This document shows positions 1 through 43,466 of a stretch of DNA of 43,466 nucleotides, piece by piece; positions within the stretch are counted from its first letter, which is position 1, and each line of letters opens with the position of its first letter. The notes beneath the pieces are model-generated. The model did no database searches and had not been told where the DNA came from. It saw only the letters and a list, made by a program, of their open reading frames with translations. Source of the DNA: Candidatus Daviesbacteria bacterium (GTDB lineage: Bacteria > Patescibacteriota > Microgenomatia > Daviesbacterales > UBA10151); NCBI GenBank assembly GCA_041690695.1, contig JBEPVZ010000005.1, positions 1-43,466 on the forward strand, in the 5' to 3' direction. Position numbers and translations under genes: made by a program.

Positions 1-1131
1 AATCTCGCTGTCGTCGGAGACGCTTCCCAAGCTATTTATGGTTTCAGGGGAGCCGATTTTAGAAATATGGTTAATTTTCAAAAAGATTACCCAGAAGCTA
101 AAGTTTTTAATTTAGAACAAAACTACCGCTCAACTCAAGTTATTTTGGATGCTGCTACCGCAGTTATCTCCGCTAATAGAACTCACCCGATCTTGAAATT
201 ATGGACGGACAATCAAACTGGTCCGAAGATTCATATTTATGAAGCTCGCCAAGAAGTTGATGAAGCCCACTTTATTATTGAGCAGATTAGAGAACTTAAC
301 CGACCCTTAACAGATTATGCAATTTTATACCGAACTAACGCGCAATCGCGAAGTATCGAGGAAGTGTTCCTAAAAGCGTCTATTCCTTACCATTTAGTTG
401 GCGGTGTCGAATTCTATCAACGCAAAGAGATTAAAGATGTTTTATCTTATTTAAAACTCGTTCAAAACCCGGTTGATTCAGTCGCTCGAAATCGAATTTT
501 AAAAATAGGCAAAGGTCGAGCTGAAAGGTTTTTTGATCTCGTTGAATCCGAAATTAATCCCCAAAGACAAAGTTTATCGACGAGTGAGATTTTAGATCTA
601 ACTTTAGCTCGAACAAATTACTTAGATACGCTTGATGATGGAACCGATAACGGTAAATCCCGAATTGAAAACGTTAAAGAACTTCGTTCAGTTGCCGAAC
701 AATTTCCGGAACTTGTTCAATTTTTGGAAAATGTGGCCTTAATTCAAAATAATCAGATGCCCGGCGAGACGGGCAAGACAACGGCGGGGGTTCAATTAAT
801 GACAATTCATGCTTCAAAAGGCCTTGAGTTTCCAGTTGTCTTTTTAGTCGGCATGGAAGAAGGCTTATTTCCCCATTCCCGAGCCATGCTAAATCCAAGT
901 GAGATGGAAGAAGAACGAAGACTCGCCTATGTTGGGATTACTCGAGCAAAGGAACAACTTTTTTGCACTTATACCAGATCTCGGCTCTATCTTGGTCACC
1001 GTTCCAATAATCTGGTTTCGAGATTTTTGACGGCGATACCAGAGAATTTACTTGAGCAAAAAGTCAATTTTAGCGAGAGTTGGGACGAAGATGTCAGTTT
1101 CGGCAAAGATGAGGAGGAATGGTTAGGATGA
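1..1131 (+). CDS. pcrA: ATP-dependent DNA helicase PcrA/UvrD (5'-truncated by the window edge)
   Basis: Frame is open from base 1 (NLAVVGDASQAIYGFRGAD, motif III). Also has LEQNYRST, ILYRTNAQSR, MTIHASKGLEFPVVF and EEERRLAYVGITRAK, the SF1A helicase motifs. Confidence 0.95.
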   Translation, partial: NLAVVGDASQAIYGFRGADFRNMVNFQKDYPEAKVFNLEQNYRSTQVILDAATAVISANRTHPILKLWTDNQTGPKIHIYEARQEVDEAHFIIEQIRELNRPLTDYAILYRTNAQSRSIEEVFLKASIPYHLVGGVEFYQRKEIKDVLSYLKLVQNPVDSVARNRILKIGKGRAERFFDLVESEINPQRQSLSTSEILDLTLARTNYLDTLDDGTDNGKSRIENVKELRSVAEQFPELVQFLENVALIQNNQMPGETGKTTAGVQLMTIHASKGLEFPVVFLVGMEEGLFPHSRAMLNPSEMEEERRLAYVGITRAKEQLFCTYTRSRLYLGHRSNNLVSRFLTAIPENLLEQKVNFSESWDEDVSFGKDEEEWLG

Positions 1132-1826
1132 TAAGTCGCATACTTATAGTTGCATTACTGCTCTCCTTTACCTTAATCGCCCCACTTCTCCCCGAATCTG
1201 AAACAAATGTTCTGGCAGCAGAAAAAGTCATAGATCCTTCCCTATCTGCTCCTCAGCCAATCCACACCGAATCTCGTTTTGAAACCAAGTTAATTAGCAC
1301 CGTTCAAATACTCGATAGAACAACCACCTATAAGGACGATCCTGAAGCTGAACTAGATACTGAACAGGTTTTAGATGAAGGCGCTGATGGTAAAAAAACG
1401 ATCATCACTAAGATTGCTTATTACGAAGGCAAAGAATATTCTCGAGATATTGTTTCAACTGAAGTCGTCGATCCTAAACCAAAAATAGTCTCAAGAGGAA
1501 CGAAGATTGTTTGGCGAACCTTAGACACGCCGGACGGGCAAATTAGCTATTGGCGAAAACTCCACGTTTGGGCAACTCAATATGACTCCCATTGTCCCGG
1601 TTGTGATGATTGGACTGCCATTGGCATGCACCAGGGTAAAGGAGTTATCGCGGTTGACCCATCCGTCATTAAATTAAGATCTCAAGTTTATATTCCAGGT
1701 TATGGAAAGGCTGTTGCTGGAGATACTGGGGGGGCTATTAAAGGTAATATTATCGATGTTGGTTTCCCAGATGCTCACACTTCAGGCTGGATGTCACACT
1801 TTGTGGATATTTATCTGATTAATTAA
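1128..1826 (+). CDS. G5 + 3D domain cell-wall protein (YabE/Rpf-like)
   Basis: Signal peptide, a G5-like segment (EGADGKK...PKPKIVSRGTK) and a 3D domain (IAVDPSVIKL...YIPGYG.AVAGDTGGAIKGNIIDV). Start placed at the ATGA overlap with the pcrA stop. Confidence 0.85.
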   Translation: MISRILIVALLLSFTLIAPLLPESETNVLAAEKVIDPSLSAPQPIHTESRFETKLISTVQILDRTTTYKDDPEAELDTEQVLDEGADGKKTIITKIAYYEGKEYSRDIVSTEVVDPKPKIVSRGTKIVWRTLDTPDGQISYWRKLHVWATQYDSHCPGCDDWTAIGMHQGKGVIAVDPSVIKLRSQVYIPGYGKAVAGDTGGAIKGNIIDVGFPDAHTSGWMSHFVDIYLIN

Positions 1827-2019
1827 TCTGCTTAGTCTTTTTATCAAAAAAGATTAAATAGATTACTGGCAAAATTCCGGCTGAATTAATAATTAATAAG
1901 AAGACAAACCAATAAGGCTGATTATTTCGACCAGATTTCCAAAGTGCAAAGCCTTTTAAAATCAGATCAAGAAGGATTAAGGGCAAAAGCCAAGCCCAAT
2001 GGTCTCGAATAAAAATCAT
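1819..2019 (-). CDS. Small membrane protein, DUF5652-like
   Basis: LKGFALWKSGRNNQPYWF...INSAGILPVIY pattern. TATAAT lies 7 nt upstream of the ATG. Confidence 0.75.
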   Translation of the reverse strand: MIFIRDHWAWLLPLILLDLILKGFALWKSGRNNQPYWFVFLLIINSAGILPVIYLIFFDKKTKQIN

Positions 2020-2047
2020 TGAATTAATTATAACCTAATTTAAAGAA

Positions 2048-2686
2048 TTAAGAACTTGCGCCGTAATGAATCGTTGAGATTAACTGCTCAACCTGAGTTG
2101 AATAATCAATTGGACTAGTCGCTCGTGAACCGTTTTGAGAAGTTCGAGTTGAGATATTCAAAAGCGGCTGAAGTTGGGTACACCAAACATAATCTTTTTG
2201 ACCATCGTTATAAGTATGAGTGTGTCTTAAAACTGGAATAGTTCCAACATTAACTGCAGGGCCAGAACATCCAGCACTAGAGTTTACCAAAATAGTGATT
2301 GGTTTAACCGCTTGGCCACATCGAACATTTAATTGATCAGTTGAATTTGTTGGATCAAATTCAATATTTTTAGAGTTACTACAGGTTAAAAGACCCCAAT
2401 TCTTGGGATACTGGAATTGAAAACCCTCACCATTATAAATTTTAAAATTTGGATCAATTGATTGAGTAACTAAAGGCGACGGTGCAGGAGTGACTGTATT
2501 AGTCGTAATTGGAGCCTCTGCATTTGAACTTGCAGCAGGTTTTGAGCTTGAAGTCACAATTGGATGACTAGAATTTGTAGAGTTAGATTTAAAAGCTTGG
2601 GTAAGGTAAAAGATCGTTCCAAGCACGATTGCTAAAACGAGTAATGCAATAACCCCAACTATTAATAAGCTTCTACCTTGACTCAT
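2048..2686 (-). CDS. Membrane-anchored hypothetical protein (PsbP-like C-terminal region possible)
   Basis: N-terminal TM helix, S/T/P-rich linker, YNGEGFQFQYPKNW motif and four Cys. Start moved to ATG 2686, which follows a TATAAT. Confidence 0.65.
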   Translation of the reverse strand: MSQGRSLLIVGVIALLVLAIVLGTIFYLTQAFKSNSTNSSHPIVTSSSKPAASSNAEAPITTNTVTPAPSPLVTQSIDPNFKIYNGEGFQFQYPKNWGLLTCSNSKNIEFDPTNSTDQLNVRCGQAVKPITILVNSSAGCSGPAVNVGTIPVLRHTHTYNDGQKDYVWCTQLQPLLNISTRTSQNGSRATSPIDYSTQVEQLISTIHYGASS

Positions 2687-2755
2687 AGTGTTTGCTATTA
2701 TACCGCTTTTTCTAAATAAAAGCAAATAAAAGGACCAATCGCTTATAATTGTCTC

Positions 2756-3763
2756 ATGGATCTAAAAGTACTCGATGACTCTTATAAAACTAGCTATAAC
2801 AAGCTTGTCACTCACCCAATCCAATCTTGGGAATGGGGCGAATTCCGGAAATCAATCGGAACAAAGCTTATTCGCTATGGTTTATTTGAAGGTAATCAAT
2901 TAAAAGTTGCTTTTCATTTAACCTTTCACCCTATTCCCCTTTTAAATCAAAGTATCGGTTATCTTCCGAAAGGACCGATGATTAACCAATATCTTTATTT
3001 GGCTCTTAAACAAATTGGCCAAGACAATCAATGTTTGTTTATTAAAGTTGAGCCAAACATTAAAATCACCGATCATCATGATACGATTGATTCACATTTT
3101 AAGCCTTCACCAAAACCGTACTTTACCAAATATAATTTTGTTGTTAACTTAGATGACTCTGAAGAAGAGCTATTAAAAAGCTTTGATTCAAAGACCCGTT
3201 ATAACATCAAGGTTGCTCAAAAACATAATGTCAAAATTGAAATTTCAGATAGTGACTCTGCTTTTCAAACTTATTTAGATCTCTACTTTGCGACAACTGC
3301 TCGCCAAGGTTACTTTGGCCATGATCGAAATTACCACAGCCAAGTTTGGCAAACCCTTAAACAAGCCGGGATGGCTAAGTTATTAATTGCCAGTTTTGAA
3401 GATGAACCCCTAACCGCCTGGATGCTAATTAACTTCCACGACAGCCTCTATTATCCTTACGGCGGATCATCACTAGCTCATCGACAAGTCATGGCTAATA
3501 ATTTAGTGGCTTGGGAAGCTATTAAATTTGGTAAAAGTTTGAAATTAAAATATTTTGATATGTGGGGAGCGGCACATAGTCCAAATCCTGATAAGAACGA
3601 TCCTCATTATGGCTTTCATCGATTTAAACAAGGCTACAGCGGAGAGTTAGTTGAGTATTTAGGAACGTATGATCTGATATTTAACGGGCCTCTTTATCAA
3701 ATTATCAGTCGGTTAGATAAGTTAACTAAGTTAAAATCTATTCTTCTCAAATTATTCCGCTAA
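2756..3763 (+). CDS. FemABX-family peptidoglycan bridge aminoacyltransferase (lipid II:amino acid transferase)
   Basis: HPIQSWEWGEFR, YLPKGP, FIKVEP, KTRYNIKVAQK, YYPYGGS, FDMWG and GFHRFKQGY motifs. Confidence 0.9.
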   Translation: MDLKVLDDSYKTSYNKLVTHPIQSWEWGEFRKSIGTKLIRYGLFEGNQLKVAFHLTFHPIPLLNQSIGYLPKGPMINQYLYLALKQIGQDNQCLFIKVEPNIKITDHHDTIDSHFKPSPKPYFTKYNFVVNLDDSEEELLKSFDSKTRYNIKVAQKHNVKIEISDSDSAFQTYLDLYFATTARQGYFGHDRNYHSQVWQTLKQAGMAKLLIASFEDEPLTAWMLINFHDSLYYPYGGSSLAHRQVMANNLVAWEAIKFGKSLKLKYFDMWGAAHSPNPDKNDPHYGFHRFKQGYSGELVEYLGTYDLIFNGPLYQIISRLDKLTKLKSILLKLFR

Positions 3764-3984
3764 TGATTCTGTTGATCAGTCGGCTGAGCGTCTTGTGAGG
3801 CTTCTGGAATAGCCGTTGGTTGATGATGGCGAACAAGAGAATAACTAACCCCTTCCACCTTTGAAGATTCGTCTTGGGTCGCAAACCGAATACTAATTAA
3901 ACTTAAAGTGACTAGTAGGCCCACAACCAATAGCGGTAAAATTGAAAAAAATCCAGCCTGATTTAATCTTAAAAATTTGGGCAT
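3760..3984 (-). CDS. Small exported/membrane protein with a prepilin-like N-terminus
   Basis: LNQAG|FFSILPLLVVGLLV resembles a class III signal peptide (no Glu5). TAAAAT lies just upstream of the ATG. Confidence 0.55.
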   Translation of the reverse strand: MPKFLRLNQAGFFSILPLLVVGLLVTLSLISIRFATQDESSKVEGVSYSLVRHHQPTAIPEASQDAQPTDQQNH

Positions 3985-4028
3985 TAATTTTATTTTAGCA
4001 AATTAATTACCTTTAGCAAGCTTTTGTA

Positions 4029-4940
4029 TTAAACCGACAGACGGTGGGATTTAAAGAAGAACCAACCGACAATTCCAAAAGTTAAAATTGGTGAAAGCCA
4101 ACTGGGTATCCCAATTTGAAAGCTTTCTAAAATCATAATTACTCCTAAACAACCGATCGAATACATCGCCCCATTTTCTAAATATACGTACTTTTTTATG
4201 CGATCGATATTAGTAACTGTTAGTTGTCTAACAATTAACGCCCCTAAACCATTGCCAATTAAAATTAAGGGAACAGCCAGGGTAAAAGCAAAGGCTCCCA
4301 AAACTCCATCTAGTGAAAACGTCGCATCAATAACCATTAAATAAATGACTTTACTTAAATCACTAATATTACCCTCTGTCATTAATTCTTGCTCTTTCTT
4401 TTCGGCATTTTCTCGAAAACCATGCACAACAAAATAAGCTGTTGAACCAAGGACCGCTCCAAAAGCCATCTTTGGATCTGTATCAAGGGATAACCAGACT
4501 AAAATCGATAAAATAATTGAAGCCGTTCCAAAAAACCAAACTCCTTGGCGATAAAAAAACTTCTCACCTACTAAACCATAATTTTTAGGCTCTAGGAATA
4601 ACCAATTTAAAAATAGGAAAACTAAAAATGTTCCGCCGCCAACGAGTAAGACCGGTGCCGCATGAGCGACTGCTTGACCGACTAACGGATCAGCATTAAA
4701 ACTGGCAGTCAGTGCTCCGATTGGACCAAGACTTGGAACAGCTAACCAAACGATCAGCCAAGGTAAAAGACCTCGAATGACAAAGACTGCAAAAAGTAAA
4801 CCCCAAAACAAAAACCACCTCCGGGCCATATGGCCCATCTTGGCTAAAACCTCGGCATTAATAATGGCATTATCGATACTGCTGACAATTTCAAACAAAG
4901 ATAACCCAAAAATAGTTAAAAGGATTGAGAGAATATTCAC
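4029..4940 (-). CDS. DUF475/TerC-family integral membrane protein
   Basis: EIVSSIDNAIINAEVL, FLFWGLLFAVFVIR, DATFSLDGVLGAFA and YVYLENGAMYSIG motifs; GTG start. Confidence 0.88.
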   Translation of the reverse strand: MNILSILLTIFGLSLFEIVSSIDNAIINAEVLAKMGHMARRWFLFWGLLFAVFVIRGLLPWLIVWLAVPSLGPIGALTASFNADPLVGQAVAHAAPVLLVGGGTFLVFLFLNWLFLEPKNYGLVGEKFFYRQGVWFFGTASIILSILVWLSLDTDPKMAFGAVLGSTAYFVVHGFRENAEKKEQELMTEGNISDLSKVIYLMVIDATFSLDGVLGAFAFTLAVPLILIGNGLGALIVRQLTVTNIDRIKKYVYLENGAMYSIGCLGVIMILESFQIGIPSWLSPILTFGIVGWFFFKSHRLSV

Positions 4941-4941
4941 C

Positions 4942-5436
4942 TTAGTTTTTAATTATCAGAAGAAGAGCGACCACAACCATCGTAACTTGCCAAATATCCC
5001 GCCAACCCATTAGTAATGGCAGATGATTTTTGCTATGCCAATGAGTCCATTGATGAAAACCATTTTCTATCTTTAAAAAACCTTTATTAGGGATTCTTTT
5101 GCTATAGATTAGTCCATCTAAAATATCTGGCAACTGTGAACCACCAATTCCAAACAAGATATCAAAAGTTTTGAGCGTTAGGCCAAAGTGCCAATAGGAT
5201 AATCCCACAAAAATAGCGACACTGAGCAAAAAATCAAAAAAGATAATCGGCACAACCTCTTTACGATAATTTTTCATCCGACCGAAGTGACCATGCGGAA
5301 CAAGATCAGCTAGGTAATGGGAAACAATTCCAACTCCACCTGCTACGACTAAACTCGTTAAAGGCTGATCCGGTAAAAAATGATAAACACCAACTCCAAC
5401 AATGGCTCCAACCGCAGTATGACCAAAAGCAATCAT
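4942..5436 (-). CDS. Membrane protein, possible metal-dependent hydrolase
   Basis: GHTAVG, SHYLADLVPH, LPDILD and HQWTHW His/Asp motifs within TM helices. Confidence 0.6.
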   Translation of the reverse strand: MIAFGHTAVGAIVGVGVYHFLPDQPLTSLVVAGGVGIVSHYLADLVPHGHFGRMKNYRKEVVPIIFFDFLLSVAIFVGLSYWHFGLTLKTFDILFGIGGSQLPDILDGLIYSKRIPNKGFLKIENGFHQWTHWHSKNHLPLLMGWRDIWQVTMVVVALLLIIKN

Positions 5437-8435
5437 GAATTAAGTATATCCCTAAGTTGGCAATACTGACAATCTTTATCCTCACACCGACTATCCCAAA
5501 ATTCTAAATTCATAATTTGTCGACCGACATCTAAAATCTGATCTTTTAAAACTTTAAGCTCTGATTCATCGTATTCAAAGCGTTCTTGATGAAACTCACC
5601 CTTGCTATCTGGTTCAACAAAATCGATTACTCCAGTTTTAGCTATCATCCGGCCACCTTCATAGCCATCAAGTAGTAATTTGTAAAAGTTTAATTGGCGT
5701 TTATAATCGCCTCGACTTTCTAATGTAGTTCCTTCAATTGTTCCTCGAGTTTTAGGCTTGCCTGTTTTAATATCAAAAATAACGACTTCCTTCGAATTAG
5801 GAACTTTGGCAATCCGATCAATTCGGCCATTAATTCTAATCTGATCAGACAAAGAGACATTTTTAATATTTAATTCACAAATGACATCTTTATTCCATAG
5901 ATCTCGATAATTATCAAAATAATTACTTAAGATTTCAGTACCACGTTCTAATAATTCTTTATACTCGCGGTGACTAATGGGCTGGCGATCTAAAACTTCT
6001 TTGAAAAAACTCACTAATTGATTTTTATTGGGATTATCTAAACTATGTGTTTTACAAATGGCGTGGTGGATGGCTGTTCCAAAGATCTGTTGTTTATCTT
6101 TAATTGTCGGTATTTGAAGCAAATTTTCGTAAAAATACTGCCAGGGACATTTTAAATAATTATTTAAACCACTGACTGATAATCCTTCCACTAAAAATAA
6201 TTCTTTAAGAAACTCCCTATCATCAACTTTTAATTCCATAGTTTGGTGAACGGATAACAACTTTTCAGTGAAGTCGTTTAGTTCTTCATCTTTAGATTCA
6301 AAAATCTCCTTATCTTTATACGCCTCATCTATCTCTTCAATAAATTGAGTCGGGAGTTGTTCTTTGCCATCAAAGCCGACTTTAGAATAGCTAATTATTA
6401 CCTGTTTTTTAGCCCGAGTCATTGCTACATAAAAAAGTCGCCTTTCATCTTGATTGGGATCTTCTAGTTCGTGACTAGTGGTAAGAACACCAAGTTCCTG
6501 CCACGGTAAATTAAAGGAGTTATGGCTACGTTTATTACCCCAATGTTTATCAAAAGCTTGAGTTATATAAACATACTCGAATTCAAGTCCTTTCGAACGG
6601 TGAGCCGTCATTAAGTTAACGGCTTTTTGTTGATTATTTTTGACAGGTTTTTTAATTAGGATTTGGTGTTCAGTAAGTAAATCCAGATGATTCAAAAATT
6701 GGCTAAGAGTTACATTTGATCTTTTTTCAACAAGATTTTTTAATTCTTGATAAAGGCCCGTTAACTTTTCAAGTTTAGTTAAACTGTCAGCTTTTTCAAA
6801 AAGCATTTTTAGAAGACCTGACTCATTAACTAAATAGGTAAACAGGTTTTCCAAAGAGTCATCATTTTTAAGTGCCGACCAATTAACTAACTTTCCATAG
6901 AGATCAGTTAATGCTTCTGCGTTTTCTAAATCTAAAGTTTTAATTTTGTCTGAACTTTTTAAGAGATCGTATAAACTTAAATGAGATTTACGACTAAATT
7001 GTATGATTTTAAAACTATCCAGTGGAGTAATTTTGAATAAGCGTAAGTTAAGCAGTGGAAAAAGATATTCATCTTGGCCAAAGTGCTCAACTGCTTTAAG
7101 AATCATTAATAACTTTTGAATATCGATATCAGTTAATAAATCTTGTTCTGAGTGAATCAAATACGGAATTTTAAGTTGATTAAATACGTCCGCCAAAGGA
7201 GTTGCATCTTTATTATTTCGATAAATAACAGCGATCTGATTTGGAGATATTCCAGAATTAATTTTATTTTTAATATCATTGGCAATATTTAAATACTCGG
7301 CATAATAATTATCTGTTTCAACAACTTTGACTGGTAATTTTTCAAAAGATTGTTGAGCTTTTAAATTTTCACGAATAATTCCTGAATCTTCAGGTAAAAT
7401 ATTTTTACTAATTAAGCTAGCCGCTGCATCTAAAACTGTTTGAGACGAACGATAATTTTGATCAAGATTTATTAAAACCGCATTTTTATAAAGTGATTTA
7501 AAATATAGAAAGTTTTCAAGTGAGGCGCCTTGAAATCGATAAATAGCTTGCTTTTCATCACCAACTACAAACAAATTCGGGTCTGGATAAAAACTACTTA
7601 ACAATTCAATTATTTTATTTTGAGAGGCATTTGTATCTTGATGTTCATCAACAAGCAAATACTGATATTTTTCTTGAAGAAGAGTTAATAACTCAGAATT
7701 TTTTTGAAGAGCAGACACAACTTCAACAATCATGTCGTTATAGTCATAGAAGCGTTGGCGCTTTAATTCAGATTGATATTTTTCGTACACTTCCGCTAAT
7801 TCCTGGTTTTTAGCGACGTCTCGCTCAAGTGTTAAATATTTACCTTTTTTCTTACCTTTATTGGCACCCTTGTCATAATATAAATCAGTAATCTTTTGAT
7901 AATCATCAAACATATTTTTAACTACTTCCGGGAACTTTTCCGGACTAATATTTTCTTTTTTTAAATCATTAGTGGCTGATAAAATTGATCTAGTGTAGTA
8001 AAGCGGATCACCAAATGGCCGGAGAACTTTTAAAGAACTTGCCTCCAAAATTGCTTGAATAATTTCGATCTGCTCAAGTTCAGTAATACTTGTTGATGAA
8101 ATCAGATGAGGAAAATCTTCAGGATGATTTTGAATAATCTCGTTACAAAAGCCATGAAAAGTCGAGATGTAAACTTTATATCCGTCAGGACCAATAATTT
8201 CGACCAACCTTTTTCTCATTGCTAAAACAGCTGATTCAGTAAAAGCCAGCGCCAAAATGTTACTGGGATTAGTATCAGTTTTTAATAAAATATTGGCAAT
8301 TCTGAGAGTTAAGATCTGAGTTTTACCAGTCCCTGGTCCAGCCACCACCATCACCGACCCTTCGACAGTATCAACCGCCTGTTTTTGGCGTGGATTTAGC
8401 TTTTTATAATAATCTTCAAACTGGGGAGTAGTCAT
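5433..8435 (-). CDS. UvrD-like helicase fused to a C-terminal PD-(D/E)XK nuclease (AddA/AdnAB-like)
   Basis: Helicase motifs AGPGTGKT, LVDEHQDTN, VVGDEKQAIYRFQGA, MTAHRSKGLEF and ERRLFYVAMTRAK. C-terminal LSVSGLNNYLKCP, GTAIH, GRIDRI, DIKTG, QLNFY and C..C..C. Confidence 0.92.
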   Translation of the reverse strand: MTTPQFEDYYKKLNPRQKQAVDTVEGSVMVVAGPGTGKTQILTLRIANILLKTDTNPSNILALAFTESAVLAMRKRLVEIIGPDGYKVYISTFHGFCNEIIQNHPEDFPHLISSTSITELEQIEIIQAILEASSLKVLRPFGDPLYYTRSILSATNDLKKENISPEKFPEVVKNMFDDYQKITDLYYDKGANKGKKKGKYLTLERDVAKNQELAEVYEKYQSELKRQRFYDYNDMIVEVVSALQKNSELLTLLQEKYQYLLVDEHQDTNASQNKIIELLSSFYPDPNLFVVGDEKQAIYRFQGASLENFLYFKSLYKNAVLINLDQNYRSSQTVLDAAASLISKNILPEDSGIIRENLKAQQSFEKLPVKVVETDNYYAEYLNIANDIKNKINSGISPNQIAVIYRNNKDATPLADVFNQLKIPYLIHSEQDLLTDIDIQKLLMILKAVEHFGQDEYLFPLLNLRLFKITPLDSFKIIQFSRKSHLSLYDLLKSSDKIKTLDLENAEALTDLYGKLVNWSALKNDDSLENLFTYLVNESGLLKMLFEKADSLTKLEKLTGLYQELKNLVEKRSNVTLSQFLNHLDLLTEHQILIKKPVKNNQQKAVNLMTAHRSKGLEFEYVYITQAFDKHWGNKRSHNSFNLPWQELGVLTTSHELEDPNQDERRLFYVAMTRAKKQVIISYSKVGFDGKEQLPTQFIEEIDEAYKDKEIFESKDEELNDFTEKLLSVHQTMELKVDDREFLKELFLVEGLSVSGLNNYLKCPWQYFYENLLQIPTIKDKQQIFGTAIHHAICKTHSLDNPNKNQLVSFFKEVLDRQPISHREYKELLERGTEILSNYFDNYRDLWNKDVICELNIKNVSLSDQIRINGRIDRIAKVPNSKEVVIFDIKTGKPKTRGTIEGTTLESRGDYKRQLNFYKLLLDGYEGGRMIAKTGVIDFVEPDSKGEFHQERFEYDESELKVLKDQILDVGRQIMNLEFWDSRCEDKDCQYCQLRDILNS

Positions 8436-8452
8436 GGAGTCCTAAGATTTTA

Positions 8453-8983
8453 CTACTTATGGTAGAAACTTTCCTTGGGAGCAAATATTTGGACGAGGGC
8501 ATTTCGGAGCGCTTCTTCCAAGCTAAGATCTCGGACAATCATCTGACTTGAATAATTTCCCCAAGTATCATCTCCAGGTAAATTATGCTCTTCCTCTAAA
8601 AACTTCATTACTTCCCAATGCTTTAATTTCAGACTCTCCATCTTTTTTGTAATATAATCAGGAACTTTTAAGCCACTCGAATATCCAAAGTATTCTTTAT
8701 GATCTTTGTTTAAAATACAGGCCCAAGCCTCTTCGTAAACATGACCATATCTTTTAACTAAACCACTCTCAAGGCCGATATAATAATCTGCGTCTTCATT
8801 TATACAAGCCTTGGCTCGATTACGAGCACCATCAAAAGTTTCTTGCTCCCAAGGAGTTTCCGAAACTCCAGATTCAGCTGCAAAATTAATCACTTCCACA
8901 TTCTGATCAGGTAAAAGTTGTTTTAAAACTTTTTCGACGGACTTTTTTTTACGCTGACTTTGGGTTCCTAAAATAAATTTCAT
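8453..8983 (-). CDS. yjjX: Inosine/xanthosine triphosphatase (DUF84/YjjX family)
   Basis: SGVSETP..ETFDGARNRA and YYIGLESGL motifs. Confidence 0.82.
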   Translation of the reverse strand: MKFILGTQSQRKKKSVEKVLKQLLPDQNVEVINFAAESGVSETPWEQETFDGARNRAKACINEDADYYIGLESGLVKRYGHVYEEAWACILNKDHKEYFGYSSGLKVPDYITKKMESLKLKHWEVMKFLEEEHNLPGDDTWGNYSSQMIVRDLSLEEALRNALVQIFAPKESFYHK

Positions 8984-8994
8984 AGTAAAAACGA

Positions 8995-9243
8995 TTATTT
9001 ATAAACTCCTTGACGGTGAGCAATCTTATGAACTTCAATTAAAGACTTTTGCTGATTAATCTCATAAATAATTCGGTACGGCCAAGCTCGTAAGGAATAA
9101 ACACCTTTTAATTCACCCATTAACTTTTTACCAGCTTGTGGATTTTTTTGTAAAAACACAAATTTCTTTAAAATCTTTTCCTGATCCGATTTTGAAAGGT
9201 GCTGATATTGCTTTTTAGCCTCATCTGATAGGGCTAATTTCAT
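8995..9243 (-). CDS. Type II toxin, RelE/ParE family
   Basis: 82 aa and basic; GKKLMGELKGVYSLRAWPYRIIYEI...IAHRQGVYK. Overlaps the antitoxin stop. Confidence 0.9.
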   Translation of the reverse strand: MKLALSDEAKKQYQHLSKSDQEKILKKFVFLQKNPQAGKKLMGELKGVYSLRAWPYRIIYEINQQKSLIEVHKIAHRQGVYK

Positions 9244-9497
9244 TATTTTAAATCTTCAAGCAGGGTGTACTGACCATTATTAAATTGTTTACGGCTTTTA
9301 GCAATATCCTTTTTGACATTAGGAATTGTTAAAACTTCAGCCGTCTCTTCTAGAGATTCTAGTTCTTCAAAACTAAGCAAGACCGCTTTAGGCTGACCAT
9401 TGACAGTAATAATCGCTCGCTCGGTATTGTCATGAACATCTGAAACAAGTTCAGGTAATTTAGCCCTAGCATCAGAAATAGCAATTAAATTAGACAT
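9243..9497 (-). CDS. Type II antitoxin, Phd/YefM family
   Basis: ISDARAKLPELV...IITVNGQPKAVLLSFEELESLEETAEVL. Start moved to ATG 9497, downstream of the promoter. Confidence 0.9.
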   Translation of the reverse strand: MSNLIAISDARAKLPELVSDVHDNTERAIITVNGQPKAVLLSFEELESLEETAEVLTIPNVKKDIAKSRKQFNNGQYTLLEDLK

Positions 9498-9503
9498 AAT
9501 ATC

Positions 9504-9532
9504 TTTGTACAACTTCTCGTACATATTGTCAA
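9504..9532 (-). promoter_or_regulatory. Sigma70 promoter of the TA operon with overlapping TGTACA-type operators
   Basis: Minus strand reads TTGACA(9532-9527)-17 nt-TACAAA(9509-9504). Palindrome TTGTACAA at 9505-9512 and a near-copy CGTACA at 9518-9523, offset by 12 bp. Confidence 0.7.
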
Positions 9533-9558
9533 GATTCAGAAACTGTTATAATCGAGAC

Positions 9559-9948
9559 ATGGCCTACAATAAACTCACTTCTGAAGAAGCCCATGTCATT
9601 GAAGACAAAGGCACTGAGCGACCATTTAGTGGTGAATTTGACGATTTTTATAAAGACGGGACTTATGTTTGCAGACGATGCAATAACCCTCTTTACTCAG
9701 CCAAATCTAAATTCGACGCGGGGTGTGGATGGCCAGCCTTTGATGATAATTTTGAAGGAGCTGTTAAACGAATTGCCGATAAGGATGGTTACAGAATCGA
9801 AATTGAATGTGCCAACTGTGGAGCCCACTTAGGCCACGTCTTTGAAGGTGAACATTTAACCGATAAAGATACCCGTCATTGTGTCAACTCGTTATCAATT
9901 AAGTTTATCCCCAAAGATCAGGAAATGCCAGAAGTTTTAAAAGGCTAA
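9559..9948 (+). CDS. msrB: Peptide methionine-R-sulfoxide reductase
   Basis: GTERPFSG, CRRC, KFDAGCGWPAF, EIECANCGAHLGHVF and RHCVNS. Start at ATG 9559, 6 nt after TATAAT. Confidence 0.95.
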   Translation: MAYNKLTSEEAHVIEDKGTERPFSGEFDDFYKDGTYVCRRCNNPLYSAKSKFDAGCGWPAFDDNFEGAVKRIADKDGYRIEIECANCGAHLGHVFEGEHLTDKDTRHCVNSLSIKFIPKDQEMPEVLKG

Positions 9949-9957
9949 AACAAATTC

Positions 9958-10449
9958 CTAGTCAATTTTAGTTTTTCTCTGAATATGCTCAATAATTGAA
10001 GTTGTTGATCGAAGAGGTTTTTTAATTGGTCTCTTAGCAATTATAACTTTCGTTTGGTTCAGTTCTTCTAGGAAACTCCAAAATGAATTTGTAGTGTAAA
10101 AAACATCTGGCTTAAGTGCTGCGAAAACAATTTTATATAACGGATCCTTTGGACCTTTAATAAAAGGTAGCGGTGGTGAAACAAAAACATAATCTACTCC
10201 TTTTATAGAGTCCACCATAATTAGACGATCTTTTTCAGGAAGCATCGGACGAGTCGGGCCTTTGCCAGCGGAAACTCTGGCATCACTCTTGACCATAACT
10301 ACAATAACTTCGCCATGCTGCTTTAACTGTTGTAAGTATTCAACGTGACCACTGTGAATTAAATCAAAAACTCCACTTCCTAAAACAATTTTTTTATCTT
10401 TATGCTTCTGGCGTAATTTAGATAAGTCCTTAAAAGAGATTATCATCAC
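9958..10449 (-). CDS. Cytidylyl/adenylyltransferase family protein (RfaE domain II/TagD-like)
   Basis: GVFDLIHSGH (HxGH motif), KGPTRP..PEKDR, VDYV and STTSII. Confidence 0.85.
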   Translation of the reverse strand: MMIISFKDLSKLRQKHKDKKIVLGSGVFDLIHSGHVEYLQQLKQHGEVIVVMVKSDARVSAGKGPTRPMLPEKDRLIMVDSIKGVDYVFVSPPLPFIKGPKDPLYKIVFAALKPDVFYTTNSFWSFLEELNQTKVIIAKRPIKKPLRSTTSIIEHIQRKTKID

Positions 10450-10454
10450 AGTTC

Positions 10455-11678
10455 TTACCGAAATAATTCATCAACATCTGGCTCAATCAGATTCGCATTA
10501 ACATTTGTTTCTTTAGTATAAGTCACCTTTGATTCTTCTGTTTCAATCGTTTCAATCGTCGTTATTTCTAAACTTTTCATCTCCGGAAGTGACGTCCCCA
10601 TTAAGCTTTTTAGATCGCCATGCATCCCAAAAGTATTATCTAAAACCATCCGAATACTTTTTTCATCCCTGGCCCATTTGCTGGCAAAATATCTCTTTTC
10701 CTTTTCAACCTCTTTTTGCATATTGGTAAAAGCATCAATAATTGCTTCCATCCGATTTAAAAAACTTGGGCCAGTTAAATATTGATAAAGCATCTCAACT
10801 TTTTGATCTTTACCTTCAGCTGATTTTCGGACCATTTGAAGATGAATTAATTTAGCTCGCAAAGCATCTGCTAAGGGAATCACAAATTGACGACTAGTCA
10901 CCCAAATCTGATTTCGAAATCCAGCGATTTTTAAATCGTTTGGTAAAACTTCTGAAATTAAAACGGCATCATCTGCACTAATCGCCCTTTTATCACCCTT
11001 TAATTTATCGACCCAAAGCTCGCTCCAAGTTTTAGTGTTTTTCAACTCCCACAAAATCTTACCAGCATAATTTCCATACGAATCATAAACTTCTTGAACA
11101 ATATCGCCCCCCTTTACCCCTTTTGCGACTGGAGTAATTTTATCGTGGCCATAACGATGAGCTAGAGATTCTTCAAATTCTAGTTCAAAAGCTTCACCTT
11201 GAGTTTGCTGAGAACCTTGTTGAAGTTTTCGCTTCATCTCTTCAGCTTCTTTGAGAGCATCTTGAAGTTGTTTATCCTTTTCTAAAAGCTTGGTGTATTG
11301 GCCTTCCTCAGCCTTTTTTTGAGCTTCAATCTGAATCTTTTCTCGTTCTTCATTTAATTTTTTCTCACTTTCCAACGCCCGATTTTCGTCTTTTTCTTTG
11401 AGCTCTCGCATCGACCGAGTCAAATCTAACAATTGTTCTTGAAGTTTGCGATTACGATCCTTCGCTTCCTCCGCCTCATTATCTTTGTCCTTGAGACGAA
11501 GCTCCATCTCCTCTTCAGCTTTTTTCAAAGCCTTAGTTTCCGCTAATTTGGTAGCTTGTTCAATATCAAGTTTTGTCTTTTCAGCAAATTCGGACTCGTA
11601 TGCGTGAGACATCGCCTCGGAGATATCGACAGTTTTGTTACAGTTGGGACAGATGATGGTCATTGAAGAGTTAGCCAT
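10455..11678 (-). CDS. DUF2130 domain protein (Zn ribbon, coiled coil, nuclease-like C-terminus)
   Basis: ICPNC, long E/K-rich coiled coil, GSQQTQGE..ELEFE, GGDIVQEV, ILWELKNTKTWS..W..KLK.D. Start uncertain (11678 or 11663). Confidence 0.85.
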   Translation of the reverse strand: MANSSMTIICPNCNKTVDISEAMSHAYESEFAEKTKLDIEQATKLAETKALKKAEEEMELRLKDKDNEAEEAKDRNRKLQEQLLDLTRSMRELKEKDENRALESEKKLNEEREKIQIEAQKKAEEGQYTKLLEKDKQLQDALKEAEEMKRKLQQGSQQTQGEAFELEFEESLAHRYGHDKITPVAKGVKGGDIVQEVYDSYGNYAGKILWELKNTKTWSELWVDKLKGDKRAISADDAVLISEVLPNDLKIAGFRNQIWVTSRQFVIPLADALRAKLIHLQMVRKSAEGKDQKVEMLYQYLTGPSFLNRMEAIIDAFTNMQKEVEKEKRYFASKWARDEKSIRMVLDNTFGMHGDLKSLMGTSLPEMKSLEITTIETIETEESKVTYTKETNVNANLIEPDVDELFR

Positions 11679-11774
11679 GGGTAGGGAAGTGTTCTCAATT
11701 TTAACTTTAACCGCCAACAAATTCAATTACCGCCTACTAGCTACAAACTACCCATCCCTTATATACTAAATATT

Positions 11775-12122
11775 ATGTCTCTGATTAAAAAGACTCTGCC
11801 TATCTTTCTATCAATGGTGGCTATCGGACTCGTCTTCTACTACGTTCCCCCTCCAACTTCATGGCCAGAAGCTTCGACATTTCAGATTTTAGCCTTTTTA
11901 CTACCAACCTTAACCTTAATAACCTTTTTAATAAATGCTTTTTTAGACTTTTTTCCTAGAAGTTTGTCGATTGGACTAGGGGCGATTATGTTACTGGTTT
12001 TAGCGATGATTAATGATTTAAATTTAGCCCTTTTGGTCGTCACGATAATTACTGTCATTGTTCTTTTTACAGCTTTTAAAAAACCTGATCATAAACCCCG
12101 AAAGCCAGTCAATAAATCGTGA
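11775..12122 (+). CDS. Hypothetical four-TM membrane protein
   Basis: Hydrophobic ORF with a basic tail; TATACT lies 7 nt upstream of the ATG. Confidence 0.7.
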   Translation: MSLIKKTLPIFLSMVAIGLVFYYVPPPTSWPEASTFQILAFLLPTLTLITFLINAFLDFFPRSLSIGLGAIMLLVLAMINDLNLALLVVTIITVIVLFTAFKKPDHKPRKPVNKS

Positions 12123-12129
12123 ATTACTC

Positions 12130-12159
12130 TTGCCATATTTGACAACTTGGGTATATAAT
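12130..12159 (+). promoter_or_regulatory. Sigma70 promoter of the leader/SAM hydrolase/metG unit
   Basis: TTGCCA(12130-12135)-18 nt-TATAAT(12154-12159), 8 nt before the leader ATG. Confidence 0.65.
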
Positions 12160-12167
12160 CTCTGTTA

Positions 12168-12236
12168 ATGAACTCAGTAATAGTTTTAACGATGTCTATG
12201 CAAATGCGAAACTCTTCCAAGGGAGGGACTATTTAG
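12168..12236 (+). CDS. Putative Met-rich attenuator leader peptide MNSVIVLTMSMQMRNSSKGGTI (22 aa)
   Basis: ATG 12168 to TAG 12234-12236, with internal ATG codons at 12192, 12198 and 12204. Overlaps the 5' arm of an antiterminator. Not in the ORF track. Confidence 0.75.
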   Translation: MNSVIVLTMSMQMRNSSKGGTI

Positions 12237-12276
12237 TTTACCTTTTTAAAAAGTAAGCTAAAGGTTATCGCCTCCC
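12221..12276 (+). promoter_or_regulatory. Putative antiterminator hairpin
   Basis: GGGAGG(12221-12226) pairs with CCTCCC(12271-12276); TTTAGTTTAC(12232-12241) pairs with GTAAGCTAAA(12253-12262) with one G-U. This structure sequesters the 5' arm of the terminator. Confidence 0.7.
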
Positions 12277-12294
12277 ATCCGGGGGCTTTTTTTT
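12270..12294 (+). terminator. Intrinsic terminator (attenuator) 10 nt upstream of the SAM hydrolase start
   Basis: GCCTCC-CATCC-GGGGGC followed by T8. Confidence 0.85.
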
Positions 12295-12304
12295 AACCAA
12301 AAAT

Positions 12305-13060
12305 ATGAAAACTAAAATTATTACATTTATAACAGATTTTGGAGATGAGTTCGCTTTGTCTCAACTTCAGGCAGTGGCGTTATCAATTAATCCAAAAGTA
12401 AAACTGATTACCATCTCCAATCAAATTACCCCTTATTCAATAAACGAAGGGGCATTTGTAATTAGTCAGGCCAAGCAGTTTTTCCCATCAGGAACAATTT
12501 TCGTCGGAGTCGTCGATCCTGGTGTCGGGACCAATCGAGAAGGTATCATAATTCAAACCAGCCAATATACTTTTATTGGCCCAAATAACGGCTTATTTTA
12601 TGAAGCGGTTAAAGATTGTCAATTTAAAGTTTTTAAAATTATTGAAAAAAAGGTTAATAAAAGTCATTCAACAACTTTCCATGGCCGTGATGTCTTTGCA
12701 AAATTAGCCGCTTTTCTATCAACTAATAAAAAGATCGCTGACTTTGCTGAACAGATTGATCAAGAGAGATTAATTAAATTAACACTTAAGCCAAATCAAA
12801 TTTTACATATCGATGATTATGGCAATCTAAAAGTTAATAACTTTTGTGATAATTTCAAACTTGGTGATCAACTGACTATTAAAACTCATGACCAGTCAAT
12901 TAAAGTGCCTTTTGTTCAAACATTTGGTCAAGTCAAACCAGGGGAATTATTAGCATATAAAGGCAGCCATAATACTTTGGAGATTGCCAAGAATTTAGAT
13001 TCTATTAATCAAGTTTTAAATTTAAAAGTAGGCGACATTATTAGTATTGAGAGGTTATAA
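12305..13060 (+). CDS. SAM hydroxide adenosyltransferase / SAM-dependent halogenase family (DUF62)
   Basis: ITFITDFG, FPSGTIFVGVVDPGVGTNR, FIGPNNG, STTFHGRDVFA, HIDDYGNL and LEIAKN motifs. Confidence 0.92.
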   Translation: MKTKIITFITDFGDEFALSQLQAVALSINPKVKLITISNQITPYSINEGAFVISQAKQFFPSGTIFVGVVDPGVGTNREGIIIQTSQYTFIGPNNGLFYEAVKDCQFKVFKIIEKKVNKSHSTTFHGRDVFAKLAAFLSTNKKIADFAEQIDQERLIKLTLKPNQILHIDDYGNLKVNNFCDNFKLGDQLTIKTHDQSIKVPFVQTFGQVKPGELLAYKGSHNTLEIAKNLDSINQVLNLKVGDIISIERL

Positions 13061-13067
13061 TACGATC

Positions 13068-14480
13068 ATGAACAAGTTTTATATTACGATTGCTATCCCC
13101 TATGTTAACGGCAAGCCTCATATCGGTCATGCCCTCGAATATTTCCAGGCAGACACCGTCAGAAGGTTTTATGATTTGCGGGGTTATGAGACTCTCTTAT
13201 TATCCGGGGCTGATGAAAACGCTTTAAAAAATGTCCAAGCCGCGGAAAAAGAAGGTTTACCAGTTAATGAATTCTTGGATAAATATTCAGCTGTTTTTAA
13301 AAATGCTTTTGAAAAGCTGGGTGTTAGATTAGATGTTTTTCAAAGAGGTTCTGATCAAGAAAAACATTGGCCTGGTGTTCAAAAATTATGGAAACTTTGT
13401 GATGACAATGGCGATATTTATAAAAAAAGTTATAAAGGTTTATATTGCGTTGGTTGTGAGAGTTTTAAAACTGAAAAAGAATTAGTTGATGGACTTTGTC
13501 CCGACCATTTAAAAAAGCCTGATTTAGTCGACGAAGAAAATTACTTTTTTAAACTAACTAAATATCAAGATCAATTAGTCGAACTTATTGAAACTAATAA
13601 ACTAACGATTATCCCCGCTAATAAAAGAGCCGAAGCACTATCTTTTATTAAATCGGGACTTGAAGACTTTTCAATTTCTAGATCAAAAGCTCGTTCCCGT
13701 GGGGTTGGAGTTCCTGTTCCAGGAGATAGCGAGCAGTTTATCTATGTCTGGTTTGATGCCCTAGATATTTATTTGACTGGAGTTGGTTTTGGAACAGATC
13801 AGGAAAGATATGAAAAATGGTGGCCAGCGGATTTACAAATTATTGGCAAAGATATTAATAGATTTCACACTATTTATTTACCCGCCATTTTACTGTCAGC
13901 CAAATTACCTCTCGCTAAAGAGATTTTAATTCACAGTTTTATCAATGCTGGTGGCCAGAAACTAAGTAAATCGTTGGGTAACGTCATTGATCCTTTTGAG
14001 GTCGCTGATAAATATGGCTTGGAGCCGCTCCGCTATTACCTGCTCTCTCAAATTCCACTTGACGAAGATGGCGATTTTACATTTGAGCGTTTTGAAGAGA
14101 TCTATAATGCTGACTTAGCCAATGGTCTAGGCAACTTAGTTGCCAGAGTTGCCAAGATGGCTGAAAAGCATCAGATTATTATGGATCTTCGACCTGATAA
14201 ATTTGATTCGGAATTTGAAGATTTATTATCTCAATATAAATTTAGTGAAGCGCTTAAATTTATTACGGGTAAGATAGGGGAGGCCGATCGAAGAATTAAC
14301 GATACCAAACCGTGGGAGTTAGACCAAGAAAAAGCCACTCCGATTTTGGCAGATTTAATTAAGCAAATTCAACAAATCGGTTATAACCTACAACCGTTTC
14401 TACCCGAAACAGCGGCCAAAGTTTTAAAACAACTTTCCGGTCAAATTAAACCAGCTGAATCTTTATTTCCAAGGATTTAA
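13068..14480 (+). CDS. metG: Methionyl-tRNA synthetase
   Basis: FYITIAIPYVNGKPHIGH (HIGH), YCVGCE Zn knuckle, IYVWFDAL, IGKDINRFH, KLSKSLGN (KMSKS) and NADLANGLGNL. ATG 13068 lies 6 nt after TATAAT. Confidence 0.97.
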   Translation: MNKFYITIAIPYVNGKPHIGHALEYFQADTVRRFYDLRGYETLLLSGADENALKNVQAAEKEGLPVNEFLDKYSAVFKNAFEKLGVRLDVFQRGSDQEKHWPGVQKLWKLCDDNGDIYKKSYKGLYCVGCESFKTEKELVDGLCPDHLKKPDLVDEENYFFKLTKYQDQLVELIETNKLTIIPANKRAEALSFIKSGLEDFSISRSKARSRGVGVPVPGDSEQFIYVWFDALDIYLTGVGFGTDQERYEKWWPADLQIIGKDINRFHTIYLPAILLSAKLPLAKEILIHSFINAGGQKLSKSLGNVIDPFEVADKYGLEPLRYYLLSQIPLDEDGDFTFERFEEIYNADLANGLGNLVARVAKMAEKHQIIMDLRPDKFDSEFEDLLSQYKFSEALKFITGKIGEADRRINDTKPWELDQEKATPILADLIKQIQQIGYNLQPFLPETAAKVLKQLSGQIKPAESLFPRI

Positions 14481-15191
14481 ATGAACCTTATTTGGGCAAG
14501 TTCCAAAACGTCAGACGGCAATATGTCATTTAAACAAGGTGATGCCAGAGAGGTGGTAGCCAATCGGACCAGCTTTCTTAACTCAGTTCACTTAAATTTA
14601 AATCAGATTGTGGCGATGAGCCCGCAACACACTGATAAAATTACCGAAGTTACTAAAAAAGATTTAGCTAAGGGCTCAACTAGTTTAGAAAATGCCTTTT
14701 TAGTTGATGGATTAATCGCCAATCAACCTGGCGTTAACTTGTTTTTAGTTTTAGCTGATTGCCAAGGTATCCGTTTATATGATCCAGAACATCAGGCAAT
14801 TGGCTTAATTCATGCTGGCTGGCGAAGCTTGGATCTGGATATCTTTTTAAAAGCTGTTAAAGCCATGACTAAAGCTTTTGGAACTGACCCTAAAAAACTC
14901 AAAGCCACTTTTAGTCCATCAATCGGACCATGTTGTTATAAACCAGCTTTTCCGGATACGCCCTCTAGGCTTAAAAATTATGTTAAAAAATATGATGACA
15001 AAGAATATAGCGCTGATGTTTGGACTTATACTGAAGATCAACTTAAACAAGCCGGACTTTTAGATGAAAATATTGATAAAACCAGGATTTGTACCTATCA
15101 CAGTTCCGACTATTTTTCTCACCGCCGATTTGATAATGAGAAATTAGAAAATGATTATCGTTTTGCGACCGTTTTTGGAATCAAAAGTTAA
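14481..15191 (+). CDS. pgeF: YfiH/PgeF (LACC1/FAMIN-like) purine nucleoside phosphorylase-family protein
   Basis: GNMS, QH, DGL, ADC, HAGWR, PSIGPCCY, CTY..FSHRR motifs. Starts immediately after the metG stop. Confidence 0.9.
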   Translation: MNLIWASSKTSDGNMSFKQGDAREVVANRTSFLNSVHLNLNQIVAMSPQHTDKITEVTKKDLAKGSTSLENAFLVDGLIANQPGVNLFLVLADCQGIRLYDPEHQAIGLIHAGWRSLDLDIFLKAVKAMTKAFGTDPKKLKATFSPSIGPCCYKPAFPDTPSRLKNYVKKYDDKEYSADVWTYTEDQLKQAGLLDENIDKTRICTYHSSDYFSHRRFDNEKLENDYRFATVFGIKS

Positions 15192-15358
15192 ACTTTTTTC
15201 CAAATGCAGGTCACGTAATAAATCCCAATTGAATTTGTACTTACTAGTTCATATCCTGTTTTGGCAAAATCATTGATATATTGTTCTATTTCAGGGCCGC
15301 GAGAGATAGGCCCACCAAACCATTTCATTTTATATCTATATATTGTGACTTTATACAT
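15188..15358 (-). CDS. Small protein (56 aa), DUF4177-like
   Basis: Manual translation gives MYKVTIYRYKMKWFGGPISRGPEIEQYINDFAKTGYELVSTNSIGIYYVTCIWKKV. It fills the intergenic gap, and TAATAT lies 6 nt upstream. Not in the ORF track. Confidence 0.7.
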   Translation of the reverse strand: MYKVTIYRYKMKWFGGPISRGPEIEQYINDFAKTGYELVSTNSIGIYYVTCIWKKV

Positions 15359-15403
15359 AGCCCAATATTACCATTAATTGCCATAGTGTAAAATAGTCTG
15401 CAG

Positions 15404-16240
15404 ATGTTAATTGATTCACATGCCCATTTATATTGGGATTCTTTTCAAGAAGATTATGATGCAGTTATCGAGCGGGCGATAGCGGCTGGAGTTACAACAA
15501 TTATAAATATTGGGGTTGATATAGAAACAAGTAGAAAAGTTGCCGGACTCACCAACGATAAAATTAAATTTTATTCGGCTATCGGCATTCACCCACACGA
15601 AGCAATTAAATATTCAACAGATGAATCCATACACAAGGACATAGCAGAGTTGACTGAGATTTTTCACGAAAACTCTTTACACGTTCTGGCAATTGGTGAA
15701 TGTGGATTGGATTTTAAATTTGAAAATAATCCAGACCTCCCCCCAACTTCCCTATCTGAATCTGAAATGAAAGAGCTCCAGATAAAACTCTTTCAAGCTC
15801 AAATCGATCTTGCCCGAAAACTCAACTTGCCCCTATCCGTCCATTGCCGTGAGGCTGAATTAGGCCAAACTGAATGCTGGGACAAGGTTTTAGAGATGCT
15901 GACAGGCACAAAAGCCATTCTCCACTGCTATAGTGGCCAGCCTCAACACACTCAGAAAGTTATTGAATCAGATAATTTTTTAGTCTCTTTTGCGGCCAAC
16001 GTCACTTATCCTAAAAATGATTGGTTAAGGGAAGCTATTAAAAGTTTGCCTTTAGAAAAAATAATTCTCGAAACTGATTGTCCATTCCTCGCTCCCCAAT
16101 CCAAACGTGGCCAAAGGAATGAGCCTGCCGCCGTCTTAGAAGTCGCCCAAACTGTGGCTGAGGTCAAAGGTATTTCGGTGGAAGAAGTGGCTAAACAAAC
16201 TACATCTAACGTTTTTAAATTCTTAAATCTAAAAGACTAG
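15404..16240 (+). CDS. tatD: TatD-family deoxyribonuclease
   Basis: LIDSHAHL, GIHPH, AIGECGLD, VHCR, LHCYSG, LETDCPFLAP and RGQRNEP. Confidence 0.95.
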   Translation: MLIDSHAHLYWDSFQEDYDAVIERAIAAGVTTIINIGVDIETSRKVAGLTNDKIKFYSAIGIHPHEAIKYSTDESIHKDIAELTEIFHENSLHVLAIGECGLDFKFENNPDLPPTSLSESEMKELQIKLFQAQIDLARKLNLPLSVHCREAELGQTECWDKVLEMLTGTKAILHCYSGQPQHTQKVIESDNFLVSFAANVTYPKNDWLREAIKSLPLEKIILETDCPFLAPQSKRGQRNEPAAVLEVAQTVAEVKGISVEEVAKQTTSNVFKFLNLKD

Positions 16241-16321
16241 CTGCAAAGCTATTCTGCCCTCCAGGTAGGAGGATCACACCTTAGTTGCTTATGAAGCTAG
16301 AATTCAAGTAAAATAATCTCA

Positions 16322-18091
16322 ATGCGTCTTATCTTAGCCTTCGTCATCGGCCTTCTGTCCGCTTTCTACTTTGGCGAACTACTTACCCGAGCCTTTAAAC
16401 GACCAATTCATAGCTTTATTGGTATTGGGATTATCTTAATTGGTATTTTCTTCATTACCCTAGGCAGCTCTTTCTTGGTTTCACCCATCAATATTCTGCT
16501 CGGAACTTTCTTGATAGGTTCAGGTTTAGGCTTACTCCTCCACCACCTTCTTTCTCAAAAATTTGTGTTCTCTGAACGACTTGAACATAATTTTGTTAGA
16601 AAACACGAAAATGGAGTCGAGAGATTTTTTGAAATTTTACCAGGAGCCCTGACATGGCTGGCCATCACTTCCCCACTCTGGCTATCCTTTCAATTTCCCT
16701 TTGCAGTCGCTTATCTAATTATTTTAGCCGATACTTATTGGTTATTTAACTCTTTTAAATATGCCATTACCGTTTTTGTCGGCTACAAAAGAATGGAAAA
16801 TGCCAAAAAGACTAATTGGCTCGACCGCCTTAAAAAGGACTACCCTGAAACTTGGGGCAATTATTACCATTTAGTTTTAGTACCAACTTATAAAGAAGCT
16901 TTATATATTTTAGAGCCAACTTTTAACGCTATCGTCAACTCCAACTTTCCTAAAGAAAAAATTCTGATATTAGTTGGCTATGAGGAGAGAGACAGTCCAG
17001 AAAAGATCGAGCAAACTAATAAATATCTTGAAACAATTAAGGATAAAGTTGGTGGAGTCTTTATGACCGTTCATCCATACGGCCTAGAAGGCGAGGTCCC
17101 TGGACAAGGTAGTAATAAAAACTGGATGATTAAAAAAACGTTACCTGACCTTAAAAAGATGGGTATTGAACCTGACCAGATTTTTGTAACAACTCTTGAC
17201 GCTGATTTTATTGTTCATAAAGAATTTTTAGGCGGAGCTCTTCATAAATATTTATCCACTCCGGCCGATCTGCGGGATGTTTGTTCTTATACCGGAGTCT
17301 TCATGTTCCATAATAATTATTGGGAAGTGCCAACACCAATGAGACTAATTGCAACCGGTACTGCTTTTTGGCAATTATCAGAAATGGTCTCATCAGATAA
17401 ATATATTAACTATTCTTCGATGTCGATTAATTTAAAATCGCTGCTCGATATTGGTCTTTGGATTCCAGATAAAGTTAACGATGATTCCGGATTTTATTGG
17501 AAGGCTTATTTTCATTTTGATGGAAAATATAAAGTTTTGCCTCACTTTTTACCGATTAGTGCTGATGCCGTTTTAGATGTTAGTTTATTTAAAACTTTCC
17601 AAAATCAATATTTGCAGCTTAAACGCTGGGCTTATGGAGTAGAACATATTCCGTTTATTGTCCGCCAATACTGGAAAGGCGACAATATCGATTTCTGGGA
17701 TAAGACTGATAAATTAACTTTTATCCTTTGGTCTTATTTTAAATGGGGAACCTTGGCATTATTTATTACTTTCGGAGGATTATTAATTCCATTAATTAAT
17801 CCCTCATACTCACAATCCGTCGTCTCGACTAACCTATCGACTATCTCTTCATGGATATTAACATTAGCTTTCGTAGGACTATTTTCAACAATTGTTATTA
17901 ATGAAAAGACTTCTCCAAAAAGGCCTAAAGATTGGGGAATTATTGCCAGGTCTTGGTCTTACCTCCAATGGGCTTTTGTACCAATTATTTTAGTGACAAT
18001 TGCAACCATTCCGGCAATTGATGCCCAAACAACTTTAATGCTCGGGCGACATATCGAGTTTAGAGTTACTAATAAAGAACGTAGCAAATGA
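16322..18091 (+). CDS. Membrane-embedded processive family 2 glycosyltransferase
   Basis: LVPTYKE, TTLDAD (DxD) and QLKRWAYG (QxxRW), with N- and C-terminal TM helices. Confidence 0.85.
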   Translation: MRLILAFVIGLLSAFYFGELLTRAFKRPIHSFIGIGIILIGIFFITLGSSFLVSPINILLGTFLIGSGLGLLLHHLLSQKFVFSERLEHNFVRKHENGVERFFEILPGALTWLAITSPLWLSFQFPFAVAYLIILADTYWLFNSFKYAITVFVGYKRMENAKKTNWLDRLKKDYPETWGNYYHLVLVPTYKEALYILEPTFNAIVNSNFPKEKILILVGYEERDSPEKIEQTNKYLETIKDKVGGVFMTVHPYGLEGEVPGQGSNKNWMIKKTLPDLKKMGIEPDQIFVTTLDADFIVHKEFLGGALHKYLSTPADLRDVCSYTGVFMFHNNYWEVPTPMRLIATGTAFWQLSEMVSSDKYINYSSMSINLKSLLDIGLWIPDKVNDDSGFYWKAYFHFDGKYKVLPHFLPISADAVLDVSLFKTFQNQYLQLKRWAYGVEHIPFIVRQYWKGDNIDFWDKTDKLTFILWSYFKWGTLALFITFGGLLIPLINPSYSQSVVSTNLSTISSWILTLAFVGLFSTIVINEKTSPKRPKDWGIIARSWSYLQWAFVPIILVTIATIPAIDAQTTLMLGRHIEFRVTNKERSK

Positions 18092-18456
18092 ACAAGGCTC
18101 GAGTTAAATTAATTAAGTTTTATCAGAAGACTGATAAGTATATTTTTTATTTTGTAGTGACAGCCTTTGTAACAAGTTTTTTAATTTGTTTATTCTTTGT
18201 GATGAATTTTCATAACCTGCCGAGTTTGTTACCACTTTATTACTCTTTGTCTTGGGGCAAACCTCAGCTAGTTAGTCAAAATCAGTTTTTAATACTTCCG
18301 GCCGTTATTATTTTAATAACTTTAGTTAATTTAATTGCGTCTTGGCATCTTCATTCATCTCAATTAATCCTTAAACGGATCTTGGCATCCTCCTCTGCCA
18401 TTGTCGGGGTTATCCTTTTAATTACTGCCGCCAAAATTATTTATATATTTATTTAA
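18088..18456 (+). CDS. Hypothetical three-TM membrane protein
   Basis: LP..LPLYYSLSWG..QL pattern; translationally coupled to both neighbours. Confidence 0.75.
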   Translation: MNKARVKLIKFYQKTDKYIFYFVVTAFVTSFLICLFFVMNFHNLPSLLPLYYSLSWGKPQLVSQNQFLILPAVIILITLVNLIASWHLHSSQLILKRILASSSAIVGVILLITAAKIIYIFI

Positions 18457-19532
18457 TGCTTGCCTTACTTCTTATCTGGCCATTTTTAGTCGCCTTGGCA
18501 ATTAGCCTTTTGGCAATGCCAATAACCATCACTTTAGCTAAACGCTACGGATTAGTGGACGATCCCAATACTCGTCCTCATCCCGCTCATGTTCAAAATC
18601 GAATTGTTCCGAGAGCCGGCGGCTTGCCAATATTTATCGGTTTGTTTTTAACAATTCCCTTTTTTATTCCAATCGATAAACATATTTTAGGGATTATTAT
18701 CGGAGCATTTATCTTACTGGTCATGGGACTTCTGGATGACAAATTAAAAAACTTTAGTCCTTATTTAAGATTTCTACTTCAATTTTTAGCAGCTGGCGTA
18801 GCAGTTGCATCAGGAATAGGTATTCCGTTTATCTCTAATCCCTTTGGAGGAGTTCTTCATTTTGATCAAATTATTATCCCCTTTCAGTTCTTGGGGCAAC
18901 ATCGAATTATTTTATTTGCTGATTTATTTGCTTTAATTTGGACCGTTTGGATAATGAATGTTGTTAATTGGTCAAAGGGCGTTGATGGTCAGATGCCGGG
19001 AATTATATTAGTGACAACTCTAACTATTGGTATTATCTCAACAGGTTTTTATCTGAAGGGTGATCCAAACCAATTAACAATTGCTAAACTAGCTTTTATT
19101 ACCGCCGGAACTTCTTTAGCGCTGCTTATTTTTAACTGGCATCCAGCTAAAATTTTTCCAGGATTTTCTGGATCAAACATTTTAGGTTTTATGGTCGCAA
19201 TACTGGCAATATTCTCAAGTGCTAAAGTTTCAACCGCTATTTTTGTAATGCTTATTCCTGCAATTGATTCAATTTATCTAATTTTAAAACGGACTTTGTC
19301 GGGACACTCTCCAATGAAAGGTGATCGTAATCATCTTCATCATAAACTACTTGATTTAGGCTGGAGTCATCATCAAATTTCCTTGTTTTACATAATCTCC
19401 TGTGCTATTCTAGGTTCAACAGTCGTTATCCTCTCGACAGTTCATAATAAAATTTTAATCGGAACTGTTGCTGGGGTAATTATTATTGGAACATTTTTAT
19501 GGCTACAAAAGATCTCCTCAGCCAAAGCTTAG
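18456..19532 (+). CDS. WecA/TagO-type polyprenyl-phosphate GlcNAc-1-phosphate transferase (MraY-like)
   Basis: VPRAGG, GLLDD, MNVVNWSKGVDG, FNWHPAKIFPG and DRNHLHHKL. Confidence 0.9.
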   Translation: MLALLLIWPFLVALAISLLAMPITITLAKRYGLVDDPNTRPHPAHVQNRIVPRAGGLPIFIGLFLTIPFFIPIDKHILGIIIGAFILLVMGLLDDKLKNFSPYLRFLLQFLAAGVAVASGIGIPFISNPFGGVLHFDQIIIPFQFLGQHRIILFADLFALIWTVWIMNVVNWSKGVDGQMPGIILVTTLTIGIISTGFYLKGDPNQLTIAKLAFITAGTSLALLIFNWHPAKIFPGFSGSNILGFMVAILAIFSSAKVSTAIFVMLIPAIDSIYLILKRTLSGHSPMKGDRNHLHHKLLDLGWSHHQISLFYIISCAILGSTVVILSTVHNKILIGTVAGVIIIGTFLWLQKISSAKA

Positions 19533-20452
19533 CTTGGCAAGTATTTAAAGAGCTCCGTCCAAGACAATGGATTAAAAACTTTGCGGTCTTTGCCGGATTA
19601 ATATTCTCCGGGCAAATGGATAATACGGCCGCCACCACGATTGCTTTTGAAGCCTTCTTAATCTTTTGTGGAACTTCATCCGCGACCTATCTTTTAAATG
19701 ATGCTTTTGATATTGAACGTGATCGACTACATCCTTTCAAAAGTAAGCGCCCAATTGCCTCAGGCCGAATTCCAGTTTCCGCCGCCGTTATTGCTGCATT
19801 GGTATTAATTGCTTTAATCCTCCCTATTTCATATGAAGTCTCCCCGGCTTTCTTTTTTGCCGTCGCCAGTTACCTAGTTCTCCAAGTTTGTTATTCAGCA
19901 TTTTTGAAATCTTTAATTTTAATTGATGTTATGGCCATCGCTTCCGGTTTTGTTTTAAGAGTTTATGCTGGAGTTTGGGCGATTGATGCTCATTTAAATG
20001 TTTGGTTTTTGCTGGCTGTGACCAGTTTTGCGCTCTTTTTAGCTATTGGAAAACGTCGTTCTGAACTAACCTTGCTTCAATCCCAAGCTTCTAAACACCG
20101 TGAAACACTCCTTCATTATCCAGAAAATTTACTTGATATCTTAACCGCTATGTTCGCCAATTCAACCTGGCTGGCCTACGCTTTATTTACCTTCTTGCAA
20201 CCCCCGATCTTAGCTCGACCGAGACTAGCTAATTTACTAGGTGATTTATCACTACCTTTTGGACAAGCCAAATATTTAATGGCCACGATCCCCGTTGTCA
20301 TTTATGGAGTGATGAGATATCTCTATATTATTTATGAGAAAAAAGAGGGCGAGTCTCCAGAAAAAGTTTTACTAACTGATCAGCCACTTTTGATAACCTG
20401 TTTAATTTGGTTGGTGATGACCTTGATAATTACCTACTACCTCGGAATTTAA
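19499..20452 (+). CDS. UbiA-family prenyltransferase (decaprenyl-phosphate phosphoribosyltransferase-like)
   Basis: LRPRQWIKN, YLLND..DIERDRLHPFKSKRPIASG, GFVLRV, LAIGKRRSEL and GESPE. Confidence 0.9.
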   Translation: MATKDLLSQSLAWQVFKELRPRQWIKNFAVFAGLIFSGQMDNTAATTIAFEAFLIFCGTSSATYLLNDAFDIERDRLHPFKSKRPIASGRIPVSAAVIAALVLIALILPISYEVSPAFFFAVASYLVLQVCYSAFLKSLILIDVMAIASGFVLRVYAGVWAIDAHLNVWFLLAVTSFALFLAIGKRRSELTLLQSQASKHRETLLHYPENLLDILTAMFANSTWLAYALFTFLQPPILARPRLANLLGDLSLPFGQAKYLMATIPVVIYGVMRYLYIIYEKKEGESPEKVLLTDQPLLITCLIWLVMTLIITYYLGI

Positions 20453-21252
20453 ATCTTCTTAGCATAACTAGTCGAGACAAATCCTGTTTGATTATTTGGC
20501 AATTGAACTTTATACCAACCCGTTTGTTCATCAAGTAGATCTAAAGTATCACCCGGCGCAACTCGATAAATCTCACTGCTATTTAATGAGGCCTCGCTTC
20601 TAACTCTTAAAAAACCAGTCGGTGTTTCCAGGATTTCAACCCGAGAACCAGGAGCTGGAGTTGGGGTCGCAACAGGAACAGGCGTTGATGCAGAAACGTC
20701 AGTTGCCAAGTCAACATTTAAATCGAGTTTATACCCATCTGTTGCAACCGCTCTAATGCTTCGTTTCAAGAAATCTTGATGACTAATTAAAAAGAGGTGT
20801 TCCCCGGCTGATAAAGTCGGTAAAGATAAAGGTGTCGCTCCAACGTCCTTACCATCAATCTCAACTTCAGAACCAGTCGGCTGAGACAGTAAAGTTACCC
20901 CAGCACCTTTTTCTAAAGTAATAATCTCACCGGATGCAGACGATTCTTTGGCAGCTAGCTCACGATTAATAACCGTTAAAGTTCCTTGATTAAAAGTTAC
21001 ATAACCTTGCCAAGTGCCGCTGTCTGATGTCAGAGCAATTTTATGCTCGCCAGCTATCGCATTATCATCTTTATAAGGCGTTGTTCCAGCCGATTTACTA
21101 TCAATTGTAACTTGAGCCGCCACATTAGATTCAATTCTAACTCCAGAACGAAGGTTGGAATGAAAAACTCGATCAACAATTTGCGAGCTAAAACGAAATA
21201 TTAAAGCTAGAATGCTGAAGAACGTCAGCAAGAACAAAATTGTCTTGCGCAT
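20449..21252 (-). CDS. PEGA-domain protein with a C-terminal bacterial SH3 domain
   Basis: Two PEGA repeats (V.IDGK.VG.TP) and TPTGFLRVR...GWYKV...GFVS..Y. ATG 21252 lies 6 nt after TATAAT. Confidence 0.85.
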   Translation of the reverse strand: MRKTILFLLTFFSILALIFRFSSQIVDRVFHSNLRSGVRIESNVAAQVTIDSKSAGTTPYKDDNAIAGEHKIALTSDSGTWQGYVTFNQGTLTVINRELAAKESSASGEIITLEKGAGVTLLSQPTGSEVEIDGKDVGATPLSLPTLSAGEHLFLISHQDFLKRSIRAVATDGYKLDLNVDLATDVSASTPVPVATPTPAPGSRVEILETPTGFLRVRSEASLNSSEIYRVAPGDTLDLLDEQTGWYKVQLPNNQTGFVSTSYAKKI

Positions 21253-21264
21253 CCTCAAATTATA

Positions 21265-22191
21265 TCAGTTCCACCAGCCAATTTTTAGGCTGGAGAAGGA
21301 GAAAGGAACCTCAACCGTTTGACGATCACCAATATTTACAAATAACGACAAGATCTCTTCTTCATTTTGAGATTGTTTCATGATCCCCCCACAAGCATAA
21401 ACCACTCTTCTTAGCTCGGGGTGAAGTTCCTCAACCAGTGGAGTTCCATCTGGAGACAAAAAATGATCTGGTGTTAAAACTGGCATCGGATCAACTTCAA
21501 TCTGATAGTTTTGACCTTCTTCTTTATATAATTTAGCTCGGCCTAAAGAATAGATAAATTTACCATCTAAAATGGTAATGCCATGAATAATCATCAAGGC
21601 CTCATGATCATTAATCCAAACTGGCGGCATAGTTGTCCCAATTCGCCATTTAGCCCAGGCCAAATCTTTTGGAAATTGAATGTGACCTTGGAGGTTAACT
21701 TGATTTCCGTCAAATCCAAAAACAATTAAGCGATGGTTATTCTCAGCGCCCTCCCCTCGGAAAAGAAAAGTATTGCTATTAATTGGGGTAACATTTTTTC
21801 CGTATCCAAACTCTTTAATGACTTTAACCTCAGGTAGTCGTTCTTGCCAAGCGGTTGATTTTAAAACCGTGATGGCTGGGTAGGGTTTCATAACCGTTTG
21901 ATCAACAGCTGTTAAGCCAATTAAAACTTGATCATTATTCAAAACAAGCGCTCTAGGATCTTCTAGAAGATATTCTTTTTCGTTAGGAGTCCATATGACA
22001 AATTCTTGGACAAGTTGGCCTTTAGCATCGAGTTCTACCAAAATCATGTCACCTTTATCAGGCTGGCCTTTACCACCCGCAATTTTGACTTCACGTAAAA
22101 TTAAAATTGTATTACCGTTTTGAGAAGTTTTCCAAGCGGCCGCGTTATAGCGGTTAGCGAGGTTTGAAGAGATCGAGTAATCTTTAAACAT
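21265..22191 (-). CDS. GH130-like glycosidase/phosphorylase (five-bladed beta-propeller)
   Basis: YNAAA, EDPR, KN, IG..PP, LMIIHG, YSLG, VVYACG and GD motifs. Confidence 0.72.
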   Translation of the reverse strand: MFKDYSISSNLANRYNAAAWKTSQNGNTILILREVKIAGGKGQPDKGDMILVELDAKGQLVQEFVIWTPNEKEYLLEDPRALVLNNDQVLIGLTAVDQTVMKPYPAITVLKSTAWQERLPEVKVIKEFGYGKNVTPINSNTFLFRGEGAENNHRLIVFGFDGNQVNLQGHIQFPKDLAWAKWRIGTTMPPVWINDHEALMIIHGITILDGKFIYSLGRAKLYKEEGQNYQIEVDPMPVLTPDHFLSPDGTPLVEELHPELRRVVYACGGIMKQSQNEEEILSLFVNIGDRQTVEVPFSFSSLKIGWWN

Positions 22192-22197
22192 TGGGCA

Positions 22198-22239
22198 AGT
22201 CTTACAAAAACTACCATCTATGTTTACATTAGTCTTACA
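22198..22239 (-). promoter_or_regulatory. Helically phased TGTAA direct repeats upstream of the GH130-like gene
   Basis: On the + strand TTACA occurs at 22202, 22224 and 22235 (spacing 22 and 11). AGTCTTACA is repeated exactly at 22198 and 22231. Confidence 0.5.
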
Positions 22240-22309
22240 TGGAAGTCAAGCAATCGGGGCGACTGCACTCTGTCTTAATACAGTCGCGAGATCGCTTGCC
22301 CACTAAGCG

Positions 22310-22331
22310 GGGATTTGTAATTACAAATCCC
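22310..22331. repeat. Perfect 22-bp palindrome GGGATTTGTAATTACAAATCCC
   Basis: Directly visible; lies 5 bp upstream of TATAAT (22337-22342). Confidence 0.9.
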
Positions 22332-22353
22332 TAGATTATAATTGACAGATAAT

Positions 22354-22905
22354 ATGCCCGACGAAAATGAGATAGTTCGAGAGAAGCTCAAAGGTATTAA
22401 AGACAGGTTTGGACCAGAAGCAGAAGAATTTGTTAGAACCGGTATCGTACCCCTTTACAGCATAAGCCGAGGATCAGATGATGAACTTTGGAGAGTCACC
22501 CATCGGGCTTACAAAAAGGGCGGTATTATTGTTTATGCCCCTGAACTCGATCTTCGTGCCAGTCGAGGCAAGGTACTTCTCAGACATATTAATTATCCCG
22601 ATTACCCAGATCCAAATGCAGCTTTTGGTTTTGTTAAAAAGAACCAATCTGTGGTTTTTGCTGATGCTCCGACATCTTTAAACCTCTGGGATGGACAGGT
22701 TACAGATATCACAACAGCTATCTTAGATTTGGCGAGAGTTTTTCATTATCGTAACTATTTTGGGATGGATGAAGGGACTTATTGGCGATCTAATAACGCC
22801 CCTAATCTGGTTCAAGCCCTGCGTGTAGCAGATGATCTTTCTCGCCATATCCGAGAGCAGGAAAATTCTAAACCACGAGGCTTTTTTCCTTGGACAAAAA
22901 AATGA
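22354..22905 (+). CDS. Hypothetical protein
   Basis: Open frame with no recognisable motif. ATG 22354 follows TATAAT, and the stop overlaps the next start (ATGA). Confidence 0.7.
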   Translation: MPDENEIVREKLKGIKDRFGPEAEEFVRTGIVPLYSISRGSDDELWRVTHRAYKKGGIIVYAPELDLRASRGKVLLRHINYPDYPDPNAAFGFVKKNQSVVFADAPTSLNLWDGQVTDITTAILDLARVFHYRNYFGMDEGTYWRSNNAPNLVQALRVADDLSRHIREQENSKPRGFFPWTKK

Positions 22906-23453
22906 AATTATCTAAAACACTCGCTTTAATTTTAGTTATTGCCCTGCCTTTTATTGGCTTTTGGGTGGGATATAATACTAAAAAAGGATCCGCTCCGGCA
23001 TCAGTGACCGTTCTGACGGCTTCACCGACAGCGACTCCTGATCTAGCTTCTAAATCAGGAACCAGTTCCTCTGGTCAATTACAAACAACTCAGACTTCCG
23101 CCAAAGTTTCGGACGCTGACCCTCAAACCTTAATTATGGCGAGAAAATTAGTAACGGACTGGTTTGATAAATATAAAGATCCTACTCAACCTTTAGAATG
23201 GAGATTAGTTGACTATCGAATTGATAACTTATTTGCCAAAGTCTCGGACCGAGGACTTATGAGTATTAGTGTTTCCTACGGAATTAAACCAGTAAGCGCC
23301 CAATCTCAGTGGGCTTTGACATCTAATCCAGATGCCAATGGCTGGTATGGCTGGAGTGGGTGTGCTATTACTAAAAAACAAGGAACTACTTATCAACCAA
23401 TTGACGGACTAGCTACAGGCTGTCCAAAATTAGAATACTTAGAAAGTAATTAA
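22902..23453 (+). CDS. Hypothetical membrane-anchored/exported protein
   Basis: SKTLALILVIALPFIGFWVG anchor, S/T-rich linker and a Cys pair near the C-terminus. Confidence 0.7.
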   Translation: MKLSKTLALILVIALPFIGFWVGYNTKKGSAPASVTVLTASPTATPDLASKSGTSSSGQLQTTQTSAKVSDADPQTLIMARKLVTDWFDKYKDPTQPLEWRLVDYRIDNLFAKVSDRGLMSISVSYGIKPVSAQSQWALTSNPDANGWYGWSGCAITKKQGTTYQPIDGLATGCPKLEYLESN

Positions 23454-24418
23454 AAGTTTTGGAGAGCAAGTGAGGCCAATAAATAACAAATCGTCGATTC
23501 TGCCCCAGCATTTAGATTTGGATCAAATTCACTTAACCCATCCGAACAACCGCCATCAGGATGAATCATATTAGCTTTTTTTAAATTATTACCCGAAAAC
23601 CAACTAAAATAAAATTTAGCTTTTTCTAAATACACGTTGTCATTGGTTTTTTTATAAAAATCTAAACAAGCTAAAACTAAATAAGAAACGTCAATCGGCT
23701 GTTGATCAAAGAGGGCCATCTCTCGACCCTTTTTCCACCAACCAATATTACCGACGACCACGGGTATTCCATCGCGCTGTAAGTTTTCCAGTAAAAAATT
23801 AAGACTTTTTAAGCCAATCTCCAGATATTCTTTTTTACCAGTCAATTGATAAGCTTTTAACAAACCCCAAGGCATCAAGGCATTAATGTACGTCATCTCA
23901 GTTTCAAACCAGAGCCAGTTTTTACTAGAATATTTTTCAAATAATTTAACTAGCCGATTTGCCAGAATTATTGTCGTGTCTTTATCCCCCAGCTCATAAA
24001 GCCCTAATAAACTGTAACCAATTACTCGAGGTTCGACCGATTTACTTAAACCGCCAATTAAATAATTAATGAACTTTTGAATATTACTATCAGGTTGAAT
24101 TTTCTGATAAGTTGCTAGGGCCCACAGAACTTCAGCTGAAGCTTCACCGAAGTTATCTTTTTTCTCTAAAAATCGTCCATTTTTATTCCAGAGCATTTTT
24201 ACACCACCGCCATCAATTTGACAGGCCATAATTTGGCTCAGAAGATGCTCTACAACCGGTTGGTTATGAGTTTGAAGAGCTACCAGCAGTCCTCGAGCCT
24301 GATCCTCAATAGCATACCCATACTCAAGAGCTTTATCCCGACCAGTGGTAAATTGGATAATACCTTGCAGGTCGATCAAAGAACAGAAATAATTGATACT
24401 TTTTTGGATGTCTTTCAT
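23450..24418 (-). CDS. GT4-associated (alpha/alpha)6-barrel glycosidase-like protein
   Basis: GYAIEDQARGL, WLWFE..MTY.NA..P, FDQQPID, WFSGNN, GGCSDGL and NAGAEST motifs, which I recognise as the domain often fused C-terminally to this GT4 type. Confidence 0.75.
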   Translation of the reverse strand: MKDIQKSINYFCSLIDLQGIIQFTTGRDKALEYGYAIEDQARGLLVALQTHNQPVVEHLLSQIMACQIDGGGVKMLWNKNGRFLEKKDNFGEASAEVLWALATYQKIQPDSNIQKFINYLIGGLSKSVEPRVIGYSLLGLYELGDKDTTIILANRLVKLFEKYSSKNWLWFETEMTYINALMPWGLLKAYQLTGKKEYLEIGLKSLNFLLENLQRDGIPVVVGNIGWWKKGREMALFDQQPIDVSYLVLACLDFYKKTNDNVYLEKAKFYFSWFSGNNLKKANMIHPDGGCSDGLSEFDPNLNAGAESTICYLLASLALQNF

Positions 24419-24423
24419 TGAAA

Positions 24424-25788
24424 TTAGAGAGAGCTTGTTAAAGGAGTTAAGACTTTGCGTGAAGCCGTTAATAAAACTTCACTAGATTTCCGAGCAATTC
24501 TTTCATTGCGTTCGATTGCAAAATTAAAAACCGTTAAATATTGTCGGGCAATATTAGCCCAAATCATCGTCCGACCTAATGCGTAGGCATTTTTTTCAAT
24601 TGATTGCTTAAGCCGTGGATGTGTACACAAATCAATAACAGCCCGCGCAATAGCTTGACTGTCTTTGAATGGCACGACCATTCCTCGATCTCCGTCCAAC
24701 ATCTCTTTAGCATAAATATATGGCGTTGAGATACAAGCTTTGCCAGCTCCAATTGCATAGGCCAAGGCTCCGGAGGTTGCTTGTTGAGGATCTAGGTAAG
24801 GAGTAATGTAAATATCAGTTGCTCCAATGTAAGAAACAAGTTCATCTAAACTGACGTAGCGATTAACAAACATCAAATGTTTTGAGACTCCCAATTGCTG
24901 AGCTCTCTTTTTTAGTTTCTCGCGATAATAATCTCGACCATTAGCTTGTGACAAAATTAAAGGATGGGTTTGACCAACTACTAAATAGACAAAATTAGGA
25001 ACTTTTTTAACAATTTCCGGCAAACTTTCGACCGCATATTCCAAGCCTTTGTTTTCGCTTATTAAATTAATGCTGGTCATAACTGTTTTACCTTGAAGCT
25101 TTAGCCTTTTCTGCCATTCTAAAATATCAAACATCGGAAAATCCGGCACTCCATGAGGAATAACCACGATCTTTTTATTAGAAACACCATATGTTTTATG
25201 TAAAATCTTCCGACCTTGCTCAAGCATGACAATAACTGATTTAGAATACTTAGCCACCTTTTTTACAATCTCTTTTTGTTTCTGGTTTGGTTCGGGCAAG
25301 ATAGTATGAAAAGTTGTCACCACCGGCTTTTTAATACTTTTAATAAACGCTACGATATTTTCACCTTCATTTTTGCCATAAATTCCAAATTCATGTTGAA
25401 CACAAACTAACTCAAATTCATCAGTATTGTTAACGTAATCAATAACTTTTTTATAATCTGACCATTCGTTTTGGCGGACTAAAAACTTTGATTCACCAGG
25501 ATAGGATAAATTTTCGCTAGTTTTATCACTCATCACCATAATCTGAGCCAGACTAAACGGATTTAAAAGATTGATCCCTTGAGTCAGATCTTTAGTAAAA
25601 GTAGCAATGCCACATTTTCGAGGAATATATGACGAGACATACAAAACTCGGATCGGATGAACCAGCCGTTTAAGTTCTTGTTGATAGATATCCCGCTTGA
25701 GCGGAAACAGCAGGTTTGATAAGGTTGCCATAATTGGTCTAAATTGTAGCCAAGCTTTGTAAGATTGGTGTAATAGGGATTTAAGCAT
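24424..25788 (-). CDS. Family 4 glycosyltransferase
   Basis: SSYIPRKCGIATFT, QHEFGIYG, TTFHT, IPHGVP, KGLE, GQTHP, DIYITPY..QATSGALAYA and STPY.YAKE. Confidence 0.92.
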   Translation of the reverse strand: MLKSLLHQSYKAWLQFRPIMATLSNLLFPLKRDIYQQELKRLVHPIRVLYVSSYIPRKCGIATFTKDLTQGINLLNPFSLAQIMVMSDKTSENLSYPGESKFLVRQNEWSDYKKVIDYVNNTDEFELVCVQHEFGIYGKNEGENIVAFIKSIKKPVVTTFHTILPEPNQKQKEIVKKVAKYSKSVIVMLEQGRKILHKTYGVSNKKIVVIPHGVPDFPMFDILEWQKRLKLQGKTVMTSINLISENKGLEYAVESLPEIVKKVPNFVYLVVGQTHPLILSQANGRDYYREKLKKRAQQLGVSKHLMFVNRYVSLDELVSYIGATDIYITPYLDPQQATSGALAYAIGAGKACISTPYIYAKEMLDGDRGMVVPFKDSQAIARAVIDLCTHPRLKQSIEKNAYALGRTMIWANIARQYLTVFNFAIERNERIARKSSEVLLTASRKVLTPLTSSL

Positions 25789-25841
25789 TTCGAGAGTATT
25801 TTACCACAAAAACCTTAGTTTTCCCGAAAGTAAGGCTAATT

Positions 25842-26552
25842 TTAGTGGATAACTACCCGAGTTCCGGGATTATCAGGCGTAGCTTGAATATAGTTTTGAC
25901 CATCGGGAACGATCGGTCCAGTCCAAGCAAATAGGGCTTCCGCCTTATCCACTGGAGTATTAATGCAGCCATGGCTCATCGGATGGCCAAAATTATTATG
26001 CCAATATGCTCCATGGACCGCGTACCCACCAGAAAAGAACATATTGTAAGGCACATTCGGCAGATCATAAAAATCCCCTAAAGCTTTTGAACCGCCGACC
26101 ATTCGCTGGCTTTTAGTCTTATACCAAATATTAAAAGTTCCGGTTGGGGTCGGACCCCACTTTCCACTCGAAATTAAAAACTCCATGACTACTTTATTGC
26201 CTTCCCAAGCCCGTAAAGTTTGAGTTTGGAGGTCAACTTCGATCCATTTTTCTTCACCATTGCTATTCGTCGTTCCTAAAACATTCGAATCAGCCATCGC
26301 TAAATTGGGTGGATTAAATAAAGCTGATAACTCCTGCCCTGGATATGAAACTTGTTGGTTATCATAAATGGCTTGGCTGGCATTAGGATCAAATTGACCA
26401 TTCGAGGCTAAAACGTCAGCAACCTTGAAGTCGGGGCCAGTCGAACCTAAATGAAGCGCTGAAGCTATTTGCTGGCGGATTGGTAATGAGGCCACTAACG
26501 TTATGATCGTTAGAGTCAACACAGTTAAAGCTCCGGCCAAAAGCTTGGGCAT
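25842..26552 (-). CDS. L,D-transpeptidase (YkuD domain)
   Basis: IEVDLQTQTL, ISSGK..PTPTG and HGAYWHNNFGHPMSHGCIN. Confidence 0.92.
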   Translation of the reverse strand: MPKLLAGALTVLTLTIITLVASLPIRQQIASALHLGSTGPDFKVADVLASNGQFDPNASQAIYDNQQVSYPGQELSALFNPPNLAMADSNVLGTTNSNGEEKWIEVDLQTQTLRAWEGNKVVMEFLISSGKWGPTPTGTFNIWYKTKSQRMVGGSKALGDFYDLPNVPYNMFFSGGYAVHGAYWHNNFGHPMSHGCINTPVDKAEALFAWTGPIVPDGQNYIQATPDNPGTRVVIH

Positions 26553-26655
26553 TAATTACATATTAGAGGATCGCTGGTCGAGGGAGGAAGATTGTATTTT
26601 GATCACTTTTTGTGCTAATATTCTCTCCATCCTGTACCAGATGGTACGGGATCTG

Positions 26656-27282
26656 ATGTTTAAAGGCTTTATTGCATCTAAGCATCTGCCCCACTTCCTG
26701 ACTCTTAGTAAAATTTTTGCTAAGTTGTCCTTAGGAATGGCTTTGCTGTATCTTTTATCCAATTATCAACCAACTTTAGGTTTTCCGCCAATTAAAAGAA
26801 ATGTCGTTCATGCTCAAGTTACTCAACCAGAACAAACCCAAAAAATAAACGTCAGTTCGCTCCCTTTTGTCGCTCAGCTACCTCATCAAGGCTATATTAG
26901 TACCTATTATTCAGCTTTTCATCCTGGAATTGATATTGCGACCTTCTTAGGTGATAAAATTCACCCAATTGGTGAAGGTACAGTTATCGATACTAGCTAC
27001 ACTTATTGGGGATTAGGTCAAACTGTCACGGTTGATCACGGTCAAGGCTATCAATCACTTTATGCCCATATGGGTAAAGTTTATGTCAAGGATGGCCAAA
27101 AAGTATCTTCAAACGACGTTTTAGGTGAGGTGGGGTTAACTGGTAATACTTCCGGACCACATACTCATTTACAGATCAGTAAAGATGGTCAAACCATTAA
27201 TCCATTAGCAATTTTACCCGATACATTACCCAATATTTCAGTGGTATTGGCTTCATATTCAGCCACTTTAGTAGCTAAATAA
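26656..27282 (+). CDS. M23-family metallopeptidase
   Basis: HPGIDIA, YAHM and GLTGNTSGPHTH, with an N-terminal TM helix. Start uncertain; the track start at 26503 overlaps the divergent gene and is unlikely. Confidence 0.88.
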   Translation: MFKGFIASKHLPHFLTLSKIFAKLSLGMALLYLLSNYQPTLGFPPIKRNVVHAQVTQPEQTQKINVSSLPFVAQLPHQGYISTYYSAFHPGIDIATFLGDKIHPIGEGTVIDTSYTYWGLGQTVTVDHGQGYQSLYAHMGKVYVKDGQKVSSNDVLGEVGLTGNTSGPHTHLQISKDGQTINPLAILPDTLPNISVVLASYSATLVAK

Positions 27283-27888
27283 CTAGTCTTCGACTAATTC
27301 ACCTTCGAGAGAAACGACTGGCCCAGTTGGGCGACCATATTGTTCGCGTTCGCGATTAATTAATCGCTCTAATAGATTTTTGAATTCAACTGGATAACCC
27401 ACATGCTCAAGTGTAATCTCACCCTTATTCATCCCTGCGGTATTAATAATAACTTTACCTTGATACATAAAGAATCGATCGACAAATCCTTGAAAAACCT
27501 CAATATGAGTCATCTTGTCATATAACGCCGAGGTTAGATTAACTACAAAAAAACCTTTTTTGATAATTAATCGCCGGGTCGTCATTAAATATTGATGAGA
27601 ATGGTGAACAAAATAAGCTTTAAAGAAACCAACAATCCCAGCGATAACGAGTCCAATTAATAAACCATAGCCGGCTCGAGTTATATCATGATTTGGGAAA
27701 AAGCCTGCTCCAAAACCAATTGCCATGAAAAAGAAGCCAGGAATGGCTAGTGCCATAATAAAGATCTCCCGGATATGCATGGTGCTATAGCCTGTCACCA
27801 ATATTAGTTCTTCACCTTCGGCTAAAAACCGGGCAAAACGGTGACGTTCTTTCTGAGAAACGTTTTCTTTGTAATGTTGTCTGGCCAT
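27283..27888 (-). CDS. Membrane protein with a bacterial PH (bPH_2/YdbS-like) domain
   Basis: Two TM helices followed by YLMTTRRLIIKKGFF...YDKMTHIEV.QG..DR...G.V.INTAG. Confidence 0.75.
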   Translation of the reverse strand: MARQHYKENVSQKERHRFARFLAEGEELILVTGYSTMHIREIFIMALAIPGFFFMAIGFGAGFFPNHDITRAGYGLLIGLVIAGIVGFFKAYFVHHSHQYLMTTRRLIIKKGFFVVNLTSALYDKMTHIEVFQGFVDRFFMYQGKVIINTAGMNKGEITLEHVGYPVEFKNLLERLINREREQYGRPTGPVVSLEGELVED

Positions 27889-27945
27889 TCTTAAGTTAAT
27901 GATACTACATTAAAGAGCGGTTAGAAGAAGTTAGGCTATGGCCGA

Positions 27946-29577
27946 TCAGTAATCACCCATGCCTGGCATGCCGCCGGGCATTCCACCCGCTGGGGTCGGA
28001 GATTTTTCAGGAGCATCGGTAATTAAAACGTTAGTGGTCATAATCATGGCTGCAACCGATGCCGCATTCTGTAAAGCTGAGCGAGTAACTTTAACTGGAT
28101 CAATGATTCCAGCTTTAACTAAATCTTTAACTTGACCATCGGCGACGTCAACTCCAAAAGTTGGACCAGCCGCTAAAACATCTTTCATCATCATCCCAGC
28201 ATTAAATCCAGCGTTTTCCATTAATCTGTTAAACGGCATAAGGATTGCTCTTTTAACAATCTCGATTCCGGTCTGTTCTTCAAGATTAGCACCTTTTAAG
28301 TTATTTAAGACTTTGCTAGCCCTTAGTAATGCAATCTCTCCTCCAGCTACAATACCTTCTTCAATCCCCGCTTTAGTCGCCGCCACCGCATCAATGACTC
28401 GTTCTTTTTTCTCTTTTAATTCAACTTCTGTGGCTGCTCCAACATTAATAACGGCTACTCCACCCGTTAACTTAGCGAGTCGCTCTTGAAGTTTTTCGCG
28501 ATCAAAATCTGAAGTTGATTCAGAGATTTCGCGTCGCATCTGAGAAATTCGAGCTTCGATCTGTTTTTTGCTACCTTTACCATCAACAATTAAAGTTGAA
28601 TCTTTTTTAGATGTCACTCGACCAGCTTGCCCTAAATCTTCAATCTCAACTGACTCAAATTTGCGACCAGTTTCTTCTGAGATAACTGTTCCCCCAGTTA
28701 AAGTCGCAATATCAGCTAACATTGATTTGCGACGATCTCCAAAACCTGGAGCACTAACCGCCAAGACATTAAATGTCCCTCTAATTTTATTAAGGACTAA
28801 CGTTGGGAGCGCATCGCCTTCGATCTCATCGGCAATAATAACTAAGGTTTTTGAGACTTGGACAAATTTTTCTAGGAAGGGTAATAGCTCAGCCATTGAT
28901 GAGATCTTTTTATCGGTGATCAATATGTAAGGATCTTCAAGAGTCGCTTCCATCTTGTCAGAATCAGTTACAAAATATTGAGAAGCATAGCCTTTATCAA
29001 ACTCCATCCCTTCTTTATGATCAACGGAGATTAACATCGTTTTTGATTACTCAACAGTAATGACACCGTCTTTACCAACCTTAGTAATAGCATCTGAGAT
29101 CATCTTCCCGATGTGTGAATCAGCCGCTGAAATTGTCGCAACTTGAGCGATCTCCTCAGGAGTTGTTAATTTTTTAGACATTGTTCGGAGTTCAGCAACT
29201 AATGCGATAACAGCTTTTTCAATGCCAGTTCGAAGAATCATCGGATTAGAACCCGCTTGAATATTTTTTAAACCTTCTGATACGATCGCTTGAGCCAAAA
29301 CAGTTGCAGTCGTTGTTCCATCTCCAGCCACATCGTTCGTTCTTGAGGCCGCTTCTTTAATTAATTGCGCTCCCATATTTTCAAATGGATCTTCAAGTTC
29401 GATCTCTTTAGCAACCGTTACCCCATCATGAACAACCGTTGGGGCTCCCCATTTTTTATCGATGGCAACGTTACGGCCTTTAGGTCCAAGTGTTGAAGCC
29501 ACAGCCTCAGTTAGGGTATTAACCCCTTTAAGTAATTTTTCGCGGGCTTCAGAATCAAATTTTAATATTTTAGCCAT
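27946..29577 (-). pseudogene. groEL: Chaperonin GroEL interrupted by a single in-frame TAA (29049-29047); nonsense allele, sequencing error or split gene
   Basis: Continuous frame reads ...DGVITVE*SKTMLISVDHKEGMEFDKGY..., where the usual sequence is VEESK. Also [31 protein letters not shown] and a GGM-type tail. Confidence 0.9.
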
Positions 29578-29915
29578 GTTAACTCCTGTCTATCTTCTTG
29601 ATCGTCCATAACATCCTCAATGACCGCTAATCTTTTGTTAGCAAATATTTCTAAACCTAAACCAGCTGCAATATCTAAAGCTCCCACGATCAACCCAACT
29701 GTCGAGGCCGCTCTAACTGACTTGGAATGCTCATGGTCTGGGTCTTTAGAAGTTAGCCAGCTTAAACCTAGATTGACAGCTGATAGACCCACTCCAATAC
29801 CGGTTAAGCCTTTACCGATCGTGACCACATCTTCCAAAACCAACCGTTCCTCATCAACAGCATGTGGAACTAGGCCTTCAATTCGAGTTCGATAATCAAC
29901 AGCTTCTGCATTCAT
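29562..29915 (-). CDS. Hypothetical two-TM protein within the groE operon
   Basis: Two Gly-rich hydrophobic helices. The 3' end overlaps the groEL start and carries its AGGAG. Confidence 0.65.
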
Positions 29916-29918
29916 ATT

Positions 29919-30452
29919 TTATTTTCCACCATTTACCGGACAAGTTTTAGTCGTTGGTAAAAGTCTCACTGCAGTATCAGCCAGATCTATTTTAGCCCAA
30001 ACACCAAAATCATATGAATCAAACCACGCTGACCAGACACCTTGACGATCAGCTCGAGAATTGTGCATTTTGGCCAGAGCAGCTCCCAAAACTAACTGAT
30101 CTTTCTTATGACTTTGTTGATATCGATCCAAATGGACTCGTGCTAGCGGAAGGTCAATAATCGGTCTCTCAGAAAGTCTGGACATACCGTTTCGTTTCTC
30201 ACCATGTCTCTGTCGAAGAAGGTCTTTGATGTTGCTCTTATATTCATACAGATAACCTAAACCTTCTGCGATCGCTCCGGAGCTTTTATTTCGACCTCGA
30301 GTCAATTCAGCCATTCGGACAGTCAACGGATCAATCACTAATAAGGGGTTCATCGCTACCCTATCAGTAAATGTTGATCCCGAACTACGGAGATCCTCTA
30401 AAAATCTCAGCGATGCTTCAAATTGTCCACCAAATAATTCAGGCTGGGCCAT
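29919..30452 (-). CDS. Hypothetical protein within the groE operon
   Basis: 177-aa open frame starting 1 nt after the groES stop. Confidence 0.65.
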   Translation of the reverse strand: MAQPELFGGQFEASLRFLEDLRSSGSTFTDRVAMNPLLVIDPLTVRMAELTRGRNKSSGAIAEGLGYLYEYKSNIKDLLRQRHGEKRNGMSRLSERPIIDLPLARVHLDRYQQSHKKDQLVLGAALAKMHNSRADRQGVWSAWFDSYDFGVWAKIDLADTAVRLLPTTKTCPVNGGK

Positions 30453-30453
30453 A

Positions 30454-30780
30454 TTATTCTATTACCGCCATTAGATCATCAAATTTAACTAATTTATATT
30501 CAATACCAGTTACTTTAATCTCATCCCCGCCCCATTTTTTATAAACGACCACATCATTTAATTTAACCGGACATTTGAAAACTCGACCACCATCAAAAAC
30601 GACATCATCACCAATTGCAACAACAGTTCCTTGAGCTGGTTTTTCTTGAGCACTTTCGGGAAGAATAATTCCGGAGGCGGTTTTAGTATCACCGGCTGAT
30701 GGCGAAACTAAGATATAACCCATTAGTGGTCGGAGCTTAAGCATTGGTTTTGATTCTATCTCTTTTTTTGGTCTAGCCAT
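30454..30780 (-). CDS. groES: Co-chaperonin GroES
   Basis: LRPL, KTASGIILPESAQEKP..G.VVAIG and VVYKKWGG.EIK. Confidence 0.95.
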   Translation of the reverse strand: MARPKKEIESKPMLKLRPLMGYILVSPSAGDTKTASGIILPESAQEKPAQGTVVAIGDDVVFDGGRVFKCPVKLNDVVVYKKWGGDEIKVTGIEYKLVKFDDLMAVIE

Positions 30781-30823
30781 GGTTAGTTTTGCAAATACTT
30801 GCGGGCAGAGTTAAGTGGTTCAA

Positions 30824-30852
30824 TATATATACTAATTAAGCATCTCTGTCAA
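30824..30852 (-). promoter_or_regulatory. Sigma70 promoter of the groE operon
   Basis: Minus strand reads TTGACA(30852-30847)-17 nt-TATATA(30829-30824). No CIRCE element seen. Confidence 0.65.
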
Positions 30853-30873
30853 GGGAGACTCCCTTTATCAGAC

Positions 30874-30902
30874 TTGATAGTCGAGATTAAATACCTTATA
30901 TT
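30874..30902 (+). promoter_or_regulatory. Sigma70 promoter of the dihydroorotase gene
   Basis: TTGATA-17 nt-TATATT, 9 nt before ATG 30912. Confidence 0.6.
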
Positions 30903-30911
30903 AATCACCAG

Positions 30912-32033
30912 ATGATCGATATTGATTCTGGCCCAAATCCAAATGGGTTAACCAAAATTCCAGGTGGTTTAATTGATCTTCATGTCCATGCTCGTTACCC
31001 AGGCGGCCAATCTGAAACCATTAAACAAGCCAGCCATGCTGCCGCTCGGAGTGGAATCACCACCTTTGTAGGTATGCCTAATACTAGTCCTTCCGCTACA
31101 AATTGTGAGGTCATGATGGATATCCGCCAAGAAGCCTTAAGAGAAGGTATCTGGGTCGATTTTGGGATGCATTTTGGCGCTACTCCTACCAGTCGAGACG
31201 AAGCCATTGAGGCCAAAAGACGACGGCTGTCTGTTACAGATAAAGCTTATTGTGATTTTACAACCGGTGATATTATCTTAACTCCTGAGGAAACGAAAAA
31301 GGTCTTTGAGATTTGGCCAAGAGATCACATCCTCTATCTTCATGCCGAAGGTGGAACACTTGATAATGTCATAAAATACGGTTGGGAAAATGAACAACCA
31401 ATTCATATTGCTCATGTTAGTTTAGCTACAGAAGTTTTGGCAATTGAGAAAGCTCAAGCTCGTGGTCAGATGATTACTTGCGAGGTGACTGATCATCATT
31501 TAAATCTGAACCATAAAGATTTAGCTTACTTGGGGCCATTTGGGATGATGAAGCCTGAGCTTGGTGATGAGGAAGACCAAGCAGCTCTTATTGAAGCTTT
31601 CCAAAGCGGCCTTATTGATATTGCTGCCACCGATCATGCTCCGTGGTTACCATCTCAAAAGATGAACTTCTGGGATAAACCTAAATTTGGGGTTCCGGGC
31701 TTAGACACTCATTTTGCGATGCTGGCAACGATGGTTAATGATGGCAAGCTAAGTTGGAAACGATTTATTGAAGCGACCGTCACTAAACCCCGTCAAATTG
31801 CAGGTATCCCACTAGATGAAAGTACTTACATTATGGTTGATATGAACAAAGAGTACACGATTAATCAACAAGATTTGGCAACCAAGTGTGGCTGGAGCCC
31901 TTTTACCGGTATGAGAGTTAAAGGTCGGGTTGAAGAAGTTGTCTTGAGAGGACAGACTGTTTATAAAGAAGGACAATTAGTTGGTCAACCTAGAGGCCAA
32001 TTTTATCCGTATTCTTCCGATATTGCTGCATAA
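30912..32033 (+). CDS. pyrC: Dihydroorotase-family amidohydrolase (CAD-type-like)
   Basis: IDLHVHAR.PG, MPNT, HAE, HIAHVS, TCEV..HHL, ATDHAP, GVPG and KCGWSPF.G..VKG.V..V.LRG. Confidence 0.85.
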   Translation: MIDIDSGPNPNGLTKIPGGLIDLHVHARYPGGQSETIKQASHAAARSGITTFVGMPNTSPSATNCEVMMDIRQEALREGIWVDFGMHFGATPTSRDEAIEAKRRRLSVTDKAYCDFTTGDIILTPEETKKVFEIWPRDHILYLHAEGGTLDNVIKYGWENEQPIHIAHVSLATEVLAIEKAQARGQMITCEVTDHHLNLNHKDLAYLGPFGMMKPELGDEEDQAALIEAFQSGLIDIAATDHAPWLPSQKMNFWDKPKFGVPGLDTHFAMLATMVNDGKLSWKRFIEATVTKPRQIAGIPLDESTYIMVDMNKEYTINQQDLATKCGWSPFTGMRVKGRVEEVVLRGQTVYKEGQLVGQPRGQFYPYSSDIAA

Positions 32034-32865
32034 CCTTCGGGTGATAATCTTCAGGATGAAGATATAAACTGGTTTGACTGATCCTCTCCGCCCCAGTTGG
32101 CCGGTCCATCACATAAAGCTGATACCTCTTCGCTAAGTTCTCTAAATAATCAAAAAAGATCGTCCAACGATTTAAAGGAAGTTGTTTCTTTTTAAACCTA
32201 GGCGGTTTAATCAGCCTCGGACCGATCCAATTTGGTAAATATTTTAAGGCCCACTGATTGGCCTCTAAAAATAAGTCATAAGTATTGTCTTTTTGCCAAA
32301 GTAATTTAAGTTGTAAAACTTCATGAGCGATATATAAACTTTTGTCGGATTGAGCTAAATCAGAAATTTCTAAAAAGATGTTCGGACAAATTTTACCAGC
32401 TGCTTGTCTTTTCTTATCGGCCCGAGTTCTTCGCCGACCTAAAGACTCAAGAACTAATAAAACAAATAGACGTGTCAACCATAATCTATTTTGTTCAGTA
32501 ATAATTACTAAATCAATATCATCATCTATGCTGGCATTGTTCATTGATAAAGTTCCCGAAACACCAACTAATTTAAGCCATGGCCAGAGTTTAATAATCT
32601 GAATAAAAACTGGTAATCTTCGAGAGAGTTTTTGAGAATGTTTTTCTCGATTTAAACGAGTATTAACCAAATTACTCTTAGTATTTAAATAATAAAAGCC
32701 TTTTTTTGTTCCAACTTTACTCTGTTTAATTAACCTTTTTAAACTCTTTTCAACTTGGGTTAAGCTAGCTGGTTGTTTGATTAACCATTTTTGAATCTCC
32801 CAAGCTTTCATCGGAAACTTAAAAATATCTGCATAAGCGAGGGTTTTTAAAATAGCTTTGTCCAT
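31990..32865 (-). CDS. Hypothetical protein with a Pol-beta-like nucleotidyltransferase motif
   Basis: VGVSGTLSMNNASIDDDIDLVII (G[ST]...DxD), with an N-terminal wHTH-like TLAYADIF.FP segment. Confidence 0.7.
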   Translation of the reverse strand: MDKAILKTLAYADIFKFPMKAWEIQKWLIKQPASLTQVEKSLKRLIKQSKVGTKKGFYYLNTKSNLVNTRLNREKHSQKLSRRLPVFIQIIKLWPWLKLVGVSGTLSMNNASIDDDIDLVIITEQNRLWLTRLFVLLVLESLGRRRTRADKKRQAAGKICPNIFLEISDLAQSDKSLYIAHEVLQLKLLWQKDNTYDLFLEANQWALKYLPNWIGPRLIKPPRFKKKQLPLNRWTIFFDYLENLAKRYQLYVMDRPTGAERISQTSLYLHPEDYHPKVMQQYRKNTDKIGL

Positions 32866-32920
32866 ACTACGTATATATACTTATATACTCTCTTAGTCAA
32901 ACATTTTATAATTAAGCCCG

Positions 32921-33829
32921 ATGACAAACTTTAGTGCGCTAACGACCCTTGAGATCGGCGGACCAATCAAAGATTACCAAGTTGTTTATACTGAAGATGA
33001 GCTTATAAAAGCTCTTCAAGGCGCTCATCAAAATCAGCAAAAGTTTTTAGTGGTTGGCGGAGGAAGCAATCTATTAGTCAGTGATGAAGGGTATGACGGA
33101 CTCGTTATTCATAATCGAGTTGTCGATATTAAACAACAAGACAATACCTTAATTGTCTCCTCAGGAACATCACTTCAAGAGTTAGTTGACTATACAACTG
33201 AATCCGGCTTATCCGGTATGGAAAAACTAATTGGCATTCCTGGAACCGTTGGCGGAGCCATTTATGGTAATGCCGGGGCCTATGGACAAACAATTAGTGA
33301 TCATTTAGTTGAAGCAACTTGTTTTGATGGCCAAACTAAACAGATTTTGTCTAAATCCGATTGTGGGTTTTCATATCGTGAGAGTAACTTTAAAAATAAT
33401 CAATTAATTCTTTTAGATGCCACTTTTAAGTTTTCTACGACCGACGCTACTGCTTTAAAAATAACTGCCCATGAAGTTTTAACTAAACGCCAACAAAAAT
33501 ATTTACCTGGTATCAAATGTCCCGGTAGCTTTTTTAAAAATGTTTTAGTGGAAAATTTATCTGAAGACACATTAGCCCAACTTCCGGACCAAAAAGACTT
33601 TTTTGGCAAAGTTCCGGCCTGGATATTTTTAGATGAGATCGGAGCTAAAGGTTTACAAAAAGGTCAAGTTCAAGTAGCCGATTTTCATGGTAATTTAATT
33701 ATGAATTTAGGGGGTGGGACTGCTCAAGATTTTTGGGACCTAGCTAAAAATTTGTCTAATAAAGTTTATGAAAAATTTAGAGTCAGACTAGAACCCGAAG
33801 TTCAATTAGTTAATTTACCGAAGTTATAA
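32921..33829 (+). CDS. murB: UDP-N-acetylenolpyruvoylglucosamine reductase
   Basis: TTLEIGG, GGGSNLLVSD, GIPGTVGGA..GNAGAYG, FSYRES.FK, GSFFKN, HGN and LEPEV. Confidence 0.96.
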   Translation: MTNFSALTTLEIGGPIKDYQVVYTEDELIKALQGAHQNQQKFLVVGGGSNLLVSDEGYDGLVIHNRVVDIKQQDNTLIVSSGTSLQELVDYTTESGLSGMEKLIGIPGTVGGAIYGNAGAYGQTISDHLVEATCFDGQTKQILSKSDCGFSYRESNFKNNQLILLDATFKFSTTDATALKITAHEVLTKRQQKYLPGIKCPGSFFKNVLVENLSEDTLAQLPDQKDFFGKVPAWIFLDEIGAKGLQKGQVQVADFHGNLIMNLGGGTAQDFWDLAKNLSNKVYEKFRVRLEPEVQLVNLPKL

Positions 33830-33831
33830 TA

Positions 33832-35160
33832 TTATTGGCCCGAAACCGCTGGAGCACTACCTGAATATTTATCTAAGACTTGGCTCACTCCCGAAGCGGC
33901 GGTTCCTAAAGCATCTTGTGGACTCCCCCCCCCCACAACCGAGTTCACGGCATCTTCATAATATTTAATCATCTCTTCGTTAATCCCAGCGTCATAAGTA
34001 TCGCTCGCTAAGTACCAAAAGCTAGCTTTTGGAGCTTGATTAACAAATGCTCCGACTAACGGATCGTTGGCTAATTCTGATTGAAGATCAACTCTTGAAT
34101 ATGGCTCCCCAAATAGTCGAGTTTTTGAAGCTTCTTGATAAACAGCTTTTTCGCCATCACCTGAAGTTAGGTAATTTAAGAATTTCCAGGCTTCAGTTTG
34201 ATTAGGTGAATTACTAGCCACTCCCCAAGCCCAAAAGCTCGCCCAGTTAACGGTGGGATTACCAGGTAATTGAGGAACTGGAGCCACTTTAAAATGAAGT
34301 TGCGGATTGCTCGCTCTTAAGACTTGGGCTTCCCATGATGGACCAAAATAGAAAGCTAAACGTCCTTCAGCAAAAGCTTGAGTTGATGAAGGCATATTAA
34401 CGTCCCAAGTTTTATGTTTAGGGTCTGTTGCAAAGCTGGTATAAAATTGAAGGGCTTGAGCACCAGCATCATTATTCGGTTTAGTCAGATCAGCTGAAGG
34501 CTGTTGTAAAAAAAGTAATCCTAAAATATCTGACCAATGATCAACATTTGAAGTCGTACCCAAGGCCGCCCCAGCAGTTTGAATATGTCCAGTACTATCC
34601 GCCGTGGTCATTTTAGTAGCATCGTTAACGAAATCAAACCAACTTGTTGGCGGAACAATGCCCTGATTTTTCAGAAGATCTTCATTATAATAAAGTCCTA
34701 AACCATCAAACTCTTGAGGTATAGCATAAATCTGTTTGTTCGACGTTAAACTATCAACCGCCACTGGATAAAAAATCTTTGAATAGTCATCGAAAGATAC
34801 GATAGACGGAGGTGCAACCGCTAAAGTATTACTCTTAACAAACATCGATACCCAACTATCATGAATTAATAAGATATCCGGCCCTTGACCATTGGCAATT
34901 TGAGTTTGAACACGAGTCCGGTAGTTAGCGGTAGATTGAAAAGTATAATTAATTTTAACGTTCGGGTGAAGCTGTTGATAATTATCAAAAGCCGCTTTAA
35001 AACCATCCGTGCTCTCCCAAAGCCCCCAAATATTTAAAGTCACCGGAGCGGCTTGACTAGGCCCTTTATTATTTTTAAGAAGCGGCGGAACTAACTTCCA
35101 AAATAGAATCCCTAAAATAATACTGCCGATAATAACCCCTATCACAACAAACTTACTCAT
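33832..35160 (-). CDS. Extracellular solute-binding protein (sugar ABC type, family 1)
   Basis: TM anchor, LNIWGLW, GPDI, IYAIP..D.L.LYYN.DL, AFAEG..A..FG.SW and AWKFL.YL. ATG 35160 lies 7 nt after TATAAT. Confidence 0.88.
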   Translation of the reverse strand: MSKFVVIGVIIGSIILGILFWKLVPPLLKNNKGPSQAAPVTLNIWGLWESTDGFKAAFDNYQQLHPNVKINYTFQSTANYRTRVQTQIANGQGPDILLIHDSWVSMFVKSNTLAVAPPSIVSFDDYSKIFYPVAVDSLTSNKQIYAIPQEFDGLGLYYNEDLLKNQGIVPPTSWFDFVNDATKMTTADSTGHIQTAGAALGTTSNVDHWSDILGLLFLQQPSADLTKPNNDAGAQALQFYTSFATDPKHKTWDVNMPSSTQAFAEGRLAFYFGPSWEAQVLRASNPQLHFKVAPVPQLPGNPTVNWASFWAWGVASNSPNQTEAWKFLNYLTSGDGEKAVYQEASKTRLFGEPYSRVDLQSELANDPLVGAFVNQAPKASFWYLASDTYDAGINEEMIKYYEDAVNSVVGGGSPQDALGTAASGVSQVLDKYSGSAPAVSGQ

Positions 35161-35197
35161 CATGTAAATTATACCTGAAAATATGTACAATATGGGC

Positions 35198-37045
35198 GTG
35201 GCAAAAGTCAAAAAGAAATCAGAGCCTAACAAAGAATCAAGTGATCAGAAAAAGCCCAAAAAGTCTTCATTTTCACGACGAAATCGAGTTTTTGTCATAA
35301 GTCTAAGCGCCTTAGGTCTAGCCTTATGCTTAATTTCGATTGGTATTGGCGGATATATCTTTTTCCAAGATCGCATTTATCCAGGAATAACCGTAGCCGG
35401 AGTTAGTTTAGCTGGGGAAACAGTTTCGGAAGCAACTCAGAAATTAAACCAGGTTTTAGCGAGTCGGACGGAGACGCCTTTAGTTTTCAATTTCCAATCT
35501 CAAGTTTTTCAGATCAAAATTGATCCACAATCAATAAATAACCAGCCTCTCGCAGAAAACGCGTTTGCAGTTAATCACCATTATTTAGCAACTTTACCCA
35601 ACCAGATTGAGATCACAAACCTATCGCTTAATATTGATTCACAAATTAAAACCATCGCTTCAAATATTGATTTACCAGCCATTGATAGTCAGCTAACTTC
35701 AACTCCTGATCTTGATATTACCGTTTCACCTTCCCAAAACGGTCAAATTCTTGATCAAGATAAATTAAAACAGGAGCTAGTTACTTATTTAAATGGTGGT
35801 CCAATTCCAAATTCAACTTTGCCAACTAAAATTGACCGACCAACCTTGTCTTATGATGACGCCTTAGCTATTAAAAACGCCTTGCTGAAAATTAAAGCCT
35901 CGCCCCTCAAATTAGTTTATAAAGATCAGACGTTTACAATTGATCTCCCAACTGCTTTAAATTTAATTGATTTAAAAAACTCACAATCAGTCGTGGCTTC
36001 AGGCAACTTTTATGGACATCAAATAACGATTGAGTCGATTTCAACACCTCAATCTCAAATTAATAACGTTCAGTTAAGTTTTAATCCTCAAAAACTAAAC
36101 GATTATTTAACAAATACCGTTGCCTCAAAAATTGACCGACCAGTTAAAGAGCCACTCTTTAATTTTGATGGCCAAAAGGTCACCCAATTCCAACCTCCTC
36201 AACAAGGACTAGCTTTAGATAAAGCTCAAACAACGATTTTAATTAATCAGATTTTCTTAGCCAATAATTCAGTCTCAACGATCAACTTACCAGTAACAGT
36301 AACTGAAGCCAAAAATCAGTTATCAAACCAACTGGGAATTAAAGAGCTAATTGGTGAAGGGGTCTCAAATTTTGATCACTCAATTCCTAATCGAATTTAT
36401 AACGTTCAATTAGCCGCGTCACGAATCAATGGTAGCTTAATTGGACCAGGCCAAACCTTTTCATTTGTAAATACGGTTGGAGATATCTCGGGAGCTTCAG
36501 GATACAAACAAGCTTATGTCATTAAGGAAGGTCGGACCGTTTTAGATGATGGCGGGGGGGTTTGTCAGGTTTCAACAACTCTCTTCCGAGCAGTTTTAAA
36601 CTCTGGGTTACCGGTTGTTGAACGAACTGCCCATGCTTATCGAGTTGGGTATTATGAAGAGGGTTTTCCACCTGGAATTGATGCCACGATTTTTAGCCCA
36701 ACCGTTGATTTTAAATTTAAAAACGATACCCAAAACAGCATCTTGATTCAAACTCGGATTGAGGGTTTAACTTTATACGTTGATTTTTATGGGACATCAG
36801 ATGGTCGAGTTGCAGTAGTAAGTAACCCCGTTGTGACTAACCAAACTCCACCACCACCGGATCTACGTCAAGATGATCCAACTCTACCTAAAGGCACAGT
36901 TAAGCAAGTTGACTTCTCGGCATGGGGAGCAAATGTTGTTTTTAGTCGGACAGTAACTCGAAATGGCCAAGTGATAATTAATGATACTTATCACTCTAAC
37001 TACAAAGCATGGCAGGCTATTTATCTGGTTGGAACTGGGGCATAA
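35198..37045 (+). CDS. VanW-family protein with peptidoglycan-binding repeats and a G5-like tail
   Basis: NRIYNVQLAA..ING..I.PG.TFSF...VG, GGGVCQVSTTLFRA, ERTAHAYRV.YY and DFKFKNDT. Start uncertain (GTG 35198 lies 6 nt after TACAAT). Confidence 0.9.
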   Translation: MAKVKKKSEPNKESSDQKKPKKSSFSRRNRVFVISLSALGLALCLISIGIGGYIFFQDRIYPGITVAGVSLAGETVSEATQKLNQVLASRTETPLVFNFQSQVFQIKIDPQSINNQPLAENAFAVNHHYLATLPNQIEITNLSLNIDSQIKTIASNIDLPAIDSQLTSTPDLDITVSPSQNGQILDQDKLKQELVTYLNGGPIPNSTLPTKIDRPTLSYDDALAIKNALLKIKASPLKLVYKDQTFTIDLPTALNLIDLKNSQSVVASGNFYGHQITIESISTPQSQINNVQLSFNPQKLNDYLTNTVASKIDRPVKEPLFNFDGQKVTQFQPPQQGLALDKAQTTILINQIFLANNSVSTINLPVTVTEAKNQLSNQLGIKELIGEGVSNFDHSIPNRIYNVQLAASRINGSLIGPGQTFSFVNTVGDISGASGYKQAYVIKEGRTVLDDGGGVCQVSTTLFRAVLNSGLPVVERTAHAYRVGYYEEGFPPGIDATIFSPTVDFKFKNDTQNSILIQTRIEGLTLYVDFYGTSDGRVAVVSNPVVTNQTPPPPDLRQDDPTLPKGTVKQVDFSAWGANVVFSRTVTRNGQVIINDTYHSNYKAWQAIYLVGTGA

Positions 37046-37058
37046 TATATGAGAGTCC

Positions 37059-40000
37059 ATGTTAAAACTGAAACAATTAATCGAGCACTTCGGCAACCCC
37101 GACAAGAAAAACCAACTTTTAATTGGGCTGAGTGTACTAGGGATTTTAGCCTTCTTAGTCATAAGCTCAGTTTTCACTTTCTCAAATCCGTTCTTTAGAG
37201 CTCTCTACCCGAAACTACCATCCCATGCTTCAACGGCAACTCAAGAATTTTTCCCATACGGTTCTTTTGACGATCAAGGAAACGTGACTGCTTCGACTGC
37301 TCTCACCAATATGTTTAATGAGCTCCTCTCTTTCAATATGGATAGTGTGATGTTTAATAATACTTCTTTTACAAATCCCTATTTTTCGCAAATGCTGACA
37401 ATTGCAGATCAAAAAAACTTTAATATTATTGCTGGTCCGCAACAAGAACTTTATCGCCAGTGGTGGGAACCGTTAACTTTCCAGAACCCGGAGCCCTCAC
37501 TAACGATTAACAGTGCGAACGCCATCGCTCAACCGCTGGTCGCTCAAACTCAAAACCATCCAAGCTTCTTAGCCTACAACCTGGTCGACGACTCGGATGC
37601 TTTTTCTCTCCAAAAACGAAACTTAATTCAGCAAGCATTCTCCCAGCTTGATCCCGATCGAGCAGTCTCACTTATTAATGGAATTGATACTGCCCGATAT
37701 GATTTTACTAATAATATTCAGCCCCGTGCAGTTATTTATTACAACTATCCGGCAGGAGTTAGTCAAGCAGCCTGCGTTTTTAATCGTGGCGGGCTGGTCG
37801 ACTGGGTTGATAGCGAGCGTATGATGAAGCAATATCTTCCGCCTAACACTCCTATTTGGCAAATTTTGCAAACTCATCAAACCCAAAAAGATTTTTACGG
37901 TACTATTGTGTCATCAAGTTCAGGTGCGCTGAGATACCCAACAGTCGAAGAGTTAAGACTTCAACAGTGGCTCAGTTTGGGAGAAGGCGTAACTGGTATT
38001 TTCTGGTTTACTTACTTAGACCTTAAAAATCCGGCTGGTCAACCGGGTTGGTTGGGCTGGAAAAATCAGCCTGCTTTTCTAGCTGAAATTACAGATCTAT
38101 CTACTCGGCTCAAACCGCTCCGGCCGCTCTTTTTACAGATCCAAAAGATTGACGATAAGTTTAGCGCCGATGGCTCTGGGAGAACCTATGTCAGTACCTT
38201 TAAAAACAAAAGCTCAAATACTCTTTACGTTCTGGTCGTAAATAATGAGTGCAGCAGTCAAACCGTGACGGTCAAAACTAAGTATTTGACTGGACAACTA
38301 AAAAATCTCGAAACTAATCAAATTCAAAACATGAATGATCCGATTAATCTTCGTGGAGGGGACGCGGCCTTCTTCGAGTTAGTCAACCCCGGGTTAGTTA
38401 GTCCTATGCCAGCTTTAGTCACCGCGACAAACTTAGTCACTAACCCCGGATTTGAAACGCTAGATTCCTCGGGCAAGCCAACTGGCTGGAGTGCACCGGC
38501 TAGTGCCGTCAGCACCAGTACCGTTCATCAAGGCAACAACTCTTTATCCGAGCAAGGGCCAATTAGCAGCAAGTATTACTGGACCCAACCAGTCTTACAA
38601 CCAAACACTAAGTATATGTTGAGTGCTTGGATAAAAACCAACAACGCGACTACGGCTCAACTGCGTTATGTCATTACTCAGCCCAGCATAGCTTCAGCAG
38701 TCGCAACAGCCCAATTAACTGGAACCAAAGATTGGCAACAGATATTTGCTCTTTTCACCACCCCACCCGACTATGTAACTGGACGCCTTGATGCCTTATT
38801 TACGATGCCTGATGGGGGGCAAGGATGGATTGATGAGGTGCGTTTATGTGCGGTTAACGAAAGTTGCTCACCTCTACCATACACTCCGTTAACCAGCTTT
38901 AATTCAGCTCCCGTATCTGGAATCCCAGCCGTAGACCCCAACTATTCAGAAGACGTGACGACTTGGTGGAATAATCACCCGTTAAATCCTGCCGCCCCTA
39001 GCGGGATTGCTATCGGCGGAATCAAGTCGCCGTCTCCGATACTTGATGTTCAAAAAGATTATGCCGGAGATATTCAGGCAGCGATTAACGCTCTTCCGAC
39101 AACCGGCGGAACACTATTTTTCCAACCCGGAACGTATGCTGCAGGATTTCAACTGGTTGGCAAATCCAACGTTCATTTCATCTCAGATGGCGGCGCAACG
39201 ATTAAAGGAAACTTTGTGGTTGGCAACGATGTAAATACCGAAAGTAATATTGCCGCATGTACTCAGGCGGTGTACCTTGGGAGTTTTAATGCTTGTGTGT
39301 TTAATAAAAATGATCCGAATCATTTAGCTTGTGTTGCCTGCGCCACAACGGACCGAATTCATAATATTTATTTCAAAAATATTACTTTTGATGGAGCGGG
39401 CATCTCCTATCAAGCATTTACTCTTCGGGCAGCACGAGATATTGTGTTTGATAATGATATTTTTCAAAATTTCGTCTATCAATCAACCTTTGTCAGACCA
39501 TCACCGACACCAGCAGTTCCTAATCTCGTCAACTCAACAGTGAATGGAGAAGCGAATCTGAATAATATTTGGTTTCGAGGTTGTCAATTCTTAGGGAGTG
39601 GGGCACAGGCAGTCTATATGGATGGCTTACATGGTGGAGGAATCATTAATTCAATAATTAGCGGGAATTACAACGCCGCACTATGGCTGGAAACAAATAA
39701 TGATTGGTCGATTGACTATAATGACGATGGCGTTGTAGATTCAGAAGAAAACCGAATAAGTGATTACTTCGTCTTTGATCACAATACAATAAGCATACCT
39801 AAAATCTATTACGGAGTTAATACGTCAGCCAGAGATAGTTTGTTTAGCAACAATACACTCACCACCTTTACCTTAGCTTTTCTCAATTACGGAGTTCGGG
39901 GAAATATTGGTCGACCTTTGGCCCACTATAATGCATATAACGACATCATCGAAAACAATACCGTCGCTTATGCGAATAATTTCGCACTCATAGCCCATGT

Positions 40001-41324
40001 CGATCCCTGCGACACATCAGCAGGTCACGCAACTGATTGTGGAAAGATTGGATTATATACCTTTACAAATAACAAAGTGAACAGTATTGGCGTAGGCAGT
40101 ACAACATTTAAAGGCTTCATTGCCTTTTCTGGTGCTGGAACGATCGATCAACCAACCTGCGTTCAGGGTAATTCTATCGCAGGTACTCCTATTCCTGATC
40201 AATGTAATAATAATCCCAGTAGCTCACCCCAAGCCGCCTTTAACTTAAGCTCCGGAGTTACTTCTCCAATTCCAGCCAACACCAACTTTTCGGTTCAACT
40301 GAAAGCCCGATCTGACACGGATTCATCTAACTTGTTTACCGCCAAAATTACTTTCCCTGCTAATTTAATGGCAGTCCAATCAATTAGCACTGTGGGGAGC
40401 TTTGTAACTAATTGGGCCGACACTTCGTTTGATAACACGACAGGAACAATCTCAATTAGCGGGGGGTTAGGTCAACCTGGGTTTAAAACGAGTGGGGCAG
40501 ACAGTCTGATGGCGACTATTAACTTTAAAACCTTAGCTGGTAACGGCGGAACTGGAAACATTGACTTTAATACCAGCCAGTCCTCTATTTATCGAAATTC
40601 AGATAATCTTAATATTTTAACCACTACCAACCCATTAGCTTTAACGGTTAATCCGGGGCCGACCCCAACGGCTTCACCAACTGGGTCACCTCATCCTACG
40701 CCATCACCCATGCCAAGTCCGACGGCCTCGCCTACCCCAGCCCCTATTGCGTGTTCTCTTACTTCTGCCAATTGGTCAAATTTAGCTTCAAATCCTGTTT
40801 CCTACGACACGACCGTTAACTTAACTGTCAAATCAGTCGGCGACTGTACCGGTAAAACAGTTAGTGTGGTCATTAATCAGGATAACGGAATACTCCCAGC
40901 TGGATCCGTCTCGACAAACCCCAACAATGGAGTTTTCGTTGGCAATACAGCCACAACAACTTGGGTAGCTGAATACCAACCGGATGGACCATTTGGATTA
41001 TTTGATCCACCAGAATTCTACTTTACAGCTACACTGACTTCATTAACGACTGGCACCACATCGATTAAATCGGTTAATCCTGAACTTCAAGTCAATAATA
41101 GTAATAATCCGAACCCGTCTGCTTCACCAACAGTCCAAGTAGGAGATGGTAATCACGATGGTAAGATCAACTTAGTTGACCTATCGATCATGCTATCTAA
41201 CTTCACTAAACTTTCGACTCAACCTGACTTTCCAAATGATCTAGATATTAACGATGACGGGATTATTAACTCGATTGATTTTTCCTCTGAGATTAATTTA
41301 CTCAGAGCCAATCATACGATCTGA
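37059..41324 (+). CDS. Large modular surface protein: TM anchor, GH-like barrel, CBM4/9-like, beta-helix, cohesin, Pro/Thr linker, dockerin
   Basis: RYPTVEELR..WL..G.G.TGIFWF (GH-like); NLVTNPGFE...WIDEV (CBM); IQAAINALP..GGTLFF.PGTY plus Asn-rich repeats (beta-helix); cohesin about 40235-40655; GDGNHDGKINLVDLSIML...DINDDGIINSIDFS (dockerin). Confidence 0.8.
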   Translation: MLKLKQLIEHFGNPDKKNQLLIGLSVLGILAFLVISSVFTFSNPFFRALYPKLPSHASTATQEFFPYGSFDDQGNVTASTALTNMFNELLSFNMDSVMFNNTSFTNPYFSQMLTIADQKNFNIIAGPQQELYRQWWEPLTFQNPEPSLTINSANAIAQPLVAQTQNHPSFLAYNLVDDSDAFSLQKRNLIQQAFSQLDPDRAVSLINGIDTARYDFTNNIQPRAVIYYNYPAGVSQAACVFNRGGLVDWVDSERMMKQYLPPNTPIWQILQTHQTQKDFYGTIVSSSSGALRYPTVEELRLQQWLSLGEGVTGIFWFTYLDLKNPAGQPGWLGWKNQPAFLAEITDLSTRLKPLRPLFLQIQKIDDKFSADGSGRTYVSTFKNKSSNTLYVLVVNNECSSQTVTVKTKYLTGQLKNLETNQIQNMNDPINLRGGDAAFFELVNPGLVSPMPALVTATNLVTNPGFETLDSSGKPTGWSAPASAVSTSTVHQGNNSLSEQGPISSKYYWTQPVLQPNTKYMLSAWIKTNNATTAQLRYVITQPSIASAVATAQLTGTKDWQQIFALFTTPPDYVTGRLDALFTMPDGGQGWIDEVRLCAVNESCSPLPYTPLTSFNSAPVSGIPAVDPNYSEDVTTWWNNHPLNPAAPSGIAIGGIKSPSPILDVQKDYAGDIQAAINALPTTGGTLFFQPGTYAAGFQLVGKSNVHFISDGGATIKGNFVVGNDVNTESNIAACTQAVYLGSFNACVFNKNDPNHLACVACATTDRIHNIYFKNITFDGAGISYQAFTLRAARDIVFDNDIFQNFVYQSTFVRPSPTPAVPNLVNSTVNGEANLNNIWFRGCQFLGSGAQAVYMDGLHGGGIINSIISGNYNAALWLETNNDWSIDYNDDGVVDSEENRISDYFVFDHNTISIPKIYYGVNTSARDSLFSNNTLTTFTLAFLNYGVRGNIGRPLAHYNAYNDIIENNTVAYANNFALIAHVDPCDTSAGHATDCGKIGLYTFTNNKVNSIGVGSTTFKGFIAFSGAGTIDQPTCVQGNSIAGTPIPDQCNNNPSSSPQAAFNLSSGVTSPIPANTNFSVQLKARSDTDSSNLFTAKITFPANLMAVQSISTVGSFVTNWADTSFDNTTGTISISGGLGQPGFKTSGADSLMATINFKTLAGNGGTGNIDFNTSQSSIYRNSDNLNILTTTNPLALTVNPGPTPTASPTGSPHPTPSPMPSPTASPTPAPIACSLTSANWSNLASNPVSYDTTVNLTVKSVGDCTGKTVSVVINQDNGILPAGSVSTNPNNGVFVGNTATTTWVAEYQPDGPFGLFDPPEFYFTATLTSLTTGTTSIKSVNPELQVNNSNNPNPSASPTVQVGDGNHDGKINLVDLSIMLSNFTKLSTQPDFPNDLDINDDGIINSIDFSSEINLLRANHTI

Positions 41325-41365
41325 CTTATTGACTGAACCCAGCCAGAAGTGATTGAATTAATATA

Positions 41366-43466
41366 ATGCCCAAAAGGAGGTTAAGTAAAATCGATCAAAA
41401 TTTAAATAAGTTTTTAGACAATTACGATAAGAAAACTAAAACTCAGTTCCTTGTCGCCTCGCTAGGTATTTTGGTCTTTTTACTTGTTGCGGGAACAACC
41501 ACCTTCAATCATGGACTCTTTAGTCAGTTATTTATAAAGCCATCCTCACACGCCTCCACAACTTTCCCCGCAGTCCCAACTTATTACGCCCCTCTTTTTA
41601 ATTACATGCAAGGACAGTTAAATACTTTCCAAACCACTCTTGACCAACAAAATACTGGCACATTGTCACCAGTCATCACTTCAACCGAGCTACTTCAAGC
41701 CAACGGTAATAGCGGGACAACTCTGATTACCGCTTCTAACCCCAACCTGCACTGTACAGACAACTTTTTAGCAATGTGTAACATTAATCCTTTTTTAGAT
41801 CGAATGCAGACACTCGGCATCCAAGCCATGACAATCGCAGTTAAATATCCATTACTGTCTGACAATCTTTCGACGATGGAAACACCAGCCAATTCCCAAG
41901 GAACAACTGCCCAATATTTGCAATTCTATAACGATGTTGCAGCCTCAATTAGAGCTCATGGTATGAAAGTAGCGGTTGAAACGAACGCCATTTTTTCGGG
42001 AACGAGTTTCTCCTCGTTTACCTATAATTTACCCACTTATTGTGCTTATGAAGCCGACAATCACCTTGTCACCCAAAAAATAATTGATAACCTCCATCCG
42101 GATTATTTACAGATCTTTCAAGAGCCAGATACCCAATTTTCACTCACAAAATATCCAGCCTTCGACCCTAAAAGTCAGACCAGTGGCATAACTGGTGGCG
42201 CAGTCGGAGTCGCTCAATATGTTAAATATGTGCTTGGGGCAGCAGCTGATCCAAATTGTCCGACCAACCCCAACCCAACCTTAACTCCAATTAATAAAGG
42301 TGCGACCAAGATTATGGCCGGAACTGGCACTTGGTTAATGACTGATCAAACTAGTGGAAAAGTTAATTACGCCACCGAGTTATCAAAAATCGGAGCATTG
42401 GATGGGATTGATATTCATGTTTATCCGATCATTAATGATGGTTTGCCTCAACCAAACTATACCTATTTACAAAATATTTTAACCATGTCCGGTATTGCTC
42501 ATAGCGCTGGCAAAAAAGTCACGATGATGGAGGCTTGGGCCAATAAAGAAGATCCGTCAGATCTAGGATCGGGAAATATTGCGTCCAGTGCCAAGATCTT
42601 TGATCGTGATAACTTTTCTTTTTGGCAACCGATTGATCAGCAATTTATTTCCGAAATGTTGTTAACCGCTAAAATCAAAAATATTGAGCTCATTAACCCT
42701 TTTTGGAGTAAATATTTGGTGTCTTATATTGACTATACGCCAGGTGTCTACGATGAAAACTCAACAACTCAACAACTCCAAACAGCCCAAACACAAGCAG
42801 TCAGTCAAAACTTAACCTCGGATACATTTAGTCTAACTGGGAATTATCTTAAACAATTATTGTCATCAAGCGTGGCTAGCTTTTCACTAACCACAACTGC
42901 AGTTTCACCACTTCCCCCAGCAACAAGTTTTACAGCTCAACTTAAAGTCAGAACTGATACTGATGCTTCTAATTTGTTTACAGCGAAGATAAACTTCCCA
43001 GCTAATCTTTTACAAGTCCAGTCAATTAGTACCACCGGTTCCTTTATTACCAACTGGGTTGATTCTGGAACCTTTGATAATACCGCCGGGACAATCTCGA
43101 TTATTGGAGGGGTTGCTCAGCCAGGATTTAAAACTTCAGGTACAGATAGTTTAATGGCGACTATTAATTTTAAAACAGTCTCGGGAAGTGGCGGCCCTGC
43201 CAATATCAGCTTTAATGTCACTCCCAATAAGTCGGCAATCTACCGAAACTCAGACAATACTAATATCTTAAACACTGCAAGTCCACTGTCTTTAACTATA
43301 AATCCAGCTCCGACACCCTCGCCGACAGCTACTCCCACTCTGGCCCCAACTCCAACCCCTACCATAGCACCTACAGCAACTCCGACCTCAACTCCAACAG
43401 CCAGCCCAACCGCAGCACCGACGGCTACTCCCACTCTGGCTCCAACTCCAACCCCTACCATAGCAC
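41366..43466 (+). CDS. Paralogous modular surface protein: TM anchor, clan GH-A-like barrel, cohesin, Pro/Thr linker (runs off the window)
   Basis: Manual translation is open from ATG 41366 to the end. Motifs FQEPD, DGIDIHVYP and KKVTMMEAW; cohesin about 42875-43306 is similar to the upstream gene's. Not in the ORF track because it has no stop. Confidence 0.85.
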   Translation, partial: MPKRRLSKIDQNLNKFLDNYDKKTKTQFLVASLGILVFLLVAGTTTFNHGLFSQLFIKPSSHASTTFPAVPTYYAPLFNYMQGQLNTFQTTLDQQNTGTLSPVITSTELLQANGNSGTTLITASNPNLHCTDNFLAMCNINPFLDRMQTLGIQAMTIAVKYPLLSDNLSTMETPANSQGTTAQYLQFYNDVAASIRAHGMKVAVETNAIFSGTSFSSFTYNLPTYCAYEADNHLVTQKIIDNLHPDYLQIFQEPDTQFSLTKYPAFDPKSQTSGITGGAVGVAQYVKYVLGAAADPNCPTNPNPTLTPINKGATKIMAGTGTWLMTDQTSGKVNYATELSKIGALDGIDIHVYPIINDGLPQPNYTYLQNILTMSGIAHSAGKKVTMMEAWANKEDPSDLGSGNIASSAKIFDRDNFSFWQPIDQQFISEMLLTAKIKNIELINPFWSKYLVSYIDYTPGVYDENSTTQQLQTAQTQAVSQNLTSDTFSLTGNYLKQLLSSSVASFSLTTTAVSPLPPATSFTAQLKVRTDTDASNLFTAKINFPANLLQVQSISTTGSFITNWVDSGTFDNTAGTISIIGGVAQPGFKTSGTDSLMATINFKTVSGSGGPANISFNVTPNKSAIYRNSDNTNILNTASPLSLTINPAPTPSPTATPTLAPTPTPTIAPTATPTSTPTASPTAAPTATPTLAPTPTPTIA
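43322..43466 (+). repeat. 96-bp-period coding repeat in the Pro/Thr linker
   Basis: GCTACTCCCACTCTGGCYCCAACTCCAACCCCTACCATAGCAC occurs at 43328 and 43424. Confidence 0.85.

Follow-up and report, generated by a model that had tools for sequence, protein, structure and literature searches.

The region directly upstream of the DUF62-metG operon in the window (the whole stretch of 43,466 nucleotides analysed here) is very probably a ribosome-mediated leader-peptide transcription attenuator, which would read the supply of charged Met-tRNA and control this operon. The leader has the anatomy of such an element, it is conserved among relatives, its pairing arms co-vary and its folding switches in silico with the position of a ribosome.

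Leader region and downstream genes

The promoter, the 22-codon upstream ORF (uORF) with its M-S-M-Q-M run, the pairing segments and the terminator that had been described in an earlier note on this DNA were all found, at the following positions.

12130..12159, + strand: sigma-70-like promoter; -35 TTGCCA (12130-35), 18-nt spacer, -10 TATAAT (12154-59); 11 of 12 consensus matches
12168..12236, + strand: leader peptide ORF (uORF), 22 codons plus TAG; peptide MNSVIVLTMSMQMRNSSKGGTI
12192..12206, + strand: putative regulatory Met codons, M-S-M-Q-M; AUG at 12192-94, 12198-200 and 12204-06 (codons 9, 11 and 13)
12212..12217, + strand: segment 1, CTCTTC; weak pairing with segment 2
12221..12227, + strand: segment 2, GGGAGGG, inside the uORF; antiterminator 5' arm; own 2:3 duplex -12.5 kcal/mol
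12232..12262, + strand: inner stem-loop, 10 bp, prolonging the antiterminator helix
12270..12294, + strand: intrinsic terminator; segment 3 GCCTCC(C) 12270-76, loop, segment 4 GGGGGC 12281-86, T8 12287-94
12305..13060, + strand: DUF62 / SAM hydroxide adenosyltransferase, first gene; Pfam SAM_HAT_N/C
13047..14480, + strand: metG (methionine--tRNA ligase), second gene; likely start ATG 13068, 7 nt past the DUF62 stop

The AUG of the uORF lies 8 nt past the -10 box, with no Shine-Dalgarno (SD) sequence ahead of it, from which leaderless or near-leaderless translation is predicted. The terminator has a 6-bp stem (GCCTCC/GGGGGC) with five G-C pairs, folds at -10.4 kcal/mol and ends 10 nt before the DUF62 start codon (12305); its 5' arm includes CCTCCC (12271-76), the part of segment 3 that can pair with segment 2. 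The long segment 2:3 hairpin with its 10-bp inner stem, as claimed previously, is the strongest structure of the leader (12219-12278, -21.6 kcal/mol, z -3.74), with none of 200 shuffles equally good. Pairing between segments 1 and 2 had been called weak and proves to be so, the hairpin (12210-12229) having 6 bp including G-U pairs and -6.3 kcal/mol, a value equalled by 33 of 200 shuffles. The minimum free energy of the leader as a whole is ordinary (z -0.95), as expected of a switch.

The two downstream genes are methionine-related, as had been proposed. The first is assigned by its Pfam SAM_HAT_N/C domains, and in NCBIfam it comes closest to (R)-S-adenosyl-L-methionine hydrolase, scoring 186 bits, below the cut-off of 470. 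DUF62 SAM hydrolases convert SAM to adenosine and methionine. No metK gene was found in the genome that the window comes from (G000, 1.04 Mb, 92.7% complete). A look through sequencing runs for the locus turned up none of RNA, and the one DNA run listed may be that from which the assembly was made.

Occurrence in related genomes

The comparison covered 401 genomes from the class that G000 belongs to, 25 of which carry DUF62. The earlier note had proposed to look for a conserved Met-rich uORF. A uORF with a Met cluster, followed by a terminator, lies within 400 nt upstream of DUF62 in 23 of these 25 loci, although related genomes are not independent and such counts overstate the statistical weight. 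The cluster has at least three Met in five codons in 19 of the 23 and two Met in the other 4. The two DUF62 genes that lack the module are divergent (31-34% identity) and do not adjoin metG, while a same-strand metG follows DUF62 in 20 of the 23 module-bearing loci, which belong to at least nine GTDB families. The leader may also stand directly ahead of metG, or of a small ORF plus metG, as found in G037, G125, G061, G153 and G139, and one Met leader was found outside the class but within the phylum (G522).

When a single DUF62 protein served as the query against genome contigs, 199 pattern matches were obtained and none was confirmed; the search was repeated with DUF62 alignment A1 as the query. 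Among the 80 genome-contig DUF62 loci, 14 of the 15 most similar ones (CPR) were positive and the remaining 65 gave one weak positive. One of 80 metagenome loci was positive among the matches listed, and it is CPR-like; these matches are mostly distant DUF62 genes (at most 40% identity) and served mainly as a negative control. Together, two of these 145 other DUF62 loci, mostly judged non-CPR from GC or record title, scored, one weakly and one being CPR-like.

The Met codons, on whose conservation in orthologous leaders the proposal depends, are conserved. In-frame Met clusters are kept in 34 leaders, and their ATG columns show little or no variation in the leader alignment A2. The last Met codon stands 2-4 codons ahead of the stop in 24 of the 34 leaders (exactly 3 in 19), and the terminator stem begins 21-34 nt past the stop codon in all 34. 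In the short leader type, segment 2 abuts the stop codon. A -10-like hexamer is located 4-12 nt ahead of an in-frame start in 32 of the 34 leaders, against a background of 6.6% of all ATGs in G000 for hexamers with at least 5/6 matches, and none of these 32 has an SD-like motif. The leader uORFs thus look leaderless.

It is very unlikely that the unit is a small independent gene next to DUF62, that is, an sRNA of about 125 nt or a 22-aa micro-protein with its own promoter and terminator. The promoter-ORF-terminator unit is indeed complete and its terminated product would be a short RNA in any case, but beyond the Met run neither the sequence nor the length of the peptide (7-42 aa as detected) is conserved, the unit is always co-oriented with DUF62 or metG at 9-201 nt upstream, and a conserved antiterminator overlaps the terminator.

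Chance would require that the terminator belongs to the upstream membrane-protein gene (11775-12122) and that the promoter and uORF arose at random in AT-rich DNA. Promoter-like and terminator-like sites are common, with eight promoter-like matches in the 1.7 kb around the locus (5.1 expected) and 342 terminator-like sites on both strands of G000. However, among the 196 uORF-terminator combinations of the genome, that at 12168-12236 is the only one in which a uORF of at most 45 codons has at least three Met per five codons and is followed by a terminator. The module also accompanies DUF62/metG where the upstream gene differs: a homologue of the membrane-protein gene was found in that place only in G000, and in most family relatives the membrane-protein gene abuts metG with no terminator between them. 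An origin by chance is contradicted by the comparison and extremely improbable, and a conserved attenuator of DUF62-metG accounts for the module better.

Alternative pairing and ribosome position

Co-variation of the stems, another check suggested in the earlier note, is apparent. Segment 2 and the 5' arm of the terminator have at least six pairing solutions, namely GGAGG/CCTCC, GCGGGG/CCCCGC, GGCGG/CCGCC, GAGGGTCTG/CAGACCCTC, GGGAGG/CCTCCC and CCTGGTGAG/CTCCACCAGG. The MAFFT alignment A2 puts segment 2 one to two columns out of register between stem types, and so duplex energies for each sequence and swap controls were used for the 2:3 helix in place of pair counts by column. The mean energy of the 2:3 duplex was -14.0 kcal/mol for own pairs, against -10.5 kcal/mol for all swaps and -9.1 kcal/mol for swaps between stem classes.

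Folding of 30 leaders with a ribosome footprint as constraint reproduced the stall-versus-stop logic that had been put forward. A ribosome on the first Met codon gave a median probability of the terminator, P(terminator), of 0.00; for the last Met codon the median was 0.04 and for the stop codon 0.99. The value of 0.5 was crossed between the first-Met and stop positions in 26 of the 30, and 8 of the 30 fell short in the last-Met comparison. The corresponding values for G000 were 0.18, 0.06 and 0.79. With no ribosome, P(terminator) was 0.32 for G000 and 0.41 as the median of the 30. With the free RNA folded unconstrained, a value below 0.5 was found for 27 of the 30 natural leaders. The controls fell below 0.5 less often: 8.6% of the dinucleotide-shuffled sequences and, among other terminator-like sites in G000, 64 of 190.

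The leaders of genus g31 (G111, G030 and G091), whose DUF62 genes are the most similar, have only two Met codons and switch weakly, with P(terminator) at a last-Met stall of 0.20, 0.79 and 0.54 respectively. With segments defined by the arms only, their own 2:3 duplex also has a poor rank. The covariance model R1 did not match the leader of G000, which is of a longer sub-type with segment 2 within the ORF, so that its support comes from architecture and not from sequence homology. Weak matches to R1 were mostly to the terminator alone. One full-length match, in G123 (L230), was rejected as a leader as it has no uORF, and among 15 weaker full-length matches, L251, L253, L255, L256 and L258-L265 were unconvincing as leaders.

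Taking it that intrinsic terminators function and leaderless mRNAs are translated in these uncultured bacteria, the leader could work as follows. Transcription would start a few nucleotides ahead of the leader AUG and a ribosome would load on the leaderless mRNA. When Met-tRNA is plentiful, the ribosome would pass the AUG codons 9, 11 and 13, reach the stop and cover segment 2 (12221-27), which would let the 12270-86 hairpin with its T8 form and RNA polymerase terminate 10 nt ahead of DUF62. When Met-tRNA is scarce, the ribosome would stall on the AUG cluster, covering segment 1 and leaving segment 2 free to join segment 3 in the -21.6 kcal/mol antiterminator, with read-through into DUF62-metG. 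To judge from the sequence, the uORF is probably translated, ribosomes probably stall on it and the operon probably responds to methionine. As the 1:2 hairpin of G000 is weak, read-through is likewise predicted for an untranslated leader, for instance when initiator Met-tRNA is short. Methionine limitation would lower initiator tRNA charging and hence leader translation, which complicates the classical model.

Comparison with known RNA families

A ligand- or tRNA-binding RNA, such as an unrecognised SAM/Met riboswitch or a T-box-like element with a fortuitous uORF, might be suspected, as SAM riboswitches and T-boxes are common on Met-related genes. A search of 11900-12500 against Rfam gave eight matches at E<=10, all sub-threshold and at chance level (AaHKsRNA82, Phe_leader and others), and no SAM/SAH riboswitch family was among the eight. 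Phe_leader (RF01859), the best match of a leader type, reached 24.1 bits against a gathering threshold of 55 (E 0.11), covering only a hairpin and the terminator with a deletion of 45 positions, and T-box (RF00230) had no match in this region even at E<=10. Nothing was found at gathering thresholds in seven related loci. Sub-threshold T-box-like matches do occur in G000, genome-wide only on contigs C36 and C9, away from the leader. On these scores riboswitch, T-box and known-sRNA identities were rejected for the leader; the earlier note had named a significant match to a known riboswitch that explains the structure as what would speak against an attenuator, and no riboswitch or T-box match was seen. 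The conserved part of the module, moreover, is the AUG run, a spacer of about 25 nt and the terminator, with no conserved structure the size of a ligand pocket; stem sequences vary freely, and what is kept is the reading frame and the position of the stop codon. A ligand-binding RNA is thus a highly improbable explanation next to a translated sensor.

Leader-peptide attenuation is a textbook mechanism, and control of the met genes is attributed to SAM riboswitches, T-boxes or repressors. In Firmicutes, metG and the met genes are usually controlled by T-box leaders and SAM riboswitches, and to our knowledge methionine is not among the signals known for leader-peptide attenuation. The thrA leader of Pasteurellales was reportedly predicted by Vitreschak and colleagues in 2004 to hold Met regulatory codons too; if so, this would be a precedent for Met codons in a mixed leader and not for a dedicated Met/metG attenuator. 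The earlier note knew of no described Met-codon attenuator, and our literature search, which was not exhaustive and took in few subscription papers, likewise found none, nor any metG leader peptide. The portions of PMC1262725, PMC4833913, PMC2965389 and bioRxiv 10.1101/834739 covered here describe neither. With the same layout in dozens of related ultra-small bacteria, the element is most likely a methionine-sensing transcription attenuator that has not been described before.

Attenuators of aminoacyl-tRNA synthetase genes are the closest known systems. According to the parts of the sources covered, these include pheST/pheM in gamma-proteobacteria and the predicted trpS and leuS attenuators of Streptomyces (PMC1262725), as well as a His leader preceding hisS paralogues in bacilli (PMC2965389). 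They share with the Met leader a short ORF of cognate codons, alternative 2:3 and 3:4 hairpins, an intrinsic terminator before the synthetase gene and autoregulation through charged tRNA. The Met leader differs in its amino acid, Met being absent from the covered parts of both accounts, in its CPR/Patescibacteria host, in its leaderless ORF, in having a SAM hydrolase as first operon gene and, in the common sub-type, in the abutment of segment 2 on the stop codon. For the methionine operons of Actinobacteria, PMC1262725 reports seeing no conserved RNA structures.

The 2:3 / 3:4 architecture, with a putative 1:2 element, and the logic of ribosome position are also those of the attenuators of the trp, his, phe, thr, leu and ilv biosynthetic operons (Rfam Trp_leader, His_leader and Phe_leader among others). 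Unlike these, the leader has no membership in their families by sequence or covariance model, precedes salvage and charging genes instead of biosynthetic ones, and has a weak 1:2 element in G000. The polycysteine attenuators of mycobacteria (Canestrari et al., bioRxiv 10.1101/834739), in the part of that account covered, resemble it in their leaderless short ORF at the 5' end of the transcript, in the codon run for a single amino acid as sensor and in control at operon level; Cys is sensed there and Met here. Since an intrinsic terminator is present, the Met element would act on transcription. With the T-box leaders and SAM riboswitches of Firmicutes the leader shares the regulated function and the terminator/antiterminator output. 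It differs from them in having no specifier loop, T-box motif, ligand-binding fold or Rfam match, its sensor being a translated ORF.

Cognate-codon leaders of other synthetase genes

In sister genomes, runs of Ile codons were found ahead of ileS (L232, L254), a run of Thr codons ahead of thrS (L242) and a Lys-rich run ahead of class-I lysS (L252). Met leaders were seen in at least 34 places and Ile, Thr and Lys leaders in 4, and codon identity tracks the downstream synthetase in the sister genomes. In G000 itself no leader was seen at the ileS-like gene (on contig C33), and none of six other cognate-codon candidates adjoins a recognisable synthetase gene. A uORF ending MIIIR was observed at C12:204-286 in G000, ahead of an apparent membrane-protein gene.

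These leaders bear on whether the element instead responds to translation capacity in general (how readily ribosomes or initiation are available, or the overall rate of elongation), with the AUG run incidental or supplying extra start codons. Such a conserved translation-coupled attenuator would fit a leaderless uORF, whose translation should depend strongly on initiation conditions, and it would fit the read-through predicted for G000 with no ribosome. It would not account for the conservation of in-frame Met clusters in a peptide otherwise free to vary, for their constant spacing relative to the stop codon and segment 2, or for their replacement by Ile, Thr or Lys in sister genomes just where another synthetase gene lies downstream. 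This explanation is consequently unlikely, and sensing of charged Met-tRNA is preferred.

On balance, we lean towards regarding the Met leaders as part of an undescribed phylum-wide system of Patescibacteria (CPR), in which leaderless cognate-codon leader peptides, with an antiterminator arm abutting the stop codon, would control aminoacyl-tRNA synthetase genes and fill the role that T-boxes have in Firmicutes. Its Met version would be the first attenuator to sense methionine.

Significance

The CPR/Patescibacteria are a huge uncultured radiation for which almost no gene regulation is known, and within the literature searched the Met leader would be the first cis-regulatory RNA logic described for them. 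The element is portable at about 130 nt and hence directly testable in reporter or in vitro systems, and further synthetase attenuators, for Ile, Thr and Lys, may be mined from sequence alone. A conserved Met-codon attenuator would mean that a ribosome stalled at AUG can serve as a sensor even though AUG is also the start codon, and it would give the DUF62 SAM hydrolase a physiological role in methionine supply, co-regulated with methionyl-tRNA synthetase (MetRS). If the wider system is real, its Met version would be special, as the product of the regulated enzyme is needed to start the sensor peptide as well as to elongate it. The operon would then be off only after fully successful translation, and a failed start or failed elongation would turn on both SAM-to-methionine salvage and MetRS.

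Leader and operon anatomy

The earlier note had read a candidate Met-codon, ribosome-mediated transcription attenuator at 12130-12304, and the promoter, upstream ORF (uORF), segments and terminator that it described are all present there. Segments 1, 2 and 3 are arms of the leader RNA, which can pair as 1:2, as 2:3 (antiterminator) or as 3:4 (terminator). The features of the region are as follows.

10455-11726, minus strand: DUF2130 gene, divergent, upstream neighbour
11775-12122, plus strand: membrane protein gene, roughly 115 aa, no Pfam family; in most relatives a conserved neighbour on the upstream side of metG (loci L009-L037, by eye)
12130-12159, plus strand: sigma-70-like promoter (TTGCCA, 18-nt spacer, TATAAT)
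12168-12236, plus strand: leader uORF of 22 codons, encoding MNSVIVLTMSMQMRNSSKGGTI
12192, 12198 and 12204, plus strand: Met codons (AUG) of the uORF
12212-17, plus strand: segment 1, CTCTTC
12221-27, plus strand: segment 2, GGGAGGG
12271-76, plus strand: segment 3, CCTCCC
12270-12294, plus strand: intrinsic terminator, hairpin GCCTCC/GGGGGC followed by T8
12305-13060, plus strand: DUF62/SAM-hydroxide-adenosyltransferase gene, its ATG 10 nt past the end of the terminator T-run
13068 (likely start), plus strand: metG, encoding methionine--tRNA ligase (MetRS), 7 nt after DUF62
14481-15191, plus strand: Cu-oxidase_4/YfiH-like gene, after metG
15404-16240, plus strand: TatD-family hydrolase gene, after metG
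16322-18091, plus strand: 589-aa ORF, no Pfam match

The extended 2:3 antiterminator (-21.6 kcal/mol, z -3.74) was equalled in stability by none of 200 shuffles, and the terminator hairpin has an energy of -10.4 kcal/mol. The 1:2 hairpin (-6.3 kcal/mol) is weak, as had been claimed, and no more stable than shuffles. The uORF has no Shine-Dalgarno sequence and its AUG lies 8 nt past the -10 hexamer, so the leader peptide is predicted to be translated from a leaderless or near-leaderless mRNA, a feature absent from the initial description.

Uniqueness in the genome and known RNA families

The window is contig C5 of the genome G000 (1.04 Mb, 40 contigs), whose relatives are named in public records as the CPR groups WWE3, Gottesmanbacteria and Amesbacteria. 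A simple detector run on both strands of the whole genome found 342 terminator-like sites and 196 combinations of a short ORF (6-45 codons) with a terminator at most 90 nt downstream. Only one of the 196, the element at 12130-12304, has at least three Met codons in a 5-codon window, and a chance origin within G000 is excluded. Elsewhere in the genome, C12:204-286 (minus strand) carries the short ORF MVRIRGMIIIR and, after it, a weak hairpin resembling a terminator, ahead of an apparent membrane protein; this could be chance or another leader.

An Rfam scan of 11900-12500 in E-value mode returned eight weak matches with neither a T-box nor a SAM riboswitch among them, so the element is not explained by these families. 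The match to Phe_leader (24.1 bits; gathering score 55) was rejected, its alignment covering the terminator alone. Two T-box-like matches below the gathering score of 93 occur in other contigs of G000, at C9:34805-34978 (plus strand, 24.5 bits) and at C36:3449-3614 (minus strand, 33.4 bits; 550-715, minus strand, of locus L249). The latter, with E-values of 1.5e-5 in the locus scan and 4.2e-6 in the genome scan, lies upstream of thrS and contains a GUGGAACCACG T-box-like motif and a terminator. From these sub-threshold leaders, G000 may control some synthetases by T-boxes and another by a leader peptide.

Occurrence in related genomes

DUF62 is present in 25 of 401 genomes of the class, and a Met-cluster uORF with a terminator lies within 400 nt upstream of it in 23 of the 25 (22 of 24 without the unpublished genome G091), which bears out the expectation of a conserved Met-rich uORF before DUF62/metG. 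The most similar DUF62-metG pairs, those of G030 and G040, have the same layout of -10 box, 7-9 nt, Met-rich uORF and terminator. The two DUF62 genes without this module are divergent (31-34% identity) and have no metG downstream. In 20 of the 23 leader-positive loci, metG is downstream of DUF62 and co-oriented with it. Among 30 metG loci from the nearest relatives, a small membrane-protein gene abuts metG in most, without a leader, and in one (G037) a Met leader ending in …GMMMVT lies immediately upstream of metG.

A covariance model of 22 short-type leaders (R1), searched against a 151-genome sample of the class, added leaders in G125, G061 and G153, each upstream of a small ORF and metG; the small ORF of G061 encodes an MTS-domain methyltransferase. 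Weaker matches gave one further leader, in G139, and G522, from a different class of the phylum, has a leader upstream of a DUF62-like ORF. Of 80 DUF62 loci from a species-representative collection, 14 of the 15 most similar were positive, all of CPR type, the negative one being archaeal; the other 65 gave one weak positive. One of 80 metagenome DUF62 loci among the matches listed was positive, and is Amesbacteria-like. Two contigs of one public MAG (loci L042 and L075) hold two DUF62 copies, whose Met leaders, MK[L/R]IYQLSTSMMMRPCYSGAVDV, are almost the same.

Shared anatomy of the leaders

Across 34 leaders, peptide conservation is limited to the Met run. In 24 of them the last Met codon precedes the stop by 2-4 codons (by exactly 3 in 19), and in all 34 the terminator stem begins 21-34 nt past the stop. 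In 32, a -10-like hexamer stands 4-12 nt upstream of an in-frame start; it matches at least 5 of 6 positions in 29 of these, the background over all ATGs of G000 being 6.6%, and a Shine-Dalgarno-like word is seen in none of the 32. Counted from the end of the stop codon, segment 2 of the common short type begins at -3 to +1; in G000, G162 and L042/L075 it lies inside a longer ORF. The weak own duplex of three leaders from genus g31 likewise maps within the ORF. Many short-type leaders have GUG or UGUG about 10-14 nt past segment 2, near the antiterminator apex (columns ~47-53 of the MAFFT alignment), a possible loop motif or pause signal.

The terminator stem varies by lineage, and the sequence past the stop codon varies in step with it, in line with the covarying stems that the earlier note had called for.

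Segment 2 and terminator arm pairs observed among the leaders
CGGAGG with CCTCCG
GCGGGG with CCCCGC
GGCGG with CCGCC
GAGGGTCTG with CAGACCCTC
GGGAGG with CCTCCC (G000, G162)
CCTGGTGAG with CTCCACCAGG

Since MAFFT does not keep segment 2 in register from one stem type to another, column-wise counting was ruled out and co-variation was judged by per-leader duplex energies and swaps. A leader's own segment-2 region pairs with its own terminator arm at a mean duplex energy of -14.0 kcal/mol, as against -10.5 kcal/mol for all swapped pairs and -9.1 kcal/mol when partners are exchanged across the two stem classes.

Folding with ribosome footprints

Thirty leaders were folded with ribosome-covered nucleotides kept single-stranded, the footprint reaching 10 nt past the A-site codon; this is an equilibrium calculation on related sequences, not kinetics.

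Probability of the terminator by ribosome position (median; G000)
A site at the first Met codon: 0.00; 0.18
A site at the last Met codon: 0.04; 0.06
A site at the stop codon: 0.99; 0.79
No ribosome: 0.41; 0.32

The median terminator probability is low at a Met stall and high at the stop, as proposed, with 0.5 being crossed between first-Met stall and stop in 26 of 30 leaders and between last-Met stall and stop in 22 of 30. As controls, with the free RNA unconstrained the probability was below 0.5 in 27 of 30 natural leaders, in 8.6% of folds when the upstream free RNA was dinucleotide-shuffled, and at 64 of 190 other terminator-like sites of G000. The modelled design is compatible with attenuation.

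Cognate-codon leaders before other synthetases

Weaker R1 matches with the same architecture were found upstream of other synthetase genes, identified by NCBIfam. These uORFs end in …LNIII (G120, locus L232; leader 1501-1577, downstream ORF 1603-3077, of the locus) and …KKIIIK (G047, L254) before ileS, …FTTTTVSL (G160, L242) before thrS and …KKSKKNSS (G050, L252) before class-I lysS. The Ile, Thr and Lys runs lie just 5′ of the stop and are cognate to the downstream synthetase in all four cases, which argues that ribosomes read such runs codon by codon. A wider, general family of synthetase attenuators in the class is suggested.

Origin of the cassette

The MetRS of G000 shares 71% identity with that of a same-family genome and about 47-54% with those of another family, f7. 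For its DUF62 the pattern is reversed, identity being 52% with f7 genomes and 31-36% with DUF62 of its own family. In same-family genomes the membrane-protein gene is immediately upstream of metG; G000 has the leader-DUF62 cassette between the two. Judged by these contrary identities and this gene order, the cassette looks like an insertion ahead of an already resident metG or like something the relatives have lost, and the identities suggest that it was acquired from, or is shared with, another family.

Proposed mechanism and methionine supply

With Met-tRNA plentiful, the leader peptide would be finished and segment 2 masked by the ribosome, now on or close to the stop codon, so that the terminator forms and transcription stops. 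With Met-tRNA scarce, the ribosome would stall on the AUG run and mask segment 1, segments 2 and 3 would pair, and RNA polymerase would continue into DUF62-metG. Read-through would raise methionine supply, as SAM hydrolysis by DUF62 enzymes yields adenosine and Met, and would also raise charging capacity through MetRS. The best NCBIfam model for the DUF62 protein is (R)-SAM hydrolase, with a score below its cut-off. No metK (TIGR01034) was found in G000, which is 92.7% complete; SAM may therefore be imported, with the hydrolase as a methionine source. Initiator Met-tRNA is also a product of MetRS. As 1:2 is weak in G000, failed initiation is likewise predicted, from the footprint folding, to give read-through, which would explain how a start codon can serve as starvation sensor, at first sight a paradox. 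A look-up of sequencing runs holding the locus listed no RNA run.

Met codons were reportedly predicted in the thrA leader of Pasteurellales by Vitreschak et al. 2004. Classical leader-peptide attenuators are described for pheST and predicted for trpS and leuS in PMC1262725, which explicitly places methionine among the pathways of Actinobacteria without such structures; one is described for hisS paralogues (PMC2965389), and leaderless polycysteine sORF attenuators for mycobacteria (bioRxiv 10.1101/834739). In the literature searched, of incomplete coverage and including PMC1262725, PMC4833913 and PMC2965389, no leader-peptide attenuator with Met codons or before metG was found, nor any in CPR bacteria; the earlier note likewise knew of no Met-codon attenuator. 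The initial observation is confirmed, and independent comparative evidence supports the interpretation of 12130-12304 as a putative Met-sensing leader-peptide attenuator. Leader-peptide attenuation is a known kind of control; what would be new, within the literature searched, is its methionine specificity, its leaderless design, the genes regulated and the CPR host.
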